A stretch of DNA of 64,000 bases from Parasitella parasitica NRRL 2501 (taxonomy: Eukaryota; Fungi; Mucoromycota). The position numbers and the translations under genes are program-made. Below, piece by piece: positions 1 to 64,000 of this stretch; the stretch's first letter is position 1, and every line of letters starts with the position of its first letter. Below the pieces are notes generated by a model, which worked only from the letters and a program-made list of their open reading frames with translations, ran no database searches and had not been told where the DNA came from. The stretch covers positions 1 to 64,000 of the forward strand of contig MU619249.1 in assembly GCA_025201805.1 (NCBI GenBank), given 5' to 3'.

Positions 1-378
1 GTGACGATATGAAATTAAAGCGATAATAAACTACTGGTTCATACTACAATGAGAAATAAACAAAAGCTAAAGCTACATTTTTATACGCAAATTTTACTTT
101 TTTGAGCACATTTTTTTGAGTGTACGGGCACATTTTCACTTCATGAGCACATTTTTTCAAGCCTTTTGAGCGCAATTTTAAGCCTATGAAACTAGTAATT
201 TATGTGCTCATTTGAGCATAAAAATGTGATCATAAAATGTTTCAATTTTTGTTCTCGCATGAGCACATTTATCGCCTTAACCTAGCTCGATAAGCACTTT
301 TTTTGGGTCTAAAAAATGTTCCCGTTCATGCACATCAATATTCTCATGAGAACATCGGCGAGGCCATAGTGCAATCAG

Positions 379-1298
379 TTGCTGAAACGCAAACGCAACA
401 ATGCACTCGAAGCGGCTTTAGCTCAGGCCGAACGTCGCATTGCCAAGTTGGAAGCTTCAGTTCACACTAATGTTGCACCAATAACAGTTGTATCCACGCC
501 TCAAGCAGCACCAACACGTGTACCCGCATCGCAGGTAACAACAACCACCAATGCACGTGCTGACGGCACTTCAGCTTCACAATGGGCCACCATCGCTACA
601 GCAGCTCCATCTTCAACTACTCCCAAGCGTTCTAGAACGGCAAAAACCTCTACTAAACGTAAAGCTCCTACGTTAGCCACCATAACTCGGTTTTACTCGT
701 CCCCTTCTGACTCTCACCGATTCCAATTTTTATATTTCAAGACTCGAGGTAGAGACTCCATCTCCAAAGTAAGAAAAGGATTTTCTGTCCTTGGCATCCA
801 AAAAGCCGGATCCTTAGCATTCACTACCCTGACAATCATCACATTGGTTTCCTTGTACATAACGATTATGCTCAGCACGTTATTGACTCCATGGCTAAAG
901 CTTCTACCACCGTGGAGGCTGATTTCGATCCTCTGTCTTCTTCGCTTCTTCGGGACCCAATGTATAACGGTAACAACGACACGGAGTTCCTGCAAACCGA
1001 GGCAACTCGTATTCACCAAGAACGACTAATTCGCATTGTCCAACGCATTCACGATCCTGATAGACAAATTGCTGTGGCTCGTAACTTTTGTTTCAAGCAC
1101 GCATGGATATCGGAATCTCAATATCAAATGCTTCACGATCTCATCAAACCTGCCAAACATACCTCAGCCTCCTCTCAAAAACCGAATGACGACGAGACCA
1201 TGACCGATGCCAACACATTAAACTCTACATTGATAACCTCTGCTACTTCTTCCTCTTTTACTAGCCCAGCTGAGGGCAACTCAGCCCCCATGGCCTAA
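379..1298 (+). pseudogene. LINE ORF1 (gag-like), frameshifted near 800-806
   Basis: ORF 379..1029 and ORF 891..1298 join by a frameshift at CAAAAAGCCGG, restoring RILSIHYPDNHHIGFLVHNDYA. It lies directly upstream of ORF2 and stops at TAA 1296-1298. Confidence 0.75.
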
Positions 1299-1312
1299 TG
1301 AGTATTCATATA

Positions 1313-3428
1313 CACTATTTCCGGAAAATAATCGCTCACAAAAAAAAAATTCGTTCACAATAAAAAAAAAATAAACCAATCAGAAAATAAATAAAAAATC
1401 GTTCACAAAAAAATTTAGACCTTCGTTTATTTATAGTGTGTGGAATCGGTATAAATTGTTATATGGATTCACGGAAAAAAATTATAATAAAAAAACAATA
1501 AAGTCAACTTGATAAGGTATAGGTTTTATTATCAAATCGACAGGTGTATCAAGCTGCCGTTCATCTACTGGCCAGGTAGATGAACCTTTATATACTTAAA
1601 CTGTAGATAAATGTTCTACTCTCGCAATTTAACATGTACGACAATACTGCGTAACTAGCATCTTAACTTTGTGCTAACCTACATATCAGCAGACTCAAGA
1701 TAACTTAAATATATTTGAGTCAGGAGATAGACTTTACCCGAGGTAGTACCCTGATCAATCTTCTATGCGAAGATTATTAATATTGATCCATAAGCGTATA
1801 TCATTCCTTGTATAGTCTTATCCAGTCTATATTAATAGTACATGTCTGAGTGTATATCACTTGGTATTCATCTTCGCATATATCGGTATATATAGCACGT
1901 CTATAGCATGTCATAAGCATATCTATAGCATTGCACATATTGTACAAGTCTGTAGTACATGATGTATCTGTAGCTAGTATCATGGATATAAGTATATGTC
2001 TTGTAGTGCGTATCTAGAAACTGGGAATACGCATCTGAAGCATAGATCTTATATAGCATAAGCTCGTAGCATATACTAAATCTAATAAATGTCTAAGGCT
2101 CGTGTCGAGATATAAGTATCAGTCTATAGCGTCATCCATCCTAATGGTGCCATCTCTAGCTTATAACTTATATAGTATAAATCTGTATTGCACATCTTAT
2201 TATCTGTGCGCATATGTAGTTTATATCAATTTAAGGTAACTGGATGAATCTAGAAGTGGAATGCAGATCATCATGGTGAATGTATTTCACATAGTGGACG
2301 AAATGAGCGAAGCATTAAAGTGGCTTTCTGTTCAAGCAATCATCAAACTTACCGAGGGAGTAGCGGCAGAAACCTTGAAGGTCACTGAGCAAAACGTTGT
2401 TGCACGCATCTCGGAGTCTTGACGTCAAGGTCTCTCGCTTGAGTTTACTTTTAGCCACTGACCAAAACTGTTCAATAGGGTTCAATTCAGACGAGTATGA
2501 AGGAAGATATAAACAACGGTAACCACGGTCTTCGATATATTTCTGTATATCTTCGTGCTTGTGAATGGGGGCGTTATCCATTATTAGGTAATAATCTTTA
2601 AACTCTGGATGTTGATCCATGACGTCCATACAGAGGATGGCTTTTTGTCAATAAAGTTAATTAAAAATTGTTGATGTTCCTCTGTAAGAACAGGGGGTCT
2701 ACCGGCCTTTCTGCCACTTCCACTTTGTCTCGGTTCCATTTCCTCATCTCCAGCGAGCTCAGCTTTCTTTTTCCATGTTTGTGCCGTACTTTGAGGCACT
2801 TTTATTTCCTGAGCAGCGGCGCGTACACTCATCCCTTTCTCATAAATTAGGTAAAAAAAGTAGTTTTTGGCCTCAAGCTTATAACTTCGGTGGATTCTTT
2901 TATTTTCAGGGCTGTTATCTGTTTTCTCTTCGTTCTCCATATCCGCTTGTTCCTGAACTTGTTCAATCTTTACTGGTTTTTCAGGTGGTTTCAAATCCAA
3001 GTACATGTGGAGGTAATTAGTAACATCCTCGAGAGAATATTCTAATTCATCAACTTCCATTTCAAGAACTGCAACTTGTTCGTCTTCTTCATTGTTAAGG
3101 TTTCCTTTACCATCTTCATATATAAATTGGTCCATTGTTGAATTAGCTTTTTTTTTCGAAAAGTGAACGAAAATATTTACTGCGAGTGATCAGTATTCAT
3201 ATTTTTTTGTGAACTATCTTTTAATTTTTTTGTGAACGATTTTTTATTTATTTTCTGATTGGTTTATTTTTTTTATTGTGAACGAATTTTTTTTTTTTTT
3301 TTTTTTTAAACATTTCACCTTTATCATCTTCAATTATGAATTTTAACAAACAAAAAAACAAAAAAACAAAATAGAAATAAATGCACCAATTTTCTTTTGT
3401 TGTGAGCGATTATTTTCCGGAAATAGTG
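1313..3428 (-). mobile_element. Tc1/mariner-IS630-like DNA transposon copy 1 (internally deleted, non-autonomous)
   Basis: Perfect 29-bp outer TIR CACTATTTCCGGAAAATAATCGCTCACAA at 1313-1341 and 3400-3428. The inner TIR continues (1350-1415 vs 3222-3286). TA TSD at 1311-1312 and 3429-3430. Confidence 0.95.
2315..3135 (-). pseudogene. DD34E transposase with internal deletion and frameshift
   Basis: HTH region (GMSVRAAAQEIKVPQSTAQTW..GRPPVL) is joined out of frame near 2630 to MDNAPIH-x-YSSELNPIE (D-34-E). The first catalytic Asp region (FxDES) is missing. Confidence 0.9.
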
Positions 3429-6400
3429 TAGATACAAATAACTATGAAAATATTATCCCCACTTATGTTACTGACTCTACTTCTTCTATGCACCCTAGAA
3501 ATTCAAATATCGGTTCGCTCAATTGTCGAAGCTTGAGCAAACCCTCCAAACCTGAAACCAGCTCTCAATTCATTCGTTAACTACGCTCTTTACAACTGGA
3601 TATACTTTACGTTCAGGAATCCCATGCTATCCCCACTATTCAGGATCAATTACAGTAAATATGCAACTGGAAGCTACTTCGACATTATGGACCACTCATT
3701 GCGGTATTATATCATTCAATCCTTTACTAACTCTTCATTACTTAAACACTGATCTCGATGACCGCATTATTGCCTGCACAGTAGTTCATGCAAATGCTCT
3801 TTTTCCACCTATTGCACTCGTTAATATCTATGCTCCTGCTAACTACGCAATTCGTAACCGATTTTACCAACAACTTCTCACTCTCCCGATCTTTTCCTTC
3901 CCAGCACCCCAACCGACATTTCAACATGATTCGGCTACAGTGGCAACCACATCGTATGACCCTCTCATCACTCCGATGATTGTCTTAAGGGACTTTAACT
4001 ACCATCGTACATCTTCTAATCACGATGTTACGGACAACTCTTCCGAGTCATTCTTTTCCAATCCTTTAGATTCTAGCGTTAACACACCAACATCTTCCTA
4101 AGATTGTTGGCACCAATTACTCATGAATCACTTTTTCGAATGTACTCATTCTCGGGAAGAAGGCCCCTTACTACCCACCTTTCGTCGCGGAAACTGTCAA
4201 TCGACCATTGATTATTTCTTTGCCTCTCCAGTCCTTCAACAACACCTACATTCCTCTGATATTCAATTCATGGCGTCTGAATGGACTGATCATGCTATGT
4301 TCCGTACTCGCTTTGTCTTTCATTCTGATCAACAGGGACCTGGACTTTGGCGAGCTAACCCCCATCTAAATACTAATCAATATTTTGTTGATACCTTATT
4401 TACTGAGCTCGATTCCTTTTTTACTAACCTTAGTTTAGAATCTATTGTTAACACCAACGCCTTTATACCTATTTCTACTCCTCAGGAGAATTGGGATGAT
4501 CTCAAAACTCTGGTGAAACATGTCGCTCAAAAAATCGGTCGTCATAAATGTAGCTGGCGGGCTAGACTCATCAAACGTTTGCAAAATAAACGCAAACGAT
4601 TACTCAAGCAGCAAATTCCACCTCACGACTCCAACGACCTGCTTCAAGCTATTGAGGAACAGCTAAGCCTATTACAAACCAAAGCTGCGCAAGATCAAGC
4701 TCTCCGTGCTGGCAAACATTGGCGCTAACAGGGGGAAACCTCTGCCGGGTACTTGAAACGCACCATTACATCTCGAGCTGTCAAACATTCTACCGAGAGA
4801 CTCATTCATCCTAAAACTAACAACCTGTCTACCACTCCGGAGAGTAAGCATTCTGCTGCATTTGCCTTTTACGATAAATTATTTTCTCCAGACAACGTTG
4901 ATGCAGAACGTATCCGACAACTATGCCAAACAATTTCTGATCAGGACACCCTCAATGAATCCACTTTCGGCTCTTTACAGCGTCCATTCACCATTTTAGA
5001 TCTTCATGAGGGTGCATCACGCACCTCCTTACATTCTAGTCTTGGTGTAGATGGCATCCCGTATGCTATTCTACAGGTCGTTTTCCAACACGCTGCAGCT
5101 GCAAAGTTGGCGGTTAAAGTATTTAATAACGCACTAACCCTAGGAATCTTTCCTGACAGCTGGCTATGCACTTGCATGTGTCTTTTACCCAAGTCTGGCG
5201 ATCTGTCTAATATGAAGAATTGGCGACCACTTTCAATGATCTGCTGTGACGCCAAGATCTTTACTTACACACTTAACCATCGTCTTATGCCATTTCTGTC
5301 GAAATTGATATGTTCTCAACAATCAGGCTTCATGCCGGGAAGGTTCATTGGTGACAATGGCCTTACCCTTCAACTCACAAAACTAATTGCTAACCAAAAC
5401 TCATCCGATTGTATCGCTCTTCTTCTAGATCAGGAGAAGGCTTATGACCGTGTTCATCACCCCCACCTACTTATAGGCTGTCATGCAACGTTTCAACATT
5501 CCTTCATCACTAATCCATAGCCTACTCACTCTCCTTTTCTCAACCCGAATTCATATGAATATCAATGGCCACATCTCTGAGTCATTTATCACCCAACAAC
5601 GCGGTATTCGGCAAGGAGATCCCATCTCACCTTTACTCTTTAATATAGCCTTTGATCCATTCCTTCGTTCCATACAATTAATTCCGAAGCTGACATTTCT
5701 TCTCCTACCACAAGTATAGAAGACCTTTCAGATTTGCTTCAACTTTTGTTCGATGCTCCAGAGACATCAGAAGCGTCTGCCTCCCATTCTACTACTACTC
5801 CTGCAACTTCATCAGCAGTGAAAATTCTGGCTTATGCTGACGACACTCTCGTCTACTTGAGGGACACCTCTGATTTTCAACTTCTCCTAACAGCTATCAA
5901 CACTTATATGAAAGCCTCTAACTCCTTGTTGAATTACCATAAAACAACAGCCCTCTCCTTATCAGGTAAGCCCCATCCTACTTGGCAGGACCGGCTACTC
6001 TCACAAGGAATCAACGTCTGGCATGATCGCACATCTCCCTCACCACTTACCTATCTCGGATATTCCATTTGCTCCAGTATATCTCAAGGTAATACTGCCT
6101 ATCAGAAACTATATACATCTATTCAGTCTTCAATTTCCTTCCATTCTCAACGAAATGTCTCCATTCGGGGCCGGGTAACTATTCTTAATACTCTCATTTT
6201 TTCAAAGCTATGGTATGTTTTACGTTTATCTACTTTCACTCGAGCCCAATTACTTTCATTCCGAAGCCTGGGCACCTTCTTCATTAACCATCGTATTTCC
6301 CTAGACTCTCTTTCAATACTCTCCAGCAACCGCGAGATCAAGGTGGCCTCGGTCTTCTCGATCCTCTGCGACAACAACAAGCTTTACAATGGCGGTGGGT

Positions 6401-7651
6401 GTGTCCCACTCTACTCTCTACCATGCGATCTCTTCTCCTTCGACAATATACCGTTCCAATGCTTCCTTTTCTGCTACACACTCTCTCGTGGCTATATGTT
6501 TTGCCAACCTTTCCAAATTATACTGTATGTATTACTTTCTGTTTCCAACTACCCGTCATTCACGATGGTGTCCTCGCCAACCCTTTCCTTCTCAGGCTTA
6601 CCTCAATCCATTCGCTAACTTCCAATCATGTCTTTCTGCATTTCCCGCGGATGTATTTAATCCTGGCTCCATTGATGCTGCAACAAGTTTAATTTTACCT
6701 TTACATGAAATTCTTCTTACATCTCCTCCTACTAATCATCCTCTTCCTAACAACTTTGTCCCTCCAGGTCAGGCACTATCCAACTCCCCTGGTTCTAAAG
6801 TCCTTCTCGTTAACGACGTATTTCACTATGATGTTGAAATGCAGGCGCTACGTGTTCGATCTTCTTTTCCCCGATCTGCGCGCCACCCTACCGTCGAAAC
6901 GTATTGCTCATTTGATAATATCCCAATCCTTACTGTTGAAACCTTTTTCCATCAGCTTTGCTTCCCTCAAGCTGTCCCCACTCTGGACGCACAAACACCT
7001 ACCACCTTATACCCCACATGCCGCCGTCTCCTGATCCGACGGTCGCCCTCTTCCACTTCATCAGCTTCCTCTCCTCAAGCTTCCCGCCGAATACCCCTTA
7101 ACAGTATTCGTCGGTTTAAACAAATCACTCTCATTACACCAGTTTCTGCATCGGCACCCCTCCTCCAACCTTTTCAATGGAAATGGGTTTGGAAAATACC
7201 CATGCCACTTTCTGCTCGCACAGTGTGGTATCGATCTATTCATGGTAAAATACCTTCACGTTCTTTACTGCATCGGCTCATGCCTCAAACACATACTTCC
7301 TCTCATTGCACTCTTTGCCTTGATCCTGCAGTCGAGGATCTACAACATCTTTTTTTCCTTTGCCCCCAGAAAATTGAAATCTGGAGTGCAATAGTTCTTC
7401 CACACATATCTTCAATTCATATCTCTAATACTGACTTACATCAACATCTCCTTTCGTTACTTCATTTATCCCCTTCCTATTCTGTCGACCGAGTCGAATC
7501 GTTACCTCACTCGCGTCTCTCGATGATTTGTCAAATATTTGCAATCACTCTCTTAACAATATGGCAAGCTCATTGGCGTTGGATTTTTGACCGTGCTCCT
7601 CTTCTCTCATCAACCGTTATCCGTAGTATAACTCGTTCTTTGAACCGCTTG

Positions 7652-8113
7652 TGTTGTATCCACATAAAGGCTACATACATATGTCATATCTAACTTAGTC
7701 ATAATGCACAGATCATGATATTAATTTTTGGTAATTCTTTTACAAATAAGGAATAAGCTACAAGTTGTAATTGGACCTCTTGCAAGGTTCCAAGCTTATT
7801 CAAAGAATACATTTAGATCAGATCGCGGGGTGTCGGGAAGACATCCTACCCAATCTTCTCTTTAATGTAAAATAGAAAGATAGGTCTGTTCTGGAAATGC
7901 TGTGATTTAATAAGGTTTGACACTTCTTGTCAAACATCAGATGTTATGTGGAAAAACATTGATTGGGATATATTTTAGTATAAATAGAGATCATATCTTA
8001 TGTCAATAAAAGTCTTCAGTTTTGTATCTGGTTTTATTCAGAAAAGTCTTATTACTTTATACAAATCATACTTTACATAACATTACGCTGCGCCCTTTGA
8101 CACTGGCACAACA
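7652..8113 (+). mobile_element. Solo LTR (462 bp) inserted in the 3' end of LINE ORF2
   Basis: TGTTGT...ACAACA termini, 5-bp TSD GCTTG (7647-7651 and 8114-8118), and internal TATAAATA and AATAAA. Removing it restores the LINE frame NRL-LEAEFNLDT*. Confidence 0.9.
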
Positions 8114-8371
8114 GCTTGTTGGAAGCTGAATTCAATCTTGATACGTAGAGACTCAATTTGTTTTATTTCACTTCAATCTTACTTCTTCCTGCTCTTTAAA
8201 TACACCTCCCCAGTCCTTTTAGTTTAATTATTTTGAGGACTTTAAATAGAACCAGAACTAATTTCCCAAAAAAAAAAAAAAAAAAACTTGTAGCTTATTC
8301 CTTATTTGTAAAAGAATTACCAACAATTAATATCATGATACGTGCATTATGACTAAGTTAGATATGACTTA

Positions 8372-9982
8372 CACTATTTCCCAAAATGATTGGGACACTT
8401 TTTGAAAACGCAAGAAACAAAATTAAAAAACAGATGGAACAATTCTCGAATTTGATTTGCATAAAAATAAAAGTTAGCTCGAGACACTTGAGGAATATGA
8501 ATGGGACACGAGACAAAGTCAGAGAATTTTCATCTTCACAATCAAAATGACTATCTACAAATTCTATCAAGAGGATGGTGTAAATCCTCCAATAGACGAA
8601 TATGGAAACGAGCCTGTTAACATGGAAGTAGACGATATGAACTATCCACTAGGGGACATCACAAACTACCGTACCTATATCGACGGAAAATCTGCTGAAA
8701 AGGGGAAACTTGCTCGCGACGTTGAGATGAAGAATGTTGGACATAAGAAGACGTCTATTCATACACATAATGTTTATACTGAACAAGATAAGGCTAGATT
8801 CTTCAGCTTTGTATATAATGATGATATGACTGCCGGTAAAGCTGCTAAAGCTGCCAACATACCTCGGTCTACTGCATATCGATGGTATAAAGAGGACCAA
8901 GACAAAATCAAAAACAGAAGCGGTGTTGGCGAAAACACTACTGGTTCAGCTGATGAGAAGAAGAAAATTGGCCGATCAAAACACCTCAACGATGACCAAA
9001 AGGACCACTTGAAGAAAGAATTTGTGGATAACCCATCTGCGACTATAAACCAGGCCATGGAAAGTCTAATCGAAGTTTTTCCCGGCTTAAAGGTTAGCAA
9101 GTCGTCGATCCACCGATATATGGTCAATGACTGTGCCTTGTCCTTCAAGAAAGCCCATTTCCACTCGAAGGAAAGAAACTCCCCTGAAAGCATTTCAAGA
9201 CGCTACGAATGGGTGAAGAGATGGGAGCAAACAGATATGGACTACATGTCGAATTGCGTCTTTCTTGATGAATCTGCTTTCCATGTCAACCTGAAGCGAA
9301 CAATGGCTTGGTCTGAGAAAGGTACCCGCGCTGAGGTAGTTGTTCCCTCAACGAGGGCCGAAACCACAACTATTTTTGGCGCAGTAAGTGTTTGGGGTGT
9401 CATCAATGTTCAAGTAAGAATACCAGGCGTCTCTAAGGATCTGGGGGTACGGTAACAGGACATTTTTTGAATTTTGTAGCTAAGACACTAGACGTTCTGG
9501 ACTAGGATGAGAGGTTCAAAGGCTTCTATATCATAATGGATAACGCGCCTATTCATACAGCCGACGTCATTGAAAGATATATCGTTCAGCGAGGCTATAG
9601 GTGTGTATATCTTCCTCCATACTCTCCAGAGCTAAACCCCATCGAACAATTTTGGCATGTCGTAAAAAGCAAGCTGAAAAGAGAAAAGCTATTGGCAAGC
9701 GAGAATCTCACTAGCAGGATAGCTGATGCATGCAATAGTGTTTTTTATAACGATCTTGAAAGATCTGTCCGTTATTCTGTTAACAAGTTCAAGGTATGCT
9801 TGAATAAACAACCTTTGTAGTATGGGATACTCGAAACTCGTAATTTGTCTCATTCATTTTCCTCAAGTGTCTCGAGCTAACTTTTTTTTTTGTGCCAATC
9901 AAATTCGAGAACTGTCTCATCTGATTTTTAATTTCGTCTCTTGCGTTTTCAAAAAGTGTCCCAATCATTTTGGGAAATAGTG
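8372..9982 (+). mobile_element. Tc1/mariner-IS630-like DNA transposon copy 2
   Basis: Imperfect TIRs of about 135 bp starting CACTATTTCCCAAAATGATTGGGACACTTTTTGAAAACGCAAGA. TA TSD at 8370-8371 and 9983-9984. Confidence 0.95.
8547..9820 (+). pseudogene. DD34E transposase, frameshifted near 9440-9455
   Basis: HTH domain, FLDES (D1), MDNAPIH (D2) and PYSPELNPIE (E, 34 residues after D2), split over two reading frames. Confidence 0.92.
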
Positions 9983-11463
9983 TATGTAGTCTTTATATGG
10001 ATACAACAATTTGGCAAGTAGTCCTCCAGGGAGGATACCATCGGCCGGAATGGTGTAATTGGATGTTGATGTTGATGTTAGGGGCTGTTGAAGTTTCGGA
10101 GGTTGTTTGTTATGTCAAAAGTCTGATAAAATAAATCTGCCAAAGAATTACACTTTTATTCATAATACATCTCTCGATGTATTATATACGCATTCATCAC
10201 ACTAGGGTTATACTGTCTAACTGCATAATGTAAATCATGACTGCCCATGATTTACTGTAAGACCCTGGAGACTGATCTGAGATCCTGATGTGAAACCTTG
10301 CCATGTTATTGATATAACAGTTTCAACTGCTGCTGAGGGGGGCATCAAGAGTGTCCAAATCAAGAATAGATCCTGATGATAAGCTTTTTGATTTCAAGGA
10401 ATCCCGCAGGCTTGAAATCAACAATATTATCAGCAAAAGGGTTTACTCTGACCTGAATTAAGACAGTTTCCTTGATGAGCCTTGGCTAATAGGGCTGCCA
10501 GCATTGTCGCTGCAAAGCTTCGACGTTTTCTGCTGTCATTACTTCTTGAGCGGTCTGTTTCATGCAATTCAATGCGATAATGTACATTTAATGGGTTTTT
10601 TTTTCGATTAACTTTCATCACATTCAAAATTGAAAAAGTAATTTCAGTAATGGTTTTTGACACTTGTTTCAATTTCAAGTGAACATAATATAATCGCTAG
10701 ATTCAATTTTAAATGAATAATGTCCGCAAAATCAGTGTTTATGACCCTATTGATGTCCTTAATAAAATGGATAATAGTCATAAATCGGATATATTTATGG
10801 TCACCTTTCTGTCCCTAATATTATGGTATATGATTACACTAATATTAGGATTAGTTGTACGGAGTATGCGTTTCAACCACAATGGATGCAAAAAAAACAC
10901 AATCGAAATACTCTGTACATATAATTAGTTTATTTTTTGATTAGGACGTCTTTTTTCATTTAATCATTAGTAAATAGAAAAACAACAGCAATTACCTCAA
11001 TAGCAACATTAATTACTGAAGTACCACCGTATCATCAGTTCTGAAGTAACAACCAATATAGCAACATCAAAAGCAGTAGCATCAAAAGCCCAAGTGGCAG
11101 CAATATCTATCACTACAGCAGCTATGCATACGTTAAAAGTTGTTAATTTATCATGTAAATACGGTATCATACGTAAGGCTTGGTTTGGTGTAAATTAAGG
11201 GCTTATACCAAAAAACCAAATTCGTGTAAACTGTAGTTTACACTAGTTTACATTAATTTTTCCCATAGTGATTGTAACAAAATTTGATTACTTAGATTCA
11301 ATAAACCATGCAAAAGTATTTTTTACTACCTTGCATTTTTAATAAACCACTAAATAAAATAATGCTTTGCATATTTACTCACAATGAATGAAAAGCAGTC
11401 AGTTTGAGATAGCTTCACCAAGTACAATTTCGTGTCGACCACTTTTTATCGACAAAATCAAGT

Positions 11464-13455
11464 ATGGATGGACTTGTATGGAACGAAACACATACTACTA
11501 ATTCATTACACCAGTATTGTTATTGCGAACAAGATAGAAGCCTTCTTGATAAAGTTGTTCAATGTCGAGGTGAGTATTAATATCTAAATTGAAATGACGA
11601 TTTTAAGTATCTGTTTGTATGTAGGGTGCAAAAATTGGTTTCATACAAAATGCACATCGATTAAGGATCCTCCAACTACATTATTTGTAGTAAATTACCA
11701 ATTTGAATGCCACAACTGTAATGAATTGAATGTAGAGATATTTGAAAGAACTGCTGCAGGTTGGAAAGAAGTTTGTACAGCTAGCTTAGCAAATTTAGCG
11801 TTGGAAGCTATTTTACTCGACATTGGAACATACAGCAAGGAATTGTTAGAGAGCAAGAATGAATTATTGATGGAAAAATGGCAACCAGAGAAGTACTATT
11901 TCAACAAGAAAGACCTGGTTACTTTTTTAGACAAGCATTGGGACAGTATATGCACAGAAAGGTCGAGAACTCCTACGTGGTAAGTATATTTTGTTGCATA
12001 AAATTCAATCGTATTTATATATAGGTAGGTGGGCTACTTTAGGAAGTTGTTTATACTCGTCGAAGGATATGTTTATCGCAAGAAATGAAAATGAAAGATC
12101 TGCAACGTCAGACTTCCGATTAGCAGACTCGAATTTATGGCACATCCGACCACACCCAGCATCATCATCATTAGCAGCAGAAGGGGAGCCATCATCAGCT
12201 CGAATGTCAAATAGACTCAATGAGATTTCACCAGAAGCAAATAGATTATTGACATCGAACACACCTTCACCCAGATCATCCTCACCAGTGCCATTAACAC
12301 CCAACACTGTGCCTGCTGTATTTCCTCAAGGAACATCAGCTAATACAGATCATCCATTTAATCGATTTGGATTTAAATATAGTCCTTGCGAATCTTCAAT
12401 CTTACCGTTGGTAGCTTATCAACAGTCTGAAAATAGTTTAGGTGGATGTACCATCAGCATTCCAGACAAAAGTTCATATGTGTCTGTTACTAAGGACGGC
12501 TTAACGGTAACAACAGATAAAGGGTTTCGCATGTGTAGAGCCAACGTAGGAGTGAAGGAAGGAAATTGGTTTTGGGAGGCTAAAATTCAAAATGCAGCAG
12601 GGCCAGCCAGCAATGGAGCTCATGTTCGTCTTGGTTTTGCCAGAAGAGAAGGTATTTGGATGCTTGTAGATTACATTGAACGCATAATAACCCTATATTT
12701 ATACGCGCAAAGCATGTCTTAACGCACCAGTTGGATATGATGCTTATGGATATGCCTATCGAGATAAAACTGGCGATAAAATGTTTTGCTCTCGGCCTGA
12801 AAAATACGGCGAGCCATTTCAATCCGGGGATGTAATTGGACTTTACATCTCTATTCCAGCTAAAAACAAGGCAAAATTCCAAAGCGCTCTAAGAAGACGT
12901 ATACCCATTGCTTATAAAGAACGTTTCTGGTTTGAAGAAAAGGACTATAGACCCAGTAAAGAAATGGAGGCTCTAGCTGATCCTTATAGAAAGGACAAAG
13001 ACAATGACTACGAATCCAAGAAGCTGGAGGGATCCTTTATAACAGTCTACAAGAATGGCGTAAATCAAGGAGTCATGTTTACAGATTTGATTGATTTCGA
13101 GGATTTCGGTCGTTTGCCAGAGACGATCTTAGCAAAGAGAGCCAAAAAGAAGAGAAAACAATCCAAAAAAGATCACGGTAGCAGCATGCCCAGAGATGAC
13201 TTTGATAGTGTTACGCAGCATTGGACTGACGACCCTCCAGTTGAAGACGATGGTACACTAGGCTATTATCCAGCTGTCAGCGTTTTCAAAGGGGGTGTTG
13301 TCAACTGCAATTTCGGACCCAATTTTCAGCATCCACCGATAGATCAGAAAGATTGGAAACCATTAAGTCAAAGATACAATGATTACATGGTAGAAGAATG
13401 TGTTTGGGACCTAGTTGACGAGGTTTCTAGATCATTTAAATACAAAAAAAATTGA
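11464..13455 (+). CDS. ASH2: Set1/COMPASS subunit Ash2/Bre2 (PHD-like Zn finger, winged helix, SPRY); multi-exon
   Basis: YCYC...QCRGCKNWFH, YQFECHNC and TPTWWATLGSCLY; SPRY motifs KGFRMCRANVGV, VRLGFARRE, PVGYDAYGYAYRD and YYPAVSVF. GT-AG introns. Start ATG inferred at 11464. Confidence 0.88.
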
Positions 13456-13618
13456 TAAATAAAACAGATATGGGCGTTGACAACTACATGTTTTTAGATG
13501 GCATCAACTGATAATCTCTCATCGTTGGAACCCAGCCATCAAATTTTTTCTTTTCATTGTTTTGACAAAATTTTTTTCTTCTTCTTTCCTCTTTTCACCT
13601 TTATTTTGACGAAAAAAC

Positions 13619-15491
13619 ATGTCTGAACAAGCAGATCAAAAGAACCTTCAAAAGGACCCTGTCACTGGAGAAATGATCTCCAAAACGTATGTGTAATAAT
13701 TTGTTTTAGCTTTCGGCACAAAGGACTGACAGAAATGTTGTTCCTGTATGTTACTAGTGAGCTCAAGAGACGCCAAAAAACCCGTGAAAAGGAAGCCCAA
13801 AAGGCAGCTAAGAGTGCTGCTACTCCTGCAAAGGAAGTCAAGGCAAAGAGTGTAGAGGAATGCGAGGACGACTTGAATCCCAACGTGAGTATGAATGTCA
13901 TAATGGATATTGCGAAAACACGCCATGAGCAGGGGGGTCATTTGACATTGACATTTATTATTTTGATGGCTAGCAATACTTTGAATTGCGCTCCAAGACT
14001 ATCAACAAGCTTCGCGAAAACCTTAATCCTAACCCTTACCCTCACAAGTTCTCTGTTGATTTGAGTCTTCCCGACTTTATTAAAAAATTTAACGAAATTG
14101 AAGACGGTAAGCGTCTCGATGATCAAGTTATCTCTGTTGCTGGCCGCATTCAAAACAAACGTGCCTCTGGTGCCAAATTGAGATTCTACGATTTGCATGG
14201 CGAGGGTCTCAAAATTCAAATCATGGCTGCTGTTCAAGACAACGAAGGCGACGATTACGCTGAAATCCACGACCTTTTAAGACGTGGTGATATTGTTGGT
14301 GTTACTGGTGTTCCTGGCAAGACTAAGCGTGGCGAGCTTTCCATTTTCCCCAAAAAGGTCACTCTCTTGTCTCCTTGTCTCCGTATGTTGCCCAAATCCA
14401 ACTATGGCTTCAAGGATCAGGAACTTAGATATCGCCAGCGTTATCTCGACTTGATTATGAACAACTCTGTCCGTGACAATTTCATAATCCGTTCTAAGAT
14501 TATCACCTATGTTCGCTCTTTCCTCGACAATCTCAATTTCCTTGAGGTCGAAACTCCCATGATGAACACAATCGCTGGAGGCGCCACTGCTAAGCCGTTC
14601 AAAACTCATCATAACGATCTAAAGCTAGATATGTTTATGCGTATCGCCCCCGAGTTATACTTGAAAATGTTGGTTGTGGGTGGTCTTGATCGTGTTTATG
14701 AAATTGGCCGTCAATTCCGTAACGAAGGTATCGATATGACCCATAATCCTGAATTCACTACCTGCGAGTTCTATCAGGCTTATGCTGATATGTATGATCT
14801 AATGGAGATGACCGAAGAACTCATTTCTGGTATGGTTATGAAAATCCTTGGCAAGTATGAGATTGATTACCATCCTAAAGGACCTAATGGCCCTACCATG
14901 AAACTTGACTTCACTCCTCCTTTCAAGCGTATTAATATGATCGAAGCTCTGGAAGAAAAGTTGAATTGCAAGTTTCCTCCTGGTGATCAACTTCACACAG
15001 CAGAAACTAACAAATTTTTGTCTGATCTCCTCAACAAAAATGATGTTGATTGTCCTGAACCTCGTACTAACGCTCGTATGCTGGACAAACTTGTTGGTGA
15101 CTACCTCGAAGTCGAATGTATTTCTCCTGTCTTTATCACTGGTCATCCACAAATGATGTCTCCTTTGGCCAAGAAGGATCGCAAACAACCTGGACTCTGT
15201 GAACGCTTCGAGTTGTTTGTTGCTACCAAAGAAGTGTGTAACGCCTACACTGAGTTGAATGATCCTGTCGATCAGCGTGAACGTTTCTCTGAGCAAGCCA
15301 ACCAAAAGGCTGCTGGTGACGATGAAGCTCAAATGATTGATGAAAACTTCTGCCAATCTCTTGAATTCGGTCTTCCTCCCACTGGTGGTTGGGGAATGGG
15401 TATTGATCGTCTTACCATGTTCTTGACCAACTCTAGCAACATCAAGGAGGTTCTCTTGTTCCCTGCTATGAAGCCCGAAGAGAACAACTAG
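13619..15491 (+). CDS. KRS1: Cytosolic lysyl-tRNA synthetase (class II), 3 exons
   Basis: [37 protein letters not shown] and GWGMGIDRL motifs; two 5' introns. Confidence 0.97.
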
Positions 15492-16121
15492 ATTTAAAGT
15501 TTTTGTTTCCACAGCCATCTTTTCCTTTCTTTTTTCAAAACTATTTCTCAAGAATTAGAGTAAATAAAACTATATATAGTACTGTATCTAATAGTAACTA
15601 CTACTGGCAATTTGATATATTATAGTTGGCCCTATAAGGCTTCATATCATCAATCGTCGAATGTGTCATTATCTAGCAATGTAAGAGAAAATATAGATCA
15701 GAATCGGTTGCGGCCAATTGAACCCGGTACAGATATCTTGACACTTATTGTTAGCAAACGATAATGTTTGTGTGCCTAAATTTTTGCCTCCATTTTATAT
15801 ATATGTTTAATTCTTCTTTCTATACCTTTTGAAATGTTCAAATTATTTTAATGGCGAGTAATAATTTTGTATTGAATAACGTTTTCTCAACAACGACGTC
15901 TTTTCCCTTCGATTGATCGTGAAAACAAGATATTATAACCTACTTTGAATAGGTAAAGCCTAGTTTAAGGTTTATTTATGTTTGCTATCTGTATACAAGT
16001 CTGAAGGAATCCCGGAAATTGAAAGTAGTATAGTACCATATAGCGAAGCTCTCTATAAATATCCGGGGGTGAAAAAGTTTTGTTTTTTTTCTCCCTTATT
16101 TTTGACATATACTATTAAGAC

Positions 16122-17258
16122 ATGTTCCTACGCAAGATCAAGCTGGCTTTTGCTAGAGGATCTCTTTCGAGAGAAAACATCCTAACAACAACTATTAACC
16201 ACCTGTCTTCTCTACCCAAACCTACAGCAGTGAGATTACTTCATGTGCAGTCTCATGTCACTATTCCTGACACCAAAGAAGCCGAAGCCATTGTACCCTT
16301 ACTACAACAGATTAAAACACAAGCACCCTCAGCCACGACATATAACACTGTTATGAAAACATTGGCTTTGGAAGGCAGGTCGCAGCAAGCACAGAAGCTG
16401 TACGACATTATCTTTCGAAATCACGATGTCAATGCTGATGTCGATACATATAGCCATTTGATGTTGGCCTACATGAATGACGGCAGATATGAAGAGGCCA
16501 TGGAAATCTACTACGAGTTGCGTGATCACGATCAGAATCCCATAAAACAATTGCGATTAAAGCCAGACACGTATGCATCCATGTTGCAAGCTTTGACAGA
16601 CCCCACTAAAATGCAAGAAAACCACGCCCAGTTTGATGACAGTACAGAGCCAATGTACGAGTATTCAGTACAAGATGTGGGCACAGCTCTTTATCCTAAC
16701 ATTGATGGCGATTCACAGCCTGCATTATTGACAGCATTGGCCTTATTCAACGATATGCGACATTTAGAAATTCAGCCTACACCTGACATGTATACTAACC
16801 TACTAAAAGCGTGTGCCGATCAAAAGGACGGATTTGTGCTAGAAAAATTACACAAGCTGATAAGGATGGACCTTAATTTTGACCCTAGTATTCAGGTCTT
16901 TAACCAGCTGATGAGAGCGTATCATGCTGTGGGTGATCCAGCTCCAGCGCTGGAGATTTGGGAGGTGGCCGAGTCCTCAAATATGGTAGATTGTGAGTCT
17001 GTGTCGACTGCGTTGGAGATATGCCTACAGTATGGATATTTTAGTAGAGCAGATGCTATTTGGAGCTCACTGGGGGGGCACAAGGATATTGAAGTTACAG
17101 TGGGTAACTTTAACGTTTACTTACAAAGCTTGCTAAATAGCAGTGCTGCTGATAAGGCAGAGAAAATGGTCCAAGAGGGTTTATGCTCAGGGCACGCCGA
17201 TGAAACTAGCGTAAATATTTTGAAAATGTATACAAATGCTAATGGTAATAATAAATAA
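16122..17258 (+). CDS. Pentatricopeptide-repeat (PPR) protein, probably mitochondrial
   Basis: Repeats TYNTVMKTLA, TYSHLMLAY, MYTNLLKAC and VFNQLMRAY; Arg-rich, presequence-like N-terminus. Confidence 0.8.
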   Translation: MFLRKIKLAFARGSLSRENILTTTINHLSSLPKPTAVRLLHVQSHVTIPDTKEAEAIVPLLQQIKTQAPSATTYNTVMKTLALEGRSQQAQKLYDIIFRNHDVNADVDTYSHLMLAYMNDGRYEEAMEIYYELRDHDQNPIKQLRLKPDTYASMLQALTDPTKMQENHAQFDDSTEPMYEYSVQDVGTALYPNIDGDSQPALLTALALFNDMRHLEIQPTPDMYTNLLKACADQKDGFVLEKLHKLIRMDLNFDPSIQVFNQLMRAYHAVGDPAPALEIWEVAESSNMVDCESVSTALEICLQYGYFSRADAIWSSLGGHKDIEVTVGNFNVYLQSLLNSSAADKAEKMVQEGLCSGHADETSVNILKMYTNANGNNK

Positions 17259-17696
17259 CAACATCATGAAGCCATTTTTGTATTTCTATATCCAGCGTCT
17301 TCTTGAGAATGCTCCTTTTTTTTTCTTGTTGCTTGTGCATGAACATCCATGCGACGACTTTACAGCAGATTTTGAAGTTATACTACATCGATTCATAGCG
17401 ATTTACATGTAGAATAGCTGCTGGGAACGCGTATGCTGTTTTGTCATAGTGTAGGTATACGTGTATATAAGCTTCCTTATCAATGGGACAGGAACAGTAG
17501 AATATATGCATCGTCTATTTTTCAAAACGACTTATCCCTAGCTGGTCTGTTTAGGCCCCTTATTTTTTGTTTTATCTCCTTTTCTTTACAAGTCGGTTTT
17601 TTTTCCTTGACCTCACTTTGCCCTGTTGGTCTTTCTCCTAAAAAACCTTTCTTCTTTTTTTCATTTTATTCATTTCTCTCTCTCTTTGATTGATAT

Positions 17697-17698
<2 letters not shown>

Positions 17699-17743
<45 letters not shown>
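17699..17743. repeat. Poly(T) tract, 45 nt, just upstream of the septin TATA region
   Basis: T run followed by TATATATAAATATATATAAAAA and the septin ATG. Confidence 0.9.
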
Positions 17744-17799
17744 CAATATCAAATTCTATATATATAAATATATATAAAAAGTATACTATTTAATACAAA

Positions 17800-19738
17800 A
17801 TGGCACACGTATGTATCAGAGACAAAGTAGAGTACTGGAGAATTAAAGCGTCGCTTTGTAGAGACTTGGAGGACGTAGAAAAAACGTAAAAAAAGGATTT
17901 CAGTTTACATTGATGGTTGTAGGCAAGTGAGCGACAGCGAGGAAGCTGATTTGGCTGTGTGCTGATAATGAAATTGAATAGGTGCATCTGGTACTGGCCG
18001 CACTACATTTGTGAATACACTCTGTGATTCCAATGTGCTGTCCAAAAAGATCTGCGACAATCCTGAGGAAGCACACAACGAAGAGGGAATCACTATCAAG
18101 CCTGTATCTGTTGGTAAGTGTGCCTACACCTCATGAATACCGTTGTACTCATCCATGAATTCACATTATAGAATTGGACGAAGATGGTGTTAGGTAAAGT
18201 ATTGGGAATTGGGCTGATATTTATAAAATAAATCAAGGGGAGTCCCTTTTTTGCAGCATCTGCTGCCTGCTCTCCCTTGCTTTTTATTTTAGTATAATAG
18301 ACAACTTATTTCTCGTTGCTAACCTATTTCATAATCCCTTGAATTTTATTTGTTTATGCGTATTATAGAATCTCCTTAACCATTGTTGATACGCCTGGAT
18401 TTGGCGATAACATTGATAATGAGAAATGGTATGCCCGTATTGAATGCTTTCGCTGGTTTACAAACTAACCTTGTCTTCAAGCTTCCAAGAGATCGTTGGT
18501 TATTTGGAAACACAATACGACGACATTTTAGCTGAAGAATCCAGAATCAAACGTAATCCTCGTTTCCGTGATAACCGTGTCCATGCTCTCTTATATTTTA
18601 TCTCACCCACTGGCCATGCGTAAAGTATCTTCATGTACAAATTACTATGTTTACTGACCAAATTCCTCAAAAAAGTCTCCGTGAAATCGATATTGAATTA
18701 ATGCGTCGCCTGAGTCCTCGTGTCAATGTCATTCCTGTCGTTGGTCGTGCTGATTCTCTCACTCCACAGGAACTGAAGGATTTCAAGAGAAGAGTAAGCA
18801 CCATCTGAATTTCTTTATTCTTTGCTTCCTAACCGTTCAAATGTTAGATTATGGAAGATATTGAGCACTATAACATTCGTATTTACAATTTCCCCTACGA
18901 TGTTGAAGAAGACGACGAAGATACTATCGAAGAAAATAGTGAGCTGAGAGTAAGTTAACGCAGAGTGTTTGTCTGTGTGTTGCTACATGCAACTCACCTC
19001 TATCTAGGCTCTCTTACCCTTTTCCATCATCGGTAGCGATGAAGAGATCACTGTAAACGGTCGTGCTGTTCGTGGAAGACAATACCCTTGGGGTGCTGTT
19101 GAAGGTAACTATCATCTGTGCATAATTCTGATTATCCCAGCTGATCGTAATGTGTGAGCAGTGGACAATCCCCAACATTCTGATTTTGCACGCTTAAGGT
19201 CTGCTCTTTTGAGGTGAGTATTTTACCATCAGCCATGGTCGACATGTATCTAACGCACACTACTCAGCTCTCATTTACAAGACCTCAAAGAAATTACCCA
19301 TGATATCCTGTATGAGAACTATCGTACTGAGAAACTCAGTCGTACCGTCAACGGTGGAGATCAGGAGTAAGTTGTACATGAGTACCTCCCCATCATCCCC
19401 CTCCGCACCTCCCCTTCAGAAAGGGTCCCTTTCCCCTTATATTTATATAAACTAATACCTATCTGTTTACTTTAGCGATGCTTCCTTGAATGCAGATGAT
19501 ATGGCAGGTCAAAGTGTCCGCTTGAAGGAAGAACACTTGAGAAAGGAAGAAGAGAAGGTAATGTTTACATGCCCGTTTCTCGATGAGATAATACTAACCT
19601 TTAAAAAACCAGCTCCGTGAGATTGAGTTGAAAGTTCAGCGTGAAATCCAAGAAAAGAGAGCTGAACTCATGAACAAAGAAGAAGCCTTACGTAGTTTGG
19701 AAGCAAGACTTTCGCAAGCACAGTTAACAGATGCTTAA
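17800..19738 (+). CDS. CDC11: Septin, Cdc11/AspA/Spn3 type; many short exons, absent from the ORF track
   Basis: Spliced translation gives [81 protein letters not shown] and a C-terminal coiled coil. Arg in the P-loop is typical of Cdc11. Confidence 0.9.
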
Positions 19739-20166
19739 TAACAATTTCATAATTTTTTCTTTACATTAATAAAACCCTTCTTTTCACACCACACCAAGAG
19801 CATTTTTTTTTATTTTTTATTTTTTATTTTTTTCATTATGTAGCTATTCGCTCTTATTGCGATGTACACTACACCTAATATTCAACAAACTGTTGCAATT
19901 AATCGAGTAAAGTTTTGTAGGCAGATTTATAACTGATTATATCAAGTGGGCCGCCATCTTTTTCATAACGAGTATAACCACCCGGATTTCTCTTGCACAA
20001 AAAACATGACTGATTTCCTTCGGTGTCATTGCTTTTTTGTAAAGCAACAGATGCATAAAAAAAGGTACTTGCAAACTCCTCTATTTTATCTCTTTCCTTT
20101 TTTTCTCTTTCTTTCCATTGTTTGCCACTATTCACAAACCTTTTATCCTTTCAAGACATACTCTAA

Positions 20167-21182
<1,016 letters not shown>

Positions 21183-21280
21183 TGACTTGTTCGCAAAAAA
21201 ACTGGCTTTCAATTAATAAACCCAACATCATTCCTTTTGAGTTTTGCTTTCTTTCCTTGCTTCGTTTTTGTTGTGTGAGA

Positions 21281-21718
21281 ATGGTTCAGGTTGAACAGAT
21301 AACCGAGGACACCATCACAGGCGTGACGTTAGAGCAACTTTTACATGTAACAAGACAACTTTCAAACTCTGTCACAGCAGATTCCATCACTAAGGCTATC
21401 TCATCCCATCAAAATCATGTGCTAGTGGCAATTGATAAGGGTATAATTGTAGGGACAACTACAATGTCATATTTGTATTGTGTAACTGGTGTTCGGGTGC
21501 ATATTGAAGACGTAGTCGTGGATTCGGTTCACAGGGATAAAGGTATAGCGCAGGCTTTAATTAATGAGGCTATCCAGCGTGCGAAAAACTTGCCAGCCAA
21601 AACGATAGATCTCACCAGTCGACCAGAGCGACAAGCAGCCAATAAACTTTACACGAAACTGGGATTTGTACAGAGAGACACTAACGTGTATCGATTTGTT
21701 GCACCAATCACTGAATAA
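21281..21718 (+). CDS. GNAT-family N-acetyltransferase, intronless
   Basis: HIEDVVVDSVHRDKGIAQALI acetyl-CoA motif A; C-terminal LTSRPERQAANKLYTKLGF. Confidence 0.85.
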   Translation: MVQVEQITEDTITGVTLEQLLHVTRQLSNSVTADSITKAISSHQNHVLVAIDKGIIVGTTTMSYLYCVTGVRVHIEDVVVDSVHRDKGIAQALINEAIQRAKNLPAKTIDLTSRPERQAANKLYTKLGFVQRDTNVYRFVAPITE

Positions 21719-21867
21719 ACTCTTTTTCCCCACACTTTTTTTTTAAGATAAAGGAAGGGAATCTTTCCGTTATTTCCATTGTGTATAAATATCATTTGCA
21801 GAGTAATTGTAGTTTGACATATTTTTTTCACCCTTTATATTTTGCAAAAAAAACAAAACAAAAACAA

Positions 21868-24364
21868 ATGACTATCCGCTTCACGAATGAACCTACTGAC
21901 GGCGAGACCTTTCGGTATCAAAATCAACTTCCCAAGTTGCCTATTCCCGAGCTCGAGAATACAGCCAAAAAATACCTCGCGGCTGTGAAGCCATTGCAGG
22001 TTCGCATTCTTCACATGCATCTAAAATAAGCACATGTACTGACATTTGAAAAATAGTCATCCGAAGAGCATCAAGCTACAATTAAAACGGTGCAAGATTT
22101 CATGAAAAACGAGGGCCCTCTGTTGCAAGAAAAGCTAAAGACATACGCTACCGACAAGTCATCCTACATTGAAGAGTTTTGGTACGACTCTTATCTCCAC
22201 TATACCGATCCCGTGGTGCTTAATCTCAACCCCTTCTTCTTACTAGAAGATGACCCGACTCCCCTTCGCAACGACCAGGTTATCCGTGCCTCTTCTCTCA
22301 TCTACTCTACGCTAACCTTTGTGCATGCTCTCAAGACGAGGCATTTGGAGCCAGACGTTTTCCGTGGTATTCCTCTCTGCATGTCTCAATTCAGTCGCTT
22401 ATTCGCTACGGCTCGCGTACCCACCGAGAATGGCTGCTACATTGCTCCAAACAACGAAATTAATGGCCGTCATATCGCTGTTATGTCCCACTCTCAGTTT
22501 TACCATTTTGAGGTGTTTGATGAATCCGGCGATTTTGTGTTGACCGAAAAAGAAATTGCAGCTAATTTGAGAGCCATTTTGCGTGATTCGGCACAGACTC
22601 CCATCGCTGAAATTGCAAAGAATGCAGTGGGCATCTTGACTACCGAGAATCGTCGCAATTGGGCCAAGTTGCGAACCCAACTCAAGAGTGACCCGGTCAA
22701 TCGCGAATCCCTCAAGGTGGTGGATGGTGCCTTGTTTATCGTTTGCCTTGATCACGTTCAGCCCGAATCATCTGAGGAATTGAGTAACAACATGCTATGT
22801 GGAACTTACAATCTAGATCAAGGACTGCAAGTTGGCACTTGCACAAATAGATGGTATGATAAACTCCAGGTAATCATCGAATGCTTTTTTTTTGTGTAAT
22901 TTCCCCATATTCTTGTGCTACTAGCGTTGCTTACAAAGTCTATTCTTAGATCATTGTTTGTCAAAATGGCAGTGCTGGTATAAATTTTGAACACACAGGT
23001 AGCTGAATGAAAGATGTGGGGGGCTAGTGCCGTCATACTGATTGTGCTATATTATAGGGGTCGATGGCCATACTGTCTTGCGTTACGTCTCTGACATATA
23101 CACTGATACCATTTTGCGTTTCGCAAAGACTATTAATAGTCAAACCCAATCCATTTTCCACAACTATCGCCAAAGAAGAGAGAGCCATAGCACAAATGGC
23201 AACACTGTACCTCGTGACAGAGCAGGCTCGACTGGTAGCGCCACTGGCTATTTTGATCACAACCCGCGTAAAATTGAATGGAACATGACGGAGGAGGTTG
23301 AGCTGGGTGTTCGCTTTGCAGAAACAAGATTAAGCGACCTTATTTTGCAAAATGAAGTCAAAGTACTCGAGTTCAACGAGTACGGAAAGAACTTTATCAC
23401 CGATATGAAGATGAGTCCCGATGCATTTGTACAGGTTTGTTGTGCATATCTTTTCTTGTCATTATATGGCTACCACATGCTGATCATATCTGCTACTAGA
23501 TGGCCATTCAAGCTGCTTACTATGGTCTCTATGGTAAATCGGAATCCACTTACGAACCTGCTATGACAAAGACTTTCTTCCATGGTCGCACTGAAGCTAT
23601 CCGTTCGGTTACTGTAGAATCAACTAACTTTGTCAAAAGTTTTTTCTCAACAAAAGCTTCTTCTAGCGAAAAGTTGGATTCTTTGCGCAATGCATTGAAA
23701 ATGCATACACACATCACTCGTGAATGTTCGAAAGGCCAAGGCCAAGATCGTCATCTATATGCTTTAGAGTGTGTGTGGGATAGACTTTACAAAAATGAAA
23801 AGAAGCCCCAGATATTCACTGATGGTGGCTGGAAGACATTGAATAATACAGTCATTAGCACCTCCAACTGTGGCAACCCAGCTCTTCGTTTGTTTGGTTT
23901 CGGTCCTGTTGTGTCCAACGGCTTTGGTATTGGTTACATTATCAAAGAAGACCGTATTTCCGTAAGTTTCAAGCCCTTATATGTAATGTTACTCGTGCGT
24001 TAACAACACCCGTCTTCAGTTTGTCGCGTCTTCTAAACATCGTCAAACGGAGCGCTTCTTGCAAACGCTGAAAAAGTTTTTAAATGATGTCAGGACCATG
24101 TTGCTCAAAGAAAAATACCCTGGTGGTGTATCGCAACGTCAACGTATACTTGCTCTTGAAGAACAAGAATACCAACTGCAAAATGATGGCTACAGTTACT
24201 TTGATAATGGTTATGAGCCTGCTACAAGCGATCATACCTTGTCTGACGGTGGTGGGACTGGTTCCCCTGCTACTCACCCTACTACAAATGAAAACGGAAT
24301 GTCTCCAACAAAATCTGGACGCAAAATTGGTAAACGTCTGGTTATTCGTGAAAGCGATGAATAA
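21868..24364 (+). CDS. YAT1: Carnitine O-acetyltransferase (Yat1-like), multi-exon
   Basis: LPKLPIPEL, SYIEEFWYDSYL, NRWYDK, catalytic FEHTGVDGH, SPDAFVQMA, TYEPAMTKTFFHGRTE, GQDRHL, STSNCG and GFGIGY. Confidence 0.9.
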
Positions 24365-25117
24365 TAAACTTTGGCACCTAACAGTTTTGTCTGTAAGGCC
24401 TTTTTCATCTGAACGTATTATTTGATCTGCATTTGCTTTATATTGAAAGAGTTGAAGGTTCGATCTCGATACATACAACACCCAAAAGAAGGCGCGCATG
24501 TCTGCAAAAATGGCAACTTTTCCACACAAAAATGCATATAATCGTCAGTATCTTTTCTTAAAGAGCAAAACAAGCAGTGATTTAAACTTTTCTCGTGATT
24601 AATCATGCTTAAATATTCATAATAGTCTTGAATATTTGCGTATTATCTACACCGTTTAAAGATCATGAAGCAATTTTAACATCGAATGCTGTCATATCCG
24701 ACTATAGGGAGTCGTAACCTATACATATTTTTTTTTTTTTTTTTTTTTTTCATCATGTAAAGCCAAAGTCAAGATCTTGAAATGTTCATATCCGGCTTTG
24801 TTCACAGATAGTAGGTATTCATTTTATTTCAAGAGAAAATAGCAATTGCAAATCAGTGAGAAAGAATACGCATTATCGCATATTTATCATTTCTGAAGAA
24901 TGCAACTGGTTTAGCCTAAATAAGACATGTTTATGATAAGCTAATGCACGTGAAATCATCATAGAATAGGGTTTTATTAGCGTCTTTTTATGTGGGAATT
25001 CAAAAATAAGGTTAGAAATATAACAAATGACGAAAATGTGCATAGGAACAGAAATGGGAAAAATGCTACAGGAAAGAATGAATTTTTTTGGGGTATACAA
25101 ATGATATCATGAATGTT

Positions 25118-26929
25118 TTATGCAGAAGCAGCTTCGATGGCTTGGTCTTCTTGAGGCTCACAAGATGAGTAGGATGGCGGAGGTGGTATATTGACTGAAC
25201 CTTCAAAGTCTTGTTCATTTACATATCTATACATTTGCAAAATAAAATCAGAGAGAAAAAAAATTGGTATTATTACATGTGTTTCGTTTTATTCTTCTAC
25301 TTCATATCATTATTTACATGAGTGGTTCATCGCTGTTTGACAATCTGTTCAAATGCAAATACACATCCGTGCCATATCTAATGGAGACAAATGTTAGTCT
25401 ATAATGGACATGACTCTTATCAATGTAAACTTGTACCCCTCCATCGAAATCAATTTGAGATCTCCTCCGAAATAACGAGCATACTGTAAGTCAAGTGATC
25501 AGTGATTCGCAACTATTTTGATCTGAGGAGATACTTACCAGTCTAGAAATTGGTAAGCCATAGCCAAATCCTGCCATAGGTGCTTTGAAGTCTGACAACC
25601 CAGGTTCTAGCTCTTGTGTCTGTGCAGTGGTATACTAATTACTCGTAGCATTTAGCTCCTAAACCAAACATATACTCTCCAAAATTGTGTATAAACTCAC
25701 CATATAAGTCCATACCAAAGGAATGCCTGAGCGAGGGATTCCTCCACCTTCATCCGAGATTTTAATTGTGATGTCTTCTTTTCCGTGAGCAATGACCAGC
25801 TTGATTGCGGGGTACTCATCCTCATAGTCCATCCCATATCTCTCGACAACGGCACGTAATGAATTCTTGAGCAATTCAAACAGCATATGATTCAAATGGG
25901 AAGGCACATACATCATCTCAATATCTCCAGGACAAAACATGTGAACCTCAGGTGCTCTAAATAGACCGTAGTGTTCTTCGCAGATAAACTTGGCGTTTGC
26001 AATAGCGTCTAAAGCCACATCACGAAGCTTTGTTTTTGTGCAAATGACACCCACATAATCCTTCCTGCTTGGTCCTCTGTATAATGCCACATGCTGGCCA
26101 ATCAACATTCGAATGCCAATACGGGACATGTAGAATCGATCTAAAAATCGCTGCACCTCTGTGTCGATGATTGGCGAGTTCAAATGTTCCTTGTATTCCA
26201 AAATACCCTGAGCAATGGTTGTCACTACGGGGTCGTGTCTCCTCTTAACTTGCTCGATAGTCTTTACGAACATATTGTTGTACTCTATAATTTCCGGCGA
26301 ACAATCAATCTGATCGATGTTGTTGTAGTATCTGGTTTTGAAAGTTAGTTTTTGGGGAATAGTATAGACTCAAATGCCAATACCTGTGACCAATGGGAAC
26401 TGAAGGATGTAATGAATTGTACGTTGGCTTGATGATACGAGCAAGTGATGGATTGGGTACACTGTGTGGTAAATTGCTCTCTGCGCTTTTAGAGACGAGC
26501 TGATCTCTCATGGCATTTGAGAGTTGAGGCGGCTGCAGGTCGACGAGATCCTGAAATGACTTTGCATACCAATTTTTCACCTTGATGATGGACGGCATTT
26601 TGCTCAGATTACGGGGTAGTTCTTCCAACTCTTTGACTCGATGAGCAAGCCGAATAGGCAGTTCCTCTGTTCACAATGTGAGATGTGTGTTTGCAGCTAA
26701 GAGCAAAGAAGCTTACCATGCAGAAATTGACTCGCTTTGAACAGTGTGCCTTGAGAAGGCTTTTGGCCTGTTTTTTTTTTTTTTTTTTTTTTAGCAACCA
26801 CATTAAACCACATCATATATGATGAATGTACTCACCAAACATCACCATCTGTCGAAGTGAGACGCCAGTCTGAGGAAATTTTGCAAAATATTTGATTTTA
26901 TCAAATAACTGTGGCGACAATTGAGACAT
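25118..26929 (-). CDS. Mitochondrial pyruvate dehydrogenase kinase (PDK/BCKDK family); stops at 25314 if the last intron is retained, at 25118 if spliced
   Basis: FPQTGVSLRQMVMFG, ELPIRLAHRV, FLDRFYMSRIGIRMLIGQH, ELLKNSLRA, ISDEGGGI, AGFGYGLPISRL and EGYGTDVYLHLNRLS. Confidence 0.93.
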
Positions 26930-27155
26930 TTTGTTTAGCAATAGAAAGGGGACAAGAGAAAGAAAAAAGAAAAGAGACAAAAAGCGAGAAACAAAAATGA
27001 GCTATAAACTCTCGTATTTTGAATGAGTCATTGGTAATTAGAAATGCAACGATCCAACATCACATGAATTTGATCATTTATTGGCTTGATAAGTGCGAAC
27101 TCTGAAGTTACCCCACATTTAATCCACCGTACAGTCCCGGCTGGTAGTTACACAA

Positions 27156-29209
27156 TCATTCGCTTTTTGACCCTGTTGGAGAGAGGATGCTGAAATTGCG
27201 TATCAGCAGGTTGAAGAGGGAACCAAAGAACAAGGCAATCACTGTGCAAGTAAGCGTGATTACATTATACGGCATGCTGAAATCAGGAGTAGGAAGGCTA
27301 ACTAAAAGAGTGTCCGTGTAAATGCGCTGAGGATCGCCACTGACGCTATACAAAGACCATGATAAATACACACATGCACACTTGTCACCCACCACCGCAA
27401 CCTACATTAGCTCATTTCTTTCCGGAATCCAAGCCGTTATTACTGCTGACCTACGGAAAATAGCAACCAAGTCAGTTTCTCACGTTGAGGATTGTAAATT
27501 TGAAAAGCAGCATAGTTTACCCGACATCAAATCCTCGATTCGCATCTGGCCTGTGTTCAGTGTATTTCAAAAAGACCTTTTCGAAATCCATAGACAATGT
27601 TACGACTGAATCTGCTGGCAACAGCAATTCGCATTCCAGCGTAGTCGGTCTGCCTCTGTCAATGGCAGGTTGATAATACATCTGCTGAATAATGTCAGTC
27701 GCATTCTGCGAATTACTCACAACGTCTACTTTGAGTGTGTGTAGATAAAGTTTGAGATACCAGGGCATTGAGTCATAGTAGATGACAGGCATAGGACTTT
27801 GCTTATTTCGATTATGGAAGGTCACCTTTAGGCCACCTCTCTCTTGTCCATATCCAGTGAAATACCTTTCTGCATAGATCATGGGTTGACGAGGCTCCAA
27901 TGCTATATGTGCTTTATGAGTGCCTATACCAGCGAGTCGAGTATAAGCTTACGGTATGAAAAGGAATTTTGCTGCCATGTCATGCGGATATCTAGAGGCT
28001 GATGCTGCAAATGCTTGGGTAAACGATAGATGGCAATTCTGTCTTCGTAATGGGTAGCAGCAGGTTTTAGCTCATAACCATCGTCTGCGTTCACCAATTC
28101 AACCAAGACTTTGCTTTCATTCGCAAGTGAGCAAGCACTGTTCAATTGACGGTCAAACACTGACTCCAGTGACCAGTCTACGATTCAAGATTTAGTCTCT
28201 TGGTCGGCTGCTGGGCATTATATACCTCTTCTGCTTGTATCTCGCACAGGGTCCATGACAGACGTAACAGTTTGCGTCAATTCCAATTCTCTTTTAGTGC
28301 ATGCATCATCCTGAATCGTGCGGTATTTTGAGTCGGTGTGCGGCTGTTCGCTATTACAGAATACTTACAATGCAAATAGATTTAGCATGGATTGCCATTG
28401 AATGAAAATTGGAGTTGTAAATTTTGTGTGGATTCAGGAGCACAGAGATACCCGACTAAATAGACAGCTGTAGGAAAAATGTCAACGCACTACGATATAC
28501 ATCCTTACCTTGGCTTTGCAGGGCAATAGCTTTATCCAGGGAGTCAAGTTCTCAGTACACACGTTTTCGTGAGGTAAGGAGCCATATCGTAACTGCTGGC
28601 CCGCCACATCTTCATCTCCTCTTGTACGAAATGATAGCCGAGGTTCTGTTGTTATGGTTTCGTCGATAAAATTAAGTGAGGCGCAAAATAAACCAGACAA
28701 AGTATTAGTTAGTGCCTTCCAGTGTTTGTCAACGCTATAAAACCACATGAGTATCCACTACTGCCTTTATTTCATCACAATTTACTTTTCTGAATCCTTC
28801 ATCCATGCCCATAATTCCACGCCAGTTCCAGCAGATAGTGTGGGTGGATATCCCCATTCTTCATAATTCCATCGTCCCTGAGTGAAAGAAAGATGCATCT
28901 CGCGTACATTGTATGACTGAAGAACTTCCCCAATTGCTTTTGGATATAACCCATAGTCCAAGACTAGTGACAAGTGGAATATGAGAAACTCATTTATAGT
29001 TGACTATTCGACTTACAAGGTGCGTTTGGTTTCGTATTAGCTTTCACTCCAGTAGTGAATTCAAAATGTCCAAGAAGTTTACCATCAGGTAGGTTACGAA
29101 GCGTCAATTCCTCATTATACTCTTCATAAGCGCGATCTGATAATTGACAACAAGTCTGCTCTATCACAAGTGCGCTCAGACATATACTATACAAAAGTGT
29201 GGAGCGCAT
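27156..29209 (-). CDS. GPI16: GPI transamidase subunit Gpi16/PIG-T, multi-exon
   Basis: Signal peptide, [47 protein letters not shown], and [13 protein letters not shown] followed by a C-terminal TM segment. Confidence 0.95.
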
Positions 29210-30496
29210 ATTGATTAGTGAAAGGAGGCAGAGCAGTACAAGACTTTCATTTCACAACCCACTTTGTGACCGCCAGCCAGCTGCCAGTGGTTTCATAAAT
29301 ACAGTGTGCAAGAGAGATTTGATACTTGTCTCGAGGGACTTTTGGGTTTACCAGCCATACTATTCCTACGAATTGGTATATTGACAGATATTCCTGTTTT
29401 GTTTTTTCATCCTCAAACCTTTTAAAGAAAGGCATTTAGTATACATATCTCAATCTGTACCAAATGTAAACATTGAAATCTCTATCCATCGAACATGCGA
29501 CCAGATACAATGTCACAAATTTAGCATCACTTGCTAGCGAAATGCATGAAACATGGAGGATGTCTTTTAGTTGGAATTTTAAGAAAAAACGAAAGTTCAT
29601 GTTTTGAAACATGCGTGTCTGATTTTGCAGTTTACTGAACAATCGCAAATAAAATCGTTCGATTCGATTCTGACAAAGCAATAATACCTCAATTTTTTGA
29701 TACACAAAAAGGTACATATAAATTATGGTTCTCCTCTTTTTGTTTCTTTGAAATTTTTGTGTTCAGTATCAATAATTATTCGTATGATTAAATGTATTTA
29801 GATAAACCGCTTGTTCCTCCTTCTTAGCATCATCTACGTTTTGACTTTGCAAGCTTGAGCTACTATAAATCCATGTTTTGAAGTAACACCATGGCATTAC
29901 AATTTGGATAATTATTCCACCAACCAATAAAATGAAGGCTATTTTTGCACTTGTACTTTTGAATACACTCTTTAGAACAGTTGATTTGATAACACGTTTT
30001 CTTTGATTTCTGTCAAGGTAAGCTTGTTGAAAATGGTAATACTTGGCTGTCAGAACCAAAGCTGGCTGCAACTTCAGATCTGTTGCTATGAAAAATATGT
30101 ATCTGTCAACATCATTGTCATTGAATGATGTATTCGCCTATGCCAGGGCCGGATAGGTTACGGCATCGAAATAGAGCTTCATCAGATAGTTCAAAGGGGT
30201 TTAATCTGAAATGTAAGATATATAGTGCATTGCGGCGCCTTTTACAATCTTTCTAAGAATAAGCGATAATGACTTTATTACAAGTGAGCGCATACACATA
30301 CTGGTTTCTTTTTTGCCTTTGTGTAATAATGGGTGGGTTAATCGTTGGATTATCGCACCTGGGTTCAAAAAGGCATTTCAATAAGTTATATTGCGCGAGA
30401 GTGAATACCTTTTTTAAATGGACACAACAGATGATTTAGTCTCTTTCCTTTGTTTCCCTCTTTTTCCCTTTTTCATAATTCGCACATTTCACTAAA

Positions 30497-33030
30497 ATGT
30501 CTGAAATGAAAACTCCAGGCGAAAAGGAGAAGCAAGCCAATTTAGGTGCTGCTTGCTTTCGTTGTAGAGGTTTTAGGTAAACTAAGAGATTGATGTAAAA
30601 ATGGAGTGACAACGACATGAACCAACGCAAAACCCTATCATTAGACATGCCTGTGATAGAAAAAAGCCTTCTTGCTCTCGTTGTTATCGAAGAGGGATTA
30701 CATGTGTGTATCCTGAAGCAGCACCAACATTGAAGAAATTGCAGAAAGCCACAGAGACATTGGGGGACAGAATTAAGAAATTCAATGATCGACTCAAATC
30801 AACCGATGTAGCACCTGCGCCTATTTTCAATACCTATCAACCCACGCCAGCTGACCACATAAGTTTCATTAATTCGCCCTACACTGAGAGCATAATCTCG
30901 ACTTATTCAGACGACGAATTATCAGAGGAGCCAGGGCCCAAGAGAAAAGCAAGACGCAATGGCAGAGTGGCATCCACCAAGAGCTTCTCTGTTTATCCAT
31001 GTACCAAATGTTTTAAAGATCTACAGCAATGCGATTTAGCGCTCCCAAAATGCAGTCGATGTGAAGCAAACAACTTTGAGTGCGGATTCAAAAAGACAGA
31101 ACCAAAAGCAAGCCATGTATCACAAGTATTGAACACAATGAATAAAGTTATGGATCAGTGGCAGGATTCCATTGATCGCATGGCAAAAGATTTTGCCCAA
31201 AAAACCAGAGATTTATCCGCCAGGGCCAACCATTCACTTAAGATAAAGCCTATAACACAAACTGCATGGAAAATAACAAGCACTAAAAAAGGATTGTCTG
31301 TTGAAAGTAATGTCAATTCTTACAACGATCTGTCTACACTTGTCGATCAATTCAAACGATCCATGACGATATCTAAAAAACCGAATACGCCGCAAAGAAA
31401 CAACAACATTAGCAGCACTTGCGACACAACAATCGAGCCGGCCCCACTTGAATTTGACGACACCCGATCCGTTCATACCAACTCGAGTTTTGCTGTTTGG
31501 AACCTGTGGGCTCATCCAACACACACAATGCCTCAGGATTATCCGATCGATATTTCTCAAGAACTGACAGATAATCTAGTGGATTTGTACTGTCGCACTC
31601 CTTGTTGCTCCTCAATTCGCCTACCTATTATAGACACAAAAGAATTCCTTGTGCGTTATCGTGATCCAGATCCAGCCAAGCGTCCATCTACTATTTTAAT
31701 TTATGCAGTTTGCGCCATGGCTGCCAGGAATGCCTTTCAGTTACACGTTTGGAGTAAAAGACCTTCCTGCGATGCTCCTCAGTATAATATGGGTAAAGCC
31801 TTGTCCGTAGCGTATTGCCTTCGCGGTCGTGAATTGTTGGCGGAATGCTTTGATGAACCTACATTTGACAACTGTCAAGCCGCATTCTTATTGTCGTACT
31901 GTAATTACCAAAACGGATATCCTGGCGTGATCTACTTTTACGAATGGATTGCTTACACGATGGCTCAAGAATTGGGCCTTTATAACCCTCACCGCAAATT
32001 GAAACCGTATGAATCAATGCTTATTTGGTCGATTTACTACTGCAATGCCTGGTATAAACTACTGCAAGGAAGCGATGGCTCAGATTCTTCTGGCCTGAGT
32101 CAGTGTAGACCATCTTTATCTACTATTCCCTCTACACTACCTCCAGTGCAAGAAAATGCAGAACATAATGAGTCTGCTGTGCTTGATCATTATGTTTGGA
32201 ATTCATGGGTTTATCTGATCAAATTACAAGTGATGCGCGAACAATTTATGGCGACGCTTGTTTCGCATCAAGATAACCCTAATTTGCCTCAAGAACTGCT
32301 GTCTATGCAAGCGACTCTTGGAGAATTTCATTCGAGTTTACCACTCGAATGGCAAAGTTTGGCGAGTGTTGATGCGGTTGACATATCAAGTCATATTAGC
32401 GCACCTGAAAATTGCTGTTCTACGCCCTCTTCTCCTTCTGCATCATCAATTGGCAATGTCGATGCACAGTATAATGTCGATATCAGAACTTTTGCTCGCT
32501 ACTGTATAAATCTGGTTAGCCTTCATTACAGCATGAATCAAATTATCATAAACCAACCATTTGTGCCCATGTATCGTGCTCCATCTACACCCATGTCGAT
32601 TCAGAGCTTAGAAATTAGCCTTGAAGCAGCAAAAAACATCACCTCAATATTTGAAATTATGGTGCATCAGAAGGAAGAATGCCATGTTCCACTTGTGGGG
32701 TTCTTGTTTGCTAACATCGTGTATAGAAAGCTGTTTAGTTATACAACCGATGACCATTATTATGAGACTGGAAGGGTTGGTTTGCTGAACTCGCTTGATA
32801 TATCAAAATCGTCCATCAATTATACGTATGATTTTGAATTGGCTCGCACACTAGTTAATTTAATGGAGCAAGACATACAGCACATCATCTGCCCAGGCTC
32901 GAGTAATTACATGTCAATAGACTCATCTTCTTCTGCTATCAGCACTCAATCCCCACCGACGCCAGCTGCTCAACAATATGTAAATGAAGAATTTTATGGT
33001 AAATACTCTGCATTTTTTGAAGTTTATTGA
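30497..33030 (+). CDS. Fungal Zn(II)2Cys6 transcription factor with two zinc clusters and a fungal TF middle-homology region
   Basis: Intron 30577-30644 joins CFRCRGFRHACDRKKPSCSRCYRRGITC. A second cluster CTKCFKDLQQCDLALPKCSRCEANNFEC follows, then a QAAFLLS..MAQELGL region. Confidence 0.88.
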
Positions 33031-33852
33031 CGAGAAACTGATTCTCTTCTCAATGTTTAGTTAGTTGTCAGTCAGAACTGATAAAATAGATGAAGTTCCA
33101 TCTGTTTGTATTATTATTTTTACATTATTTTAACGACGTATCAAAAACCCAATATCTACAATTTTTATTTTTATTATGATATCCATCTCATTAATACAGT
33201 ATCACCTAATATTTCGCGCGCACAAACCCACACATTTAAATTATACAATTTATAACCTAATTCTGAAGAAAAATATGTTGCATATTACCAGTACAATAAA
33301 TCCTATTATTTAATCGTATTTGTACGTGGCATATCCAGCTAAAATGCCTATGGCACTCTACTACCTTTAGGCATTTGTATGTATATGGAAATAAATATCA
33401 GATAATATTTCATATATAGTGAAGCATTTTTGTTTTGTTTGGATGTGTGAACCCCATCAAAATAAAATTACAAATGTGCAGATTTATTTGTATTCATGTG
33501 CATCATAAAAAAGTGTATTTAAAGATATTGAAGTTTTCAATAGAATCCATTTATTATATAATCAAGCTTATAATAAAAAAGAAAAAGCTTTGATTGTCAT
33601 AGTTACGCAGCAAGAACGTTTCCTAACAATTAATGAATTTTGTTACTTTTCTGTTTTTTTTAACCTGGTTTAAGAAAAAAGAAGAGGCCCTTATTAACTG
33701 GAGATAATTTGTACAACCTGACAACAATAATTTTGTTGTGTTCTGGACTCTCTAAGCACTAATTAAAGTTTCCTAGGCTGGTCATGAACTTTAGTCTCTA
33801 ATGTGTTGGATGTCAAGTTTTACTCTGTGGCAGCACAAGCAGGCATATGTAA

Positions 33853-33862
33853 NNNNNNNNNN
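33853..33862. other. Assembly gap (10 N)
   Basis: N run next to a homopolymer. Confidence 0.99.
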
Positions 33863-33989
33863 AAAAAAAAAAAAAAAGACCCAGAACAATGATGGGTGGT
33901 CTCGAATGCGATCGACACACCCATTTCTATATATATTTCACCCCTCTTATTTTTTCATCGTTTTACGCATCTCTTTTCTTCTTTCTTAC

Positions 33990-35198
33990 ATGAAAAATAC
34001 GGCAAATAAGCGACCAACAAACTTATTACATTTATCTCTTGAACTACTAATGAAAATAGCTAAATATCTTAGCTTTTCTGATCTTTGGTATTTAGCAACG
34101 AGCTCAAAATCTTGCAAAGCATTGGCGCATCAAATAATTTGGCACAAATATCATATCGATTTATCAAGACCCCAATTAAATCAATTCAATCACATTGTTC
34201 ACGCTGCTTTAGCTTATATCAGTAGACATGGATACGTACCGCACACAAACACCATCGATCATGCAATCATTCAAAGCGTATCCAACAGACTCGCTGTAGA
34301 AATCTATGACAGATCGCCTCTCAAAAATTGGGAGCCATGTCTAGACTTTTTTCTTGATAAAACCCTTGGCATCATACTAGATCATGTGTTTCTTGATCCC
34401 CTACTGGACACCGTACCAAAGCATACATCCTTCGCCGACCTCAGCTATAAAGCAGAATATCATCGACATATGCTGATGACTGAATTCTACCCCACAAGAG
34501 CTGGAAGATTAACGACATGCTTTTTAACGACACTTTATCCTACAATGATGGCATTATTTGAAGCAGATCCTACAACAGAAATTCATCATCGATTGCTATT
34601 GAATCACATCAATCGCCATTTGGATAACATGTCAAGTCGCTACCATAGCCATCATCAACGTCGACTTTTCCTCATCACATCCCCGAGGTCCGCCCGAACC
34701 ACGGGTTTGGCAGCCGTTCAACAGCATAATCAGTTTTTACGTCTAAACTTTCGTATTCTTATTCGGTTTATTGGATCATTAGTCCAGACTGATCTTCTTT
34801 CGGCTAATGATCTAAACATTATCACTCGACAAAGAATCCAGTTCTTTTTCCTGACGACATCTACAAACAATAGTGATGAAGAGCCCTTGAAAAAACGAGT
34901 CAAATACACAACGCCCAACAGTTGTGGAAATAGCAGCAAGCACAAAATTACATTTTATGAATCGTTAAAAAACAACACAGCTAATTACTGCTGGCAAATG
35001 TGGTTGGAAGAGATCGAATTTCAAATGGAAATATTTCTAGATCTTACTCGAGCCGTTCTTTTGCTGGAGCAATCATCCCATTCTAGAACTGATATCAACA
35101 TTGTTTCTTCCATGTTGGATGATACTGTCTCGGCTTTGATTTCAAAAAGAACAAGTGAAGGTTCTATCAAACTGGAGGCATCCACCAGTACAGTATAA
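33990..35198 (+). CDS. F-box domain protein, intronless
   Basis: N-terminal LLHLSLELLMKIAKYLSFSDLWYLATSSKSCKALAHQIIW fits an F-box. The ORF is about 400 aa. Confidence 0.72.
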   Translation: MKNTANKRPTNLLHLSLELLMKIAKYLSFSDLWYLATSSKSCKALAHQIIWHKYHIDLSRPQLNQFNHIVHAALAYISRHGYVPHTNTIDHAIIQSVSNRLAVEIYDRSPLKNWEPCLDFFLDKTLGIILDHVFLDPLLDTVPKHTSFADLSYKAEYHRHMLMTEFYPTRAGRLTTCFLTTLYPTMMALFEADPTTEIHHRLLLNHINRHLDNMSSRYHSHHQRRLFLITSPRSARTTGLAAVQQHNQFLRLNFRILIRFIGSLVQTDLLSANDLNIITRQRIQFFFLTTSTNNSDEEPLKKRVKYTTPNSCGNSSKHKITFYESLKNNTANYCWQMWLEEIEFQMEIFLDLTRAVLLLEQSSHSRTDINIVSSMLDDTVSALISKRTSEGSIKLEASTSTV

Positions 35199-36460
35199 CA
35201 AACACTTGTACTTCATTTTATCTATATATCGTCCATCTTTCTGTACATTCATTTTTACATGTAAATACCTTGTATACCATATTACTAATAAAATCAGTTT
35301 TAATAAGATTGTATAATTCGACCTGGGTCACCATGAGAGACATTTCCGACTCTTTTGTTGTAAATCACCATATTTCATCACCAAATGTCATAAAATCATA
35401 TATGATGAAGATTATCCTCATCATCTTCAAGTTTCGAATTATATTTGATTTAGAGCATCTTTGTAATGTATTCAGAAAAGTGCACCCGGACGATCAAAAA
35501 TAATGTGCAGATCCCTTATTTTTATCATCCTTCAAATAGATGGGGGGGTACAAGATTTCCCAGTTTTCATTTGATGTTGGTCCTACCTCAACATTTTCAG
35601 TGAGGCCTCGATTTCTTCCCGTGTATACGATGGGTAATTTATTTTCCGTATTCTTTCTTGTTTATTTGCAAAAAAGAGACTTTATCAGTGTGTTATAAAC
35701 AATATGTCATATGTTTATCTGTTTGTTATATGACTCTAGAAAACAGGAGCCCTTTTTTTTTTCTCGAGTGAATGACTCTGACTATCTTTTGACATAAAGC
35801 ATTTTTAATCCACCCGATAAGCCCGTGTAAATTATCTTTACGTTTCATCTGCATGTAGTAATGCTTATCATTAAAAAAAAAAGGCGATTTTTACTGCTTG
35901 CTAAAGGATTGAATATATGAGAGCAAACATACAAAGTTCAAGGAGAGGCTGTTTTGATTCATGATGGCGCTATTAGATCATCTTCCCAAATGCCCAATTT
36001 GCATGATTCTAGAATCGATTTGCATCGATTTAATCCTTAGCAAACAATAAGTGGATATAATTGCTAGTTTTACATCATGCCTTGCCGCAGGAGTCGAAAC
36101 AGAATCAGTTTAGCCTAGTTTCATCGCACTTGCTCAGAACGAAATCTACAAATCCACAAAACAAGAGCCATTAAAGCTACAGGTAACTGATACAGATGAT
36201 AAAAAGCTACGTAATTCGAATAGGGCTAGAAGCATTTCAAACTGGGCGCAGTAAAGAAACTGATTCATGTGAGGAGATTTCATCAATGACTTGGTTACAT
36301 GGAAAGTCATGTAATACTATTTTATTTCATTTTCATACAAAAAATACCAATTTCTGATCATCTGTGTTCGTCTATCATTAGTAGTATATTATTGAGATGG
36401 GTGTGAACCAGTTGGAGGAATTAGCATTGCAAGCGAGAAGCTGAACAATGCAGGGGTTGC

Positions 36461-36461
<1 letters not shown>

Positions 36462-36543
<82 letters not shown>
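36462..36543. repeat. Poly(A) tract, 82 nt
   Basis: Uninterrupted A run in intergenic DNA. Confidence 0.9.
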
Positions 36544-36545
<2 letters not shown>

Positions 36546-37780
36546 TTAAATTATCATCAAACATGAATTGCCTCGCCTTCCAGCTTATTAAAACGCGAGT
36601 ACTAATCTTTATAAAAATGACGTGCTGCCTTTCCTAAAAAAATGTTTTTATTTATGATCAATGTGATCTCAATAGCCATTGTTTTAAACTGAAGCTTTGG
36701 ACTACTATTCATCTCGCTTTCAGAATGATTCTTTATGTATAGAAGAAGGCAAACTTGTATGGGACATTGTGATGATTTGTTTTAAAGCCCCATGACAATA
36801 CTATTCGCATATTGAAATATTATTGCACAGGTTTTATCGATCATCTAGCAATCTGAAGAATGTGTTTGAAGCAACAATGGTCAACTAGCAACTTCACAAT
36901 TACGATAATCAGCTACACCACAAGTAAGCTATATTGATTCGATATGAATGCATCAAAGGGTAATTGGCAGCCAGTAAGACATAGTGAATGGCAGTTTCGA
37001 CTAGGCTTTCGCGCTTTTTTACACGCTAGAGTTTCTCGTTATTGCGAATGACCTGCAACAAGCTACTGGTGAAAAAACCACAAAACCTGTTACCACATCT
37101 AAGATTTGACGATATTAATTGCAATAAAGCTTAGGTTTACAACTATTATTACCTATCGTAACGTGGCGCACATTCCATGTACTCTTTCAAGAGGCAGAAC
37201 ACCTTAAGAGGCACAATTTCGATCTTGCAAAGCAGCGTCTACATGACAGGCACCACTCATCACCACTTTAACAGTAGCGTTGTCGCTTATTTAACTATTT
37301 TAGGGCAACATTTGTAAACCAAGTGATTTTCTTTGTAGCAAATTGTTGTTCTACAGTTATGCCTTTATGATGATATACAAAATATGTGTTCTTGATTGAT
37401 ACTTGTACATTGTTATTTTTGCTAAATGTGTTATTGTATTGATGATGGAAAATTACAGATTTTCCAGTAGGTCTTCACAAATATCACCCAATTTGCGGCA
37501 CAATCTTGAAGCGGACAAAAAGAACAAGTATCGTTTGTGCTTCTTTCAAAGTACCTTTGTTTAATTTCGTTATTATTCTTTGTGATACAAGCACAATAAA
37601 CATAGGCATGTAAAAACTGAGAAATACTACAGATCAAACAATAGGACCTACTAGATTTATTTCTCCTTTCTTTCCCTACTGCATACTTATGTCTTCAAAA
37701 TGCTCAACTTTGAAATATCACTATCAATTTTCTTTGCCCTAATTTATCTTGTTCCTTCAACTTTTACCAAAAATGAGGAA

Positions 37781-38412
37781 ATGGCGCAATTATTTGATCA
37801 GTTCTCATATTTGATGTTTTTAGACGATGGTTTAGTATGGAAAGAAAAAGATTTGTCTACTTGGAAGACCCTTGGTAATACATGTAATTCTGTCAATCAA
37901 AACCTCGTTCTGAATTTGATGTTGACAGATAATAATCATCCTGCTTGTGTTTACTCGGTGCAAATAACGCCTTTAGAGAATAGCGATATGCCAGTGCCTC
38001 TTACAAAGCATTCCTTTATCAAGGCCAATAAAAAAAAAGTGGCAATCAAAGGTAGTTTGTCAAATTCCTCTCTGAATTAATAATGTTGCTCATTCAACTT
38101 TTTGAATCATACTTTTTAGCTGGGTGTTTTAAAGATCGTATTGAACAAATGAGAATTGCAAAGTATAAAAGAACGATAAAAAATCAGAAAAGCGAGATAA
38201 TTCATTTAGCATCTGGATATTACGAAGTGCCATCCATTTGGGATGCCAATTGCCATGATATAAATTCAATTATTCTGCCAATCTACATCCAATTGTGTAA
38301 GGTTTTATACGTTGTAATACTTTACTTTGGTTTAGCTTTTGGGTTGCTCGTCAAGGTATTAAAATGTTTGTACCTCTGTCTTATATATTATAGCCAAATG
38401 GCAGCCGAATAA
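37781..38412 (+). CDS. Hypothetical two-exon protein with a hydrophobic C-terminus
   Basis: Donor AAAG|GTAGTT (~38052) and acceptor TTTTTAG| (~38119) join ORFs 37700..38080 and 38083..38412 in frame. No recognisable motif. Confidence 0.45.
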
Positions 38413-38832
38413 ATAGCTCAAGCGTAGAGATAGACTCATTTGATTTTTTTTCTCATTGATCCTGATTCTTTGTTCCGAATATTTATTTTAACAACATTAA
38501 GTAAATGATAGGCGAAATTTCATATGTAAGGAGATATTTATCGAATATCAATGGAGTTTTTGGATACATAGTAAATGTTAATATCTACTTGGTATACAGA
38601 CTAAACTAAAGCGATTTAAGTGGGTAATTTAAAAACGTAAAGCAGTGCATGTGTCGTATGAAAGTACTAATTCAAGCAGAAAGCAACATTATAAAACTGA
38701 CCATTATTCTCGCATATAATTAAACAGATTCACAGATATTGAGAAACATTAGATACTTGAACAAGATGTTTGCAAAGATGTACTCCGTATTAGTTGGCAA
38801 CTTTAGCTGAACATCTTTTTCAAGCCCTAACA

Positions 38833-38852
38833 ATGGTTGCCATGGCAACCAT
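38833..38852. promoter_or_regulatory. Perfect RFX X-box (GTTGCCATGGCAAC) inside a 20-bp perfect palindrome
   Basis: ATGGTTGCCATGGCAACCAT, about 225 bp upstream of the PARP ATG; matches the optimal RFX/Crt1 site. Confidence 0.65.
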
Positions 38853-39076
38853 ATTGAACTACCGTTTTTTTTTTGATCCGCAGTTTAGAAATCACAATTT
38901 CAGGAACACCAAATGTGTATAATTTAGCATTGTTGTACAATCCATAAAAATAAGCATTCTAATCTGATGAAAACTGCGAACAAAAAAAAAAAAAAAGACT
39001 ATATAAAGATAGGCGATTTTCATTAAATCATTTCTTCCCTCAAATACTCGAGTTTTTTTCTTAATAAAAAAAAAAA

Positions 39077-42000
39077 ATGACTACATCAACACCACCATCT
39101 TCAATTGCTACTGCTATTGCTACTCGAAAGAGCACCCGAATTTCCATGTCTCAAGACAATATGATGAAAAAGGTATGTGATCCTCTTTCAAAACGAGGCA
39201 TGTGATAATTATATATTGACTGTTAACAAACTAATATGAAAAAGATTACTAAGAAAACCAACAAAGCCAAAAAAATCAGTAAAAATATCAAGAAAGTCGT
39301 GGGTCCTTCCAATGATCGTGTCAAAATTCAAATCAAGGGGATCCGTGATTTTAAAAAAAAATTAGTGCGTACTGGGGTTAGGGATTTAAGATATTTGATA
39401 ATTTAACACAACATATACTACAGGATTTGACCATGTATCTGGTTAGCCGTGAAGGGTATACATATGATACTTGGGTGATCGAAAGTGCAATTGCAAATCT
39501 TGATGTTGTAGTAGCTTATCAACAAAAGGTTCATGCGGAATCTGGCTATTCTATTGTTGAATCTGATAACATCAATATCAATAAGTCAAATCCATTCGAG
39601 AATCGAGAGCAAGAGACTGATTTAAGCAGTAAAAGGTTATCTCGCACTTCGAAAACTCGAGCAGTCATGGCATTGAGGCAACCTGATTTTATGGATGAAG
39701 ATGATCAGCATGACTTTCGGGGTAAAAAGCGCAAATCTGCCGCTGACAAGGATGTGCCGTCTGCTACTGTTTCTGCCAATGGTGAAAAGAAACGTTCTCA
39801 GGTCAAAGGGGCTGGAAGAAAAACCAAGGCTCAGGCTTTAATAGAGAAGCAATTGCAAGATCGATTGGAAAGGAAGAGGGATAGAGAGAATAGAGATGGT
39901 GAATCTATAATTCGATCCATGGATCATGTTGAGGGAAAAGATTGCTGCTTGAAATGTGCTTCTAGCACCTATCGTCGATTGCTGGAAAAGGGTGATTTGG
40001 AGGGATTCAAAAGGTGCTTTGAAGATGTTCGTAACATTCCTAGCCATTCTCAAGAAGATGCACCGAACGGCCTTAGTTTGATTCCTTACGCCATTATTCT
40101 GGAGAAGTTCGATTTTGCTGAATTCGCAACCAAGTTTAAACCTGCTTCCGATGACCTCCGCCCTGAAGTTCCTACCAAGTATGTTGTTTATGATGACAAT
40201 ACTGGTCATAACAGAGGGGGAGGGTTTTATGGCAACCGTAACTTTAGGTATGTAAAATTACATAGGGAAAATGATGCAAATTAGAATCGCAAAATTGATT
40301 AGACCGATATGCATAGACAAGTTCAGGAATCTAGAGGAAACCGCTTGGGTAATTCAGCATTTTACGGAAAGAGCGCTGGTTCTTTGCCTAGAAAAACTTA
40401 TATGAATGTTGAAGATATGATGGAGCAAGCTGGTATCAGCACTTACATGCCTTTTATCAATAAGGATATTTTCAAGAAGAATGAGGTTATCAATAACTTT
40501 TTGAATATTGAGGAAACTGGGTCAGTCAAAGTTTATTTTGTGGTCGCCTCTGGGAGTAGAACATTAGCTAGCAAATTGCTTGATCATAATATTGAATCTT
40601 CTGGTCGAAACACTTTTAATCACCTTCATCAAGAAGTCCTCAAGGTATGGGGGGGGAGGTTATGTTGTGTGTCGAGATTAATGTTGCTAAACAACATTAC
40701 ATTATAGTTGGATGGTACTCAAGCGCTGACTAGCTACAGAAGACCTCAAATACTCAAGATGGCATCCGATGCTTGCAATATAACGCCGTATCATTGTGCC
40801 GCTATTCATTGCTCTGCTACGTATCTTGCTGAATTTTTTGAAGCTCTTGATCAAGCAGAACGCCTACAAACAGACACGTATGGTCGAAATGTCGCTTTCT
40901 TTGCTGCTGTCAGCGATACCACAGATTGTCTTGAATTCCTCATTTCCAAGCATTTTAACGTAACCATGCATGACAAATTTAAAATGACGCCTCTTATACA
41001 GGCTGCTCGTTACGGAAAAAGTGCCAATGTACAAGTCTTGATCAACCACCAGAAAGGCGATGAAGTCGAAACACCCACGGCCATCTTCCAATCCATGCTA
41101 CGTAATAGAAGAACTGCTCTACATTATGCTGCTTACTTTGGCCACGCGGAAACTTGTAAAGTTCTGATCCAGAACAATTGCCCGGTTGATGTAATCGAGA
41201 ACCTTGACAAACAAACGCCATTACACTATGCCGCCAAGAATGGTTATTTGGATTGTGTTTATGTGCTCGTTGAAGAAGGCCATGCAAATCCTGAAAAGAG
41301 CGACAAATTCGGGAGAAATCCTTTACATTTAGCTTGTATCTATGGCCACATTGAAATTGTCTACTATCTCTTGTCTATCGGTGTCGATGCTGATGCTCCT
41401 GATAGTTCCCAAAACTACCCAACCCATTATGCTGCTGCTTATGGCTATATGGACATCTTGCACCTTCTAATTAAATATGGATCAGCTAATCCTGCTTTGC
41501 CAAATGTGTGGACGAGCACTCCTTGTTCAGTTGCTAATATGAAGGGGCATGTTGCCATTGTCAAGTATCTTCTCCGGTTGCCTGGGAATCTAATTGACGT
41601 CAACTTCAAGGACCAAGAGGGTAGTATCATGCTTCAACGCACTATTGATGAATCAGTCGCTTCAAATATGGACATGGAATTGAACCTAAATAAAGCAAAA
41701 CTACTGCTTTCAATGAATGCGGATGTGAATAGCAAAAATATTGAAGGTATGATATCTCATTATAACAAACTATACAATTTATTTACTCTTTTACAATATC
41801 AGGCTCTACTTCTCTTCATTGTTTAGCTGCAAATACCACATATATCAGATTACTTCCAAAGGGCTATAGGTCTATCTACCCCGAGAAAAAACAAGGCTAT
41901 GGCTATCATGCTATGCGCAGTGCCCAAAGCCATCCAAAAGATGATATGGATGGTGTCAAGTATCAACTGGATATGGCCAAGCTATTGATTGATTACGGGG

Positions 42001-45000
42001 CTGATTTGGATGCTAAAAATCATAAAAACGAAACGCCTCTCAGCACTGCAATGCGCAACAAGAACCATTCTCTTGTTGCAACCTTGATTAAAGCAGGTTC
42101 AAAATTTTGGCTCGATACAGATGAAGAAGGCAACAATTTTTTTCATTATTTTGCCGCGCTAGCAGCTCGTGTCAACTCTATGCGTCCTCATGGCTTTGTA
42201 GAAAATGAAATGAAGAGACAAAGATTTGTTGATGCTATCGAAAACATCTGGCAAGCTGTTCAAACTGTAGTTGAAGAGAAGAAGCTTGCTTTTGAAGATA
42301 TTGTAAGTTGTAGCATGTATTAAGCCGTTAATCAGTAATCTAAAAATAATGATGGTTTTGACAGGTCAATAAGCCCAACGATAAAGGATATCCCTTCTTT
42401 GTCTGGGGCGTTTGCAACGCGATTTCTTGTGAAAAGGCCTTGATGATATCTGAAAAGAGACTGGTTTCTTGCGCACTTGCATCAAAGAACAAGAACAGTG
42501 GTTCGTTTGGATATTATTCTTCAAATAATAATATTACTTGGGTCCCAAGCCTCAGGATTGATGAACATAACGAAGTTATGGATTTCGATTTTCGCTTTGA
42601 CTTTGCATTTTTTGTAGGTTTATTTTGCATTTATATATCATTGTTATACGTGCTCATCGAAAATCCAGATTAATTGTATGCAAAAGCTCTTGTCTATTAG
42701 CAAGTCCAATCTAGACCAGCAAGTTGTGCTTCCAAAGGACTTCAAAAAGGAAAAGCCAGATGCAAAGAGAGCCGAATATCCAACATCGACGGGCTACAGC
42801 GCACTTCATTTCGGTAATGTTTTGAGCCTCAAAATCCAATGAACTTTTTATTAACGCTCTCCATACAAAGCTTGCCAAACTCAATGCACCGATTTGATTG
42901 AATTTGTACTGTATCATGGGGCTTCTCCTAATGCAAGAGCCACAATAGACGATTGGCATGGTGATACACCAATGTTGATGGCCTGTCATATCAAACAAGA
43001 CCAGAATCAAGAACTTCCTGACAAAAGTCTTGAGACTATGGAAAAACTGAGCAAGAAGTTTACCATTATCAAGCCTGATTTTGAAATGATGCTCCACGAA
43101 ACCATACAACTTTTATTGAGGTATAGGGCGTGTCCTTTCATTGTCAATGCAGACAAGATCTCTCCTTTGTTCAAAATTGCATCTAGCCTAAATGCACCCA
43201 TTGTGAAACTCATGTGCGACGCCACGCCATCGTATGGAACTGATATCAACATCAAGAACGAAAGAAACAAAAATGTATTCATTGTTGCTTTGGATCCTAT
43301 CATTAACAGCATTGAAGCAAAGAAGAAGGCTGATATTTCTGTAGTTCAATCTCTTTTGCTGAAGAATGCAGATCCGAATACTCTGTATGATGATGGAGAC
43401 ACTGCATTTATTAAAGCAGTTAAAACATCCCATCTTCCTTTGGTCAGTGCTTTTCTGGGGAACTCTGTGTTTCCAATTGACCACAATTGTCAAAACAAGA
43501 GTAAGTAGAAACCCATCCAGCTAGGTGAAATAGCGCACTCACAAACACCATGTATTAGATCACCAAACCGCTCTGAGTATTGCTTGTGAGTTGAACGACA
43601 AGGATATTCTGGCAACCTATTTAGCATACCTGAAGGACAAGACGGTGTCTGTCAAAGCAACCATCAATACTTTCGATTCTAAAGGGTGCACGGCTCTTTC
43701 TTACACTTGCAAGAATGGAAATGCCGCAGCCATTACTGCTCTATTGCACAATCTAGGCGCCGATCCCAACTTGTACAAGTCTCAGCACGCTCCCCTTTGT
43801 GAAGCTGTAAAAAGTGGCGACATTGAGTCTGTAAAGAGTCTCCTGGATTATGGCGTTGAGCTGAATCAGTACGATGAAAACCGCAACACTCCCTTACACA
43901 ATGCTGTGCTTGTAGAAAAGCATCGAATTGTAGATCTTCTGCTCGCGCACTCTGCTGATTGCCATCTTGTCAATGCTAAACAACAAACGCCACTTCATTT
44001 AGCTGTCGATGTAGCCAAGAAGCAGACCAACCGTTCTTTCCGAGTTGAACGAAGCTTGATCAGAATGGGTGCAGACATCAATGCCATTGACTTCTTGGGT
44101 AAGTATAGTTGGTAGCGTATCTTCTCAACAAGCGAATCTCTGACTCTTGCCCACAGATCGTACTCCACTTCATTATGTGTTTGTCGAGAGCAACACGATT
44201 CCTCTTACTCGTGATACAACCCTTTTGCAAAAAAAAGTCAAGCTGATCTGTCAGGAAATTCAAGAAGAAAAGGACAAGCAAGACAGCTTGGCCTCTTATG
44301 CCTCTCAGTTTGATCTCAATGAACACCCAAGTAATCACAGCATGGCTCAGCTTAATACTTGGTTGAAAGATGCAAAATTGATCCAAATCAACCACCAGTG
44401 CAAAGAGAAAAAGAGATCAGACGGTACAGACCAGGAATTACAAATGACAAATCAAGAAAAGGATAAGATCAGAGCATATCATACTTATGAATGGGAAACA
44501 GAGGCCGGAATACCAGACCGTTTTGACCCTATCGATATCTTCAAGTTCCTTTCATCGTATGAAGATCTGAAGTATGATCAAATGGATCAATTTGGCAGAA
44601 CACCACTTCATTACGCTGCCTGTGTCGGCGCTTTTAGTTGCTCTACCTTATTGATTGCAAAAGGGATTGATATGAATGCAGTAGATAGTGACAAAGTAGG
44701 TAATCAACTTGCAGCTAGTATATAGCTTCATTAACTTTGTTTTACCGGATTATAGAATAATGCGCTGAAACTAGCTTTGCGCAACAACTATATAGATTAT
44801 TCTGTCATGCTGTACAATCTCGGTGCATCTGTCAAAATAAACATGACTTTGAGGAATGGATCGACAATCTCTACTTTAGGTTACAGTCTGTCAAAATCAC
44901 TGATCAATATTTCTTACTTGATTATGGAAAACGGGTGTCTTCTGATTGGTAATGCTATGCTTCTTGACTTGTAATGTAATACTAATCAGCCTTTGATAGA

Positions 45001-48000
45001 ATCTATAAGAGATGCTTTACAAAACGGCAAATTCCAAATGGCAGAGCTATTATTGAATTCTATTGACGACAAGATGCTGTGTGAATCAACCACTGATTCA
45101 GGTCTAAATATGTGGCATATTCTCGCTGACTTCAAGCCGTTCGCTAGAGACATATGGCAAGACTACATTGATGAATTCGTCTCTAGAGTCAAGAATGCAA
45201 ACCCTCCCTTTATCAAGGACAACTATAATAGAACGCCTTTGCATTACGCTGCCAAGCATGGACAAGACTTGCTTCTCCAAAGATTCATTCAAATTAATGA
45301 TATTGGTCTCAATGTCAATGACGTGGAAGGAAAATCAGAGCTTGATTATGCAGTTGAAGCTTGTCAAATTGATTGTGTGAAGGTTCTTACATACATACAG
45401 TCAGATCTTCGATGGCCTGTATTAACTTGACCACTGTTTTCATGTAGATTCTTTTGGATGCAGGCGCCAGTGTCATCAAATGTCTCACATTGCCAAGAAG
45501 CCATAAATCGATACTCTTACAAGCTGTGGAGAAACAAGAATACGATATCGCTAAATTACTTCTGGATCAAACTGCACTGACTGACGACGGAGACAGTGCA
45601 AATGGAAGGCCAACCTGCATCATGATGGCTTGCCAACAAAAGGACCTCAAGATGCTGCAACTTCTTGTCGATTATCGTGCTAATCCAAATACCCCTTGTT
45701 ATATTGAACGTCTGGGTAAACACGGAAAGGCTTATCAAGTGCTTGTACATCCTATTTTCATTGCATCTCAACTATCAGATGAACGTTTTTTGGAGGTTTG
45801 TAGTTTTCATGCTTTAATTTGGGTATTACTCAACCTTTTTTTTTTTTTTTTTTNNNNNNNNNNGATATAGACTCTCTTGAAGGCTGGTGCAGACCCGAAT
45901 GTGTATGGACCTACATCAGAGCCAGAAAAAGGACAATCATGCTTCATGTATAATGTCGCTCTCAAGCACACTAAGCACCAGGAGGTAATAAAATGCCATC
46001 ATTAATTGACAAGGCAAACACATTCTAAACCCTCTTCTTTTATTGGTTTTAGATGCTACTAAAATACAATGTTGATTTGAACAGTGTCGATCCTACTACA
46101 AAACGATCCATCTTTTACCAGTTTTTCTTTGACATCATGGCCACCCAATCTTCCAACTATATCCGTCAAATGTCTCCAGACCTTGGTTTTGATACGGTCA
46201 TCTACGAAAAGATGCTTCAAATGACACTAAATGGTTCGCAAGTGAATCATGTTGATTCTTTCACAAATATGACACCTCTAGAATTTGCAATTCGCGACAA
46301 GAAGCCTCTGCTAGTAAATGTAAGTTCGTTCATTTATATGTACATACATCCAACATTAAACTGACATAACACAAAGCGTCTTTTATCGTTTGGAGCCAAC
46401 CCCAATATTGAAAGTTGCGCCAGTTCAAAAAATACATCTTTTGCACATGTTGCAAATCCTCGAGGCATCAAATTACCTGGCATCTTGCATGCAATTATGC
46501 AAAACAACACAGAAATTTTGGCTCTTATTTTCAGCCAGACCAAACATGCAATCAACATAGAATGGCAAGATGATGAAGGCAACAATATTCTGTCATTCAC
46601 AGCAGGCACAATTAGCGGTTATTCTCATTGCAATAGTATGATTATGGATCAGGTTTTTGGTCAAATGTCAAAAACTATCTTCGAGAAGTTACTACGCTTA
46701 AAGAATTTTCAAGGTGAAAAGCCTAAATTCGCTTGTATTAAATACATTGTTATTTACTGTCTATTGATTTAGGAATATCGCCCATTCTTTATGCTTACCA
46801 TAGACAAGACAAGACATTGTACAATATGTTGGTCACAAAGGATAATTCTGCTGCTGTTTATGCCCAGAAGAACTATAAAAAAGAGGTTTTCCCTCAGGGT
46901 AGCAGCTGCTCACCTATGGATGTTGATCACATATCTCTTGTTCAAGTCGACCATGATGCACAAATCGAGCGTGAAAAGCTTCAAAGATTAAAAGATTTGG
47001 AAAAAGCTCAAGACCAGTCAACCAAAGCCACGAAAGAGGATGAAAAATTCAAGGTAGATCCTTATGCCAAGCTGAGCAAAGTTGGTACCCTTGCATTAAA
47101 CGAAGCCGGTCAGCCCTATGATATTATGTTAATGAAGGTCGAGTTGAACAGCTGGGGATCCAATACCGATACAACGTAAGCATATAGCACTAGTCATATT
47201 GATGCATCAACTAACACGACATTCATATCAGATTCTATAAAATGAGCATCATTCTCAATAAAGTGTTGAATATATATATATTATGGACTCGTTGGGGACC
47301 GTTTGGATCCGAAGGACAGCATCAAAAGACACCCTTCTTGACCAAAGAAGAAGCCGTTACTGAATTCAAATCCATCTTCAAGGCAAAAACTGGAAATGAG
47401 TGGGATAATCATGAAATATCCTTTGAAACAAAACCAAATCGCTATGAGCCCATGAAGATATCGCATCATCCAAAGGACACTATCATCAAAAACTTTGATT
47501 TCTTGGAAACTTCTGTGCGTTCCGAGCTGTCAAGTGAAATTTTTGATGCCATGAGGTTGGTTTGCAATTACACATACTTGTCAAGAGTCTATTCTGCCAC
47601 GGAAATCGATATGCCGCTTGGTCAAGTACCTCAGGAACGAATTGAAAGTGCCCGCGCCTTGTTGAATGAGACGTCTGAGCTGATTAAAACTTATAATGAA
47701 CTCAAGCAATGCTATACTGACAAGGCGAAAATACAAGAATCAAAAGGTATGCTTGTTGATTTTCATGGGAAGTTTGTCTTACATTAATCATTATACATGT
47801 AGTTTATGCATTCAAAATTGCCCGAAAGTGTGTTGCGTACTCTCGTCTTCTTCCCCGTTGTGGGGAGGAAAACAAGGCCATTCGATCCCTTTACAACCAC
47901 AGTAACAACGCCATTTCCATTGAACTCAGTAAGCTTGCTGATTTAAGCTATGTTGGATTTGCTGCCAATGTCATGTTGGCAGCAAAGCATCATATTGAAA

Positions 48001-49542
48001 CGACCAACCCACTTGACTATGCTTTCCGTTCGCTCGTTTGTTCTCTAAGGCCAATGTCTTACCTCAATGACTTGAATGAATATCAGCTAATCTCCAAGTA
48101 CATGAATTCTACTTCAAAGTCGAAGTTCGAACTAGTGCACCTTTTTGCAGTCAACCGAGCTAACGAAGAAGAAAGATTCCGTCCTTACGCAAAATCGGAC
48201 AATCGTAAATTGCTATGGCATGGATCTCGAATTGGTAACTTTATGGGTATCCTCAAGCAAGGCCTTCGAGTGACTCCTCGCACTACTAGCGCAAATGTAA
48301 GTTATATATGAATGCTTTTCGTACTAAATCATATATAAATACTAAAATACTGAATGCATTGATATTGAATAGGGAGCTTTATTGGGCTATGGTGTTTATT
48401 TTGCAGATACATTCTCAAAGTCTTTGAATTATTCTACAGAGGATTTTGGAAATCAAAGATCTGCTTACAAATTGATGCTGTTGTGTGAGGTTGCATTAGG
48501 CACTGAAAGGCTTAATGGCGATAAATCTGTACAATCTAATCAACCGTTTGACTCTAAAAAGGGTCAAGGAATGAATATCCCTGATCCTGAGAATGCTGTG
48601 TACGATGAAACCGGTGTAAGTATACATAATGTCAGCATTGAAAAACAAAACACCAACATGTTACATTAGCTTTGTATACCTATTGGTCCTTGTATTCCAT
48701 TCGTGCAACCTACGTCTACTGAAAATGGTTCGTTTACCCCTACAATGAACCTCAATTTTAATGAATGGGCAGTTTTCAACGAAGATCGCATCAAGATTCG
48801 TTATCTTTTGATCATAAAAGAAACAAGCAGCTGTTCCTTGTGCTTTACTCCTAATATCCAGAAGCGGTTATTAAAGCCCTATGTTGATCAGAAAATTAAA
48901 GACTATGACTATGGAGACTTTAATAGTTATGAAGCTGAAATTGTCAAGGCATATCTCACACATACAAATAAGACTCCTCAAGACATTTATATGGAGGATA
49001 TAGAGAATTTTATGGAGGCAAAAGGCTACAGTAAGTATTAAACTTACTACACGCATCTCTTAACTAAATGAATACGTATAATGATAGAAGATAAATGGAA
49101 TATACCATTAGATCTACAAAAAGACAGTAAAATATGTTGTGCGTGCGCAAAGAAAATCACTACAATGCTTTTAGATCGAAGAATATCATGCAATAGTTGT
49201 TCAGACCCAAATATTGGTAGGTTATCTGTGCTGCACATCCTAGATAAAAAAAAAAGCATCACCTCATCGTCTTATCGCATAGATAAACTTAATAAGAAGC
49301 CTAGATGTAAATATGGAAAAGATTGTCGAACTCAAGCCAACGTTACTCATGCTTCAAAATACAAGCATTGGTTTAAGAGAAACGTCGCCGATGATCCTAA
49401 TTTTATGGCAGACAGTAGTGAACTAGACGATGATGACTATAAACCCGAGAATAACGATAAAACAGATGATGAGAATGAAAATGAAGACGATGACCATATG
49501 GAAACAGATACCGAAGATTCAATGGAAATTGATGAAGATTAA
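39077..49542 (+). CDS. Giant ankyrin-repeat poly(ADP-ribose) polymerase (chromo-like, ANK array, WGR, PARP_reg, PARP catalytic, CHFR-like CRD, PBZ, acidic tail); more than 20 introns
   Basis: Consecutive same-strand exons flanked by GT-AG introns. Many TPLHYAA/TALHYAA ankyrin motifs, LWTRWGPFG..FKAKTGNEW, DMPLGQV, NPLDY, LLWHGS, GYGVYFAD..SKSLNY, MLLCEVALG, NEWAVF..IRYLL and CKYGKDCRTQANVTHASKYKH. Confidence 0.9.
45854..45863. other. Assembly gap (10 N) inside a PARP intron
   Basis: N run after poly(T), just before the acceptor GATATAG. Confidence 0.99.
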
Positions 49543-49792
49543 AAGCCTTTTATGCAAGATTATACTATGAATAAACCTGATTTTAAATCTATTTATACTA
49601 CTTCTCAAGTATTTTATGGCACAAAAATTCATTGAATGCAATGTTGATGATCTCAGTCTCATCCCCTTCATGTTTTCAGCATACCTTGTAATTCCTTGAT
49701 CTGTCAAAATCTCATCGTGACTGTGGCAAAGGGATGTATGTTTAGTGCAAAGTTTGGGATGCTTGTTTCTTGTCTCTTTACACATTCAGCAC

Positions 49793-51416
49793 ATGTTCCC
49801 TCGTCAGCTACTTCGTTCACTGAAGACAAATTATGGTATGCAATGCCATAGCACAATAAAAGACCATACTTTTTCAGGGGAATTTCTCATACAAAATCCT
49901 TAATCAGGTGTGCTATCATATAGTTTGCCAATTACGAGATCTTTTCATATTTCGAGAGCCAGCCTAGTGAAAGCTGCTGATAAGCCCAAAGTCAATGGTA
50001 AATTTGAATAATAATTTACATTATACTGTCTAATATTTTTTTTTTCTTGAATCCAAAGACGTCTCCAAAACAAATGAGCATGACCACAGAGCAATCGGTA
50101 AAGCACAATCGTTGTTCATGATTCACCCCGTTAGCCCCGGCTCCATTTTCATGTTACCTCATGGTACTCGCATTGTACATAAACTTCAAGATTTTTTGAG
50201 GACAGAATATGCTAGATATGGTTATGATGAAGTGATGACACCTTTAATTTATAAAAAAGAATTGTGGGAGACAAGCGGCCATTGGCAAAACTACATGGAA
50301 GATATGTTTATGGTAAAGAGTGGACGTGAACAAGTATGCACTCACGAACATGACCATGATGGCGATCAATCAATTGACACAGAAGAAGGACTCTTTGGCT
50401 TAAAACCAATGAATTGCCCTGGACATTGTTTAATTTTTGACAGCACCCCTAAATCATACCGTGATCTACCAATTCGATTGGCCGATTTTAGCCCACTGCA
50501 CAGGTATGTCACCTAAGATATTCCTATTATAAGTTTTTTGACTTATTTTAATATAAGAAACGAAGCATCGGGTGCTTTGACAGGTTTAACCAGAGTGCGA
50601 AGGTTCCACCAGGACGATGCTCATATTTTTTGTGCTGAAAAGCAGATTGAAAATGAAATTACATCCTGCCTGTCCTTTGTTGATCGAGTATACAAAGCAT
50701 TTAAATTCCCTCACTACGATCTGACTCTTTCTACTCGCCCAGAATCACAGTATATTGGATCAATAGAAGAGTGGGATCATGCTGAGGAAGCACTAAAACA
50801 AGCCCTGAATAGCACAGGTCGTTCTTGGTCTGTCAAGGAAGGCGATGGCGCATTTTATGGCCCTAAGATTGATATCATGGTCAAGGATTCCAGTGGTAAA
50901 TCTCATCAAACTGCAACAATTCAATTGGATTTTCAATTGCCTGGAAGATTTGGATTAAATTATGTTGACGAGAATGATGTATCGCAAACGCCTGTCATTG
51001 TACATCGTGCTATTCTTGGTTCCATCGAACGTATGATGGCAATTCTGATTGAACACACTGGTGGTAAATGGCCATTCTGGCTGAGTCCTCGTCAAGGTGT
51101 TGTCATTCCTGTTTCTACTCAATTTGCTGACTATGCCAAAATTGTGGCACAATCATTATCTTTGGGCCATAATCAAGAATCCAGCGCTTCTCATGATCAT
51201 TATTACGTGGATGTAGATTCTTCTCCTCGCGATAGACTCAACAAGATGATACGTCAAGCCCAACTTCAACAATACAACTTTATCTTTGTTGTTGGGCAAA
51301 AGGAAATGGATGAAGGGACTGTAAATGTAAGAACTCGCAAGGGTGAAGTTTTGGGCGCAATGAGTGTTGAACAAGTCCGTGAAATGTTTGCTTCCATGAC
51401 TAAGAAATTAGAGTAG
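49793..51416 (+). CDS. MST1: Mitochondrial threonyl-tRNA synthetase (no editing domain), multi-exon
   Basis: Presequence-like MFPRQLLRSLK, DHRAIG, LWETSGHW, LKPMNCPGHC, HRNEASGALTGLTRVRRFHQDDAH, GAFYGPKID and HRAILGSIER. Confidence 0.92.
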
Positions 51417-52299
51417 CTGTATGTATATTTGATAATAAATGTAATTTTAAAAAAGGTACATGTTGTTGGCTCCATGTAAACAGTTCTCTTGTATTTGCTG
51501 GCTGTCAAAGATTGAAAAGTTCAAGTATTACACCATTTTGAAAATGTTAGATACAGGGCTGTCCGATATATACCTCATTTAAACCAGATAACTCTATTTA
51601 AAAAGCTATGCGCAAAACAAGTTTTTAATCTACTAGTATTTTCAAACTCTGGATCAACGCAACAACCAAACTCATGCAACCATGCATTTCAACGCATCTG
51701 CAGTCTAAAATTTTATTCAGTATAATATGCGATTCATCCCAAATCGTACGTACTACAGTCATCATATGCCTCTCACTGAAGCACATAAATACCCTCAATT
51801 TCGCATTCTCGATATTGAGCAGCTTCATGTAAAAACGAATCTGATACAATGATCAAGAAGAGCATATGCATTCACAACAGCGAATGTTGACTAATCAAAT
51901 ATCAACTACTACACTTTACGTTGGAGCCGAACTCATGTTCACATATAGTATGTATAATAATTTAGGCATATTCAAGCCAATAATTTGTGGACGTATGAAG
52001 CTGAGGATGGGAAAGAAAAAGATAATCAAAGGCTAAAAGATAAAAGCATCAATAAGACTACAAAAAGCTCCAAGTATTTCTCTCTGGTACTTGCAGCTCT
52101 GCGCCAACTTTTAAAGACAAGGAAATAACAGTTTGGATTCTTTAAAGCAGATCCAAAATGGAGTATCTGGTCCGGAGTTTCAAGCATTACGATGCTTACA
52201 AAACGACTACTGTAATGGTATTCTTCTCTTTCTCTCTTTCTCTCTTTTCCTTTTTTCTTCTAACTTTAATTTATTAACATCAATAAAAACACTCAATCA

Positions 52300-55260
52300 A
52301 TGTCTGGTAAGATAGATGATACAAGTTTTAATTGATAGAGAGATACTCACATGTAGACAGTAAATACAGCAATCGCACACCACCGTTATGTAAAAGCCAG
52401 AGATGACGAAATTTCCTTTGAAAAGGGTGAAGTTATCGAAGTGACAGATTCTTCTGATCCAGACTGGTGGGTTGGCAAAAAGAAGGACAACTCTGTGGGT
52501 TTCTTTCCTAGCAACGTAAGCCAAGATGGACTTGCACAGCCAAGCTTTAAAATAATAATGCGATTTTAGTTTGTTGATGTTCAAGGTGATAATGACGTGG
52601 ATGATGAGAGGTCCAAGCTGAAGCAAGAAAATCAAGAAATTATTGAAGATAAAGAAGACAATCAAGCTGAAGAGATTGATACTGCCAAGCCTTCTGATGA
52701 AGATACTACTGTTGACACGGAGGCTCAGGAGCCATCTCCTGAAGAAAAGAAGGGTATTAGACATAAAATGCCTTAGCTATTATGGAAATCTTATATTGGG
52801 GTTTATTCTACTTAGTTGATCAAGTCATCGGTATGGCAAGAGTTATGGAAGATTATGCATCACAGGAAGCTGGAGAAATTTCCCTTCCACGTGGTGGAAT
52901 TATTAATGTTTATGAAGTCATTGATAACGAATGGTCAAGAGGTGAATTGAATGGCAAAGTTGGAAGATATCCCTCAAAGGTAAACTGGACTATGAGACAT
53001 CAATTTGAACAGGAAAAAAAAAACTGAACATTAAAATCTTAGTATTGCGAAGATATTGATATGCCTGGTCGCCCTGACCTTGGCAGACAGGTAAGCGTTG
53101 GATCTCCCGAAGGTAATAAATCCACCCCTAGTGATGAAGATGGATCTGCCCGTAAGTGTTTTATATCAAATGAATGGTTGAATTTTTCGTTAACTCTTTC
53201 GCTTTTGTTAATATGATAGCTAAAGGTGGCTTCAAACTGGCTGCTTATGGTGTCAAACAAGGTGGCATTGGTAGCCTATTAGCTGGTGGCTTCCCTAGCT
53301 TGAGAAAGACAGCAGGTGAGCCCAAGAAGCCCGAATCTGAGGCCAAAAAAGAGGTAGCTACTGAGGAGCCTAAATCTGCATCGATAGCCGAAACGGTCTC
53401 TCCTACTTCCTTCGTTCCCTCTGTTCCCGCTTTCACTGCTTCTGAGGATACGCCTGAAAGCCCCAAGATAGAGGAGAAAAAGGAAGAAAAACCTCGTAAG
53501 TGTATAGTTTTCTATATCTTACAAATTGTCTAACTCACTATTACCCAGTCGGAAAGGCAATTGTATTGCATCGATATGATGCTGATAATGAAGGTGAGGT
53601 TTTATACCAACATTGACATTGCATTGGTAGTAACTCTGATATAGACGAGTTAAACCTCTTAAGAGGAGAATACGTCGAAATTCTTCAACGTAATGCAGAC
53701 GATGAATGGTGGAAAGGGAAGAATGAGAGAGGAGAATGCGGCGTGTTCCCATCCAACTTTGTTAAAGAATTGGAAGAAGATAGTTTTGCTCCTCCCACGC
53801 CTAGTCGATCTCGACGATCTGTCAACACCTCCAGCGTATCTACTGCCTCTAAATCGAGTCCCATCATGGCTAAACCTCCTCAGGTTCCTCGCCCTTCTTC
53901 TGTGCAAACACCTAGTTCTACAAGTCCTGTCACATTAAAACCAAGACCTTCATCAGTTCAAGTATCTTCACTTAGTTCTGCACCTTTAGCGATGCCATCA
54001 ATGCGTTTCACACCACCTATTACTCAAGCAACTTCTATTCCTATTACCGAAGAAACTGAGCAGTCCATCAGGGAAGAGGAACAATACGACGCTGATGAAG
54101 AAAAGCCTACATCCCCTCTTACTAGATCAGAAGTAGAAGAATCACCAGCTTTCACCCCAATCGCTGCTGAACGCGGATTACCTGCCGCCAATACTGCTGA
54201 AAAAGAGGAAGAACAAGCTCAGTCGCCCGTTGTAGACGAAGAAGATCCCATCACAGATCAGGAAGAAAAAGAATCTGGCGTAGACGAGACGCCATTTATG
54301 AGGGAAGAGGATAAAACTGAGCATTCTACTACTGAGATACCCTCTGCTATGAAGGTTGAGGATCCTGTGTCCATATCAGGAGATAGTGATCAAATCAGTA
54401 CCGCTCCTACAGAGGTTCCAGGCGAGGCTGAACTCGAAAGGAAGGATTCTGTTAGAGCCCGGGACGAAACTAAAGACGAGCTCGAGGACGCATCTGAAGA
54501 AGCCAATGTCAATAGTCTTGATCAAAAGCCTATTGCCATTGAGGGAGACAAGGAAAGTGCTACTGAATCTATTGAGAAAATAGATAACAGTCAAGACTCA
54601 ACTACCAATCAAGCCAAAGAAGAAACAGTTGCTGAAGTTGCTGAAGTTGCTGAAGAGGAACACAGTGAGTTTGATAATATACCATCTGGACCAAAATTGA
54701 TATCACCTACTCGTGCTCGTCTGGGAGGCAGAGCGCGCAGATCGCCTCAGGCTCCTAGTAATGAACCTAGTCAAATGGAGACCCTGCAAAAGGAATTAGA
54801 AGCCGAAGAGAAAGAGGAAGAGATCAAAAAGCCCACTGTTCCTGAAAAACCAGCAAAGCCTATCAAACCCATTTTTGCCAAATTCCCCACGCCTTTTGCA
54901 GCAGAAGCTGCTGATGAGATTTCCAAGCGCAATTTAAAACCAACCGCAGCTCGGCGTTTATGGGATGAGACTCCCGCAGATGATAAACCATCAAGCAGTG
55001 CGGCTACTAATGCGGAAGAAGAAACAGCACCTATCCGCCCTTCTGGGGTTAAGAACATTGCATCTCGTTTCAACTTTAATGGAGGCGGCAGTGGTGGTAA
55101 TGAAGTTCTCGAAACCAAGTTGAAAAACCATACCAAAAATGAAGTGGAAAAGGTTCGTAAGGAATTCGAGTTGTTATTACAAAAAGAGCGTGAAAAGCGC
55201 ACTCAATTGGAGATCACAGTTGCCGAGTTGATCGAAAAAGTTAAATCTTTGGAGAATTGA
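52300..55260 (+). CDS. Triple-SH3 adaptor with Pro/Ser-rich and acidic regions and a C-terminal coiled coil (CD2AP/CIN85-like)
   Basis: SH3-1 DEISFEKGE..DWWVG..GFFPSNFV, SH3-2 GEISLPRGG..EWSRG..GRYPSKY, SH3-3 DELNLLRGE..EWWKG..GVFPSNFV; terminal heptad repeats. Confidence 0.85.
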
Positions 55261-55367
55261 ATGGATTGAAATGCTACAAAAGACATTTCACTATATTTTA
55301 TTATATTTGATATATCATATATAAAACTAAATTGAAAAAATGGTGGAAATTGATTGAAATCTTTGAT

Positions 55368-56428
55368 TTATTTCTTGGAAGCAAGTGCTCTTCTCTTGTC
55401 ATCCTCTTGCTGTTGTTGTCTGGAAGAAGCTGGATCTGCCCAGTATCCATGTGGCTGTTGTTGTTGTTGTTGTTGGACAGGGTGCTGCATATATTGTTGC
55501 TGTTGATTTCCATAATAACCTGAGCCTGGCATTTGACCGTAGGGTGATTGTTGTTGCTGCTGTTGAGGGGATTGCTGTGGCTGTGGCTGGGGCTGCTGTT
55601 GTTGATGATATGCCGGATTCATGTAATTTGGATGGCCACCATAAGCTGTACTCATAGGAGGCATCACATGAGATCCACTTGATGAGGCAGTGCTGTAAGG
55701 CTGCGGTTGATAAGATCCATTGTTATTACTGCCGTAGCTGGGTGTTGCTGCAGACCCCGCAGTGGTCGTAGCAATTGTTTGTGAAACAGGTTCAGTCTTT
55801 GCTTCAACCTTTTCGATTTGTTGACTACTGGCAGCGTTTCTAGGCGGATTGTATACAGAATCATTGTCCTGTATTATTAACGTTATTACGCATATCCATT
55901 TTTCAAATACTACTATTGTACAAACATTTGACTCGCCTTGAGCTGCATCTGGCGCGTTTAAGCAAGCTTGAATAAGATTCTTTCCTTCTGGTTTAGTTAC
56001 GATAGGCTGTAATTTGACAGTGGTAAATGTGTACACTAAGCCAGTTTCAGACACAACTAAAAGCAAAACCTGTGTACCTGTTAATGTACTCAACTCGTAT
56101 GCCTACAGAATATGAGTAAAGTTAAGGCCCAAGCTTCTGTATAATTGTATTTCTAATATATTTTCACACACATAAAAAATTTTCCTCCAAGACTAAAAAA
56201 ACGAAAAAAAAGAAAACAAGGATGTGTTCTTACCTTCTTCATGATACCAGCTTTGCGTTTCGAGAAAGTAATGTGTCTACGGTTTTTATCTTCAATGTAT
56301 TCAATCTTGATCTTTCTTCTGCCCGAGCGTCTTGAAGGTTTTACATCTGAATCTTCCCCCGAGATGTTGTCTTGGTCGTTTATATTTTCGATAATGGGCT
56401 CATCAGTGGATAATTGATTTGGATTCAT
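55368..56428 (-). CDS. MCM1: SRF-type MADS-box transcription factor Mcm1
   Basis: GRRKIKIEYIEDKNRRHITFSKRKAGIMKKAYELSTLTGTQVLLLVVSETGLVYTF..EGKNLIQACLN; Gln-rich C-terminus. Confidence 0.95.
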
Positions 56429-59003
56429 GCTGAACTATTGTCGTAAGGTATTTTTCTTATAATCCAATTAGGGTAATTTTGTAAAGTAGCAAGAGGGTTA
56501 CCAAATAGAGAAAACCAAGTTCTTTTTTGTATAGAAAAAAGATATATAAAGAAAACCTCGAAAAGCAAAAGTTGAGAAAGAGCCCTTTCTGTATGTTTAA
56601 TTGGGTATCTTTTGGCTTCACGTCATTTGCGGTTATGTGAATGCCATCTGATGATTTGGTGAGCTTTTGTCGTCTGCATGACGTGTACAAAACTATAAAT
56701 AAGGCTCAACAGGAGAGCTGTATAGTAGTTTTTGATCAGGAGAAACCTTTGCATTTCACCGAGAAGAGCAATTTTCTCGATATGGTGTGCAGTAGGGCAT
56801 ACATTAAATAGTATCGTAACTGTATTTGTTTAGGTGAAGTCAACAGAATCAACTCAGTTTTTGGTCGTGAGGTCCAAAATTGAATATTTCGCATGCAGAT
56901 TCAGTTTCAAGGTTAACATTGCATGCTAATATACAAAGAAAACAAAGCATCTTTGATTACCGTAATAATGGCATTTTATTTGAAAACTATTTCGAAGCAT
57001 GCTCAGGCTAGCCTTGATATTTTATTTTTGAGACCTGCCTCTATGTTGACATTGTAAAGATTTGATATATCTCTCAAGTTAAAATATGATGAACTTCAAG
57101 TGAGAGGCTTATACAGAAGTATGTGCTGATCATAATTGTCCAGATAAAGAAATTGAAGAGTGCCTTGCAACTGCCAATAAAAGCAAAGCTCAATCTTTCC
57201 CAAAAATAAAGCTACTTAAACGATCAATACTTCAAATGATGGGTAAGTTTTTTTTAATATGGAAAAGTAATGTAGCTTTAGACATTATCACAAAATGCTT
57301 GACTTTTTAAAGGAAACCTCACGCTACATTTTTGCAAATGAAAAACGATTCATAGAAAAATATGGAGTTGTATTTTCAGATTAGAAATTTACGTTTTCTT
57401 GAGATGATTGTCATCGGCGTTATCAATATTTTGTTTTTTGAAGACCTAAGCTCATTCTGATGTGTTGGTGTGCAAAGGCAGCAGCAGGAGATGTCAATCC
57501 ATTCCGAAGATTGGTTTTATAAACATGGTCTAATTATAGCTCGTCGGTTCTTTGGAAAATACGGCCCAGCATTATCAAGGTTTGTGAATTAACATATGAG
57601 GTAAAAATTGCGGAATAAAAATCAATCGTACAAATTAAATTAAAGCATTTGTGTCCATTTGATCTTGTGGTTTAGCATTTTATAAACGACAGACGATGAA
57701 AATGCCAAACTTTAAATTCATAAACCGCAAATCAGGTTCATAAAGATTGTTATGGTATATAAATCAACACAATAAACAAGGCTGTTTCAAAAGAAGGCTC
57801 AAATGTTTTGTTGAAAAGTTAAAAAGCCATTCTGCTGGGATGGTGGTGACACTCATGTGTATGTAGATCATTTCACACTGATTTTAGCGCATGATAATCA
57901 CAATTGATTAGTGGAAATTGGGCGTATTTTAACTGGGATTGGATAAGTTTGAATGTATTTGGTTTGCACAAATAGCTCGCTGTGGAGACACTCAAAAAAC
58001 CCTGTGTTGTGGGCTCTAGTGGCAAGTATCTCCGCGTTCTACATTTTTCTCAGTTAGTTGTGTGTAACTGAGTGTTGATCTGCCGCAATTATATACTGAA
58101 ACAAGCATTGCACGTCCAAGAGTATATAACCTTTTTAACTAAACTAAGGCTCTATATTGAACTACAATGCTTGGGATACAAAGATACATATAGATAATGT
58201 TTCGATTAAATTGAAAATGGGGTTTTCTTTGTTTAGCAGGTCAAGGTGCCTCTTGTCTACTAAACGCGCTACTTTTAATATGTAAACAAATACACAAGTC
58301 TTAATCGGTCTCAAAAAAAAACTCTATCGATCGATTCAGGATATTTTATGATAAACTTGCTTTAAAAGAAAGTATGGCAATAAACATCTCTTGTTGATGT
58401 TTTTACATCCTTCTGATTCCATTTGCCGCGACTAAGCTGCCTAATCTGTATGAGGAGTAGAAAGGAAAAAAGTGGAGAAGGAAATGAAGTCCCTCATTGG
58501 TCAAGTATGTGGATGTAACAGCCTGAATCCCCCTTCCTTTCATCCAAACCATCGGGAAATGTTCATTTAAATAAATGCACGCTCCCACGCAATGGAACTG
58601 ATTTATGGTAAGGGAATCTTAATTTGTCGACTAGTTGTGTAACTCGTATAGATAGTCAAAATCACAGCAATTGTCTCTTTAATATGTTAAAGTGATGAAG
58701 ATCACTTTTTTTTTTTGGAAACGCACACCAGTCCGAAACATTTTTTAAAAAAAAGAGAAAATTTGGAAGAATTGCACATAGCTTTAAAAAAAATAGCCTC
58801 GAAATACACCAAGATCAACATTCAAGTGAAAAATAAAAACCTTCTATTTACATTTACTAGACAGGGTCTTTTTTTTTTTTCTTTTTTTTAAAAAAAAAGA
58901 AAAGGTCTAAATAGAACAAACCTTGTGAATGAGTATATAATTTTTTGTATCTACATTGGAAATCAACAAGGGTAAAAAAAAAAGCCAATTTCATTTTTGG
59001 TTA

Positions 59004-60589
59004 CTATGGTCGTCTTATTGCGTTTGTTGGTGGAGTAAAAGAAGTAGTGGTAGATGGCAACGGAGAGGGTAATTGTCCTCGGTTATGAAGCCATGGAGAA
59101 GAAGAATTAGACGTGGTAGTGGAAGTCGAAGTAGTAGATGATGATGTGGGCATTTGAATGGGTTGTTTAATTTTATCAACTGTGTCGTTTTTTACATGAT
59201 GAGATGGCATGGGTAGAGGTAGCACTCTTGTAGTGAATAATCTGCTTTTGTCCTCTGTTGGATTAAGAGGAAAAGACGATTTTTCGTCATGGTTACTGGA
59301 TAACAAATTTTGCATTGACATTGGAGAAGGTCGAAATATTTCCTTTGGTGAGGGTAAAGTGGGCCTTGAATCGAATGGTTTATTGTATTCAAACCTGCAT
59401 TCAATTCGCTGAGGTTCAGGCAAAGGGGAAGGTGATCTAGCGTAGAATGCAGAGGAAGAAGGATAAGATGGATGCTGTTGTTGACCTGAGTATTGTATTA
59501 GTGGTGGCACTTGGGATAGCTGTTGGTATTGAGATTGCCTCCGGTTTGAGTGTGGCTGTGGTCGAGGCATTGGACTATCTTGTAAAGAACAATCATCTTC
59601 ATCTGATTCATAATCTTCTTGACGTTTACGTCGTTTTCCAGAAGTACTTTTATAACGTGAGTCATTGGTAATATGTTATAAATGGATTATTACCTTGTGC
59701 TGGATGACGAGCTTCTTGGTTCTTTTCTAATTCTGATCCGTACCCCTTGATCCGAAAAAGACCTAGTCAGAAAGGTTGATTCTATAATCAAATAAACGTT
59801 TAAGATGAAATATTATTTTATGATGTATTAGCCATCCTACCTGACATTCCGGGAAAACCTAATAAAAACAAATATGTTGGATAATGACAGATCAAATCAA
59901 TGTTTTTATACATACTTTTGGGGGAATATACTTGGAATACGTCAGATACAATGGAACAAAGGCGATTTACAAAACAACCTTCTATTTCATACAGAGTAAA
60001 TTTTAATCTATAATAACCCTCTAGGCGAACACTGATGTCAGAGAAGATAAAAAAACCGCCATCTAGAATGGGTTGTCAGAAAACATGGTTATAATAAGTG
60101 GTGAAAAAAAAAGATGAGCACGAACCTGTATTGTCATGATCTTTCAATTTATGTAGAGACTGTACAACAGTTCCAGCAGTGGTTCTATTACCATTGACAA
60201 AATGTAAATCTGTTTCTCCACGTCCATCGGTCAATGTGGCGTATAGGAAAAAATAAGGATTTTGAAGGTATTCATCACTAATACTAAAATTAAATTTGTG
60301 TCTTAATTTGGTGCAATTGTACTTACTCTTGCTGGTTACTTAATAGTTGAATAATAGGAGGAGGATCAATTGGCCTTCTATCCACTACATCAAAGAACTT
60401 TTCGTTTGTTTGTTTGATTTGGCATGGGCACAATGGTCATACCTTTTTCTTTAAAACTACATAATCTTGCTTTTGATGGTTGCTGACGCACGGCGAGATG
60501 AAATCTTGATGAATTTAAAGTGAATTATGTTAGGATATATTTTTCTTTTTTTGTCTTGCTATTGCTTACAATGATGAACGTGTATTCAT
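59004..60589 (-). CDS. Velvet-domain regulator (VosA/VelC-like), multi-exon; velvet domain not in the ORF track
   Basis: Spliced minus strand reads LAVRQQPSKARLCSFKEKVDRRPIDPPPIIQL, AGTVVQSLHKLKD, GGFFIFSDISVRLEGYYRLKFTLYEI and [32 protein letters not shown], followed by a P/S/Q-rich tail. Confidence 0.9.
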
Positions 60590-61776
60590 GATTGCTGGCG
60601 TTTTGCTGACTTTCTCTTAAATGTTGATGTTTATGATTTTTTAATAAATATAATTCTGTCAGGATTTGGAAATTTATATACAAAAAAATAAGCAGAAATC
60701 AAGAATGATGAAAGAAATGCTTGTTTGTTATATTATTCAATATAAGAAATAGAAAAATATAATAATATAAAAGAAGACTACAGCATGGAATGTCTAAATT
60801 AGGCAAAAAATGAGTAATGTAGATATGTTTAAAAAAAAAATAGAAAAAGCGAGGGAAAACAAAAAGAAGAGGAGAAAGAAAGAAAGAAGAAAAGAAAAAA
60901 GAAATAGGTTTATAATTTAGGTTTTTTTTTGTCAACTTTTTATTCTAATTTTATAACACCAAAAAAAAATCTTATTGTCACAAAGCTTTCTTTTGTTTCT
61001 GTTCCCCTTTTTTCCTTTCTTCCTCCTTCTGATTTCAGTTTCAAATCATTTTAATGAAGGGAACCCCGAGTTCCAGGATAAAAGAATGCGTTAAGCCAAT
61101 CAAACAATCATTATACAGCTGGATGCTGCAGACGATACATAATACAACATCCGCAGCTCCATCCATTATTATAACATTGATCCGTGCCTTGTTTCATTCA
61201 CCAATATCGTAACACATATCCCTGTACCATTATTTCCACTTTTTCCAATTATTTTCATGATAAACCACCTATTTACATTTTACACAGTTATCAGATCAAT
61301 TAATATATGAGTAGATCGTACACATGTAGTTGCCATGGAGATTGCTTTTTCCTAACAACAAATGGAGCTTAACTCCGAAATGGCGGGGGGAGGGGGAGGA
61401 ACCATGGCAATGGATCCTGCTATTTACATCGCTGTTTGAAGACTCCTTGTTTCTGTGCAGGCCATGCTTAGCCTTTCTAGAATAAAGCGAAACATCGAAG
61501 CGCAGATGTCTTAAAATTGCTTTTCAAGCTTCAACAGATCATTTCGATATAAATCCTGAAAACACAAGAAAGTGATTGCAGTAATACATAAAAATAATCT
61601 TTTGAAATCGGAGATCTATCAAATGTTAATATGACCATATAAGTTGCGATAAGCTTAGCATTCAAGCAAGACGTAATGAGAAATTGCCTTGTAAATGTAA
61701 CGTTTAAATAACCTATATAGAACAACAAAAAATAAAAACCATGTTGTCGGTACAAACAACAAAAAAGGGGTATTGC

Positions 61777-61828
61777 AAATCATTGGTAAAATAAAAAGAA
61801 ATCATTGGTAAAATAAAAAGAAATCATT
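61777..61828. repeat. 22-bp tandem duplication (2.4 copies)
   Basis: AAATCATTGGTAAAATAAAAAG twice, plus AAATCATT. Confidence 0.9.
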
Positions 61829-62334
61829 TGGAAATTTGTAATAAAATTCAGGGTAAGATTTGAATCGTTTTACGTTTCACCAAATGCTAGCGTTGTTAAC
61901 AAAAATATTTCACTTAAGCGCCCATTAAACTTGAAATAACTTATTGCTTTATTAAGTCAATAAATATTCACACCAGATGTATCACCACATATATCGTGCA
62001 ACAACATAAATTACTTACAAAAAAAAACTTTTGTTTCAGGTTTATTTAGTTAGTATGTTATATTAGAGTTGAAAGTTTCACTACTAGGTTACGTGCATAA
62101 GGAAATAAGTAACAGGAGGGAGACGGATCTATTTCCAAGATGTTATGTGACACATTTCCTGCTACTGGCAAGTATCCAGGACCTGAATTGTGGATAGTAT
62201 TGATGTACCCAGTAAATGGGATGGAGACGTCATCTATTTTGAAGAACATGAATTATTTGTTAAACAAAAACTATGATATGGCTCATTTTTCCTCTTTCTT
62301 TCTTATTCAAATATAGTTTTAGATTTCTCTAAAA

Positions 62335-63300
62335 ATGGCTTTTTCTCCTTCTGAATTTAAGCCTTTCAAGGTAAGATAATTGTGCATTGCCTATCTAAAT
62401 ATTCACATTTTGTGGTTGCCTAGCTTGAAAAAGTTGAACGCGTTAATCACAATGTCAGTCTCTTCCGTTTCAAGTTTCCCAATGATACACACGTAGCAGG
62501 TTTACCTGTTACCTCGTGTGTTGTTTTCCGTGCTCTAATCACAAAAGACGGCAAAACTCAAGAAGTCATTCGTCCTTACACTCCTACCTCTCCTGAGAGC
62601 AGCAAAGGCTATGTTGACTTTGTTATCAAAGATTATCCTCAAGGTGTCATGAGTAGGCATGTTCATTCTATGAAGGTAGGCGATACTATTGATATAAAAG
62701 GTCCTTTTGAAAAATGGAATTGGGAAACGAATCCTGTTGCTGAGGTTGGCATGATTGCCGGTATGTATTTGTAAATAATTAATTTAGATGACTTGGTATT
62801 TAATCACTTTCTTTTTCTTCAATAGGTGGTACCGGTATTACACCTATGGTAAAATAACTATAGAAATGGTGTGATTTGTGTACTAGATTATTAATCTTTT
62901 TTATCAATAGCTTCAATTATTACGCAGAGTATTTGATAGCAAATCCACTGATATGACTTCCAAATTCACTTTAATTTTTGGTAACATCGCCGAGGAAGAT
63001 ATTCTGTTCAAGAAGGAATTAGATGAGCTTGAAAAGAACCATTCGAATAACTTCAAGGTTCATTACGTTTTGGAAAAGCCTGCTGCTGGCTGGACTGGTA
63101 GTACTGGCTATGTTACTCTAGAACTGATTGAGAAATACATGCCCAAGCCTAATGCCGAATCCTCCGTTGTTTTTGTCTGTGGCCCTACTCCTTTGATGGA
63201 AGTTGTTAGTGGCGACAAGAATCCGGATAAGAGCCAAGGTCCTTTGGGAGGGTTTTTGTTGAATTTAGGCTACACCAAAGACTATGTTTATAAATTTTAA
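62335..63300 (+). CDS. NADH-cytochrome b5 reductase (Mcr1-like), multi-exon
   Basis: IRPYTP, GVMSRHVH, KGP, MIAGGTGITPMLQ, FVCGP, DKSQG..GY and terminal VYKF. Confidence 0.92.
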
Positions 63301-64000
63301 TGTATAATAAACGTTGGTACGCATTTTGCTACGAGTTACGGTCGTAAAACTCTCTACACGTCAATTTTATATTATAATCTCCAAAAATTCAGGTGCACCA
63401 CTGTCGGTGGTTTATTACATTATTTGACCCGATTTTTGCGTGAAGTACCTTGATGCATTGGTAACCATTTAAATCCAGTAGTCTGGATCATACATCAAAT
63501 TGTTTTTACAGATTGAACATCCAAGCAAAATGCAAGCTGTAATCAACATTGAGGAATAATTTATAAATATATTTTATATCATTATTATTATATCGAACTA
63601 TATTGTGATTGTTTATGGGATTGTACAATGATAATAAATAATAGGCAAAGGAAACAGCAAGACTTTTTTCACGAATATAGTATGCAAAGAGTTGGGTATA
63701 CTTTTTTTTTTGTCTGTAGGGTGTTGATTGAATATATAGCTAGAATTTGTAACCACATTTTTTCATTTTCATGGCAATTTTTGGTGGAAGGCTACAAAGT
63801 TTCTTTTTGGGTCGATCTTGCTGTTGTTCATCGGAATACCCAATATCCAAGGTAAATGTCAGGACTTTATCACTTAACGGGCTAAAATCTCTTTTGATAA
63901 TACCCACAATATCGTCAAACGGGATAAAGAATAATGGGCGTTGAATAAAAAGAGATTTGTCTTGATGAATCATGCCACTTAAAGTAGACCACAATTTAGC

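Follow-up and report, generated by a model that had tools for sequence, protein, structure and literature searches.

Giant PARPs with ankyrin repeats (ANK) belong to Clade 1A, which was defined with fungi listed among its members (Citarelli 2010, PMC2964712), and have also been described as "Clade 1-ank" (Perina 2014, PMC4245714). Members such as Dictyostelium ADPRT3, C. elegans PME-5 and the Paramecium, Saprolegnia and Rhizopus/Mucor PARPs possess ankyrins, a WGR domain, a PARP regulatory domain (PRD) and an H-Y-E catalytic domain in this order, reach 2,000-3,000 aa and are free of a SAM domain. Giant versions of 2,648-2,995 aa were reported from four Mucoromycota species, in two of them with CHROMO (2026 preprint, 10.64898/2026.07.25.740670). 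Tankyrase 1/2 (Clade 4) also carry ankyrin arrays N-terminal to a PAR-forming catalytic domain, but they have SAM and lack WGR and PRD. As for the reading of PAR, Entamoeba, Capsaspora, lancelet and Dictyostelium have PARPs fused to the PAR-binding zinc finger PBZ (Ahel 2008, cited in PMC4245714 and PMC4030884), which places a writer and a PBZ reader in one chain; as far as the citing descriptions go, these proteins are not presented as ankyrin-type, bearing a Cys-rich domain (CRD) or fungal. According to Perina 2014 (PMC4245714) and a 2026 review (PMC13720257), no PBZ was found in Fungi, and how fungi read the signal is an open question (PMC13720257).

The window, a 64,000-nt stretch of Parasitella parasitica NRRL 2501, harbors a gene that shares the order of parts, the size and the absence of SAM with the Clade 1A/Clade 1-ank members (Table 1). 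We read its product as a giant PAR polymerase of the PME-5 and ADPRT3 type that carries a CHFR-type CRD-PBZ module and would unite a PAR writer with a predicted PAR reader, at a probability of about 0.7. It belongs to the same gene family as the giants of the 2026 preprint, whose upper size is that of its closest full-length relative, Parasitella parasitica P0158 (2,995 aa), and it differs from their description in the CRD-PBZ module shown here and in a window without a Pfam chromodomain match. The sequence-only reading had not recognized the architecture from characterized fungal PARPs, and this claim of novelty went too far for ANK+WGR+PRD+PARP, which is widespread, has been described repeatedly (2010, 2014 and 2026) and has been known in fungi since 2010, whereas for the CHFR-type CRD-PBZ tail on such PARPs we found no prior description; a literature search linking PBZ to Mucorales, chytrids or Rhizopus likewise returned no paper.

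Table 1. Features of the giant PARP gene in the window (aa, residues of the spliced model).
Feature	Position	Strand	Details
Whole gene	39077..49542	+	24 exons, 23 introns of 47-87 nt; 3,016 codons + stop
N-terminal region, aa 1-454	39077..40644	+	Lys/Arg-rich; no Pfam domain
Ankyrin-repeat arrays	40708..46713	+	exons 5-17, aa 455-2215; broken by non-repeat inserts
Intron 14	45796..45870	+	holds assembly gap 45854-45863, placed after poly-T run
Linker exon 18, aa 2217-2349	46773..47175	+	between ankyrin region and WGR; acidic/basic coiled stretch
WGR domain	47230..47412	+	PF05406, E 1.1e-15
PARP regulatory (helical) domain	47521..48074	+	split by intron 47747-47802
PARP catalytic domain	48075..48822	+	exons 20-22; PF00644
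CHFR-type Cys-rich domain	48832..49216	+	end of exon 22 + exon 23; C4 zinc site
PBZ (PAR-binding C2H2 zinc finger)	49297..49368	+	PF10283
Acidic low-complexity C-terminal tail	49369..49539	+	Asp/Glu-rich; aligns with P0158 C-terminus

Sequence and fold comparisons, drawn mainly from orthologues, show that the C-terminal module is of the CHFR type, as the sequence-only reading had recognized, and it is predicted to bind PAR. The C4 zinc site of its Cys-rich domain consists of C2822, C2825, C2904 and C2907, while C2939, C2945, H2953 and H2959 are the zinc ligands of the PBZ. With Y2941, G2942, Y2957 and K2936 also in place, this finger fits every position of the PBZ consensus [K/R]xxCx[F/Y]GxxCxbbxxxxHxxx[F/Y]xH (taken from PMC4030884), both aromatics included. 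PF10283 (zf-CCHH) scored 29.8 bits in the piece 49072-49539 and 32.8 bits in the genome scan (gathering score, 22.7), and the PBZ of CHFR was the best solved match. The zf-CRD profile (PF17979) reached only 18.1 bits on exon 22 alone, below its gathering score of 26.3, as three exons each encode only part of the module; the orthologues of Endogone and Rhizophlyctis exceeded this threshold (29.9 and 28.2 bits, respectively), with the Pfam model being matched over only about its C-terminal two-thirds. For the Basidiobolus orthologue, the tail matched the human CHFR Cys-rich domain in PDB by sequence (E 4.4e-12), and its AlphaFold2 model (pLDDT 90.2) retrieved CHFR by Foldseek (2XOC, E 2.7e-8, TMq 0.70), CHFR entries 2XOC/2XOY being the only significant fold matches. 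All 26 sequences compared, from chytrids to Mucorales, share the eight zinc ligands without change, and all eight are present in the window. P0158, the closest orthologue, is below threshold for both zf-CRD and PBZ. As a lead only, residues 1748-1895 of P0159 in a protein atlas fall into CHFR/zf-CRD/PBZ clusters (0.76-0.77).

Like the C-terminus of human CHFR (2XOC, 2XOY and 2XP0), the module comprises a helical zinc scaffold and a PBZ finger with CRTQ-type spacing; unlike in CHFR, it follows a PARP catalytic domain rather than a RING. No FHA or RING family was above threshold in any exon piece or orthologue, and a CHFR orthologue or ubiquitin ligase identity is ruled out by the missing FHA and RING. 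A weak RING_ZNF598 match (20.1 bits, below gathering score) was seen in a frame piece outside the gene model.

The CRD-PBZ tail is present in 25 of the 32 fungal orthologues, with carriers in Mucorales, Umbelopsis, Endogone, Basidiobolus and chytrids, and in none of the 21 non-fungal members of Clade 1A/Clade 1-ank. Nineteen of the latter stop 0-36 residues after the catalytic domain, and two Phytophthora models extend for another 170 aa after the aligned region and show no PBZ motif, whereas the fungal members have 103-370 additional residues. An alternative that we consider unlikely is that the CRD-PBZ is a structural or differently specialized zinc module, which might bind nucleic acid or another protein or stabilize the catalytic domain, leaving the protein a writer only. 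PBZ fingers structurally resemble ssRNA-binding C3H1 fingers (PMC4030884), the motif is missing in the remaining 7 of the 32 fungal models, several orthologues score under the Pfam PBZ gathering threshold, and in four fungal members the aromatic residue following the first Cys is replaced (by N, D, K and L), all of which would be compatible with such a role. The window itself, however, meets the full consensus above the gathering score, and the module shares homology, at the levels of both sequence and fold, with a CHFR domain that was crystallized with ADP-ribose ligands; together with the invariance of the zinc ligands, this argues for a PAR reader.

Upstream of the tail, Pfam scans of the plus-strand open-frame pieces recovered ankyrins, WGR, PRD and the H-Y-E catalytic domain in the order given by the sequence-only reading. 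For these searches, exons were taken one by one and full-length orthologues in databases served as proxies for the joined protein, while the spliced model was translated only for frame continuity and exon translations. The WGR and PRD matches both lie within the piece 47215-47784; PF02877 matched the first half of the regulatory domain (E 4.3e-8), and the orthologues match it at full length. PF00644 was matched at 47760-48308 (E 7e-19) and 48373-48666 (E 9e-13). The triad codons are exactly those given by the sequence-only reading, namely H2661 (48219-48221), Y2695 (48397-48399) and E2799 (48763-48765), and they align with PARP1/PARP2 chains over the HGS, GIYFAD and YNEYIVY motifs. The signature of the WGR domain reads W-G-P instead of W-G-R, and its Arg is not conserved among fungal orthologues, so that activation by DNA breaks as in PARP1-3 may not apply.

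Ank, Ank_2, Ank_3, Ank_4 and Ank_5 matches were obtained in nine open-frame pieces of the plus strand (40708-45822), and the alignment of orthologues shows an ankyrin-like consensus continuing over exons 15-17, giving arrays of about 1,700 residues in total. The linker exon 18 gave no Pfam domain in the scan and is conserved in fungal orthologues. The N-terminal region is kept in Mucorales orthologues, the consensus of which conserves CCLxC and ESRGNRxG motifs. A degenerate chromo-like stretch spans the exon 2/3 junction (about 39300-39540), its likeness being judged by eye in comparison with the orthologues of Endogone and Rhizophlyctis, which are Pfam-positive, and this remnant has lost the cage Trp. 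A chromodomain (PF00385) in the window was rejected, with no match at E<=1 for 39245-39376 or 39424-39600, and PF00385 had no match in the closest orthologues P0158 and P0156 either.

The long ankyrin arrays, the loss of the WGR Arg and the database label "tankyrase-like" given to relatives could also point to a tankyrase-like mode, in which the protein would act as a scaffold enzyme independent of DNA and capture substrate peptide motifs through its ankyrin clusters, with telomere, spindle or proteasome roles, a vestigial WGR/HD and no role in DNA damage. In nematodes, Clade 1-ank proteins and true tankyrases stand in for one another, a hint that their functions overlap (Perina 2014, PMC4245714). 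Several observations make this mode improbable, though. Pfam scans detected no SAM domain in any exon piece or orthologue, all relatives keep WGR and PRD, and among solved structures the catalytic exons matched PARP2, PARP1, PARP3 and PARP4 chains, while no tankyrase chain was matched at E<=1e-3. Moreover, PME-5 has a proposed role in DNA damage (PMC4245714), and this protein, as the sole PARP matched in its genome, is the only candidate for damage-induced PAR. The protein was rightly assigned to the PME-5/Clade 1 type rather than to true tankyrase by the sequence-only reading, and the giant PAR polymerase with a CRD-PBZ module remains the preferred interpretation.

The WGR/PRD exon retrieved Clade 1A/Clade 1-ank proteins first, its best matches being giants of the ANK type or fragments of them, including 58 proteins of at least 1,500 aa with WGR near residue 2,000-2,500. 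Altogether, 82 giant relatives with Ank, WGR, PARP_reg and PARP were collected from fungi, animals, ciliates, heteroloboseans and oomycetes; within fungi, relatives also occur in chytrids and Zoopagomycota. In the tree, where the gene is represented by its orthologues, the fungal proteins form one group among the ANK-type proteins on one side of a branch (SH-aLRT 99), with a topology that follows fungal taxonomy; on this phylogenetic evidence, the gene descends vertically within fungi. The tree is unrooted and was built without a canonical PARP1/2/3 outgroup, as the shorter candidate outgroups proved to be ANK-type fragments, and gain versus loss of the tail is therefore judged from the fact that no non-fungal member has one.

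The locus is a single gene that is transcribed and spliced, as had been proposed from about twenty separate open-frame pieces. Its model encodes 3,016 aa, slightly above the 2,800-3,000 aa estimated beforehand, while the expectation of one giant protein was borne out. Exons 10-24 were taken from transcript joints and exons 1-9 were predicted by dynamic programming (nine introns). The check for one transcript came out in favor: a spliced 8,935-nt transcript contig from a public run covers 43701 to about 49460 with 14 GT..AG skips, is otherwise identical and joins exons 10-24 in frame, and removal of its 14 introns leaves one open frame of 1,660 codons that runs to the stop codon 49540-49542, the last ~80 nt of the gene being beyond its coverage. 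This support comes from one run of one study, the RNA label of which is a guess; the assembly shows no further PARP or WGR locus, which argues against a DNA retrocopy as the source of the contig. The contig holds 4,033 nt upstream of 43701, compared with 4,067 nt in the gene model, and would start about 34 nt after the predicted ATG at 39077. The 5' half of the model (exons 1-9) rests on prediction, homology and the length of this contig. Exons 2-24 are colinear with P0158, which served as the check on the predicted exons 2-9 (65-91% identity per exon); a homologue search with exon 1 gave no match, and the start codon is a predicted one. As for the assembly gap, the contig skips 45794-45868, and moving the cut 2 nt further on yields the GT..AG borders of intron 14; the coding sequence is untouched, as the flanking exons join in frame in the contig. 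That the giant frame is an artefact, stitched from ORF pieces of at least two genes or over a misjoined gap, is very hard to sustain, even with a gap inside the span, exons 1-9 without read support and a contig over neighboring genes being no proof in itself of one transcript, given that one contig with 14 introns removed keeps one frame across both the ANK-WGR boundary and the gap, that the gap sits in an intron, and that the order of parts recurs in dozens of orthologues of 2,400-3,200 aa, each annotated independently.

In exon-by-exon six-frame scans of the 450-contig assembly, PARP, WGR and PBZ were matched at this gene and nowhere else, and the gene therefore probably carries all PAR writing and all PBZ-type reading. 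PARG (PF05028) was not detected in the six-frame scan, in which the profile was run without a positive control. One ARH gene and one Macro locus were found, and the ARH-type hydrolase and the macrodomain protein are candidate erasers.

By analogy with the families involved, the WGR-HD-ART cassette would make an autoinhibited, allosterically switched poly(ADP-ribose) writer, and the ankyrin arrays may dock partners or substrates. The PBZ on its CHFR-like zinc scaffold, right after the catalytic domain, would bind ADP-ribose-ADP-ribose junctions in PAR from the enzyme's own activity or on neighboring proteins, and this could keep or cluster the enzyme at sites of existing PAR, as a feed-forward retention. 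The "self-amplifying PARylation system" suggested by the sequence-only reading can only be inferred. Tentatively, and with somewhat less than even confidence, we propose that the CRD-PBZ is a working PAR reader, the first of the PBZ type recognized in Fungi, which was fused to a Clade 1A PARP before the chytrid/Mucoromycota split and apparently lost with the gene in Dikarya, so that in this fungus one polypeptide would be the whole PAR writer and PBZ reader system, operating without PARG.

Published domain surveys of these giant proteins missed this small terminal module, which is encoded on short last exons and falls just under default thresholds in several species. Against the survey statements of no fungal PBZ, the well-conserved CHFR-type PBZ of this gene and its orthologues provides a concrete candidate reader in early-diverging fungi, which include the Mucorales that cause mucormycosis, and offers one gene without which PAR should disappear entirely. 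If the CRD-PBZ is indeed a working reader, this minimal system could show PAR signaling by self-retention of a combined writer and reader, with ARH and macrodomain proteins as erasers.

The PARP gene at positions 39077-49542 of the forward strand is modelled with 24 exons encoding 3,016 aa. Pfam matches to the stop-to-stop open frames of the forward strand (39068-49539) follow the order ankyrin, WGR, PARP_reg, PARP, and PBZ (PAR-binding zinc finger). In the sole public run holding the PARP stretch, whose RNA label is a guess, an 8,935-nt transcript contig was found to match the window from 43701 to about 49460 with 100% identity. It skips 14 segments of 51-76 nt, every one bounded by GT..AG, and because of these skips it is a spliced transcript of the PARP gene. 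A DNA retrocopy is argued against by the lack of a second PARP or WGR locus in the genome. After the 14 introns are taken out, a single open frame of 1,660 codons remains, with its stop at 49540-49542. The intron 49217-49282 (66 nt) is stop-free and in frame, the genomic ORF 49072-49539 passes through it, and its removal is visible in the transcript contig alone. An assembly gap (45854-45863), which follows a poly-T run, lies within the intron 45796-45870, and the exons flanking this intron are joined in frame by the transcript contig, so the coding sequence is unaffected. A second 10-N gap in the window (33853-33862) is outside the PARP gene.

For the 5' half, nine further introns were predicted by a dynamic programme based on codon usage and splice sites. 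Upstream of 43701 the mRNA measures 4,067 nt in the model versus 4,033 nt in the contig, indicating that the transcript contig begins about 34 nt past the ATG at 39077. Exons 2-24 are each colinear with the 2,995-aa Parasitella parasitica protein P0158 (64-95% identity per exon), and the exon junctions are offset by one or two residues, except for an 11-residue stretch ending exon 7. Exon 1 has no homologue match in the exon-wise search, and ATG 39077 is the putative start codon. Thus, the single giant spliced gene proposed by the sequence-only reading is borne out by the spliced contig, the 1,660-codon frame, and the colinearity with P0158; its reading of the architecture, ankyrin, WGR, PARP_reg, and PARP followed by a CHFR-type tail, was also right, and the codons of the H-Y-E triad lie exactly where it had placed them (48219-48221, 48397-48399, and 48763-48765). 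The next forward-strand ORFs downstream (50112-51416), which by eye resemble class II threonyl-tRNA synthetase, belong to another gene, because the PARP transcript contig stops short of them.

Locations of features of the PARP gene, its Rhizophlyctis rosea orthologue (on the DNA L007), and other ADP-ribose genes of the source genome (assembly G000, contigs C54 and C186)
Feature	Location	Strand	Remark
N-terminal region	aa 1-454		Lys/Arg-rich, without Pfam domain
Ankyrin arrays	exon 5 to about exon 17	+	
WGR, PRD (helical), catalytic domain	after ankyrin arrays, in that order	+	
Zinc ligands of the window protein	C2822, C2825, C2904, C2907; C2939, C2945, H2953, H2959		all eight kept
Introns flanking exon 23, window	49031-49087, 49217-49282		
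Introns flanking exon 23, Rhizophlyctis rosea	L007 11647-11717, 11847-11903		
ARH-type ADP-ribosylglycohydrolase, one gene	G000:C54:1671-2859	-	
Macrodomain locus, one	G000:C186:16433-16627	+	

The Endogone and Rhizophlyctis orthologues possess a Pfam-positive chromodomain at the position matching the N-terminus of the PARP protein. At the predicted exon 2/3 junction (window 39300-39540), a degenerate chromodomain-like remnant can be aligned by eye to these chromodomains; this stretch gives no Pfam match to a chromodomain, and the cage Trp is lost. Among solved chains, the catalytic exons match PARP2, PARP3, and PARP1 (E 1e-14 to 1e-16) and, weakly, PARP4, and no tankyrase chain occurs among these solved-structure matches. 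The HGS, GxYFAD, and NExxVF motifs align with the solved PARP chains. The WGR signature reads W-G-P (WTRWGPFG, window 47284-47310), and the WGR Arg is not kept among fungal orthologues, whose consensus is WTRWGxxG. Judged from this residue loss, the activation trigger may differ from that of PARP1-3.

Past the catalytic domain, the translation shows a CxxC, a helical stretch, a second CxxC, a PBZ finger, and an acidic tail. The PBZ scores 29.8 and 32.8 bits against a Pfam gathering score of 22.7, meets every position of the published PBZ consensus (PMC4030884), and has the CHFR PBZ as its best solved match, CRTQ spacing included. The cysteine-rich domain (CRD; zf-CRD) reaches only 18.1 bits on exon 22 alone, and the Cys-rich part is divided between exons 22 and 23; orthologues were therefore used for this comparison. 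Seven of nine fungal orthologues match zf-CRD. The gathering score is passed in Endogone, at 29.9 bits, and in Rhizophlyctis, at 28.2 bits. In the Basidiobolus meristosporus orthologue P0015, the region from the PARP regulatory domain (PRD) through PBZ is encoded on one exon, and its last 153 residues match the C-terminal cysteine-rich domain of human CHFR (E 4.4e-12 over 125 residues). An AlphaFold2 model of this tail segment, built on an alignment of 25 fungal orthologues, has a pLDDT of 90.2 and a pTM of 0.84, and a Foldseek search of the PDB gave no significant match other than CHFR 2XOC and 2XOY (E 2.7e-8, TMq 0.70), both bound to an ADP-ribose ligand. The zinc ligands, C,C,C,C and then C,C,H,H, are all invariant in 26 sequences, and Y2941, G2942, and Y2957 are likewise kept in the window PBZ.

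The tail is a borrowed CHFR-type module, and the protein is not a CHFR orthologue, because neither FHA nor RING was found in it. Through the Basidiobolus orthologue, the CRD helix beginning NSYEAEIVKAYLTHT (window 48900-49000, exon 22, aa 2845-2878) corresponds to the CHFR helix NSYESDILKNYL. Against the helix that opens the catalytic domain of PARP1/PARP2, the same CRD helix matched weakly and without significance (E 0.14-0.7), a likeness which may be due to chance or to a distant relation.

The WGR/PRD exon search found 870 proteins, and 58 of the best 150 have at least 1,500 aa with WGR near residue 2,000-2,500. With the C-terminal third of the closest full-length orthologue as query, 82 giant relatives were listed, every one of them Ank+WGR+PARP_reg+PARP and commonly labelled "tankyrase-like" in the databases. 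They are found in fungi (many Mucorales genera, Umbelopsis, Endogone, chytrids, and Entomophthora), in animals (molluscs, cnidarians, echinoderms, rotifers, and one sponge), and in Paramecium, Naegleria/Willaertia, and Phytophthora. In an unrooted tree built from 53 rows of the WGR-PRD-catalytic region, 32 fungal proteins make up one side of a branch with SH-aLRT 99, and their order mirrors fungal taxonomy. All 32 continue for 103-370 residues past the catalytic domain. The motif C-x5-C-x6-8-H-x5-H is present in 25 of them and in none of the 21 non-fungal proteins. Nineteen of those 21 stop 0-36 residues past the catalytic domain, and two Phytophthora models have 170 residues past the end of the aligned region. 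The PBZ motif is absent from the models P0160, P0162, P0005, and P0169 (Cokeromyces, Sporodiniella, Pilobolus, and Fennellomyces, respectively; tails of 103-126 aa), as would be expected if one or two short exons at the 3' end were missing from these gene models. The introns around the 42-codon exon 23 are at identical protein positions in the orthologue of the chytrid Rhizophlyctis rosea, so the split CRD-PBZ gene structure is ancient. Since these introns match, the tail is probably an old fungal addition and not a recent shuffle, gain and loss not being formally told apart by a tree without outgroup.

The sequence-only reading had considered the whole architecture unfamiliar among fungal PARPs, which does not hold for ankyrin+WGR+PRD+PARP. 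Clade 1A was defined by Citarelli 2010 (PMC2964712) for proteins of the PARP1 clade that combine ankyrin repeats with WGR, PRD, and catalytic domain; its members come from Dictyostelium, fungi, and Paramecium, and the paper argued that they are not tankyrases. Perina 2014 (PMC4245714) named the group Clade 1-ank (ADPRT3, PME-5, Saprolegnia), and a 2026 preprint (10.64898/2026.07.25.740670) reported versions of 2,648-2,995 aa from four species of Mucoromycota, two of which have CHROMO; the word "PBZ" is absent from its text. In Fungi, PBZ "could not be found" by Perina 2014 (PMC4245714), and a 2026 review (PMC13720257) stated that neither a WWE nor a PBZ domain had been identified there and treated the reading of the signal as an open question. 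PARP+PBZ fusions are known from Entamoeba, Dictyostelium, Capsaspora, and lancelet (PMC4245714, PMC4030884), and a targeted search of the literature turned up none tying PBZ to Mucorales or chytrids. Within the literature that could be searched, the CHFR-type CRD-PBZ tail conserved in the fungal members is new.

Also new is the standing of this gene as the sole PARP and PBZ locus of the source genome: in an exon-by-exon six-frame scan of the 32.8-Mb draft assembly, no other locus matched the PARP catalytic domain, WGR, or PBZ. The scan found neither type of PARG, in agreement with Perina 2014 (PMC4245714), to whom no PARG was obvious in Mucor or Rhizopus. The absences are provisional, because a draft assembly was scanned one exon at a time and PF05028 lacked a positive control.

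With the architecture and expression shown, and likewise each module's conservation and homology, a mechanism can be proposed. The H-Y-E triad together with WGR and the helical domain (HD, the PRD) would make an autoinhibited PAR polymerase, for which DNA breaks are an uncertain trigger because the WGR Arg is lost, and the ankyrin arrays may dock partners. The PBZ, on its CHFR-type scaffold, would bind internal ADP-ribose-ADP-ribose units of PAR and, because it sits on the writer itself, would keep the enzyme retained or clustered on its own product. The putative "self-amplifying" PARylation suggested from sequence would be compatible with such retention.
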